Shown piece after piece: positions 1-39,544 of a stretch of DNA of 39,544 nucleotides. This DNA comes from Anaerolineales bacterium. GTDB taxonomy: Bacteria > Chloroflexota > Anaerolineae > Anaerolineales > JABWBV01. The notes beneath the pieces were generated by a model. It did not search any database and was not told the DNA's origin. It saw nothing but the letters and a program-made list of their open reading frames with translations. Positions within the stretch are counted from its first letter, which is position 1. Each line of letters starts with the position of its first letter. The stretch covers positions 1-39,544 of the forward strand of contig JBFKII010000002.1 in the NCBI GenBank assembly GCA_041632295.1, given 5' to 3'. The translations under genes were made by a program, and so were the position numbers.

Positions 1-54
1 GACAGGCTCAACCAGCGTTTTCCGCCAGGTTTCGCGACTTTGAGAAAGCCATGG
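1..54. repeat. Right end of a MITE-like palindromic element, truncated by the window start
   Basis: 1-54 is identical to 29939-29992, including the terminal GACTTTGAGAAAGCC. Confidence 0.9.
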
Positions 55-89
55 TCTGGACCCTGACAACCATGTACACATGGCAAAGC

Positions 90-124
90 TTTGATTATAA
101 TCATATCAAATTTGTAACTGTTAC
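90..124 (+). promoter_or_regulatory. -10 box with candidate Fur-family (Per/Fur/Zur-like) operators
   Basis: TATAAT 96-101 lies inside palindrome TGATTATAATCA (92-103); TTATAATCATATCAA resembles the Per box; second palindrome GTAAC-T-GTTAC at 114-124; directly upstream of a Fur-family gene. Confidence 0.55.
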
Positions 125-133
125 GGAAAATCG

Positions 134-565
134 ATGGTGAATGCGACATACGACCAGGTCCTCCAGGCTGGCGGGTACCGTCTCACTCCACAGCGGTTGG
201 CCATCTGCAGCTACCTGGAAAGCGCCGAAGGCCATCCAACCGCCAAATCCATTTTCGTCCGGCTCAAGCCGCAATACCAGTCATTAAGCCTGACGACGGT
301 CTACAACACGCTTCAGATCCTGGCCGCGGCCGGAGCGATCCACGCACTCGGCAGCCGCGGGGATGAGCCTGTGCACTTCGAGCTCTCCAGGCGCCCCCAT
401 ATCAATTTGAAATGCGTGCGCTGCGGCGATATCGTCGATTTCTACAGCCCTACGGTCTCCGCCCTGGAGAAAGAGGTCCACCAGCATACCGGTTTCACCC
501 TGTACGAGGCCGGGATCCTCCATTACGGTGTCTGCCCCAAATGCCGGGGCACCCAAAAAGAATAA
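134..565 (+). CDS. Fur-family transcriptional regulator, PerR-like
   Basis: RLTPQR, HPTA and TVYNTL motifs; CxxC...CxxC structural zinc site; 143 aa. Confidence 0.9.
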   Translation: MVNATYDQVLQAGGYRLTPQRLAICSYLESAEGHPTAKSIFVRLKPQYQSLSLTTVYNTLQILAAAGAIHALGSRGDEPVHFELSRRPHINLKCVRCGDIVDFYSPTVSALEKEVHQHTGFTLYEAGILHYGVCPKCRGTQKE

Positions 566-2839
<2,274 letters not shown>

Positions 2840-2841
2840 AT

Positions 2842-5058
2842 TCATCCGCCCGGGTGCCAGTCGGGGTCAAAGTCGAAGGCGGGGTCGGTGGTCAGGCGGG
2901 TGACGGCCAGGGTGTCCAGCTCCATCAAGTAAATATCGTGATTTTCCCCGTCCGGCCAGCTCTCGAAAAGCAGCCATTTGCCGTCCGGGGAAATCGCTGG
3001 TGACCGTGAGGGGGAATTGCGCGGCGTCAGGCGGAATTCGGACATCCCATCCGCCTCCAGCGGCGCCCGGATGATGTTCGGCACCCCATTCGGCTGCTCC
3101 CGTTGTGCAAAAATCAGGAAAGTCCCGTCCGGGGACCAGACCGGTGAGATATTTTTCAAGTCGCTGCTGCGGGAGAAGCGCACCTGGTTTTCCCCGTTGG
3201 GATCCATCACCCAGACCTGGAAAGGCCCTTTGCGGCTGGAGATAAACGCGATTCTGGAACCATCCGCCAGCCAGGTAGGCTGCATGTTCTTGAGGCCTTC
3301 GTCGGCCAGCAGGGTGACGGAGCTGTCGACAAAATCGAGCAGGAAGATCTGGGCCAGTTGGTTGCGCAGAGAGGTGAATACAATCTGGGAGCCCTCCGGA
3401 GACCACTCCGGGTCGTAATCACCGTTCGGGAACGACGTCACAGGCGTGAGTCCGGTGCCATCGGCGTTGATGATGAAAATCCCTGCCCCGGGATATTCCT
3501 CCTGCTCCCCTGAACAAGGGGAGATCAGCAGCAGGCGAGTCCCATCCGGCGACCAGTCCGGTTGGCAGGCCCCTTCCTCCAGAAAAGTCAGCTGGCGCAT
3601 TTCGGACCCGTCGGTCCGCAGGGTGTAAATCTGGGGAATTCCGCTCCGATCGGAAACGAATGCCAGCAGCGGCCCGCCGCCGGTGGGCGTATTCGTCTGG
3701 GTGGGGGTATCCGTGATCGTCGGCGTCAGGCTGGGCGTGGGGGTCTCTGTCGGAGACAGGGGGACCGGGGAGGGAGTTTGGGTTGCCTCCGCAGTCGGGC
3801 TCGGGGTCGGGGTGGCTGGTGGTTCGGTTGCGGCAGCCAGTGCGGTGGCGGTGACGATCGATACGTGGGTCCCGGTCGCATCCGCCTGGGAGGTGGCAGT
3901 CTGGATCGGCACCATCAGGAAGGAAAGCGCCTCTCCGGTTTGGGAGGGAAAGAAGTAAAACGCCGAGGCGGTCCCACCGCCAAGCAGCAGGACGATCAGA
4001 GCCAGCCATGTCCAGCAGCCCAGCCGCCTTCTGCGCCGGTTCCGGGCAGAATTCGGACGGCTGTCGTATACCTCATCGACGATCTCGCTCAGCGGGAGCG
4101 TGGACATGGAGGCTTTCGACTTGCCATTGGCGCTGCCGTAATCAGCCGCCTTGGAAAGGGCTTCGGCCACTTCGACCTCCACCATTTCATCGGGATGGGC
4201 ATCCGGCGGGGGCGCTACAACCAGGTCTTCCAGGTTGTAGCGCCGGCGGGTGATCCCGCGGGAGTTGATCAGCGCTTTTTTGAACTCCTCCGCGGTCTGG
4301 TAGCGGTCATCCGGCTGGACGGCCAGGGATTTCTCGATCACCCCGGCGAGTTTTCGCGAGACCTTTGGGTTGTATTTGCGAACAGGGGTCAACACGGTCT
4401 GGTTCATCGCCCGTGCCAGGCCGTCTTCCGGAAGCTCAGCCGTCAGGCTGGAAAAAAGGGTCGCTCCCAGGGAATAGATATCCGAGCGGACGTCGGTGCG
4501 GGCGGTTCCATACTGTTCGGGAGGCGAATAGCCGGGTGTCATGGCCCGGGCGCCGGTCACCGTCATCTGGTCGCCGCTGAGAATCTTGGCCAACCCGAAG
4601 TCCACCAGGTACACCTGGCCGTTGGGGGAGATTTTCACGTTGCCGGGCTTCACATCCCGGTGGAGTACACCCGGCTCGCGGGAATGTAAGTATGTCAGTG
4701 CGTCGCAGATTGCGATGCCGATCTTGATGACGTCATCCTCTTCGATCACCCCCACCCGCTCCATCCGATCGCGCAGGTCCTCGCCTTCGATGTAGTCCAT
4801 CACCAGGTACTGGCCTTCGCCTTCATCGAAATGGTCGGTGACGCGGGTCAGATTCGGATGCCGCAGGCTGGCCAGGATCGTGGCCTCAATGCGAAATTGG
4901 CGGGAATATTCCTCTGTCGTGAACAGGTTTTCTTTAACCGCGACGGTGACCCCCAGGTTTTCATCGTGGGCTTTGTACACCGCGCCCATACCCCCTTCCC
5001 CTAGGATCTCTAATATCCGGTAGCGATTATGGAGGATCGTGTCTCTTTCGAGGGTCAT
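2842..5058 (-). CDS. Membrane Hanks-type Ser/Thr kinase with Pro/Thr linker and TolB/PD40 beta-propeller
   Basis: GEGGMG, VAVK, HRDVKPGN, DFG, YSPPEQ; one TM helix; PT repeats; repeated PxWSPDG motifs. Confidence 0.92.
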   Translation of the reverse strand: MTLERDTILHNRYRILEILGEGGMGAVYKAHDENLGVTVAVKENLFTTEEYSRQFRIEATILASLRHPNLTRVTDHFDEGEGQYLVMDYIEGEDLRDRMERVGVIEEDDVIKIGIAICDALTYLHSREPGVLHRDVKPGNVKISPNGQVYLVDFGLAKILSGDQMTVTGARAMTPGYSPPEQYGTARTDVRSDIYSLGATLFSSLTAELPEDGLARAMNQTVLTPVRKYNPKVSRKLAGVIEKSLAVQPDDRYQTAEEFKKALINSRGITRRRYNLEDLVVAPPPDAHPDEMVEVEVAEALSKAADYGSANGKSKASMSTLPLSEIVDEVYDSRPNSARNRRRRRLGCWTWLALIVLLLGGGTASAFYFFPSQTGEALSFLMVPIQTATSQADATGTHVSIVTATALAAATEPPATPTPSPTAEATQTPSPVPLSPTETPTPSLTPTITDTPTQTNTPTGGGPLLAFVSDRSGIPQIYTLRTDGSEMRQLTFLEEGACQPDWSPDGTRLLLISPCSGEQEEYPGAGIFIINADGTGLTPVTSFPNGDYDPEWSPEGSQIVFTSLRNQLAQIFLLDFVDSSVTLLADEGLKNMQPTWLADGSRIAFISSRKGPFQVWVMDPNGENQVRFSRSSDLKNISPVWSPDGTFLIFAQREQPNGVPNIIRAPLEADGMSEFRLTPRNSPSRSPAISPDGKWLLFESWPDGENHDIYLMELDTLAVTRLTTDPAFDFDPDWHPGG

Positions 5059-5104
5059 ACCCTGTGCACCAGCCGGTCGGATGAAAATTCAGCACCAGAG
5101 GGGG

Positions 5105-5113
5105 AGTATATCA
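5105..5113 (-). promoter_or_regulatory. Extended -10 promoter of the kinase gene
   Basis: TGATATACT on the minus strand about 46 nt upstream of the ATG, within the inverted repeat GGAGT-ATATC-ACTCC. Confidence 0.5.
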
Positions 5114-5222
5114 CTCCTGGTGTTAACCCGCATGTACGCAGCATGGCGGAAAGTTGGGTGCGCCGTACAGATGGCAGCAGGCGGTGAACCGGCCGGCAGG
5201 GGAACAAATTTTGCCCGGCGCC

Positions 5223-7637
5223 TCAGATCCGGGTCACTGTGCCGCAGAATTCGCAGGTGATTTCCGTCTGCCCCCGCAGGACGGGCATGGTGATTTGTGC
5301 CCCGCAGTTCGGACACTGTGTCGGTGCGTTGCGGACCCGCTCGATCTCCGCCGGGTCGATCTCCACCGCCCGATCGGACTGGTATTCCCCACCGCGGGCG
5401 CGCCCGATCATCTGCAGCCAGTCCTCCCCGACAGGCGCGGAAAGGGCAAATCGACCTGAAGGCAGGGGGGCCTGTCCGGTAAAAGAAAACACCAACTCCT
5501 CTTCGCCTTCATCTGCGCCTTCACCGGGTTGCTCCACGCTGACCCGGTCAATGGCCGCCAGCGGCACATCCACTTTCAATTCATAATCCCCAACCCGATC
5601 CTCCCACAACAGGCGTTGGTCGGTCAGGAACAGCACGCCGTTTTCCGGCTCCATCCCTGGGAAAGCGAACTCCGCCTCCGTGGCAGCCACGCCGCTCTCG
5701 GTGGCCAGCAGCCGGAAAGAAGCGGTCGAGAGGGCATCCAGCATCCAATCGACCCAATCCAGGTGGGCGTCCATCCCTTCCACTTCAGCGGCGTAATCGT
5801 CGAACTGGCCGAACACGGTCTCCTGGGCAGCGGCAGCCTGTGCTTCCGCAGAGGCGATCGCCGATTTCAACTGCATGAAAACCGGGCGGGCAGCCCCCAG
5901 GTTGGCGCTCAAACCCGCCAGCTGGGCCATCAGGCCCTGGATCTTCTGGGACTGCTCTGCCAGGATTCCGGCCTGCAGTCCGATGGTTTTTTCCGCATTG
6001 CCTTTGACCCGGTCCCATTGGGCCTGCAGGATGGCGATATCCCCTTCCAGCCCGCGTTCGATGACATAGCCGCGGGCCCGAACATCGGCCAGGCTGCGGC
6101 CAAGGCTCTGGACCTGGTTTTCCAGCTCCTCAAGCTCTTCTCGGGCTTCCGCCAGCATCAGCTCATCCTGAAGCTGGTTGATTTCGGATTGGACAGAAAC
6201 GATGTCAGCCTGGGTGACTTCTCCGCTCAGATCACGGAACGAAAGCCCGACCTCCGAGGCGCGCTCTTCGGCGATTTTGCCGCTGCGCACTTTCTCGATC
6301 CACACCGCCCACGCCTCCGAATCCTGGCCGTCCAGGTGCAGGGATAGCGTGCCGTCCTTTCCGGCAGCGACCTCCAAAAAATCCTGGTGACCGAACAGGC
6401 CTTTTGTCTGGGCTTTGACCATTCCCAGGCCGGAGACCGGGGCTGAAAAGACCACCTCCTGCACCAGTTCTTCCTCGGTGGTGATAAACAGCACTTTTTT
6501 GGTGGCGACCTTTTCCTTGCGCTCGAAGAGCAGGCGCTGGTCGGACAGGAACAGGACTCCCTCGGGATCGTCCTTGCCTTCTTTATCCAGGCGGGCCCGC
6601 ACTGCCATGACCAGGTTTTCACCCTCCCCCATCTGGAAGCGGGCTTCATCCAGTTGGGAAAGCGCCCAGTGAATCCCGGTCAGTCGGGCGTTGAGCGCCA
6701 TCACATTGCGTTCCACGGTCCCGTACTTCGACCGTATGTTTCCGCGCACCTGGTTGACCTCCCGGAGCAGCCCATTGACGGTCGTTTCCGCCCGGCGCAG
6801 GTACGGGGAGGCCGCGGCAGGGCTGCCCAGATGAGCGTTCAGCTGGGGCAGCTGCGACTCGAGCGGGGACAACCGGTTTTGAAACGAGTGGCGCTGGGAC
6901 TCGATCTCTGTGACCACCGGCTGGTGCACACTTTGCCAGACCTCCATCGTTTCGTAAGCCAACTGATCCAGGTCGCTCTGGTACAGGTACCCGCGTTTGC
7001 GGGCGCTCTCTAACAGATCGAGGGCGTGCTGCAGGGCCTGATCCAGCTGGTCCAGGTCGGCGCGCACATCCTCGAATGTGCTCAGGCTCTGCAGGCTGGA
7101 AAGGGCGTACTGCAGTGCATACAACTCCGAGGAAAGTTCAGGGTGTGCCCTGGCCGGGTTGATATTGAAGCCGCCCGCCTCCAGCCCGGCGCCAACGGCT
7201 GCCGCGGGCCGCGACGCTTTCGCACGCACGCGCGGGCCGGGCTGCGGCCGTGGTTGTGCTGCCGGCCGCGGCCGGGCAGCGGGCCGGGGCTGGGAACGCG
7301 GTCGAACCGGCCGCCCAATCTGGGCCACCGGAGCCCGGCTGGGACGGGCCAGGCGTCGCGGCCGGTTAGCAGCCACTGTGGCAATATTTACCGGGGCGCG
7401 CCGTTGAGGCATGATCTTGCGCGGCGCTGCAGCCGGGCGGACCTGCGGGCGCACCCGCTGCGTCTGGCGCCTCTGCCGGTGGATGGCCTCCTGGCGGACG
7501 GCCCGGCGCTGGTTGCGGTTCAAGTTGGCCGCTTTTGACAGCCCGACCCGGCGCGTGTTTCCAGCCGGCCGGTTGGTGCGCATCCTGGATTTCATGCCAC
7601 CAGAACGGGCAGCAGGGCGCTTCATCTTGCTGGGCAT
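5223..7637 (-). CDS. Hypothetical protein: Arg/Pro-rich N-terminus, two helical-bundle + PH/GRAM-like repeats, C-terminal zinc ribbon
   Basis: 804-aa ORF with AGGAGA RBS; duplicated GVLFL(S/T)DQRLL motif; CPNC...CEFC. Confidence 0.85.
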   Translation of the reverse strand: MPSKMKRPAARSGGMKSRMRTNRPAGNTRRVGLSKAANLNRNQRRAVRQEAIHRQRRQTQRVRPQVRPAAAPRKIMPQRRAPVNIATVAANRPRRLARPSRAPVAQIGRPVRPRSQPRPAARPRPAAQPRPQPGPRVRAKASRPAAAVGAGLEAGGFNINPARAHPELSSELYALQYALSSLQSLSTFEDVRADLDQLDQALQHALDLLESARKRGYLYQSDLDQLAYETMEVWQSVHQPVVTEIESQRHSFQNRLSPLESQLPQLNAHLGSPAAASPYLRRAETTVNGLLREVNQVRGNIRSKYGTVERNVMALNARLTGIHWALSQLDEARFQMGEGENLVMAVRARLDKEGKDDPEGVLFLSDQRLLFERKEKVATKKVLFITTEEELVQEVVFSAPVSGLGMVKAQTKGLFGHQDFLEVAAGKDGTLSLHLDGQDSEAWAVWIEKVRSGKIAEERASEVGLSFRDLSGEVTQADIVSVQSEINQLQDELMLAEAREELEELENQVQSLGRSLADVRARGYVIERGLEGDIAILQAQWDRVKGNAEKTIGLQAGILAEQSQKIQGLMAQLAGLSANLGAARPVFMQLKSAIASAEAQAAAAQETVFGQFDDYAAEVEGMDAHLDWVDWMLDALSTASFRLLATESGVAATEAEFAFPGMEPENGVLFLTDQRLLWEDRVGDYELKVDVPLAAIDRVSVEQPGEGADEGEEELVFSFTGQAPLPSGRFALSAPVGEDWLQMIGRARGGEYQSDRAVEIDPAEIERVRNAPTQCPNCGAQITMPVLRGQTEITCEFCGTVTRI

Positions 7638-7730
7638 GGGTAGTCTCCTGTTTTCAGGCCGAGGAATTGGCGCGTTCGAGTCTGGATGCCGTTCGCTTGC
7701 AGGTGGAGGACCGGATGTTTGCCCCCGACC

Positions 7731-9668
<1,938 letters not shown>

Positions 9669-9810
9669 TCAGCCTGCCTGGGGCGCGTTTTTCAATTCCA
9701 AAACCCTTCCCGCATATGCGATTGAACTGCCTGATGGGGAAAAAAACCACCCGAAATCGGTTCCTACGCTTCACTGAGGTGTCTTTTGTGTGCAAATAAT
9801 TGCACCCTTA

Positions 9811-9819
9811 ATTTTACCA
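9811..9819 (-). promoter_or_regulatory. Extended -10 candidate promoter for gyrB
   Basis: TGGTAAAAT on the minus strand in the AT-rich divergent intergenic region. Confidence 0.45.
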
Positions 9820-9903
9820 TATGGGCACTTTTTCCGCCCTGAAAAGCGTCGTGTTTTTGCCTTCCTGGGGGTTCAGGAACTGCATAAAATTTAAACGCGG
9901 ATT

Positions 9904-9932
9904 TTGGCAAAATATTTATTAACTGGTACAAT
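9904..9932 (+). promoter_or_regulatory. Sigma70-type promoter of the liv operon
   Basis: TTGGCA-17 nt-TACAAT with extended TG. Confidence 0.6.
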
Positions 9933-10061
9933 CTCGAGAAAATTTGATTCTGATCGTTTACCCTGCTGATTGGAAAGGAGGTGTATCGCAAAAGAATCCC
10001 CCCTACGACCCTTTCTTGCTCAGTTTTACATATACCTAATCAAGCTTGAGGAGAATGAAGT

Positions 10062-11291
10062 ATGAATAAGCGAATTTTCGCAATCTTGCTTGTCCTGATC
10101 GCCGGCGCGATGGTACTGAGCGCCTGTGCCGGGGCAGCCACGCTCGAGTGCACGGATGCGATCGGCTGTGTCGAGATCGCGCCCGATGAACCCATCCACC
10201 TGGCCGCCATGCTGACCACAACCGGAGCAACCGCCTTTCTCGGTGAGGACTCCCTGGGCGGTGTCGAGATCGCCATCGACGACCGGGGCGGCGAGCTGCT
10301 TGGGCATCCGATCGAACTGACCGTGGAATACTCCGGCTGCTCCGCCGAGGGCGGCCAGACGGCTGCCACCAAAGTTGCTGCCGATCCCACCATCGTGGGC
10401 GTGGTCGGCACCAACTGCTCCAGCGCGGCCACCGCTGCCATCGGCACGATCAGCGGCGCGGGCCTGGTGATGATCTCCCCCTCCAACACCGCCCCGGCCC
10501 TGACCGATCGGGACGGCACCTGGCAGCCCGGCTACTACCGCACCGCGCACAACGACCTCTTCCAGGGCCGCGTGGCTGCTGAGTTCGCCTACAACGAACT
10601 GGGCGGCCGGACCGCTGCCACGATTCACGACGGCAGCCCCTACGCCGACCAGCTGCAGCAGGTCTTTGCGACAACGTTTGTTGAGCTCGGTGGCACCATC
10701 ACCTTCCAGGGTGCGGTCAACGTCGGGGACACCGACATGCGCACCATCTTGACCAGCGTCGCCGCGGACAGCCCGGATGTGCTCTACTTCCCGATCTTCG
10801 AGCCGGAAGGCCCCTTCATTGTGGCCCAGTCCTCCGAGATCGCTGGCCTTGAGAACACCACACTGATGGGTGCCGACGGTCTGCTGGTCTCCAGCTTCCC
10901 CGGCAATGCCGGCGCCAACGCAGACGGCATGTACCTCTCTGGTCCGTTCCTGCAGGGTGCATCGTACGACGAGTTCCTGGCGAAATGGGATGCCAAATAC
11001 GGCGGCGCGCCGCCCAGCGGCTTCCACGCTTTCGCTTATGACGGCGCCAACATCATGATGGACGCCATCGAAGCGGTGGCTCAGGTCGGCAGCGATGGCA
11101 CGGTTCTGATCGGCCGCCAGGCGCTGCGCGAAGCCATGACAGCCACAGCCGGCTTCAACGGCCTCTCCGGCAACCTGACCTGTAGTGAGACCGGCGACTG
11201 CGCCACCGGTGAAGCGCTGGGGATCTTCCAGATCACCAACGACGAAATCGAGGGCGGCAACTGGCCCCCGAACGTCGTCTGGACCCCCTAG
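10062..11291 (+). CDS. livK: Branched-chain amino acid ABC transporter substrate-binding lipoprotein
   Basis: Lipobox LSAC; GTNCSS, SPSNT, YRTAHND, AYDG motifs; first gene of the liv cluster. Confidence 0.88.
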   Translation: MNKRIFAILLVLIAGAMVLSACAGAATLECTDAIGCVEIAPDEPIHLAAMLTTTGATAFLGEDSLGGVEIAIDDRGGELLGHPIELTVEYSGCSAEGGQTAATKVAADPTIVGVVGTNCSSAATAAIGTISGAGLVMISPSNTAPALTDRDGTWQPGYYRTAHNDLFQGRVAAEFAYNELGGRTAATIHDGSPYADQLQQVFATTFVELGGTITFQGAVNVGDTDMRTILTSVAADSPDVLYFPIFEPEGPFIVAQSSEIAGLENTTLMGADGLLVSSFPGNAGANADGMYLSGPFLQGASYDEFLAKWDAKYGGAPPSGFHAFAYDGANIMMDAIEAVAQVGSDGTVLIGRQALREAMTATAGFNGLSGNLTCSETGDCATGEALGIFQITNDEIEGGNWPPNVVWTP

Positions 11292-11321
11292 TGCAACTTT
11301 TCGGACGTCATAAGTGTTAAT

Positions 11322-11361
11322 AACATCGTGAGCCGGGGACAACACCCCGGCTCACGATGTT
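11322..11361 (+). terminator. Perfect 17-bp hairpin after the binding-protein gene (partial terminator or mRNA stabiliser)
   Basis: AACATCGTGAGCCGGGG-ACAACA-CCCCGGCTCACGATGTT followed by CTTT. Confidence 0.75.
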
Positions 11362-11394
11362 CTTTAATTCCCAACCGACGCGGCGAGGTTCAAC

Positions 11395-12459
11395 ATGCTC
11401 AAGAGTTATCTGGAACGGTTTTCCTGGGTTGGGTTTTTCCTCAACCTGTTTCGCATCGTCATCATCGTCTTCGCCATTCTGGGGATCATCGGTACCCTGC
11501 GCAATGCGACTTATTCCAGCGATCAGTGGGCCACCCTGGTTTTCGCCGGTCTGGCGCAGGGTAGCATCTATGCCCTGATCGCCTTGGGCTACACGCTGGT
11601 GTACGGCATCCTGCTGATGATCAACTTCGCCCACGGAGAAGTCTATATGGCCGGCGCATTTACGGCAATGTTTCTGGCGAACGCCTTCGCCGCTACCGGG
11701 TTTCTCCAGGAAAATCTCGTCCTCGCCATCCTGCTCCTGGTCCTGCTGGCGGCCACGATCTCCACGGTCATCGCCGTGCTGCTCGAGCGGATCGCCTACC
11801 GGCCGCTGCGCAATGCACCCCGCCTGGTGCCCCTGATCACCGCCATCGGGGCTTCATTTGCCCTGCAGTACACCTTTCGGGGCCTGTACGGAGCGGAGTT
11901 CCACTCCTACCCCAGCATTCGCCCGCTGACGCAGGGCATGTCCGTTTTGGGTTTCAACGTACCGCGGGTGCAGATCATCGTGCTCGTGGCAGCGGTCGTC
12001 CTGATGGCTGCGCTGTACCTGTTTGTGGAGTACACCAAAATGGGCAAAGCCATGCGGGCGGTCTCCGAGGACAAGGCGGTCGCCCGGCTGATGGGCATCG
12101 ATATCGATCGGGTGATAGTTTTCACGTTCGCAATCGGTGGCGCCCTGGCAGGCGCTGCCGGCGTGCTCAACGGGCTGTTCCGCCCGCAGGGCGTGTTCTT
12201 CTTCATGGGATTTTTTCCGGGCCTGAAAGCCTTCACAGCCGCGGTGTTGGGCGGGATCGGGAACATCCCCGGCGCGATGTTCGGCGGCCTTTTCCTGGGG
12301 GTGTTCGAATCGCTGGGGCCCAACCTGATTCTCGAGGGGCTCGGAATTCCGGCCGCCAACCAGCTGCGTGATGCCTTTGCTTTCACCATGCTGGTCTTGA
12401 TCCTGATCTTCAGACCCCAGGGTATTTTCGGGGAACGGCTGGCCGAGAAGAAAGCCTGA
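11395..12459 (+). CDS. livH: Branched-chain amino acid ABC permease
   Basis: YALIALGYTLVYG, INFAHGE, KAFTAAVLGGIG, RPQGIFG. Confidence 0.93.
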   Translation: MLKSYLERFSWVGFFLNLFRIVIIVFAILGIIGTLRNATYSSDQWATLVFAGLAQGSIYALIALGYTLVYGILLMINFAHGEVYMAGAFTAMFLANAFAATGFLQENLVLAILLLVLLAATISTVIAVLLERIAYRPLRNAPRLVPLITAIGASFALQYTFRGLYGAEFHSYPSIRPLTQGMSVLGFNVPRVQIIVLVAAVVLMAALYLFVEYTKMGKAMRAVSEDKAVARLMGIDIDRVIVFTFAIGGALAGAAGVLNGLFRPQGVFFFMGFFPGLKAFTAAVLGGIGNIPGAMFGGLFLGVFESLGPNLILEGLGIPAANQLRDAFAFTMLVLILIFRPQGIFGERLAEKKA

Positions 12460-12464
12460 GGTGA

Positions 12465-14366
12465 TTGATGAGCGATAACCGATCCTTCGATATTCCACAG
12501 ATATTGCGCAACGGTTTTGTCGGCGGTGTGCTCAGCTTTTACACGGCCATCATCGGCATGACCGAGCTGTTTTCAGCCCGCAACCTGGTTGGCACTTTCA
12601 TTTCCCTGGGAGAGGTGATGGTTTTTGGCGGCGCTTTCACCGCCGGGATCCTGATGGCCCGCAGCATTTCCCAAAAACCAAAAGCGTCGATCGCCCTTTC
12701 CGGCGCATTGGCTGGAGTGGTTGCCGGGTTACTGCTCGTGCTGATATCCATAATCCAGGCCTTTTTCAGCAGCCCACCGGAATGGATTCTCGATCCGCAG
12801 CGCAGCGCACCCGTCCTGGTTGTTTTCATCCTGGGCGGCTTGATCGCCATGGCAGCTCCCGGCTTTTTGCGGGATAAAGATTCGCCCCGCAACTACCTGC
12901 GGCATGCCTTGTTCGGCCTGCTGGGCGCCCTCCTGGGCTGGGCGGCCTTTATCATATTTTCACAACTCGCCATCGGGCTGAACAATCTGCGAGAGATCTT
13001 TATCAACCTCTCTCCGGCGCTGACCGAAATCCTGACCCTGGGGGTGGATAATCTCTGGCTGGGCAGCTTGCTCCTCTTGCTGATTTGCGGCCTGTTCGGC
13101 CTGATCGGGTCCGGCATTGTCGTGCTGCCGGACCGCCTGTGGCGCGCTTTCTTCAACGCCTCCGTATTCATCCTGATAGTGGGGCTTTTTTCGGAAAATT
13201 TCGGGGCCATCCTGCAGCAGCTTTTCGGACGCGGTTTCTCACGCATGGTGTTTCGAAACGATACGCTCCACCCGATCGCAGCCTTGATCCTGTTTGTAGC
13301 GATCTTTTCGTTTACCTATTTCGGTGTCAGAAATCGAACGAGCACTCGCTGGAGCCGGCTTTCCCCCGATCAGCAAACCCAGGGCCGGCGGATCTTGCTC
13401 ATTCTGGGCATCGTGCTGCTGCTGGCCATGCCCTGGATCGTCGGCCGCTTCCTCAGCCAGGTGCTTTTCATCGTCGGACTGTATGTGATGATGGGCCTGG
13501 GGCTCAACATCGTGGTCGGTTTTGCCGGACTGCTCGATCTGGGGTATGTCGCCTTCTTCGCCTTCGGCGCTTACACCATGGGCATCCTGACCTCGACCGG
13601 CGAACTGGGCGTCAGCGGGCTGAATTTTTGGACCTCCCTGCCGGTTGCCGTAATTGTCGGGGTTGGGTTCGGTGTGCTGCTCGGTTTTCCGGTCTTGCGC
13701 ATGAGGGGCGACTATCTCGCCATCGTGACGCTTGGGTTCGGGGAAATCATCCGCATCCTGGCGCTCTCCGACTGGCTGGCCCCATTGGGGGGCGGCGCCC
13801 AGGGCGTGCTGCACATCCCAGAGCCCGCCATCGGGAGTTTTGAGTTCAACATCCCCGAGCTGATGTATTACCTGGTGATCATCGGATCACTGCTGGCGGC
13901 GTTTGTATCCATCCGCCTGCGCGAATCGCGCCTCGGCCGGCAGTGGATGGCTATGCGCGAAGACGAGGATGTGGCCGAAGCGATGGGCATCAACCTGGTG
14001 CAGACCAAGCTGCTGGCTTTCGCCATCGGGGCCGGGTTCTCCGCCCTGGCCGGGGCGATCTTTTCCGCCCGCCTGGGCAATATCTTCCCGCACAGCTTCA
14101 ACCTGCTGATTTCGCTCAATGCCCTGGCCCTGATCATCGTGGGAGGCATGGGCAGTATCCCCGGCGTGGTGGTCGGCGCATTGATCCTTGTCGGGATGCC
14201 GGAGCTGCTGCGCGAGTTTTCCGAATACCGCCTGCTGATGTACGGAATCCTTTTGATCGTCATGATGCTCGCCAAGCCGGAAGGGTTCTGGCCGGAGGCG
14301 CACCGCAGGCGAGAGCTGCACGCAGTGGATGAAATCGATTTGGTCACCGAGCCGATCGGAGACTAG
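12465..14366 (+). CDS. livM: Branched-chain amino acid ABC permease with long N-terminal membrane extension
   Basis: GLNIVVGFAGLLDLG, LRMRGDYLAIVTLGFGE, GGMGS in the C-terminal half. Confidence 0.9.
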   Translation: MMSDNRSFDIPQILRNGFVGGVLSFYTAIIGMTELFSARNLVGTFISLGEVMVFGGAFTAGILMARSISQKPKASIALSGALAGVVAGLLLVLISIIQAFFSSPPEWILDPQRSAPVLVVFILGGLIAMAAPGFLRDKDSPRNYLRHALFGLLGALLGWAAFIIFSQLAIGLNNLREIFINLSPALTEILTLGVDNLWLGSLLLLLICGLFGLIGSGIVVLPDRLWRAFFNASVFILIVGLFSENFGAILQQLFGRGFSRMVFRNDTLHPIAALILFVAIFSFTYFGVRNRTSTRWSRLSPDQQTQGRRILLILGIVLLLAMPWIVGRFLSQVLFIVGLYVMMGLGLNIVVGFAGLLDLGYVAFFAFGAYTMGILTSTGELGVSGLNFWTSLPVAVIVGVGFGVLLGFPVLRMRGDYLAIVTLGFGEIIRILALSDWLAPLGGGAQGVLHIPEPAIGSFEFNIPELMYYLVIIGSLLAAFVSIRLRESRLGRQWMAMREDEDVAEAMGINLVQTKLLAFAIGAGFSALAGAIFSARLGNIFPHSFNLLISLNALALIIVGGMGSIPGVVVGALILVGMPELLREFSEYRLLMYGILLIVMMLAKPEGFWPEAHRRRELHAVDEIDLVTEPIGD

Positions 14367-14374
14367 GAGACGCC

Positions 14375-15193
14375 ATGGAACCCATCCTCACCACTCGCAA
14401 CGTCACCAAGCGCTTCGGGGGCCTGGTCGCAGTGAACAATCTCTCGATCGAGATCGAAAAAGGCCAGATCTACGCTGTGATCGGTCCGAACGGGGCAGGA
14501 AAGACCACGTTCTTCAACTGCATCACGGGCTTTTACGTCCCCGACGAGGGCGAGATCGTCTTCGACGGGCACACCATTCAAGGTCTGTCCCCCGACCGGA
14601 TCACGCGCTTCGGCATTTCGCGCACTTACCAGAACATCCGGCTGTTTTCGGAGATGACGGCGATAGAAAATGTGCTGGTGGGCGAACACCCTCGCCTGAA
14701 AACCAGCTGGATGGAAGCCATCATCCGGAACAAACGTTTTAAGGAAGAGGAAGAGGCCGCCCTGCAGGAGGCCCGCCGTTTGCTCCGCTTTGTGGGCCTG
14801 CGAGGGATGGGAGACACTGTCGCTCGCAACCTTCCGTACGGCGCCCAACGGCGCCTGGAAATCGCCCGCGGATTGGCCAATGAGCCCATGCTATTGCTGC
14901 TGGACGAGCCTACCGCCGGGATGAACCCCAACGAAACCGGAGAGATGATGAATTTCATCCGGAATCTGCGCGATGAGCTGGGGATCACCATTCTTTTGAT
15001 TGAACATGATATGCGCGTGGTGATGGGGATCAGTGAACAAATCACCGTGGTCGACTTCGGGCAGAAGATCGCCCAGGGCACCCCTGCTGAAATTCAGCGA
15101 AATCCCCGGGTGATCGAGGCCTACCTCGGCCGCGGCGCAGCGGATACCGGGGACCGTGAAAACGGGCACCCACAGGATGGGTCCGGAGAGTGA
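14375..15193 (+). CDS. livG: Branched-chain amino acid ABC ATPase
   Basis: GPNGAGKTT, LPYG, LLDEP, VIEAYLG. Confidence 0.93.
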   Translation: MEPILTTRNVTKRFGGLVAVNNLSIEIEKGQIYAVIGPNGAGKTTFFNCITGFYVPDEGEIVFDGHTIQGLSPDRITRFGISRTYQNIRLFSEMTAIENVLVGEHPRLKTSWMEAIIRNKRFKEEEEAALQEARRLLRFVGLRGMGDTVARNLPYGAQRRLEIARGLANEPMLLLLDEPTAGMNPNETGEMMNFIRNLRDELGITILLIEHDMRVVMGISEQITVVDFGQKIAQGTPAEIQRNPRVIEAYLGRGAADTGDRENGHPQDGSGE

Positions 15194-15196
15194 AAT

Positions 15197-15910
15197 ATGG
15201 CGATGCTGGAAGTGCATGAAATCCACACCTATTACGGCAACATCCACGCGCTGAAGGGCATATCCCTGACCGTCGAGGAGGGCGAGATCGTCACCCTGAT
15301 CGGAGCCAACGGGGCCGGTAAGACCACCACCCTGCGCACGATCTCCGGCCTGCTCTCCCCGCGGCAGGGCAGCGTGCACCTGGAAGGGGAAGACCTGGCC
15401 AACTACAGCGCTCATGAAATTGTCTTCAAAGGCGTATGCATGGTGCCGGAAGGCCGCGGCGTCTTCGCCAAGCTGACCGTGGCCGAAAATCTGGACATGG
15501 GCGCGTACAGCCGTGATGACCGCGTAGGCATCAAGGAAAGCCTGGAATATGTCTACGAACTTTTCCCGCGCCTGTTCGAGCGCCGATCCCAGGTTGCTGG
15601 GACGCTCTCCGGCGGCGAGCAACAGATGCTGGCCACCGGGCGGGCGCTGATGGCCAAGCCACGGTTGCTGTTGATGGACGAGCCCTCCATGGGGTTGGCC
15701 CCCATCCTGGTCGAAGGCATTTTCGCCACTATCGAGGAGATCAACAAGCAGGGCACGACCATCCTCCTGGTGGAGCAGAATGCCACCATGGCGCTGACCG
15801 TCGCCAATCGAGGCTATGTGCTGCAGACCGGGGAGATCGTCATCCAGGACACCTGCGCCAATCTCAAAACCAACGAAGTGGTGCAGAAAGCGTATCTGGG
15901 GATCGATTGA
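15197..15910 (+). CDS. livF: Branched-chain amino acid ABC ATPase
   Basis: GANGAGKTT, LSGGEQQML, DEPSMGLAP. Confidence 0.94.
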   Translation: MAMLEVHEIHTYYGNIHALKGISLTVEEGEIVTLIGANGAGKTTTLRTISGLLSPRQGSVHLEGEDLANYSAHEIVFKGVCMVPEGRGVFAKLTVAENLDMGAYSRDDRVGIKESLEYVYELFPRLFERRSQVAGTLSGGEQQMLATGRALMAKPRLLLMDEPSMGLAPILVEGIFATIEEINKQGTTILLVEQNATMALTVANRGYVLQTGEIVIQDTCANLKTNEVVQKAYLGID

Positions 15911-15988
15911 AGGCGACCTGATGCCTGGCATGGAAAATCGAAGATCAGTTTGGATGGTCTTCGATTTTTATTTTCAAGAGGGATCGCA

Positions 15989-16978
15989 ATGCTGGTATTG
16001 AATGCAGAGGAGGTCAGGCGGGCGCTGCCGATGGCCGAAGCGATTGCGGGCATGAAGCGGGCGTACGCGGCGCTGTCGACCGGTGAGGCGCAGGTCCCGC
16101 TGCGAGGCCGGTTGGCGCTGGATGACCGCGGCGCAAGCGGCCTTTTTATGCCTGCGTTCGTGCCGGGTGATGGAGAGGCGGGGGATGCCCTGGCAGTCAA
16201 GGTCGTCACGCTGTTCCCGGAAAACGTCCCCGCCGGGCTGCCGCTGATCCACGCCGCCGTCCTGGTCATGGACCCCGCGACGGGAGAGATGCTTGCGCTC
16301 CTGGAGGGCGGAACGCTGACGGCCATCCGCACCGGGGCCGGCGCCGGTGCGGCCACCGACCTGCTGGCTCGCGATGATTCGCAAGTTCTGGCGCTGTTCG
16401 GTTCCGGTGCACAAGCCCGCACCCAGCTGGATGCGGTCTGCGCGGTGCGGCCTATCCGGCAGGTGCGGGTCTACAGCCCCAATCACGACCACGTCTTGCG
16501 CTTTCTCCGTGAGACGCAAAGCCAGCCGGGGGTTGAACTGCAGCCGGCAGGCAGCCCGGCCGAAGCGCTGAACGGCGCCGACATCGTCTGTACCGCGACC
16601 ACCTCATCCGAACCGGTCTTTGCAGACGGCGACGTGCCCCCAGGAGCCCACATCAACGCCATCGGATCTTACACACCGGCGATGGTGGAAGTGCCCCCGG
16701 AAACGCTGGGCCGCGCGGCGGTCGTGGCCCTCGACTCCCGCTCCGCCTGCCAGGCGGAAGCCGGGGAGTTGATCGCGGCGGTCGGGCAAGGACTTCTGGA
16801 TTGGGATGCAACCATCGAGGTTGGCGAACTGGTCAGCGGTGCAGCCCGGGTGAGGCAGAAGGAAAGGGACATCACCTATTTCAAATCGGTGGGGGTGGCC
16901 GTGCAGGACGCCGTGGCCGGCCAGATCGTCCTGGCTAACGCCCGCAGATCGGGGTTGGGACAGCAGGTAGACTTGTAA
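15989..16978 (+). CDS. Ornithine cyclodeaminase / mu-crystallin family protein
   Basis: LTAIRTGA, GSGAQA, HINAIGS, FKSVGVAVQD; ATG 15989 follows GAGGGA. Confidence 0.9.
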   Translation: MLVLNAEEVRRALPMAEAIAGMKRAYAALSTGEAQVPLRGRLALDDRGASGLFMPAFVPGDGEAGDALAVKVVTLFPENVPAGLPLIHAAVLVMDPATGEMLALLEGGTLTAIRTGAGAGAATDLLARDDSQVLALFGSGAQARTQLDAVCAVRPIRQVRVYSPNHDHVLRFLRETQSQPGVELQPAGSPAEALNGADIVCTATTSSEPVFADGDVPPGAHINAIGSYTPAMVEVPPETLGRAAVVALDSRSACQAEAGELIAAVGQGLLDWDATIEVGELVSGAARVRQKERDITYFKSVGVAVQDAVAGQIVLANARRSGLGQQVDL

Positions 16979-17123
16979 TTGCCACCCTTGAAGGTTTATT
17001 CTCCTTTTTGAAAGGCAATCGCGTCTTTGGATGCGGAAAATGTTCCGCACGCCTTTTGTAAGGTGGTTTTGGAGGTGCCGCCAGGAAAACAAATGCGCCT
17101 ATTAACACGAGAGGGATGAAGCA

Positions 17124-18389
17124 ATGAACAAAGATCGACCTGTACAGGATCCTATGATCGGAATTGAAGAGCATGTGGTTTCCGACGGCGGAAGCGCCCG
17201 ATGGCGCAACCTGACCTACCTGGCCTTGATCCTGGCTTTTTCTATCTCCACATGGTTTTCGGCTTCCGCGGTGGTCCCCCAGCTGCGCAGCCTGTGGGAC
17301 CTGACTCCTTCCGCTGTGGCTTGGCTGACCATCGCCGTCCAGCTGGGCTTCGTCGTCGGAGCGGTCGTCTCCAGCCTGTTCAACCTTGCCGATCTGATCT
17401 CGACCCGCTATATCATCACAGTCGGGGCCCTGGGTTCTGCGGCAGCCAATGCGCTGCTGCTCCTTTCGGATGGGCCTGAAGCCGGGATTCCGCTGCGATT
17501 TGCCACCGGCTTTTTTCTCGCTGCGGTCTACCCGCCGGCTTTCAAACTCATTTCCACTTGGTTCCAAGAACGCCGCGGGCTGGCGCTGGGGATCCTGGCC
17601 GCCGCCATTGTGTTCGGCAATGGCACCCCGCATCTGATCAATGGCCTGGGCGGGCTGGACTGGCGCATCGTGATCACGGCAACATCTATCCTGGCACTGA
17701 TCGGCAGCCTGATCGCTGTCCTCCTCGTCCGGGAGGGGCCGTATCCGTTCCCCCAGGCCGACTTTGACCCGCGGCAGATCGGACTGGCGCTGAAGAATCG
17801 CGGGGTGCGGCTGGCCACATTCGGATATGTCGGCCACATGTGGGAACTCTTCGCTATGGTCGCCTGGATCCTGCTCTTTTTCGTTGAGACATTCGAAATC
17901 CACGATTTCAGCTTCCCTTCCGCCCCGGCATTTGCCACCTTTGCAGTGTACGTCGTGGGTGCGGCGGGCTCCTGGGTTGGCGGCGCCCTGGCAGACCGCT
18001 GGGGCCGGACCAACACTACCATCCTGCTGATGGCCATCTCCGGGACCTGTGCGATTTTGATCGGACTTGTCTACCAGGCTAGTCTTCCCCTCACCCTGTT
18101 GGTCGGAATCATCTGGGGGTTTACGATCGTTGGAGACTCGGCCCAGTTTTCCACCATGGTCACGGAAACGGCGGACCAGTCTTATGTCGGGACCGCGCTG
18201 ACCATTCAGTTGGCTGCGGGCTTTGCCATCACGGTGGTGACTATCTGGTTACTCCCTTTCCTGCAGGCCTGGTTTACCTGGCGCTGGGCATTTTCTCTGC
18301 TGGCCCTTGGACCATTTTTCGGGATCTGGGCCATGTTGCGTTTGAAATCCCTGCCGGAAGCCGCCCAGATCGGCGGTGGGAAGGGTTAA
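17124..18389 (+). CDS. MFS transporter
   Basis: About 12 hydrophobic segments; GALADRWGR loop motif. Confidence 0.88.
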   Translation: MNKDRPVQDPMIGIEEHVVSDGGSARWRNLTYLALILAFSISTWFSASAVVPQLRSLWDLTPSAVAWLTIAVQLGFVVGAVVSSLFNLADLISTRYIITVGALGSAAANALLLLSDGPEAGIPLRFATGFFLAAVYPPAFKLISTWFQERRGLALGILAAAIVFGNGTPHLINGLGGLDWRIVITATSILALIGSLIAVLLVREGPYPFPQADFDPRQIGLALKNRGVRLATFGYVGHMWELFAMVAWILLFFVETFEIHDFSFPSAPAFATFAVYVVGAAGSWVGGALADRWGRTNTTILLMAISGTCAILIGLVYQASLPLTLLVGIIWGFTIVGDSAQFSTMVTETADQSYVGTALTIQLAAGFAITVVTIWLLPFLQAWFTWRWAFSLLALGPFFGIWAMLRLKSLPEAAQIGGGKG

Positions 18390-18546
18390 AAATATTTGTG
18401 AAGGCCCTCTTCCCTCCAGGGAGGCAGCTTTCTCCAAAACTGAGGTTAAAATAATCGTGGGAAAATGGGTTCCGTCTTGTTTCGAGGTTAAAATCGCGAG
18501 CCGGTTCCGATTTACCTTCCAACGAAGGAAACGATAGGAGGAGTGC

Positions 18547-19170
18547 ATGAAAATCGAAATCCCGGATTTTCCAAATAACGGCAGGATCCCGATGAAATTC
18601 TGCTTCTGCGTTCCGGCGGATGTCGGGCATGTCAGCTTTGGGGAAAACATGAATCCCCACGTCCGCTGGTCGGATGTGCCGGATGGGACCAAATCCTTCG
18701 CCCTGCTGGTGGTCGATCCCGACGTCCCCTCCCGCGGGGACGATGTCAACCAGGAAGGACGCACCGTGCCTGCGGACCTGCCGCGGGTGGATTTCTACCA
18801 CTGGGTACTGGTCGACATCCCGGCGAATATGCGCGAAATCTCCAAGGGCGCGGCTTCGAGCGGCGTGACGGCCAAGGGCAAGACGATCGGCCAGACCGCC
18901 CACGGCGTGACCGGGATCAACGATTACACCGCCTGGTTTGCCGGCGACAAGGATATGGCCGGGAACTACGGCAGTTACGATGGCCCCTGCCCGCCCTGGA
19001 ACGACGAGATCATCCACCATTACCATTTCAAGGTTTTCGCCCTGGACGTGGAGACCCTCGGGCTGGCGGGCGCTTTCGGCGGTGCCGACGCCGTCAAAGC
19101 CATGGAAGGCCACATCCTGGGGGAGGCCGAACATATCGGCACCTACACCTTGAACAAAGATCTGGTCTAG
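18547..19170 (+). CDS. YbhB/YbcL family (PEBP/Raf kinase inhibitor-like) protein
   Basis: DPDVP, FYHW, YDGPCPP, HHYHF motifs; AGGAGG RBS. Confidence 0.92.
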   Translation: MKIEIPDFPNNGRIPMKFCFCVPADVGHVSFGENMNPHVRWSDVPDGTKSFALLVVDPDVPSRGDDVNQEGRTVPADLPRVDFYHWVLVDIPANMREISKGAASSGVTAKGKTIGQTAHGVTGINDYTAWFAGDKDMAGNYGSYDGPCPPWNDEIIHHYHFKVFALDVETLGLAGAFGGADAVKAMEGHILGEAEHIGTYTLNKDLV

Positions 19171-19298
19171 GCGGCGGCCTTTCGGGCGCCATCCCGCCGG
19201 ATCTATCAGCACTAAGGGGGATTGGACGATACCAGCCCGGCGAGATTTCGCCGGAGCCGAATCATGGTACGTTTCGGCAGATGGCTTGCACGCGCATA

Positions 19299-19307
19299 TG
19301 CTACAAT
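19299..19307 (+). promoter_or_regulatory. Extended -10 promoter of the cinA operon
   Basis: TGCTACAAT about 50 nt upstream of ATG 19358. Confidence 0.55.
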
Positions 19308-19357
19308 CTTTGAAATTAACCCTGCCTGATGCGCTTTCCACCACGGCAAGGACCCGC

Positions 19358-20509
19358 ATGCCTTCCGCCGAAATCATTACGATCGGAACTGAGATCCTGC
19401 TGGGCGAGATCGTCGATACCAACGCCCGCCATATCGCCCGCCAGCTGGCGCGGGTTGGTGTGGACATTTTCCGCACTTCCAGCATCGGCGATAACACTAG
19501 GCGGATCGCGGAGGCCATCCGGCAGGCAGTGGACCGCGCCGAGATCGTGATCACCACCGGCGGCCTCGGCCCGACTGTGGACGACCCGACCCGCGAGGCA
19601 GTCGCCCGGGCTTTTGCGGTCAGCACCGAATTCCGCCCCGAGCTCTGGCAGCAGGTCGTCGACCGCTTCGCCCGCTTCCAGGCAAAACCCTCCGAAAACA
19701 ACCGGCGGCAGGCTCACGTCCCCGAGGGGGCCGTCGCCATCGAAAACCCCGTGGGAACCGCGCCGGCTTTCATGATGGAGACCGGGAAAGGGGCGGTGAT
19801 CTGCCTGCCCGGCGTGCCGCGCGAAATGGAGCACCTGCTGGCGAACAGCGTGCTGCCGTATCTGCGCCGGCGTTTCCACCTGGATGAGGTCCTGGTCATT
19901 CGCCTGCTCCACACGGCCGGGGTCGGCGAGTCGCGCATCGACGAGCTGATCGGGGACCTGGAATCGTTATCCAACCCGACCGTCGGGCTGGCTGCACACG
20001 CCGGCCAGGTGGATGTCCGCATTGCCGCCAAGGCCGGCAACGAGGCGCAAGCCTACGCCCTGATCCGCCCCCTGGAGGACGATCTGCGTCAGCGGCTTGG
20101 GGAGTGGATCTACGGCGCCGACGAAGAAACCCTGGCCGTTGTCGCTTTGCGCCGGCTGGCCGCGAAGGGCTGGAAGCTTTCCGTGGTGGAGGCCGGGCTG
20201 GGTGGCCGCCTGGTGACCGCTTTTCCGAACGGTTCCGACCCGGGCGGCTTGTTTTGCGGCGCCCAGGTGCTGCCCGCAGCGCCGGCCGAACCCGAGACCC
20301 TGAAGGACCTCACCCGCCGCCTGCGGGACTACCAGGAAACCGAGGCCGGTATCGGTGCGGCCCTGCTTCCAGGGGAACGATCGCAGATCTATCTGGCGTT
20401 GGTCACTCCGGAGGCGAATAAATTTTTGCGTCTGCCTTACGGTGGACCCCCAAAACTGGCCGCCCAGCGCGCTGCCAATTACGCGCTGGACCTGCTGCGC
20501 AAGATATAA
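19358..20509 (+). CDS. cinA: CinA-like protein: MoCF-type (ADP-ribose pyrophosphatase) domain plus degenerate PncC domain
   Basis: IGTEILLG, DTN, TGGLGPT, LPGVPREM, GESRID; C-terminal VEAGLGG replaces AESCTGG. Confidence 0.85.
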   Translation: MPSAEIITIGTEILLGEIVDTNARHIARQLARVGVDIFRTSSIGDNTRRIAEAIRQAVDRAEIVITTGGLGPTVDDPTREAVARAFAVSTEFRPELWQQVVDRFARFQAKPSENNRRQAHVPEGAVAIENPVGTAPAFMMETGKGAVICLPGVPREMEHLLANSVLPYLRRRFHLDEVLVIRLLHTAGVGESRIDELIGDLESLSNPTVGLAAHAGQVDVRIAAKAGNEAQAYALIRPLEDDLRQRLGEWIYGADEETLAVVALRRLAAKGWKLSVVEAGLGGRLVTAFPNGSDPGGLFCGAQVLPAAPAEPETLKDLTRRLRDYQETEAGIGAALLPGERSQIYLALVTPEANKFLRLPYGGPPKLAAQRAANYALDLLRKI

Positions 20510-20518
20510 GGAGAGCGG

Positions 20519-22492
20519 ATGGAACAGGTGGACTTTTTGCTGACCAATGCCATCGTTCTGACGATGGACGAGCAAAGGAGTTTCTACGAGCCCGGCGCTT
20601 TGGCCGTTCTCGGAGACAGCATCGCTGCGGTCGGCCCGGAGCAGGATATTTTGGCCGCGTATTCCGCTGCGGAGACGGTCGACTGCGGCGGGAAAGTCCT
20701 GATGCCCGGCCTGATCAACGCCCACACCCATGTGCCGATGACCCTGCTGCGCGGGCTAGCGGACGACCTGCGGCTGGACGTCTGGCTGCTGGGCTACATG
20801 ATGCCGGTGGAGCGCGCCTTCGTATCGCCCGATTTCGTCCGTCTGGGGACCCAGCTGGCCTGTGCCGAGTTGATCCGCTCGGGGGTCACCACCTTCAACG
20901 ACATGTATTATTTCGAAGCTGAGGTGGCCGAGGCCACGGCGCAGGCGGGATTGCGGGCGGTCTGCGGCCAGACCGTGCTCAAGTTTCCGGCTCCGGATGC
21001 CGATTCCTTCGAGGAGTCGCTGGCGCGCGCGGGGGATTTCATCGCCGGCTGGAAGGGCCACCCGCTGATTGTCCCGGCTGTGGCGCCGCACGCACCCTAC
21101 ACCTGCACGGCGGAGATCCTGCAGTTGTGTGCCCGGCTGGCCGCCGAGAACGACGTGCCGCTGCACATCCATCTATCCGAAACCGCCGTGGAGGTTGAAA
21201 ACAGCCGCAAGGAACACGGCATCCCCGTCATCCCGTACGTCAAGGAGCAGAAGCTGTTTGACGCCAAGGTGATCGCCGCGCATTGCGTGCATGTGGACGA
21301 GGGCGAGATGCGCACCTTGCTGCGGGTGGGTTCCGGCGTTGCACACAACCCCTCCTCCAACCTGAAGCTTTCCTCCGGCGTCGCTCCCATCGTCCGCATG
21401 CTGGAGCTCGGCCTGCCGGTGGGCATCGGGACGGACGGCCCCTCCTCCAACAATGATCTGGACATGTTCGAGGAGGTACGCCTGGCCAGTTTCCTGGCCA
21501 AAGGGACCTCGGGGGACCCGACGGTGGTCAACGCGCCTACCGCACTTGAAATGGCTACACGCATCGGCGCTCGCGCCCTGCACCTCGATGCCCTGACCGG
21601 CAGCCTGGTCCCCGGGAAGCGCGCCGACCTGATCCTGGTCGACATCCTGCCCCTGCACAACGCCCCCCGCTTCCAGCGCGACCCAGCCGGCACCTACGCC
21701 CAGATCGTCTTCGCCGCAAAATCCACCGACGTCAGCGACGTGATGGTCAACGGCAGCTGGGTGATGCGCGATCACCAGCTCTCAAACATCGACGAATCAG
21801 CCCTACTGGCCGAAGCCCAGGCGTACGCCCATAAGATAGACGCCTTCCTGATCAAACGCGAGCAGTCGGTGCTTTCCAAGCTGGTGGCCATCGGGGGCGC
21901 CATGGAAGAGGAGAGTTTCGAGGTCCAGGCGAAAGTCCGCATTGCGGAACCGAAGCGAGTGATCGACAACCTGCAGAACCCGGAGATCGAGGTCCTCTAC
22001 CAGCGCCATTACCACGAATACGACACCTATTTCCGCTTCGACGATCTGCAGCAGGGATTCCTGCGCCACCGCGAGGACGAGTTCGTGGATGAGGGCGGCG
22101 AGGTCACCAACGCCCGCTACCGGCTGACCTTGATCGGCCCGACGCGCGAGAGGGAGTTTCCCAGCGACGTACTGCTCTCCCGCAGCCGTTTCCTGGCGCC
22201 AGCCACCCACAGCCTGCGTTTCTATCGCGAATATTTCAAGCCGGACAGTGAAATCTTTATCGAAAAGGACCGCCTGCGCTGGCGGATCATCTTCCGAGAC
22301 ACCACTTTTTACATCAACCTGGACCGGGTGGACAAACCGGACCTGGGATATTTTCTGGAAATCAAAAGCCGCACCTGGAGCCGGATCGACGCCGAGACGA
22401 AATCCAAGTACGTCGCAGACTTGATCGAAATGCTGGGCGCTTCTCCGGAAGAGACCGTGACCGAAGACTACATCCAGATCGTCCAAAGCTGA
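20519..22492 (+). CDS. MtaD/DadD-like amidohydrolase (nucleoside deaminase family) fused to a C-terminal CYTH-like domain
   Basis: PGLINAHTH, HIHLSE, HNPSSNLKL, GTDG..SNN; tail with FEVQAK, DTYF, LRHR, EKDR, FLEIK. Confidence 0.85.
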   Translation: MEQVDFLLTNAIVLTMDEQRSFYEPGALAVLGDSIAAVGPEQDILAAYSAAETVDCGGKVLMPGLINAHTHVPMTLLRGLADDLRLDVWLLGYMMPVERAFVSPDFVRLGTQLACAELIRSGVTTFNDMYYFEAEVAEATAQAGLRAVCGQTVLKFPAPDADSFEESLARAGDFIAGWKGHPLIVPAVAPHAPYTCTAEILQLCARLAAENDVPLHIHLSETAVEVENSRKEHGIPVIPYVKEQKLFDAKVIAAHCVHVDEGEMRTLLRVGSGVAHNPSSNLKLSSGVAPIVRMLELGLPVGIGTDGPSSNNDLDMFEEVRLASFLAKGTSGDPTVVNAPTALEMATRIGARALHLDALTGSLVPGKRADLILVDILPLHNAPRFQRDPAGTYAQIVFAAKSTDVSDVMVNGSWVMRDHQLSNIDESALLAEAQAYAHKIDAFLIKREQSVLSKLVAIGGAMEEESFEVQAKVRIAEPKRVIDNLQNPEIEVLYQRHYHEYDTYFRFDDLQQGFLRHREDEFVDEGGEVTNARYRLTLIGPTREREFPSDVLLSRSRFLAPATHSLRFYREYFKPDSEIFIEKDRLRWRIIFRDTTFYINLDRVDKPDLGYFLEIKSRTWSRIDAETKSKYVADLIEMLGASPEETVTEDYIQIVQS

Positions 22493-22506
22493 TCGCCCAA
22501 ACTGCG

Positions 22507-23085
22507 ATGCCCTGGATCCGGCAGATTCCCTTTGAACAGGCCCGCGGCCTGCTGAAAAAAGAGCTTGAGGCGGCGATCGCCCGCGCCGGCCGAATCTGGA
22601 ACATCGTGCATGTGATGAGCATCCACCCGCGCGCCCTTCGGGACAGCATGCGCCTCTACAGCACCATCATGCACAAGGAATCCCCGCTGTCCCGCTGGCA
22701 GCGCGAGATGCTGGCAACGGTAGTCTCCTGCGCCAACAACTGCCACTACTGAACGCAGGCCCACGCGCACGATCTCCGTGAAGAGCTCGCAAAGGAACCC
22801 GGCGGATTTGATGACCCCGATGGATTCGTCCACGCCGTGGCCAGGGACTGGCGGACCGCCGCGCTCAGCCCTGTCGATCGGGCGCTGTGTGACTTCGCAG
22901 AGAAACTGACCCTCCACCCCGATGCAATGTCCGAAAGCGATCTGGTTGCGCTGCGCAAAGCCGGGCTGGATGACCGCGCCATTCACGATGCCGTCCAGGT
23001 GATCGCCTACTTCAACTACATCAACCGTGTGGCGGATGCCCTGGGCGTGGAGCCGGAGGATTTCATCCCGCCCTGGGGAATTTGA
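22507..23085 (+). CDS. AhpD/CMD-family peroxidase-related selenoprotein (192 aa, Sec at TGA 22750-22752)
   Basis: ORFs 22507-22752 and 22837-23085 are in frame with only one TGA between them; read-through gives NCHY-U-TQAH (AhpD CxxCxxxH) and the AYFNYINRVAD end. Confidence 0.85.
22765..22790 (+). promoter_or_regulatory. Candidate bacterial SECIS hairpin
   Basis: CAC-GATCTCC-GTG stem-loop with the G 18 nt after the UGA; weak lower GCG/CGC stem. Confidence 0.45.
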
Positions 23086-23458
23086 ATGCCACCCGCATCT
23101 GCCACAGGAGGGCCAGCAGCGGGCCGGCCGGTGCGGCGACCAGGGCCAGCATCGCCCAACCTAATGCGCCCATCTGGTCTGAAAGGGTCAGAAAGGTGTT
23201 CATCCCGGCCAGGCTGAAGAAAAGCGGTCGCCTGGGCAGGCCCGAGACAACCCAGCCATAAAACAGCCCGTCGATCAGCAAACCCAGCAGGAGTATCCAC
23301 CACCACGCGCCGCCCCTGCTGACCCCGGTATCTCCCCCCGCCAGGATCCAGGCTCCCACCCCAAACCACAGCAGCATATTTGCCGCCAGCAGCCCGCGCG
23401 CGATCGCAAGCCAACCCCGGGACGGGTGCAGACGGTTTCCTGGTTTATCGGCAGGCAT
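23063..23458 (-). CDS. Small hypothetical membrane protein
   Basis: 131-aa ORF with 3-4 hydrophobic segments filling the gap; overlaps the 3' end of the selenoprotein gene by 23 nt. Confidence 0.6.
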   Translation of the reverse strand: MPADKPGNRLHPSRGWLAIARGLLAANMLLWFGVGAWILAGGDTGVSRGGAWWWILLLGLLIDGLFYGWVVSGLPRRPLFFSLAGMNTFLTLSDQMGALGWAMLALVAAPAGPLLALLWQMRVAFKFPRAG

Positions 23459-23629
23459 GAATGAATTCGAAACTCAATCCGTATCGCATTCCGGGGACAC
23501 ATTTGCCCCACTCGGGCATTTCAGGGCGAGTAGGGGTTCGTCCGGATGGAAATCGCGGCAGCGCTATCCTGGATCCAAATTCCTGTTCGCCCGATCCCCT
23601 GATACCCTTGTGATATACTTTCGCCCGCC

Positions 23630-24400
23630 ATGACGCAGGCCCTGGATTTTACGAGAGAGCTCGTCCGCCAGACGGGAGAAATTCTGCGGGGGTATTTTGG
23701 CAGGCCTGCAATCGCCTCCAAAAAAAAAGAAGACCGCACGCTTCTGACCGAGGCGGACCTGGCGGCGAACGAACACATCACTGCCGCCATACGGGCCGCT
23801 TTTCCCGATGACCACGTTTTGAGCGAAGAGCAGGATACGAGCTTCCCCGGGGACGGGCGCTCGACCTGGGTGGTCGATCCGCTGGACGGCACGACGAATT
23901 TCAACCAGGGGGTTTATTACTGGGGGGTGTCCATTGCTCGCGTGGAAGGCGGCTGGCCCAGCCTGGCGGGCCTTTATTTCCCCATGCTTGACGAGCTCTA
24001 CGCCGCACAGTCCGGGAAAGGCGCCACCCTGAACGGCGCACCCCTGCGGGTCCCCCCCGACGATGGCGCCGGCGTGGCGTTCTTCACCGCCGACAGCCGC
24101 CTGCACCGCCGCTACCGCTCCGAAATACGGATCAAGCCCCGCATCCTGGGCTCGGCGGCTTACAACCTGTGTGCCGTAGCTCGCGGTCTGTCGGTGATCG
24201 GATTCGAATCGGTGCCCAAGATCTGGGACATCGCCGCCAGCTGGCTGGTTCTCGTGGAAGCCGGCGGGACCTGCATCGCACTGCAGGACAACCTGTTTCC
24301 GATGATAGCCGGCCAAAATTACGCCGGCTACCCGATCCCGATCCTGGGAGCCGCCAGCCCAGCCCTGGCTGAAAAATCCCGCGCCTTGATTTCAATTTGA
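23630..24400 (+). CDS. Inositol monophosphatase family protein
   Basis: TEAD, SEE, WVVDPLDGTTNF, RILGSAA, WDIAA. Confidence 0.93.
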   Translation: MTQALDFTRELVRQTGEILRGYFGRPAIASKKKEDRTLLTEADLAANEHITAAIRAAFPDDHVLSEEQDTSFPGDGRSTWVVDPLDGTTNFNQGVYYWGVSIARVEGGWPSLAGLYFPMLDELYAAQSGKGATLNGAPLRVPPDDGAGVAFFTADSRLHRRYRSEIRIKPRILGSAAYNLCAVARGLSVIGFESVPKIWDIAASWLVLVEAGGTCIALQDNLFPMIAGQNYAGYPIPILGAASPALAEKSRALISI

Positions 24401-24649
24401 AGTTCCCGTCAGCGCGTGAGGCCGGAACGGGCAGCCGGGTCCGCAATGTTTTCCCAAACCCCGCTTCTGATGCCGGCCCGGGAACGCGGCGGGAAATCCT
24501 TCCGGCCGCGTCCAGGCTTCCGCCCGAACCCCCGTCCGTGCCGATTTAAGAATCCCATCCGGCCGAACCTTCGGTATAATTTGCCGGGTAAACGGGCCAA
24601 GGCTTCCGGTGGCATCACCGCCGGGGAGATTTGAAGGAGCAAAAGGCAA

Positions 24650-25084
24650 ATGTCCATTCGCAAAGCTGAAACAATTTGGAAGGGAACCCTGCGCGAAGGC
24701 AGCGGGAATATGAAAGTAGGCAGCGGGGCTTTCAACGTATCTTTTTCGCACGGCACCCGCTTTGGAGATGTCCCGGGCACGAACCCCGAGGAACTGATCG
24801 GGGCCGCGCAGGCCGGCTGTTTCTCGATGTTCCTGAGCTCGCAGCTGACCAACGCCGGGTATCCGCCGGAGGAGATCCACACCCAGGCGCAGGTCCATTT
24901 CGGGCGCGATGATGTCGGGCCCCTGATCCAGAAAATCGAGCTGGAAACCAGCGTGGTGGTCGAGGGGATCAGCCAGGAAAAATTCGACGAACTCGTCGAG
25001 GTATCCAAGCAGAACTGCCCCATCTCTCGCGCTTTGCGAGCGATCGAGTCTTTTTCCGTCTCCGCTACCATCTCCGGCCGTTAA
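24650..25084 (+). CDS. osmC: OsmC-family peroxiredoxin
   Basis: GTNPEELIGAA.AGCF and NCPISRAL two-Cys motifs. Confidence 0.92.
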   Translation: MSIRKAETIWKGTLREGSGNMKVGSGAFNVSFSHGTRFGDVPGTNPEELIGAAQAGCFSMFLSSQLTNAGYPPEEIHTQAQVHFGRDDVGPLIQKIELETSVVVEGISQEKFDELVEVSKQNCPISRALRAIESFSVSATISGR

Positions 25085-25232
25085 GCAGGTGTGGCGCCTC
25101 CCCGACCGGTCGGGTTTTCGGCCAGATTGGCGCATTCCCGAAACGAAGCCTCGAATTGCGCCAATTTCGGATTTCAAGTAAGGAGATACCCCAAATAGGA
25201 CGAATTTCTTACTATTTATTTACACTTTCCGC

Positions 25233-25261
25233 TTGATTTTCGCCCGTTACCATTGTATAAT
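25233..25261 (+). promoter_or_regulatory. Sigma70 promoter upstream of rpoC
   Basis: TTGATT (25233-38), 17 nt, TATAAT (25256-61). Confidence 0.75.
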
Positions 25262-25288
25262 CCTACTAAATCCGAAATTTTTCCCCCC

Positions 25289-25335
25289 AGCAAGCGCTTA
25301 ATGTATACCATTTAAGTGCTTGCTTTTGTCTGTTT
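25289..25335 (+). promoter_or_regulatory. Attenuator-like hairpin in the rpoC leader
   Basis: 13-bp stem AGCAAGCGCTTAA / TTAAGTGCTTGCT (one G-U pair) followed by TTTGTCTGTTT. Confidence 0.55.
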
Positions 25336-25400
25336 CAGTCGAATACGCATTTTCCCGAAAAAACGCACCCTCTTTTTCTACGCTCAGGAGGCACAACCGA

Positions 25401-29696
<4,296 letters not shown>

Positions 29697-29723
29697 CCCT
29701 GCTGCCGATAACCTGCAACTACC

Positions 29724-29759
29724 AGCCCCGGAGGCCAGCAACCCTCCGGGGCTTTTTTT
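29724..29759 (+). terminator. Intrinsic terminator of rpoC
   Basis: AGCCCCGGAGG-CCAGCAAC-CCTCCGGGGCT followed by a T run. Confidence 0.9.
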
Positions 29760-29806
29760 GATCCTCTGCCACGCCAATCGCCCAGAGCGACCCCCCTGCC
29801 CCTCAA

Positions 29807-29988
29807 GGCGTTCTCAAAGTCCGTTGACAAAAGAACCTTTCGCTGGTCGTGTAGGCCGCGAAGCAGCCGTATCGAAACCGAGAAAGGCGGAAAACCGGGT
29901 TTCGACAGGCCCTTTGACAGGCACTTCGACAGGCTCAGGACAGGCTCAACCAGCGTTTTCCGCCAGGTTTCGCGACTTTGAGAAAGCC
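29807..29988. mobile_element. MITE-like non-coding element (182 bp)
   Basis: Terminal IRs GGCGTTCTCAAAGTC / GACTTTGAGAAAGCC (14/15); internal IR GGCGGAAAAC/GTTTTCCGCC; four GACAGGC units; second copy at 1-54. Confidence 0.75.
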
Positions 29989-30075
29989 ATGGCCCTACCC
30001 CTTCCCCTGCCTTGACGGCTGATCGGGAAGCGCTTAAGATCAATCACTCATTTGTTCTATTTGGAGCCGCAAGAT

Positions 30076-32571
30076 ATGGAAATCGCCACCCTCCGAAAGA
30101 TCGATATCAACGAAGAAATGCAGCAGGCCTACCTGGACTACGCCATGAGCGTGATTGTCTCGCGCGCCCTGCCAGACGCCCGGGATGGGCTCAAGCCGGT
30201 CCACCGGCGCATCCTGTTCGCCATGCACGATATGAGCCTCAGGCCGGACACCGCACACAAAAAGTCCGCCCGCATCGTGGGTGAGGTCCTGGGGAAATAT
30301 CACCCGCACGGGGACCAGGCGGTGTACGACGCCATGGCCCGCATGGCCCAGGAGTTTTCCACCCGCTACCCGCTTGTGGACGGGCAGGGGAACTTCGGCA
30401 GTATCGACGGCGACCCGCCCGCTGCGATGCGATACACCGAGGCCCGCATGGCGCCTCCGGCTGTTGACCTGCTCGCGGACCTGGAGAAAGACACCGTCGA
30501 CTTCGGGTCCAACTTCGACGACACCCTGCGGGAACCGGAGGTCTTGCCCGCGGCTATCCCCAACCTGCTGGTCAACGGCACCACCGGGATCGCGGTCGGC
30601 ATGTCCACCAGCATCCCGCCGCACAATCTCGGCGAGGTGATCGATGCCCTGATCTTCATGCTGACGAAGTGGACGAACCTGGACAACATCAACGTCGATG
30701 ACCTGATGAAGTTCATCCAGGGGCCGGATTTCCCGACCGGCGGGGTGATCCTGCAGTCGGACGAAGCGGACCAGGGTTTGAAGGCCGCCTACGGGACCGG
30801 ACGGGGGCGGATTATCGTGCAGGCCCGCGTCCACATGGAAGAGGCCGGCCGTGGGCGCACGCGCCTGATCGTGACCGAGCTGCCTTTCATGACCAACAAA
30901 TCCAACCTGATCGAGCGCATCGCCAGCCTGGTGCGGGACGGGACGCTGGAAGGGATCGCCGACCTGCGGGATGAGTCGGCGCGCGAAGAAATGCGCATCG
31001 TAATCGAACTCAGCAAAGGCGCCGATTCCGATGAAGTTCTGAAAACGCTCTTCCGGCGCACCCCGATGCAAAACACGTTCAGCATCATCACGCTGGCGCT
31101 GGTCGACGGGGAGCCGCGGCTGCTCAGCCTGAAGCAGGTCCTGCGGGTGTACATCGAACACCGGCTGGAAGTAATCCGACGCCGCAGTGAATTTGAACTG
31201 GAGAAGGCCCGCCAGCGGGCACATATCCTGGAAGGCCTGCGCACCGCACTTGCAAACCTGGATGATGTCATTAACATCATCCGCCGTTCGCGTACGGTCG
31301 AAAGTGCGCACAACAACCTGCGCAAAACGTTTAAATTGAGCCAGGAACAGGCAGCTGCCATCCTGAATATGCCCCTGCGCCGCCTGGCGTCCCTGGAGCG
31401 GCAGAAAATCGAGCAGGAGTACAAAGACCTGCAAAAGCAGATAAAAACCCTTGTAGGGCTTCTCAAATCGCCTGTGAAGATGCGCCAGGCGGTCGGTGTG
31501 GAGCTGGAGTCGGTCAAAGCCAGCTACGGGGACAACCGCAAAACCCAGATCGTAAACCTTGGGGGCGGCGAGGACGTAAAAACCGCTGTCCTGACGGCGC
31601 GCGACCTGGCGCCAGACAAAGAGGTCTGGGTCACAGTCTCCCCTGATGGGCGGATATCGCACACACCGGATAACAAACCGCCCCGGCTGAGCGGTTCGGC
31701 CGCGGCCAGTCTGCTCCTGAAGGTCAACACGCGCGATACGCTGTACGTCATCAACGAGCAGGGGGAAGCGGCCGCCCTCGGCATGCACGCCGTTCCGGAA
31801 AGCGCCTCCCCCACGGAGGGGACGCCGGTCGAGCAGATCACCCCGCTGCGCGGCGCATCGCCGGTCGCCGCGCTGCTGAACCTGCCCCCCCGGGAGCAGC
31901 GGCAGCCGGGTTGGTTCGCCCTGACCGTCACCCGGGGCGGGATGGTGAAAAAGACCGAGATCACGGAGCTGCCGGGGCCCTCCGCCCAAATAATCACATT
32001 CGCACGGGTCAACGACGGCGACCGGCTGGGCTGGGTGCATGTCACCAACGGAAAGAACGAAATCCTGATGGCCACCGCCGAAGGGATGGCCATCCGCTTT
32101 TCCGAGGAGGAGGTGCGACCGATGGGGGCCGTGGCCGCAGGGGTGATGGGGATCAAACTCAAGGTCGGGGACCAGGTGATCGGGTCGGGCTTGCTTCCCA
32201 GCCGCTACGAGGTTTTCCTGGTGCGCGAGGACGGCAATGCCAAACGGGTCAAAGCATCCCAGTTCCCCAGGCAGGGTCGTTACGGTCAGGGTGTAGTCGG
32301 CTGGAAACTGGGTGCCGGAGAGCGGCTGGCCGGGCTGGCGATTGGGAAAGGCACCCAGCGCATCACGCTCCACCTCGCCAAACTGGCGCCCAAACAGGTG
32401 CGCCTGGACGAAGCCCCCGTCCGGGGACGTCCATCCAACGGCAAGGTGGTTCAGGAACTGAAATCAGGGGACAAAATCGTCATGCTTACCGAACCGAACG
32501 ATTTCCCCCGCCCGGTCCTGGCAGAAAAACCCAAAAAGCCGAAAAGGAAGAAAAAGCCCAGGAAAAAATGA
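30076..32571 (+). CDS. Type IIA topoisomerase subunit A, ParC-like (no canonical GyrA-box)
   Basis: [33 protein letters not shown]; pinwheel repeats; ATG 30076 follows GGAG. Confidence 0.9.
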
Positions 32572-32585
32572 CGAGTTGGGCAGTT

Positions 32586-33704
32586 TTATTGGGTGATGGT
32601 AAAGCTGGTGCGGTGAAAGCCAATTTTTCCGTCGAAGATACCCATGAAGTCCTTCCCATCGAGCACCTTGCCCAAGGGGGAGGTGGCCGTCCAGGTAAAG
32701 CGGCGCACGCTCCCGGTGCCGGAAAGCCCAGTCAGCCGGAAGGTGGCACTCGGCAGGGACACCATAAACAGCTGGGCGTAGAACCCGATGATCTCCCCCA
32801 CGCCCTGGATGGAGCGGCCAGGGCTGATATGGATGGCTTCCTCTTTGTAAAACTGCATGACCGAATCCGGTTTGCGCGAGTTCAGGGCGGCGATATAACG
32901 CTCGACGAAATCCACCGGCCGGGGGGAGGTGGGCGGCCGGGGCCTGGCCCGTTTGGGCTTGGACCAATCATATGCCCCGATCACTTCCCAGAAGCCGAGG
33001 GATCGGGCTGCATTCCATTCCCAGAAATTGACACCGGCGAGGCCGAGTCTGCGGGCCTCTTCCATAAACGTGACGACCTGGTCGTTGGTCGGCTGCCAGT
33101 TGTGCTCGCGGTAGGCTGCCCCCGTCGGCAGGATCGGCCGCCAGGGGTCCATCTTGCGAAATTCATCCATGCAGCGCCGCAGCTGCACGTCGGGATTGCT
33201 GGCGCCCTGCCAGTAAACCTGAGGCATGTTGAGATCGCACCTGGAGAGGAACTCGCGCCAGGGAAGGTCGCGATGGTAGGAGGGGAAACGGTAGGAACTG
33301 AGGGCGATAGTCGTGGTCGGAAGGTCTTTGCGCAGGTAGCGCATAAAGGAGTCGGCCGCGGAAAATTTGTTTTTGTAATGAACCTCGGCGTCGATCACGT
33401 AGCCTTCCAGGTTCAGGGACCGCACCTGGTCGACGGCGATGCGCGCCTCCCCGGCCGGATCGTCCCCGCGCACATAGTGCCAGCCCCAGGGGGAGATGTT
33501 GCGCGAGCGTAGTGCCTGAACCACCGGCGGGACCAGGTCGACTTTTCTGGCCCAATCGTAATTGTAGCGGTATGGACCGTCTGCTATTTTGATGAGGACG
33601 TGTGTCAGGCCGGCTTCTCGGGCGAGATCGGCGATCCGTTCAGGCTCTCCCCCTTCGGTCTTGTCGATCTTCCAAAGGTATATCCCTTTGCCTTCCAATG
33701 CCAT
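32586..33704 (-). CDS. Putative GH25-like TIM-barrel protein with C-terminal SnoaL/NTF2-like domain
   Basis: VLIKIADG, WGWHY, VIDAE (DxE), PQVYW; Pro/Arg linker; FVERYIAALN...Y.EEA...G..EI..FY SnoaL pattern. Confidence 0.6.
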   Translation of the reverse strand: MALEGKGIYLWKIDKTEGGEPERIADLAREAGLTHVLIKIADGPYRYNYDWARKVDLVPPVVQALRSRNISPWGWHYVRGDDPAGEARIAVDQVRSLNLEGYVIDAEVHYKNKFSAADSFMRYLRKDLPTTTIALSSYRFPSYHRDLPWREFLSRCDLNMPQVYWQGASNPDVQLRRCMDEFRKMDPWRPILPTGAAYREHNWQPTNDQVVTFMEEARRLGLAGVNFWEWNAARSLGFWEVIGAYDWSKPKRARPRPPTSPRPVDFVERYIAALNSRKPDSVMQFYKEEAIHISPGRSIQGVGEIIGFYAQLFMVSLPSATFRLTGLSGTGSVRRFTWTATSPLGKVLDGKDFMGIFDGKIGFHRTSFTITQ

Positions 33705-33741
33705 CGGTCTGGACCCTCGATATTTGGATGCGGGGATTATA

Positions 33742-34302
33742 CTATCCTTCTAATCCAAGCTCCGGGGCAATCCCCTTCATCGCTTCGATCACATTTCCGG
33801 TATGAACCCACAGATCGACACCAAAATCTTCGACGGCCTGGGCGATCTCTTCCCGGTTTGCCCCGGCGGCGAACTGCTTCACCTTCCACTTCTTGCGGAC
33901 CGATTTCACGCCCAGATCCTGGATCGACCGTGAGGGCCGCACCAGCGCACAGGCTGTAATCAGGCCGGTGATCTCATCGCAGGCGAACAGCGCTTTCTGC
34001 ATAGGCGTTTCCCGCGGCACGCCGGTATGGTCGGCGTGGCTCAGGATGGCCTGCACCACAATCTCCGGCACGCCGCGCTGTCGCAGGATCGGGGCGCCTT
34101 CCTGTGGGTGCTGCTCCAGCGTGGGATGGATTTCCCAGTCAAAATCGTGCAGCAGCCCTGCCAGCCCCCAGGTGGCTTCGCTCTGGGGCTCGATTTTGCG
34201 CGCGTACCAGCGCATGGCCGCCTCAACCGCCAGCATATGCCGGACCAGATTCTCGTTGCGGACGAATTCGTGAACGATGGAGAGAGCGTCTTCTCGCTTC
34301 AT
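33742..34302 (-). CDS. HD/HDIG-domain metal-dependent phosphohydrolase
   Basis: H...GLLHDFD...H...AILSH...CDE motifs. Confidence 0.9.
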   Translation of the reverse strand: MKREDALSIVHEFVRNENLVRHMLAVEAAMRWYARKIEPQSEATWGLAGLLHDFDWEIHPTLEQHPQEGAPILRQRGVPEIVVQAILSHADHTGVPRETPMQKALFACDEITGLITACALVRPSRSIQDLGVKSVRKKWKVKQFAAGANREEIAQAVEDFGVDLWVHTGNVIEAMKGIAPELGLEG

Positions 34303-34958
34303 TGGGCTTCCAGGGAAATGGGTTCAGGCGCACCCAGGATGGGCAGGGGCTGCGTGACGTGGACTTCCCACAAGGCGACAGTGGTGGCGACCAGCTCGCG
34401 CATTTTCCAGAATGTCAGCGCCCCGCGCCAGTAGCGGCTCTCGTCGGCCGGCACGCCAAGGGAGGGGAGTCCGAGCGCGTTGCATGTGTAGACCGCGCGC
34501 GGCAAATGGTAGGCCTGGGTAACCAAAATGGCCCCTTCGACCTGAAAGATGGCCGCGGCCCGGTAGCAGGTGTCGTAGGTGCGCCGGCCGGCGAAATCAC
34601 GCACCAGGGCAGCCTCGGGGACGCCCAGCGAGCGGGCATACTGGTACATGGCAGTAGGCTCGTCGTAGCCGGGCGCGCTGTTGTCTCCGCTCAGCAGCAG
34701 CTTGCTGACTTTGCCTTGGAAATACAGTTCAGACGCCGTCCGCACCCGGTCTCTCAGCACGGCCGAGGGGCCTCCGTCTCGCCGCAGGCCTGCACCGAAC
34801 ACAATGGCAACAGGCTGGGGGCTGACCACTTCTGCGTTGTGGATGCGGCCAAGTGTGACCAGCTCCGTCAGGGCGCGCGGCCCAAAAATGAGGGCTGCTG
34901 CGATCAGGGCTCCCCAAAAAGCCAGCCTGACGAGTTTTTTCATCGCCTTCCGGAACAT
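34299..34958 (-). CDS. SanA/YdcF (DUF218, ElyC-like) protein
   Basis: N-terminal TM; VFGAG, LRDR, LLSGDN, DFAGRRTYDT, TQAYHLPRA, RE motifs. Confidence 0.9.
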   Translation of the reverse strand: MFRKAMKKLVRLAFWGALIAAALIFGPRALTELVTLGRIHNAEVVSPQPVAIVFGAGLRRDGGPSAVLRDRVRTASELYFQGKVSKLLLSGDNSAPGYDEPTAMYQYARSLGVPEAALVRDFAGRRTYDTCYRAAAIFQVEGAILVTQAYHLPRAVYTCNALGLPSLGVPADESRYWRGALTFWKMRELVATTVALWEVHVTQPLPILGAPEPISLEAQ

Positions 34959-35003
34959 GGCGGCGATTGTATCACGGGCAGATGATGTGCGGATGAGTGA
35001 GGA

Positions 35004-35073
35004 GAGTAACTGTCACCACTTTCCCTTCGCCTGCGGCTCCGGAAAAAACTCAGGACAGTAGTGACAGTCACTC
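35004..35073. repeat. REP-like palindromic element
   Basis: GAGTAACTGTCACCACT (35004-20) and AGTAGTGACAGTCACTC (35057-73) are inverted, 15/17. Confidence 0.65.
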
Positions 35074-35105
35074 CACCAAAAAACGGTTTTTTCAGATCGA
35101 GAAGG

Positions 35106-37250
35106 CTAGATGAAGCGCTCCCGGATATTGGAACTGACATAATCCAGGGTCGCCACCGTGATGGTGATCAGCCAGACCGCCAGACCGGCCGATTCGTAGT
35201 TGAAGAGCCGGATCCACTGGATAAGGATAAAACCGATGCCACCGCCGCCGACCGCCCCGATGATGGTCGACATGCGCACATTGATATCCCAGCGGTAGAT
35301 CGTGAAAGAGATGAATGGCGGCAGAATCTGCGGCACGACAGCGTAGACGATGGTCTGAAGGCGACTGGCCCCGGTGGCTTGCAGGGCTTCGATCGGGCCC
35401 TGATCGATGCTCTCGATCGATTCGGAATACAGCTTTCCGAGCGCCGCGATGGTGTGCAGGGTAAGGGCGATCGTTCCGGCAAACGGCCCCAGGCCAACCC
35501 AGATCGTGCCGATAATGGCCCAGATCAGCGGCTCGATCGATCGCACGATGTTCATGATCGTTCTTGCGATCGAATAGACCACCATGCCGGTGCTGAACTC
35601 GTTGAGGGCGATGCGGTAGCCGTATAACGCGGCCAGCAAACCCAGCGAAGCGGCCCCGATCAGGGCGTTGCGGGTTTCCAGGTTCTCCGGGACGACACCG
35701 GCCAGCGGGATAGAAACAATGCCACGCGTGAAACCGATCCCCAGAATATAGCCGAAGGCGGCGGCGAGCAGGCCGATCCCGACTGCGGTCACCAGACGGC
35801 CGATGAAAGGGGCGGTTTGCCGGCCTATCCAGCGAAACAAACCCGTACCCAGCCGCCAGCCAAGGATCCAGAGCAGGAGCAGGAGCAGCAGCGATACCCC
35901 GGCCACCTGGACCGGGGCATCCGCTAGGCCTCCGAGCATCACCGAAGCCTGCCGGCTCAAAACTACCAGCAGCCATCCGGCCGGGATCAGCCCTACCAAT
36001 CCGCCTACGACCTCAATGAAACTTCCTGATATCGGCTCCATTAAGTTTCGGGCGGCGATGAAGCTGAATGGGAAAGCCAGGATGACCCCAAAAAAAGTCG
36101 CCATCAGACCAATCATGATCGTTTCCAGCATGCCTTGCAGTGCAAGCTCAATATCTTCGCTCAGGTTGCCGGTGAATAACTTGCCGCTCTCCTCTCGGAT
36201 GATCAGCGTATGGACCTGATCCCCGACAGCCGTGGACGGGATAATTACTTCCGGCACGAAAATGTTGGTGACGAATTCTCCATTTTCGTCGATCTGAATG
36301 GTGGTTTCTCCAACCCCGCGGGGTCGGAAAGGATTGCCGATCGGGTTTTTCCAGAGCAGGTCGACCTCCGCCTCAGGAGTGAAATTGCCCCCGGTGATGG
36401 TCAATTCGGTGCCGAAAGTCAGGCCGCCGGTCGAAAGCTCGCGCGTGCTGATGTCTCCGCAGGTGGGTGTGACGCTGATCCAGGCCTCCCCCTCCACCGG
36501 TTCATTGACCGGCGGCCCGGTAGCACCCTCCGGGCAGGGCGCCTGAACACGGGCGGTGGTTTCGACTGCGATATCCTCATATTCGAAAGCCGCCCGCCAG
36601 GGCCACGCTATTCGGCCCAGAATAACCTGGGTGTCCTTGTACTCGGCGATCGCCTTCTGCATGTCAATTTTCGTGATGTTCCAGCCCAGGGAAAAGATCA
36701 CCAGGCACAAAAAGGCGATCCCCCAGGTGAAAGCCGGCCTCTCAGCGGGGCGCGCCCCTACCTGGCCGCCGTCGACGACGTTCCACATGTGGAATGCAGA
36801 CAGGGCAGCTGCCGCAAACAAGGCGGTTCCGCCGTAAATCTTGCTCAGGTTTTCCGCCGGACCCGCCAGTTCGAAGATCCGATCCTGCACAAACAAGAGC
36901 AGGAACGCATACACAAGCCCCACCGCAATGTTGATGATCGTGCGGGTGGAGGCATCCTCCGCCATCCTGCGCAACAGGAGGTATCGCAGGGCGGCCGCAA
37001 ATACCATCAAGGCCAGCGTCTGGAGATAAATGAAAATGAAAAGCTGCCTGCTCACATCCAGGTCCGGGAATCGGGCCCGCTGGGCGATGGTCCAGATGCT
37101 GAGCCAGCCCAAAACCAGGAAGCTCAGGATGATGGAAATGCCCCGGCTGCGCTGCCCGGCGATGAACTGCCCCAGGCCCGGGACGAAGAATGACAGAATG
37201 GCATGCAGCATGGAACCCGGCTTCCGGCCGGGCTGGTTGTTCATGGCCAC
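35106..37250 (-). CDS. phnE: Phosphonate/phosphate-type ABC permease, greatly enlarged
   Basis: C-terminal RSIEPLIW, GKLYSESIE, EALQATGA, YRWDINVRMSTIIGAVGGGGIG; follows phnC. Confidence 0.88.
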   Translation of the reverse strand: MAMNNQPGRKPGSMLHAILSFFVPGLGQFIAGQRSRGISIILSFLVLGWLSIWTIAQRARFPDLDVSRQLFIFIYLQTLALMVFAAALRYLLLRRMAEDASTRTIINIAVGLVYAFLLLFVQDRIFELAGPAENLSKIYGGTALFAAAALSAFHMWNVVDGGQVGARPAERPAFTWGIAFLCLVIFSLGWNITKIDMQKAIAEYKDTQVILGRIAWPWRAAFEYEDIAVETTARVQAPCPEGATGPPVNEPVEGEAWISVTPTCGDISTRELSTGGLTFGTELTITGGNFTPEAEVDLLWKNPIGNPFRPRGVGETTIQIDENGEFVTNIFVPEVIIPSTAVGDQVHTLIIREESGKLFTGNLSEDIELALQGMLETIMIGLMATFFGVILAFPFSFIAARNLMEPISGSFIEVVGGLVGLIPAGWLLVVLSRQASVMLGGLADAPVQVAGVSLLLLLLLWILGWRLGTGLFRWIGRQTAPFIGRLVTAVGIGLLAAAFGYILGIGFTRGIVSIPLAGVVPENLETRNALIGAASLGLLAALYGYRIALNEFSTGMVVYSIARTIMNIVRSIEPLIWAIIGTIWVGLGPFAGTIALTLHTIAALGKLYSESIESIDQGPIEALQATGASRLQTIVYAVVPQILPPFISFTIYRWDINVRMSTIIGAVGGGGIGFILIQWIRLFNYESAGLAVWLITITVATLDYVSSNIRERFI

Positions 37251-37259
37251 AAATTCCTC

Positions 37260-38024
37260 CTAAGCCCCCAACCGTTCGGCTTCCTCACCGTAAATCTCTT
37301 TGAAGTCCTCATCGGTGATTTTTCGGATGTCTTCTTTTCCGCCTTCAAACACCAGGCCTCCGTCCCGAAGCCCGATGACCTTGGTCGAGTAGCGCTGGAC
37401 CAGGTCCAGAAAATGCAGGCTGCAGATGATGGTAATGCCGTCCTCGCGGTTGAGCTTTTCCAAAGTGCCCAGGATCGAGTGGGCCAGCACGGGATCCAGG
37501 CTGGCGACGGGTTCGTCTGCCAGGATGACCTTGGGATCCTGCATCAGAGCGCGGGCAATACCGACACGCTGCTGCTGCCCGCCGCTCAGGGAGTCCGCCC
37601 GGCTGCGTGCTTTTTCCGGGATGCCTACACGGGTCAGCACCTGGAGGGCTTTCTCGCGATCTTCCTTGCGGAAGCGGTTGATCAGGCTCCAGGCGGGGGG
37701 CGTGTACCCCAGCCGTCCGGAGAGCACATTGCGGATCACAGACGACCTGCGCACCAGGTTGAAGTGCTGAAAAATCATGCCGATTTCCCGCCGGACCATC
37801 CGCAGATCGGTCTGGTCCAGTGCGGTGATATCCCGGCCTTTCCAGAAGATCTGCCCTTCTGTCGGCTCGATCAAGCGGTTGATACAGCGCAGCAGCGTGG
37901 ATTTTCCCGAGCCGCTCAATCCGATCACCACTAGGAATTCGCCTTCCTCAACTTTGAAGGAAACATCGCGCAGGGCGACCGTTCCGTTGGGGTACACCAT
38001 TGTCAAATTCTTCACTTCCAACAT
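37260..38024 (-). CDS. phnC: Phosphonate ABC transporter ATPase
   Basis: GLSGSGKST, IFQHFNLV, LSGGQQQRV, ADEPVASLDP, SLH; ATG 38024 follows AGGA. Confidence 0.93.
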   Translation of the reverse strand: MLEVKNLTMVYPNGTVALRDVSFKVEEGEFLVVIGLSGSGKSTLLRCINRLIEPTEGQIFWKGRDITALDQTDLRMVRREIGMIFQHFNLVRRSSVIRNVLSGRLGYTPPAWSLINRFRKEDREKALQVLTRVGIPEKARSRADSLSGGQQQRVGIARALMQDPKVILADEPVASLDPVLAHSILGTLEKLNREDGITIICSLHFLDLVQRYSTKVIGLRDGGLVFEGGKEDIRKITDEDFKEIYGEEAERLGA

Positions 38025-38142
38025 AGGCAATCCTGTTCTCAGACCTTTGCGATACCAGCAGGGACCTGGCGACTCTCCTTTCGGCCGCCGTTTTTCTTTA
38101 CCTCTTGTTTCGCTTCAGGCCAGGTCTTTTTTCAAAAACTAG

Positions 38143-39314
38143 TCACACATCACTTTCAAAAATAAGGCTGGAAACGGAGCGGAACGGGACGGCTTAGGCT
38201 CAAACAGCGTTCAACCCAGTCCCAGCCAATTCGAAAATAGCTTTTATCTCGACGACTTTTATGGTCCACCAGATGACGGTAACCACACTTGACCACCCAG
38301 CTGCCCAGGGTGATCAACCAAACGAAAACAATACAAAAACCCAGCACCAGGCGTGCAATGCGGTCGGCATCATTCAGGTGAGTGGCTTCCAAATCAAAGC
38401 CGTGGCCTTTCAAATCGCCATAGGTTTCTTCCACCCACATGCGTCGTCGATAGATTTGGAGCAGAACTGCTTGGCCCGGCTGGTCGGAGACCAGATACCA
38501 GGGTTCCTCTTCACCCTTTTCCCAGTGCAAAATCAACCAGTACCAGCCGGCGTCGTGTTTCTTGGTCAAGCGCACCCAGCCGATGATGCGGGTCTGGCCG
38601 GGTTGCAGTGGCAGGCGATTGATTTTGAGCCAATCTTGTCCAGCCCAGCGGACCTTGTTTTTTCCTCGCTGGCGGATGACAAAATGCCAGTTTTGGCGGC
38701 GCAACCAGCGCAAAAGGCGCACCGATTGGAATTCGGTGTCCCCTACCACCCAGATTTCGACCTTTTTGGGCAATATTTGGGCCACTTTTTTGAACAAGGC
38801 CAGCTGTTCGTCAACCAGGGTATGTCCTTTGCGACCCCGCCGCACCGACCAGGCCAAGGGCAGGCTGCGTTTCTTGAAGGCGACACCGATCGACAGCATG
38901 CGATGATAGAAGCCCACTTTGGTCGTGTCGACCACCAGAATGATACGACCAGCAGGCAGCCGGGCAATGATTTCCTGGGCCACCGGGGCATACCATTTGG
39001 CCACAGCGACTCTGGGATTGTTCAGAAAGCGCCACAAGCGGTTCGTCAAACTCGGCAGTTTGCCCAGCAGCGGCCATTTGCGAGCAATCTTGGACAAATG
39101 CGGCTTGCCGCACAGATACAGCCCGCTCAAAAACAGAGCCATATTGCGAATGCGGGTGCGGCGCTCATCCGGCAGCCATTGAAAAAGTTGACGTTCAATC
39201 ATATGATACAGTTGAAGGTTGTTTGGCATCGTTGCCTCCGGAAAATGCTTTTTTGGCGAAAACATTTTATCCGGTTCGATGCCCAACCTTCATTTTCTTA
39301 AAAGTGATGTGTAG
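38143..39314 (-). mobile_element. IS4-family insertion sequence (1172 bp) with CTAG target duplication
   Basis: Terminal IRs TCACACATCACTTT / AAAGTGATGTGTAG (12-bp perfect core); CTAG at 38139-42 and 39315-18; visibly lower GC. Confidence 0.9.
38156..39229 (-). CDS. IS4-family DDE transposase
   Basis: VVDTT, GDTEF, EPWYL and YRRRMWVEETYGDLK (YREK motif); ATG 39229 follows GGAGG; stop overlaps the IR. Confidence 0.92.
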   Translation of the reverse strand: MPNNLQLYHMIERQLFQWLPDERRTRIRNMALFLSGLYLCGKPHLSKIARKWPLLGKLPSLTNRLWRFLNNPRVAVAKWYAPVAQEIIARLPAGRIILVVDTTKVGFYHRMLSIGVAFKKRSLPLAWSVRRGRKGHTLVDEQLALFKKVAQILPKKVEIWVVGDTEFQSVRLLRWLRRQNWHFVIRQRGKNKVRWAGQDWLKINRLPLQPGQTRIIGWVRLTKKHDAGWYWLILHWEKGEEEPWYLVSDQPGQAVLLQIYRRRMWVEETYGDLKGHGFDLEATHLNDADRIARLVLGFCIVFVWLITLGSWVVKCGYRHLVDHKSRRDKSYFRIGWDWVERCLSLSRPVPLRFQPYF

Positions 39315-39357
39315 CTAGTAGCCTGAATAATGTTTTAGGATCTATCTTTATAAAACT

Positions 39358-39486
39358 TGTCACCCTGAGCGACTGGAAGGTGCCGAAGGGTCTGTATCTT
39401 GCCAGATCGAGAACCTTCCACTCGCTGCCCCTTCGACTGGCGCAACGAAGTTGCGCCGCTCAGGGCATGACTCGGTCAGGATGACA
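39358..39486. repeat. REP-like palindromic element (TGTCA.CCTGA type)
   Basis: TGTCACCCTGA...TCAGGATGACA ends; internal GGCGCAAC-GAA-GTTGCGCC hairpin at 39439-39457. Confidence 0.7.
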
Positions 39487-39544
39487 GAATAGACGAAAAT
39501 AATTCTTATCCATTATTCGCGTTTTTTTTATCTTTCCGATGCGC

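Follow-up and report, generated by a model that had tools for sequence, protein, structure and literature searches.

Eukaryotic GRAM and PH domains are well-studied membrane-targeting and peptide-recognition modules, and many PH domains bind anionic lipid at their beta1-beta2 loops; to our knowledge, a role is known for few PH-like proteins of bacteria. The PH-fold EVH1 and PTB domains bind peptides, EVH1-type folds reading proline-rich ones, and BAR domains bind membrane through a basic face. Anaerolineae are abundant filamentous bacteria of sludge, sediments, and soils, and we know of almost no part of their cell biology that has been worked out. GRAM domains of eukaryotes bind membrane lipids (PMC7957428), BdpA is a bacterial protein reported to have BAR-like activity (PMC8687657), YdjI reaches the membrane only with the membrane proteins YdjG and YdjH (PMC8581546), and one study describes both an architecture of band-7 with a C-terminal ZnR and the pair of ZnRs in YdjG (PMC11237479).

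Here, we describe a real, conserved, and unstudied Chloroflexota protein encoded in a 39,544-nucleotide stretch of DNA from an Anaerolineales bacterium (GenBank assembly GCA_041632295.1, contig JBFKII010000002.1; hereafter, the window). Its domain architecture is new and is assembled from known folds. A full-text word search of one literature library on bacterial GRAM, zinc ribbon, and coiled-coil proteins and on PH/GRAM domains in Chloroflexi/Anaerolineae found no paper on the family.

Open reading frame and domain anatomy

An earlier, sequence-only reading of this DNA had placed the gene at 5223-7142. The open reading frame is real, and its true extent is 5223..7637: position 7142, the earlier start, is residue 166, and residues 1 to 165 had been missed. 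The 165-residue N-terminal tail and its start are common to close homologues in the alignment. All strings quoted in that reading (LESARKRGY/LADVRARGY, WALSQLDEARF/WMLDALSTASF, EGVLFLSDQRLLFE/NGVLFLTDQRLLWE, WIEKVRSG/MIGRARGG, and CPNC...CEFC) occur in the translation. The features are as follows.

5223..7637, minus strand: whole open reading frame, protein P0001 (804 aa plus stop codon)
7203..7637, minus strand: disordered polybasic tail, residues 1 to 145 (35 Arg, 22 Pro, 24 Ala; net charge, +40)
7407..7457, minus strand: conserved short linear motif, residues 61 to 77 (RVRPQVRPAAAPRKIMP), from homologue tails
7143..7202, minus strand: Ala/Gly-rich, weakly hydrophobic stretch, residues 146 to 165 (alignment, composition)
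6639..7142, minus strand: helical bundle 1, residues 166 to 333, antiparallel long helices, the last of 59 residues (AlphaFold2)
6261..6638, minus strand: GRAM-type PH domain 1, residues 334 to 459, seven strands and a C-terminal helix (AlphaFold2)
6438..6536, minus strand: beta-hairpin arm in GRAM 1, residues 368 to 400 (LLFERKEKVATKKVLFITTEEELVQEVVFSAPV; AlphaFold2 strands)
5721..6212, minus strand: helical bundle 2, residues 476 to 639, three-helix antiparallel bundle (modeled alone)
5382..5720, minus strand: GRAM-type PH domain 2, residues 640 to 752 (structural matches, Pfam GRAM)
5226..5327, minus strand: C-terminal C4 zinc ribbon, residues 771 to 804 (CPNC at 775, CEFC at 795)

The AlphaFold2 model covers residues 160 to 804 (mean pLDDT, 85.7; pTM, 0.56), with the N-terminal tail (residues 1 to 145) outside the structure models. 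Each repeat is built of helices followed by a seven-strand PH-like sandwich with a C-terminal helix, and the modeling supports the long helical bundle that had been read ahead of each PH domain. The helices of bundle 1 span 7-27, 30-55, 63-96, 98-109, and 114-172 in model numbering (pLDDT mostly 86 to 95). Bundle 2, modeled alone (residues 470 to 640; pLDDT, 97.0; pTM, 0.87), has a kinked helix 1, a 46-residue helix 2, and a 60-residue helix 3. Net charge is -6 for bundle 1, -16 for bundle 2, -6 for GRAM 1, and -14 for GRAM 2; the folded body is strongly acidic (pI 4.5), and charge is split between a tail at +40 and about -46.

The PH/GRAM fold proposed from the sequence was borne out in GRAM 2, which matched MTMR2 GRAM-PH (1lw3; Z 13.6, rmsd 3.1, 111 aligned), Lam6 GRAM (5yqr; Z 13.2, rmsd 2.4, 99 aligned), EAP45 GLUE (2dx5; Z 11.7), and Vps36 (2cay; Z 11.1). 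GRAM 1, which carries the motif GVLFLSDQRLLFE, is modeled with matching strands and helix and, among the matches shown, was aligned only within those spanning both repeats (e.g., BBS5 6vbu_5; Z 12.3, rmsd 16.4). Pfam GRAM (PF02893) matched the whole protein at 32.1 bits from two stretches (cut-off, 23.6), with GRAM 1 alone (17.1 bits) and GRAM 2 alone (22.1 bits) both under the cut-off, and was matched at E <= 0.01 by 9 of 40 single-unit relatives. The bacterial PH family affinity (bPH_3 PF14470 and related) raised by the same reading failed to appear: none was listed for the window protein, and homologue P0006 scored 16.8 bits versus 23. Across a 59-sequence alignment, the acidic beta1-beta2 loops do not vary at D198, E200, and G201 (repeat 1) or at E506, N507, and G508 (repeat 2). 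The hairpin arm of GRAM 1 (strands 209-223 and 226-241 in model numbering; tip pLDDT, <50) has E213, K215, E216, K221, K222, and F225 invariant in the 59 aligned sequences, is retained in single-unit relatives, and is absent from GRAM 2.

The zinc ribbon was upheld, with two CxxC pairs 20 residues apart in 120/120 listed homologues. No single zinc-ribbon Pfam family reached its cut-off; taken alone, the ribbon scored 23.7 bits for Zn_ribbon_9 and 22.2 bits for the TFIIB ribbon, both sub-threshold. Membership in COG1579/Zn_ribbon_9 (PF02591) was rejected, at 19.1 bits for the whole protein and 23.7 for the ribbon alone (cut-off, 29.1), as was homology of the coiled-coil hairpin: hhalign against the genome's own member aligned 32 ribbon columns only (probability, 72%) and left the coiled coil unaligned.

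The tail contains one acidic residue in residues 1 to 145 and is variable outside a conserved motif, whose core, R[PA]x[VIL]RP, occurs in 57/87 double-form homologues with a tail of at least 60 aa and in 1/36 tailed single-unit relatives; in the 45 rows printed, the core is followed by a similar P..(V/I)MP stretch. Residues 146 to 165 run up to the conserved "AHP" that opens bundle 1 and are too polar for a transmembrane helix in the window protein; the equivalent stretch is more hydrophobic in some homologues (P0124, 1.98). The earlier call of no transmembrane segment held (top 19-residue Kyte-Doolittle mean, 1.16, inside the beta-hairpin), and the hydropathy scan detected no signal-like segment in the window protein. 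Together with the four ribbon cysteines (invariant in 59/59 aligned sequences), this points to a probable cytoplasmic location.

Pfam, NCBIfam, and solved-structure sequence and profile searches placed the whole protein in no named family, in agreement with the sequence-only reading, and no characterized relative exists by these searches. Nor was a catalytic family found in Pfam, NCBIfam, or PADLOC, where coiled-coil noise alone appeared: SMC-type matches far under cut-offs in NCBIfam, and weak LmuB/JetC coiled-coil matches (E >= 3.6e-4) in PADLOC. When solved structures were searched by sequence, using the protein and two family profiles, only coiled-coil-type, composition-driven matches emerged, the best of them (8qox_B; E 9.5e-4) across a low-complexity helical stretch.

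Duplication and distribution

The internal duplication was recovered by BLASTP of residues 151 to 470 against residues 466 to 804 (E 9e-11; 26% identity over 169 columns), the homologous repeats being residues 166 to 459 and 476 to 752. Homologues number 373 at E <= 0.001, with 52 to 78% identity across the 119 non-self entries listed, and 561 representative clusters match at the same threshold. In the tree, repeats 1 and 2 form one clade each (SH-aLRT, 100). By these counts and clades, the family is under selection; the gene is single copy and conserved across many Anaerolineae, and the family is restricted to part of the phylum Chloroflexota. Precomputed Pfam accessions on a few homologues are PF28019.1 and PF26095.1.

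A single-unit form of about 350 aa, more diverse than the double form, is present in other Chloroflexota; the double form therefore arose by one old intragenic duplication. Among single-unit relatives, 43/93 are <=365 aa and many are without any basic tail, so the tail cannot be essential to core function. A complex prediction for two copies of a 357-aa single-unit relative scored 0.00 and 0.00 and weighs neither way.

SPFH-fused relatives and gene neighborhood

Some relatives extend beyond the GRAM domain, and 5/8 of those tested matched Band_7_1 or Band_7 at E <= 0.01 in this extension, three of them above the curated cut-off (P0248 at 86.3 bits and P0240 at 24.8 for Band_7_1; P0245 at 28.3 for Band_7). 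An HMM for the C-terminal SPFH module found it in 20/386 family proteins collected, a small sub-clade of the family. Because 19/20 carriers are without the zinc ribbon, module and ribbon hold the same position; in P0151, the Band_7_1 module stands after the ribbon and does not replace it. The window protein itself has no Pfam match to SPFH/Band_7_1 (PF13421). These fused relatives indirectly suggest a membrane-proximal role in a looser sense.

The window genome has a separate Band_7_1 gene, whose product carries a terminal HTH_17 domain and no terminal ribbon. A 179-aa helical open reading frame beside it contains a "KRGY" string like the RxRGY motif of the bundles; at an hhalign probability of 0.5%, it is unrelated to the family. 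The genome, 88% complete, yielded no PspA homologue, so the data do not point to a YdjI-like link with PspA.

Neighborhoods were compared at 8 double-form and 4 single-unit loci (12 in all; 5- to 9-kb flanks where the contig allowed) and at a second sample of 80 single-unit loci. No functionally telling neighbor was conserved in either sample, and no division or shape genes were conserved nearby. The only recurrent neighbor in the 12 loci was a Ser/Thr kinase (4 loci, two from one genus), and the recurrent neighbors in the 80 were divergently transcribed pentose-phosphate genes. In the window, the immediate upstream neighbor, on the same strand, is gyrB; it also adjoins the homologue in one other family (L014), which makes 2/12 loci.

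Alternative readings

The sequence-only reading had proposed a BAR-PH-like membrane remodeler, in which the bundles form a single-chain pseudo-dimer with a curved face, the PH domains give lipid specificity, and the protein senses or generates curvature. We regard this as improbable. BAR-PH proteins likewise place a PH domain after a long antiparallel three-helix bundle, an intragenic duplication could in principle stand in for a homodimer, BdpA, with its reported BAR-like activity, offers a bacterial precedent (PMC8687657), and the best 50 structural matches of the bundle include PinkBAR I-BAR (3ok8; Z 8.9), Rgd1p F-BAR (4wpc; Z 8.6), Galdieria BAR (3caz; Z 8.5), MIM IMD (2d1l; Z 8.3), Bin1 (2fic; Z 7.9), and APPL BAR-PH (5c5b; Z 7.3). 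However, these BAR, I-BAR, and F-BAR matches (Z 7.3 to 8.9; rmsd, 5.7 to 7.2 A) are no better than those to unrelated bundles in the same range, such as de novo bundles (5j0l; Z 10.4), trypanosome receptors, and EzrA (4uy3; Z 8.2), and all fall under the noise mark for helical bundles (Z about 13). Foldseek with the isolated bundle returned 0 matches at E <= 0.001; no BAR, FCH, IMD, or Arfaptin family was among the 22 Pfam families matched by the window protein at E <= 10, and no BAR-type family was among the 25 shown of 67 Pfam families matched by 40 single-unit relatives. The acidic charges of the bundles (-6 and -16) argue against a basic membrane-binding face such as that of BAR domains. 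The whole-model matches are DH-PH proteins at an rmsd of about 20 A, which share the architecture and not a rigid body, and a pTM of 0.56 gives no confident packing between the repeats. A resemblance to PspA, also raised earlier, was not seen: Pfam gave no PspA_IM30 (PF04012) match, and the best 50 structural matches of the bundle held no PspA/ESCRT-III chain.

Two further readings turn on the charged tail. The protein might be a nucleic-acid- or nucleoid-linked adaptor, with the Arg-rich tail and ribbon binding DNA or RNA and the PH heads recruiting proteins, which we think unlikely. With 35 Arg in 145 residues and a net charge of +40, the tail resembles protamine, the sub-threshold ribbon matches are to Zn_ribbon_9 and the TFIIB ribbon, many homologues bear the JGI label "predicted nucleic acid-binding Zn-ribbon protein," and gyrB adjoins the gene in the window and in L014. 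Yet this adjacency is seen in only 2/12 loci, the genome's true Zn_ribbon_9/COG1579 protein aligns over the ribbon alone, many single-unit relatives are without the basic tail, the folded body (pI 4.5) would repel nucleic acid, and in some relatives the ribbon gives way to SPFH, a membrane-scaffold domain. The other reading, a self-assembling spectrin- or EzrA-like cytoskeletal element of filamentous Anaerolineae that forms a polymer or condensate in division or cell shape, would have the +40 tail or its Pro-rich motif bind the acidic body or PH head of the next molecule in an EVH1-like manner. It draws on sub-threshold Pfam matches to Spectrin (in 5) and EzrA (in 4) among 40 single-unit relatives, the bundle match to EzrA 4uy3, the extreme charge split (+40 versus about -46), and the conserved motif within a variable tail (57/87). 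We consider it quite unlikely, as the spectrin and EzrA signals are all sub-threshold and typical of any long bundle, the motif occurs in 1/36 tailed single-unit relatives, and division or shape genes are not conserved nearby.

Proposed role

We favor a cytoplasmic, non-enzymatic sub-membrane scaffold or adaptor, at a rough probability of 0.4. The anatomy, the lone duplication, the limited taxonomic range, the charge split, and the SPFH fusions of relatives are observed; that the protein lies near the membrane, binds partners, and serves as a scaffold is what we infer. The ancestral unit of about 350 aa is a rigid three-helix bundle (46- to 60-residue helices) with a GRAM-type PH cap, followed by the C4 zinc ribbon. 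In the window lineage, the bundle and GRAM part was duplicated once within the gene, giving two rods and two PH-type heads in one chain. The polybasic tail may anchor the molecule to a polyanionic surface, for which the inner side of the cytoplasmic membrane is the likeliest candidate, and the acidic rods may serve as spacers. Partners would be bound by the two GRAM/PH heads and the ribbon; because of the invariant acidic character of the beta1-beta2 loops, proteins or peptides are likelier partners than anionic lipid. The protein might thereby assemble or position a sub-membrane complex, in the way of YdjI/SamI, a soluble Bacillus subtilis protein that combines SPFH with a zinc finger.

Several observations count against the scaffold reading: the acidic body (bundle 2 at -16, GRAM 2 at -14) with its acidic, invariant beta1-beta2 loops, the missing conserved neighborhood, the lack of SPFH in the window protein, the small share of relatives fused to it (20/386), the missing tail in many single-unit relatives, and the failure to find PspA in the genome.

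A bolder and improbable extension is a Chloroflexota-specific membrane skeleton. The tail would fix the protein on the inner leaflet, and a GRAM/PH head would read the conserved Pro-rich motif (RVRPxVRPxxxPxxxMP) of its neighbor in the EVH1 manner; the tandem rod-plus-head units would act as a covalent dimer and hence polymerize head to tail into a lattice that shapes or stabilizes the membrane of these filamentous bacteria. If true, this would be a bacterial analogue of BAR-PH/spectrin-type scaffolds, of independent origin and interchangeable with SPFH modules.

The family offers a confidently modeled bacterial GRAM domain in a fixed architecture of rod, head, and zinc ribbon, a natural pair of single-unit and covalent double-unit forms, and natural ribbon-to-SPFH swaps. 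If the scaffold reading is true, it would be a component of Anaerolineae sub-membrane organization and a tractable model for bacterial PH-fold ligands; should that reading fail, the family would nonetheless point to some conserved function.

Comparison with known systems

The top whole-model Foldseek matches are DH-PH RhoGEFs (Dbs, Trio; 1kzg, E 4.4e-07), in which a helical domain is likewise followed by a PH domain. The resemblance is one of domain order only: as a DH-PH module, the protein was rejected at a Foldseek rmsd of about 20 to 22 A with a target-normalized TM-score of <=0.33, at a VIA-align rmsd of 14 to 20 A, and with no RhoGEF (PF00621) Pfam match in the window protein. BAR-PH proteins (APPL1, ACAP1) also have three long antiparallel helices directly before a PH fold. 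As a rigid unit, BAR-PH was not recovered, with no BAR-PH entry among the whole-model matches shown and the bundle alone matching 5c5b at Z 7.3. Compared with the BAR superfamily, the helical part is about 165 to 170 residues (matched BAR, F-BAR, and I-BAR chains, 201 to 288), acidic, without a sequence-profile match, and within helical-bundle noise in structural score.

With the eukaryotic GRAM domains of MTMR2, Lam6/Ltc1, and GRAMD1, the window protein has in common the seven-strand PH-like sandwich with a C-terminal helix and the G-x-L-x-L-T-x-x-R-L-x-F strand motif. It differs in being bacterial, in carrying the domain twice, each behind a long helical bundle, in the 33-residue beta-hairpin arm of GRAM 1, in its acidic loops and domain charges (-6 and -14), and in having no phosphatase or StART-like partner domain. 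COG1579/Zn_ribbon_9 proteins (HP0958, CT398) resemble it in a coiled-coil region followed by a C-terminal C4 ribbon, whereas the window protein has a GRAM domain between helices and ribbon.

YdjI/SamI of B. subtilis is a soluble SPFH/Band_7_1 protein with a low-complexity region as well as a C-terminal zinc finger. The body of the window protein is a helical bundle plus GRAM without an SPFH domain, and no pspA-ydjGH-like operon was present at the loci examined (12 + 80); in common, the two proteins are without a transmembrane segment and combine a low-complexity region with a terminal zinc ribbon.

The finding is contained in a single reading frame of 804 amino acids, set in ordinary chromosomal DNA (G+C content, 58 to 65%) with housekeeping genes; the other genes of the window include a P-type ATPase, branched-chain amino-acid ABC transporter genes, rpoC, and gyrA. 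The protein is real, conserved, and uncharacterised, and represents a new domain architecture built from known folds: a polybasic tail (residues 1 to 145), bundle 1 (166 to 333), GRAM 1 (334 to 459), bundle 2 (476 to 639), GRAM 2 (640 to 752), and a C4 zinc ribbon (771 to 804).

Genes discussed in the window
2842-5058, minus strand: Ser/Thr kinase with PD40 repeats, directly downstream of the 804-aa ORF (gap, 164 nt), same strand
5223-7637, minus strand: the 804-aa ORF
7731-9644, minus strand: gyrB, directly upstream of the 804-aa ORF, same strand
10026-11345, minus strand: 439-aa ORF
25320-29696, plus strand: rpoC
35106-37250, minus strand: 714-aa ORF

The sequence-only reading had given the span as 5223 to 7142, which is the same ORF but starts at residue 166 and omits the first 165 residues. 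All the motif pairs that it quoted were found in the translation, and the internal duplication was confirmed (residues 151 to 470 against 466 to 804; BLASTP E value, 9e-11; 26% identity over 169 columns), with the alignment spanning the RxRGY motif, the bundle end, and the first GRAM strands. No transmembrane helix was predicted (maximum 19-residue hydropathy mean, 1.16), as had been stated. The remark that no named family is recognisable holds for the whole protein: Pfam matched only the GRAM domain (PF02893; 32.1 bits from two stretches, the cut-off being 23.6; 17.1 and 22.1 bits when the domains were scanned alone), and NCBIfam, PADLOC, and sequence searches of the PDB returned nothing beyond coiled-coil noise. 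Terminator-like sites were absent from both intergenic gaps flanking the ORF.

Elsewhere in the window, the kinase also carries a transmembrane-like segment and a Thr/Pro-rich linker along with its PD40 beta-propeller repeats. The 439-aa ORF matched no Pfam family at an E value of ≤1e-5 and is conserved at a locus of another family (L014), where its counterpart (44% identity) likewise adjoins the liv permease genes. In rpoC, the Rpb1 domain 1 profile (312 positions) is stretched across residues 33 to 536, which implies an insertion of roughly 190 residues specific to the lineage. In the 714-aa ORF, the BPD_transp_1 ABC permease domain is confined to residues 541 to 707, no domain is assigned to the first 540 residues, and the start may be over-called.

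A word-indexed search returned 373 homologues (E value, ≤0.001). Among the matches listed, 119 non-self homologues were 52 to 78% identical to the window protein, a C-terminal CxxC-16-CxxC was present in 120/120, and those named came from Anaerolineales or Chloroflexi metagenome-assembled genomes and were annotated as hypothetical. A few homologues (P0006, P0008, P0042, and P0106) come with the precomputed Pfam accessions PF28019.1 and PF26095.1. When 1.84 billion representatives were searched exhaustively with a profile, 561 clusters were found (E value, ≤0.001). Among the 150 representatives listed, 93 were single units that end in a ribbon and measure 320 to 540 aa (median length, 391 aa; ≤365 aa in 43 cases), 5 were at least 600 aa, 10 were short pieces with a ribbon, and 42 had no C-terminal ribbon. 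The ancestral form, which is also the more diverse one, thus consists of one bundle, one GRAM domain, and one ribbon (alignment A2). A tree was built from 20 units of repeat 1 and 20 of repeat 2 (taken from each third row of alignment A1 and from the window protein), together with 40 single units. The units of either repeat fell into a single clade (SH-aLRT, 100 for both), indicating one duplication that predates the divergence of the double forms.

Matches were found in 17/31 genomes of the window's order and in 6/6 of the window's own family. Five of these six carry a near-full-length double form; in the sixth (G002), the match is limited to a C-terminal piece of 133 aa where a contig ends. 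Double forms were also found in five genomes of four other families and single units in four genomes, and none of the 31 had both. When the phylum was sampled evenly, 12/401 genomes gave a match; the 11 besides the window's genome all lay in frames of ≤466 aa, ten covering the single-unit profile (four of these in other classes) and the eleventh (G286) being a 102-aa fragment. Out of 424 confirmed stretches on one-genome-per-species contigs, 80 were kept, all labelled as Chloroflexota lineages bar one 5.6-kb contig binned as Nitrosomonadaceae. In feature-based Atlas searches, Chloroflexota clusters alone scored above 0.9. Weak leads (0.76 to 0.81) were bPH_3 plus zinc-ribbon proteins of archaeal Promethearchaeota, Bathyarchaeota, and Thermoplasmatota and of Thermodesulfobacteriota; the combination of PH and zinc-ribbon domains may extend more widely among prokaryotes.

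Gene order gave no clue to function. Across 12 loci (8 with the double form and 4 with single units), the sole recurrent neighbour besides gyrB (2/12) was a Ser/Thr kinase (4/12), with two of the four from one genus and one kinase 2.4 kb away on the opposite strand, so there is no firm link to the kinase. At 80 single-unit loci, the recurrent upstream genes were transaldolase-PGI (36), RpiB (24), and transketolase (18), and the recurrent downstream genes a DUF429 protein (18), a hibernation factor (16), and GTP cyclohydrolase I (15), all on the opposite strand.

Residues 160 to 804 were modelled with AlphaFold2 from alignment A1 (59 sequences; mean pLDDT, 85.7; pTM, 0.56). Each repeat forms a bundle of long helices whose final helix (58 to 59 residues) leads through a loop of about 10 residues into a seven-strand sandwich with a closing C-terminal helix; the small ribbon follows the second repeat. 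GRAM 1 bears a 33-residue beta-hairpin arm (residues 368 to 400) with invariant Lys and Glu positions, which GRAM 2 lacks; the hairpin includes the string KEKVATKK. The GRAM heads also have invariant H, W, Q, E, D, and R positions in alignment A1. When the whole model was searched against 48,161 PDB representatives, the second sandwich aligned best with the MTMR2 GRAM-PH domain (1lw3; Z, 13.6; rmsd, 3.1; 111 residues) and the Lam6 GRAM domain (5yqr; Z, 13.2; rmsd, 2.4; 99 residues); other PH-fold domains ranked next, among them the GLUE domains of EAP45 (Z, 11.7) and Vps36 (Z, 11.1). The PH/GRAM fold proposed from sequence is thus well supported.

Some relatives carry a C-terminal extension past the GRAM domain, and all but one of these lack the ribbon. 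Five of the eight scanned matched SPFH families (E value, ≤0.01).

SPFH-family matches of extended relatives (score; cut-off)
P0248: Band_7_1, 86.3 bits; 24
P0240: Band_7_1, 24.8 bits; 24
P0245: Band_7, 28.3 bits; 23.6
P0262: Band_7_1, 22.7 bits; 24
P0151: Band_7_1, 21.3 bits; 24

A local HMM of the module found it in 20/386 collected family proteins, 19 of which have no CxxC pair; P0151 has both ribbon and module. A search with P0248 added further full-length SPFH fusions (513 to 535 aa). In a sub-clade of the family (including P0248, P0272 to P0275, P0240, P0245, and P0262), an SPFH/Band_7_1 module takes the place of the zinc ribbon. The window protein has no SPFH domain. Its genome encodes a separate Band_7_1 SPFH protein (locus L105, G000:C48, 1099 to 2169, minus strand), which has at its C terminus, in place of a zinc ribbon, a Gly/Ala/Gln-rich linker and then an HTH_17 domain. 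The 179-aa helical ORF upstream of it (2222 to 2761, minus strand) gave no Pfam match, and hhalign shows it to be unrelated to the window protein (probability, 0.5%). PspA was not found in this genome (88% complete).

Charge is sharply divided. The tail has 35 Arg, 22 Pro, and one acidic residue (net charge, +40); the folded body (residues 166 to 804) has a pI of 4.5, with net charges of −6 (bundle 1), −6 (GRAM 1), −16 (bundle 2), and −14 (GRAM 2). In many PH domains, the beta1-beta2 loops are the site of basic lipid-binding residues. Here, these loops are acidic and invariant in alignment A1 (DDPEG in repeat 1, EPENG in repeat 2), so the tail is the sole strongly basic element; the composition speaks against bundles or heads attaching directly to anionic membranes by electrostatic attraction. 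Within the otherwise variable tail, residues 61 to 77 form a conserved Pro/Arg-rich motif, RVRPQVRPAAAPRKIMP (window 7407 to 7457, minus strand; pattern RVRPxVRPxxxPxxxMP), whose core occurs in 57/87 double-form homologues with tails of at least 60 aa and in 1/36 tailed single-unit relatives. It could be a docking peptide.

We tentatively read the protein as a scaffold or adaptor (probability, roughly 0.4). SPFH proteins are membrane-microdomain scaffolds, and the parallel drawn from the SPFH fusions of relatives is the main positive reason why the family would lie under the membrane. The sequence-only reading had instead proposed a BAR-PH-like membrane remodeller, which we consider very unlikely given the bundles. 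Bundle 2 folded alone (residues 470 to 640; alignment A4, 58 sequences; pLDDT, 97.0; pTM, 0.87) is an antiparallel three-helix bundle with a kinked helix 1, a helix 2 of 46 residues, and a helix 3 of 60. Six BAR-type domains did match it (Z, 7.3 to 8.9; rmsd, 5.7 to 7.2), but on a par with other long bundles, namely a de novo design (5j0l; best match; Z, 10.4), a Plasmodium invasion protein, axonemal proteins, trypanosome receptors, and EzrA (Z, 8.2). All fall under the Z of about 13 from which helical models stand out in the tool's own calibration, and Foldseek gave no match to bundle 2 at an E value of ≤0.001. The BAR part is therefore indistinguishable from any long three-helix bundle, and the net charges of the bundles count against it further. 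A self-assembling cytoskeletal element is given equally little credence. An adaptor for nucleic acids, unlikely in our view, would accord with the label frequent on homologues at JGI (nucleic acid-binding Zn-ribbon protein, COG1579). That identity was rejected, with PF02591 below its cut-off.

The window's genome encodes a true COG1579 member elsewhere, and profile comparison with it aligned only the 32-column ribbon. DH-PH modules headed the Foldseek results for the whole model (1kzg; E value, 4.4e-07), but have only the order of domains in common with it (TM-score, 0.33; rmsd, about 22 Å). The parallel invoked for the scaffold or adaptor reading is Bacillus subtilis YdjI/SamI, a soluble SPFH and zinc finger protein that reaches the membrane via YdjG/YdjH (PMC8581546).

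Follow-up and report, generated by a model that had tools for sequence, protein, structure and literature searches.

The question raised by this locus is whether a TGA codon lying within an otherwise continuous reading frame ends translation or is read as selenocysteine (Sec). The window, meaning the entire 39,544-nucleotide stretch of DNA from an Anaerolineales bacterium that was analysed, carries two short open reading frames (ORFs) on its forward strand, at 22507..22752 and 22837..23085, which lie in one phase in the table 11 ORF list. Both starts are of the form 3n+1, and the ORFs therefore share a common frame. The first encodes 81 amino acids ending in ...VVSCANNCHY, immediately followed by the TGA in question, and the second encodes 82 amino acids from an internal GTG start; these are the N-terminal and C-terminal fragments of standard gene calling. 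When 22507-23085 is translated with TGA as U, a single frame of 192 residues is obtained, closed by a TGA stop at 23083-23085, in which the sole internal TGA is U82 at 22750-22752 and the two ORFs are bridged by 28 residues (TQAHAHDLREELAKEPGGFDDPDGFVHA). The raw letters at 22741-22752, tgc cac tac tga, read C79-H-Y-U82, and are followed by T-Q-A-H86. The original prediction had proposed that the two ORFs are in frame, are joined by an open stretch containing U and together form a 192-aa selenoenzyme. The joined frame and its length are as it described, and the comparisons set out below support the Sec reading. In our assessment, it is very probable that the gene at 22507..23085 (+), with 192 codons including one Sec codon, yields a functional AhpD-like redox protein by Sec decoding.

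The read-through product is an AhpD-like, peroxidase-related protein. It scores 148.4 bits against TIGR01926 ("peroxidase-related enzyme"; NCBIfam), for which the cut-off is 81.8, with residues 11-185 aligned to profile positions 10-177 of 178. In a genome-level search the window gene, at 140.3 bits, was the sole TIGR01926 match in the genome. Membership in the CMD/AhpD-like fold is indicated by a Pfam CMD match above the gathering score (PF02627; 42.5 bits, cut-off 23) and by conservation of Glu67 and His86, and the AhpD core domain model TIGR00778 is matched at 28.4 bits (cut-off 27.8). Two other models were considered and set aside, namely canonical AhpD (TIGR00777), at 22 bits (cut-off 191.95), and NF041238 (AhpD_rel_CFYUT), at 74.4 bits (cut-off 175), with an alignment confined to profile positions 152-337 of 357. 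Among solved structures, the best HMMER match is PDB 6k40, annotated as "alkyl hydroperoxide reductase AhpD" (E 4e-30), which aligns to residues 12-184 and so runs across both half-ORFs. It is followed by 2oyo, 3c1l, 2pfx and 2prr, the solved set spanning 188-197 aa and E values of 4e-30 to 4e-17. In these alignments the two half-ORFs jointly make up one domain. U82 lies opposite the second Cys in the C-V-Y-C motif of 6k40 and the C-L-Y-C motif of 2oyo, and H86 opposite the conserved His, so that the TGA sits exactly where it had been predicted to sit, at the second Cys of the AhpD CxxCxxxH motif.

The remaining elements of the active site are likewise in place. The CxxU redox motif at 22741..22752 consists of Cys79 (22741-22743), His80, Tyr81 and Sec82 (TGA 22750-22752), with both Cys79 and the TGA found in 86/86 aligned family members. 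The His of CxxCxxxH, encoded at 22762..22764, is His in 86/86 as well. Glu67 (22705..22707) corresponds to the Glu that AhpD-like active sites conserve; it lies in an REML motif ("qreml" opposite "erell" in 6k40) and is Glu in all 86 sequences. In Mycobacterium tuberculosis AhpD, the catalytic centre is composed of Cys130 and Cys133 with a proton relay of Glu118, His132 and His137 (PMC3141380). The window protein keeps this arrangement with Sec in second place, and by analogy we infer that its Glu67 and His86 may act as proton-relay residues.

Sec-containing proteins of this kind are already known, as the original prediction had stated. A Sargasso Sea study of 2005 introduced, as a new selenoprotein family, an AhpD-like protein with a CxxU motif, assigned to COG2128 and represented by 27 sequences (PMC1088965). 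The main families of the GOS set include "AhpD-like 1" (COG2128, CxxU; 299 selenoproteins and 902 Cys homologues) and "AhpD-like 2" (pfam02627; PMC2398784). A review of 2026 has an entry for an AhpD-like protein under TIGR01926 with CxxU (PMC13188914), and BSepDB holds an AhpD-like family page (PMC13326102). The window gene has the features of this family: it passes TIGR01926, has an in-frame TGA at the second Cys of CxxC, has Cys homologues at that column, and is followed after the UGA by an apical loop containing G. It differs in nothing essential, except that the stem of its putative Sec insertion element (SECIS) contains a U·C mismatch. By profile and motif it is thus a member of the AhpD-like selenoprotein family known since 2005, a real but ordinary gene. 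To have called it "hidden" overstates its novelty, since the AhpD-like CxxU family has been published, and the window gene opens no new question about selenoproteins.

Comparison with other characterised or modelled systems places the gene further. The solved Cys-type AhpD-like proteins 6k40, 2oyo, 3c1l, 2pfx and 2prr ("uncharacterized peroxidase-related protein") resemble it in length, in near end-to-end alignment and in the E...N-x-C-x-Y-C-x-x-x-H block, but have Cys where the window has TGA, and their sequence match is moderate. The M. tuberculosis AhpD (TIGR00777) is a characterised adaptor that reduces AhpC, and shares the CxxC-xxx-H centre and the Glu/His relay (PMC3141380); unlike it, the window protein fails TIGR00777, and its gene is adjoined by no lipoamide or AhpC partner genes. 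NF041238, which corresponds to the Sargasso Sea "hypothetical protein 1" (PMC13188914), shares the C-x-Y-U-T motif and the aligned stretch at profile positions 152-337, but its model, at 357 positions, is about twice the size of the window protein, whose score lies below the cut-off.

If the TGA is a Sec codon, it would be expected to recur at the same position in related genes. A six-frame search found homologues in 16 of 40 related genomes (17 of 41 with the window's own). Of the 20 returned loci (L018-L037), 17 were examined, the window's own included; L029, which is broken into three pieces with 2 TGA, was dropped before the count, as were L033 and L034, which are 23-25% matches inside unrelated stop-free frames some 760 aa long. 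The motif C-x-[YF]-U is present, with TGA, in all 16 of the relatives' homologues, at 27-70% identity. A close orthologue was not found by six-frame search in the two genomes of the same genus. A species-wide scan, with one genome per species, gave 342 confirmed relatives, and the best 80 of these (51-68% identity) have TGA at the Sec codon in 80/80 cases. One of the search patterns carried Cys at the site, and the scan was therefore not biased towards TGA. Some of the 80 loci are the same places as the related-genome loci (e.g., L046 and L020, which have equal coordinates). The genome labels of the 80 include Chloroflexota (Anaerolineae among them), Gemmatimonadota, Planctomycetota, Actinomycetota, Acidobacteriota, one Calditrichaceae and an Eiseniibacteriota metagenome-assembled genome (MAG), labels in which MAG binning errors are possible. 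Recurrence of TGA at one exact column in 16/16 and 80/80 loci is thus beyond chance. Cys forms appear at this column only in more distant homologues, at no more than 47% identity (P0002 and P0004 at 46-47%), which answers the original prediction's question of whether relatives bear Cys or TGA at this codon.

A few loci in this set have peculiarities of their own. One genome (G022) has two near-identical copies of the gene, L020 on contig C1 and L035 on C9, scoring 281 and 278 bits and both with the TGA, which may reflect recent duplication or assembly redundancy. At L023 (G018:C1:198929-199030), just downstream of an intact gene, the last 18-34 residues are matched a second time; this short match is 89% identical over residues 174-191, has a TAG in its longer stretch and resembles the remnant of a duplicated 3' end. 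L029 (G037:C89:5940-6447), whose three pieces lie in different frames with a TAA in addition to the 2 TGA, has possibly decayed; its genome is small (1.6 Mb).

In public gene calls, genes of this family appear mostly in pieces. HMMER searches of 1.84 billion representative predicted proteins gave 4422 relatives at E <= 1e-3, of which 150 are listed. Among these listed matches, all those of at least 57% identity are 159 aa or shorter; they include four proteins of 81 aa that span query residues 1-81 (P0042, P0102, P0107 and P0136), many others of 86-123 aa span approximately residues 84-191, and the longest near-full-length ones are at most 52% identical. Among the matches listed, the expectation that pipelines call the gene as two fragments is thus well matched. 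In the 13 longer sequences retrieved, the Sec column is occupied by Cys in seven (P0002, P0004, P0008, P0009, P0011, P0013 and P0014), Trp in four (P0003, P0005, P0006 and P0007), Gly in one (P0010) and Ser in one. The Trp and Gly forms would most simply be TGA translated under another table by the gene caller. The value of the present reading is accordingly one of annotation in the main: standard calling leaves the gene as two pieces of some 81 aa each, and the correct reading recovers the sole TIGR01926-type redox enzyme identified in the genome.

The portion of the gene beyond the TGA appears to be maintained as protein. For residues 83-192, Nei-Gojobori dN/dS values between the window and its homologues are 0.05-0.30 in 10/10 pairs, and for residues 1-81 they are similar, at 0.12-0.33, in nine pairs, the tenth having yielded no dS value; saturation, with dS above 1 in many pairs, makes all of these ratios rough. 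On these sequence comparisons, purifying selection plainly acts on the part that follows the TGA.

The genome from which the window derives also encodes most of what Sec insertion would require. In the assembly (4.12 Mb in 457 contigs, 88% complete), a tRNA-Sec was found at 77.2 bits, above the Rfam cut-off, and was named by ARAGORN as tRNA-SeC with anticodon TCA; selA and selB were matched at 531.6 and 359.2 bits, respectively. selD was not found in the assembly, either with the family model (0 candidates) or by tblastn with the SelD proteins of the same-genus genomes G001 and G002 (no match at E <= 0.01). Where G001 has selD, contig C387 of the window's own genome has a different gene beside the shared neighbour, and a gap that could hold selD was not located. 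As the assembly is 88% complete, the missing selD does not show absence, and the 12% incompleteness is the simplest reason for it. In 31 related genomes, including both congeners, selD scores above the cut-off and contains a single in-frame TGA, presumed to be its own Sec codon. The original prediction had asked for selA, selB, selC and selD; the tRNA gene and the first two stand, and selD is the exception. It had also named a genome devoid of Sec machinery, with relatives all carrying TGC or TGT, as the sign of a nonsense mutation or sequencing error, and neither half of that description fits: tRNA-Sec, selA and selB are present, and the relatives have TGA.

Sec also appears to be in use elsewhere in this genome. 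Beyond the window, a single in-frame TGA occupies a redox position in each of three AhpC-TSA (PF00578) frames: C63:7447-7827 (+), C407:1226-1687 (-) and C66:8754-9107 (-), with the motifs ...PKDDTPGUT..., ...RHFGUVHC... and ...GSYTUPYC..., respectively. These are candidate Prx or Prx-like selenoproteins, and together with the window gene these peroxiredoxin-family frames point to a set of selenium-dependent antioxidant proteins in the genome.

Bacterial Sec codons are expected to be accompanied by a SECIS hairpin within the coding region, and a candidate for this element lies at 22770..22789 (+). Its 5' arm (22770-22776, CGAUCUC) and 3' arm (22783-22789, GAGCUCG) enclose the loop CGUGAA (22777-22782), with a U·C mismatch between 22773 and 22786. 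In the family, the hairpin begins 17 nt after the TGA and has 7 bp and a 6-nt loop. When the 51 nt starting at the TGA were aligned for 11 orthologues, RNAalifold returned a 7-bp consensus hairpin in which columns 21-27 pair with 34-40. No compensatory change was seen among these 11 closest orthologues; the SECIS claim was therefore not rested on them, and the set was widened to 88 sequences. In the widened set, 94.5% of the 616 hairpin cells are paired, against 21-46% in slid controls. Pair 24-37 is CG in 75 sequences, UA in 10, UG in 1 and other in 2, and pair 21-40 is CG in 46, UA in 9, UG in 8, GC in 5 and other in 20. Altogether 24 compensatory cells were counted, compared with 6.0 ± 2.0 in shuffles, a control that ignores relatedness, and the observed value was reached by 0/500 of them.

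Codon usage tells the same story from the side of the apical stem. Leu90 is CTC and Glu93 is GAG in 86/86 sequences each, frozen synonymous sites in a gene where conserved Leu positions elsewhere use 5-6 codons and conserved Glu positions mix GAG and GAA. The Arg91 codon is CGT or CGG only, and never CGC, the codon dominant elsewhere in the gene. The three apical pairs, forming the stem CUC/GAG, are invariant in 88/88, as is most of the CGKG loop. This freezing of synonymous sites lends the putative hairpin independent support. Additionally, the bacterial SECIS model calls for a loop of 3-9 nt with a G among its first two positions and G or U next, a spacing of 16-37 nt, an upper stem of at least 4 bp and a minimum free energy of -7.5 kcal/mol or lower (PMC13188914). 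The window element has a 6-nt loop, G then U at positions 2-3 and a spacing of 24 nt, all three within the model. Across the 80 species-wide loci, this stretch folds locally, usually into the conserved hairpin, at -8.1 to -15.9 kcal/mol. An Rfam scan of 22400-23200 at E <= 10 returned no SECIS family, and the three sub-threshold matches that it gave (Scr4115, M23 and drz-agam-1) were judged to be chance. Different hairpins are found in the TGA-containing paralogue groups L028, L030, L031, L032, L036 and L037 (27-44% identity), where they begin about 13-17 nt after the UGA and have loops that start with GGU or GU, as in GGCC-GGUCU-GGCC and ACGGAGC-GGU-GCUCCGU; the SECIS thus varies between subfamilies.

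The window's own copy of the hairpin is the weakest of the 88. Its stem amounts to 3 bp, the U·C mismatch and 3 bp, with a predicted energy of -4.8 kcal/mol, above the model bound of -7.5, and 76/200 shuffled sequences fold equally well. The 81 nt after the TGA in fact fold less stably than shuffles (z = +1.96; 198/200 shuffles are equal or better). Folding of the single sequence is therefore without signal, and the hairpin emerged only from the comparison of homologues. In a 60-nt context, a competing CACG/CGUG pairing has a probability of about 0.66, versus 0.07-0.13 for the conserved hairpin, and forcing the latter costs 1.7 kcal/mol. This competing pairing, at 22768-22780, is the small hairpin that the original prediction had drawn. 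It does exist and is thermodynamically favoured in the window, but it was rejected as the functional element, since 44/85 Arg91 codons are CGG, which appears to break it (judged by eye from the alignment); the pairing conserved in the family is 22770-22776 with 22783-22789. The search for a SECIS thus did uncover a family hairpin with covariation, at a pairing other than the one first proposed.

Three other readings of the locus were weighed against Sec decoding. A Cys-type AhpD-like gene in which the TGA arose by nonsense mutation, or by faulty sequencing or assembly, would account for the two short ORFs under table 11, and an error of this kind could be pictured in a draft genome broken into 457 contigs. 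Such a pseudogene or artefact would not be expected to have its TGA at the same column in 16/16 and 80/80 homologues, nor to be joined to purifying selection downstream and RNA-level constraint beside the codon, and this explanation is accordingly highly improbable. Still less credible is a reassigned code, in which TGA would specify one of the standard amino acids in this organism, Trp or Gly, under codes 4 or 25. This would agree with the public full-length homologues that have W (P0003, P0005, P0006 and P0007) or G (P0010) at the column. However, TGA is the stop of 20/41 open frames of at least 250 codons in the window, and it terminates both flanking Pfam-supported genes, an amidohydrolase (20519-22492) and an inositol monophosphatase (23630-24400). 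The GC content is 61%. The column is moreover Cys in the solved homologues, and a tRNA-Sec with anticodon TCA is present along with selA and selB.

The third reading accepts the gene as a selenoprotein gene by descent and holds that its SECIS has been degraded by the U·C mismatch, such that read-through is inefficient or lost, the main product is the 81-residue fragment and the gene is in early decay. The low stability of the window hairpin, which more than a third of shuffles equal, the favoured competing fold and the missing selD all fit this account, as does the rarity of the mismatch: at pair 24-37, only the window and its closest orthologue, in G004, are unpaired among the 88 sequences. 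The same orthologue also provides the argument against it. Among 99 loci, G004 is the only one to share the window's upstream amidohydrolase (78% identity), and it is therefore a true syntenic orthologue from which it follows that the mismatch is inherited and old. Between the two, residues 83-192 have a dN/dS of 0.10 at a saturated dS of ~2.2, a rough value, and are free of frameshifts or extra stops. The three invariant apical pairs and the invariant loop positions are, furthermore, intact in the window. Degradation of the SECIS is thus unlikely, albeit less so than the two readings above, and Sec decoding of an intact enzyme is preferred.

Under Sec decoding, codon 82 would be read as Sec by SelB and tRNA-Sec, directed by the coding-region hairpin at 22770-22789 acting as a bacterial SECIS. 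The Sec would replace the second Cys of the CxxC redox centre to give C79-H-Y-U82, with Glu67 and His86 retained in the role of AhpD-type proton-relay residues. The protein would then be an AhpD-type thiol/selenol oxidoreductase, in which the U82 selenolate would serve as the nucleophile and would be resolved by C79 through a U82-C79 selenenylsulfide, assisted by Glu67 and His86. It may act by reducing a peroxiredoxin-type partner or directly on hydroperoxides. Whereas the frame, the family membership, the Sec/Cys column, the TGA conservation, the selection downstream, the conserved hairpin and the presence of tRNA-Sec, selA and selB are observed, Sec insertion itself, the catalytic role and the substrate are predicted, the catalytic picture from what is known of the family.

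The only modestly interesting feature of this locus is that a SECIS with a natural mismatch has been maintained under purifying selection. The window gene belongs to an orthologue clade, defined by C-x-Y-U-x-x-x-H-x-x-D-L, which has the Sec codon in all 96 homologues examined (some of which are the same places), in genomes labelled as at least seven phyla, and has no conserved neighbours. These features raise the possibility, which we regard as speculative and rather doubtful, that the clade has its own coding-embedded SECIS, a compact and horizontally portable class. Should Sec insertion persist in the window/G004 lineage, SelB would need no more than the three apical pairs and the loop as its determinant. 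Were this so, a portable SECIS class would have been defined by a natural "mutant" with both a mid-stem U·C and a competing fold.

The surroundings of the gene vary between genomes. When the three window neighbours were compared by tblastn with the 99 homologous loci, a conserved operon partner was not found; the upstream amidohydrolase is common to G004 only, and no functional link is therefore proposed. This upstream gene (20519-22492, +) shows synteny with G004 only and ends 14 nt before the selenoprotein start. It encodes 657 aa, of which Pfam covers only residues 26-415 (amidohydrolase families), leaving a C-terminal portion of approximately 240 residues without a Pfam match at E <= 0.001. 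On the opposite strand, a 131-aa ORF at 23063-23458 (-) shares 23 nt with the 3' end of the selenoprotein gene; it has no Pfam match and, on visual inspection, seems hydrophobic.
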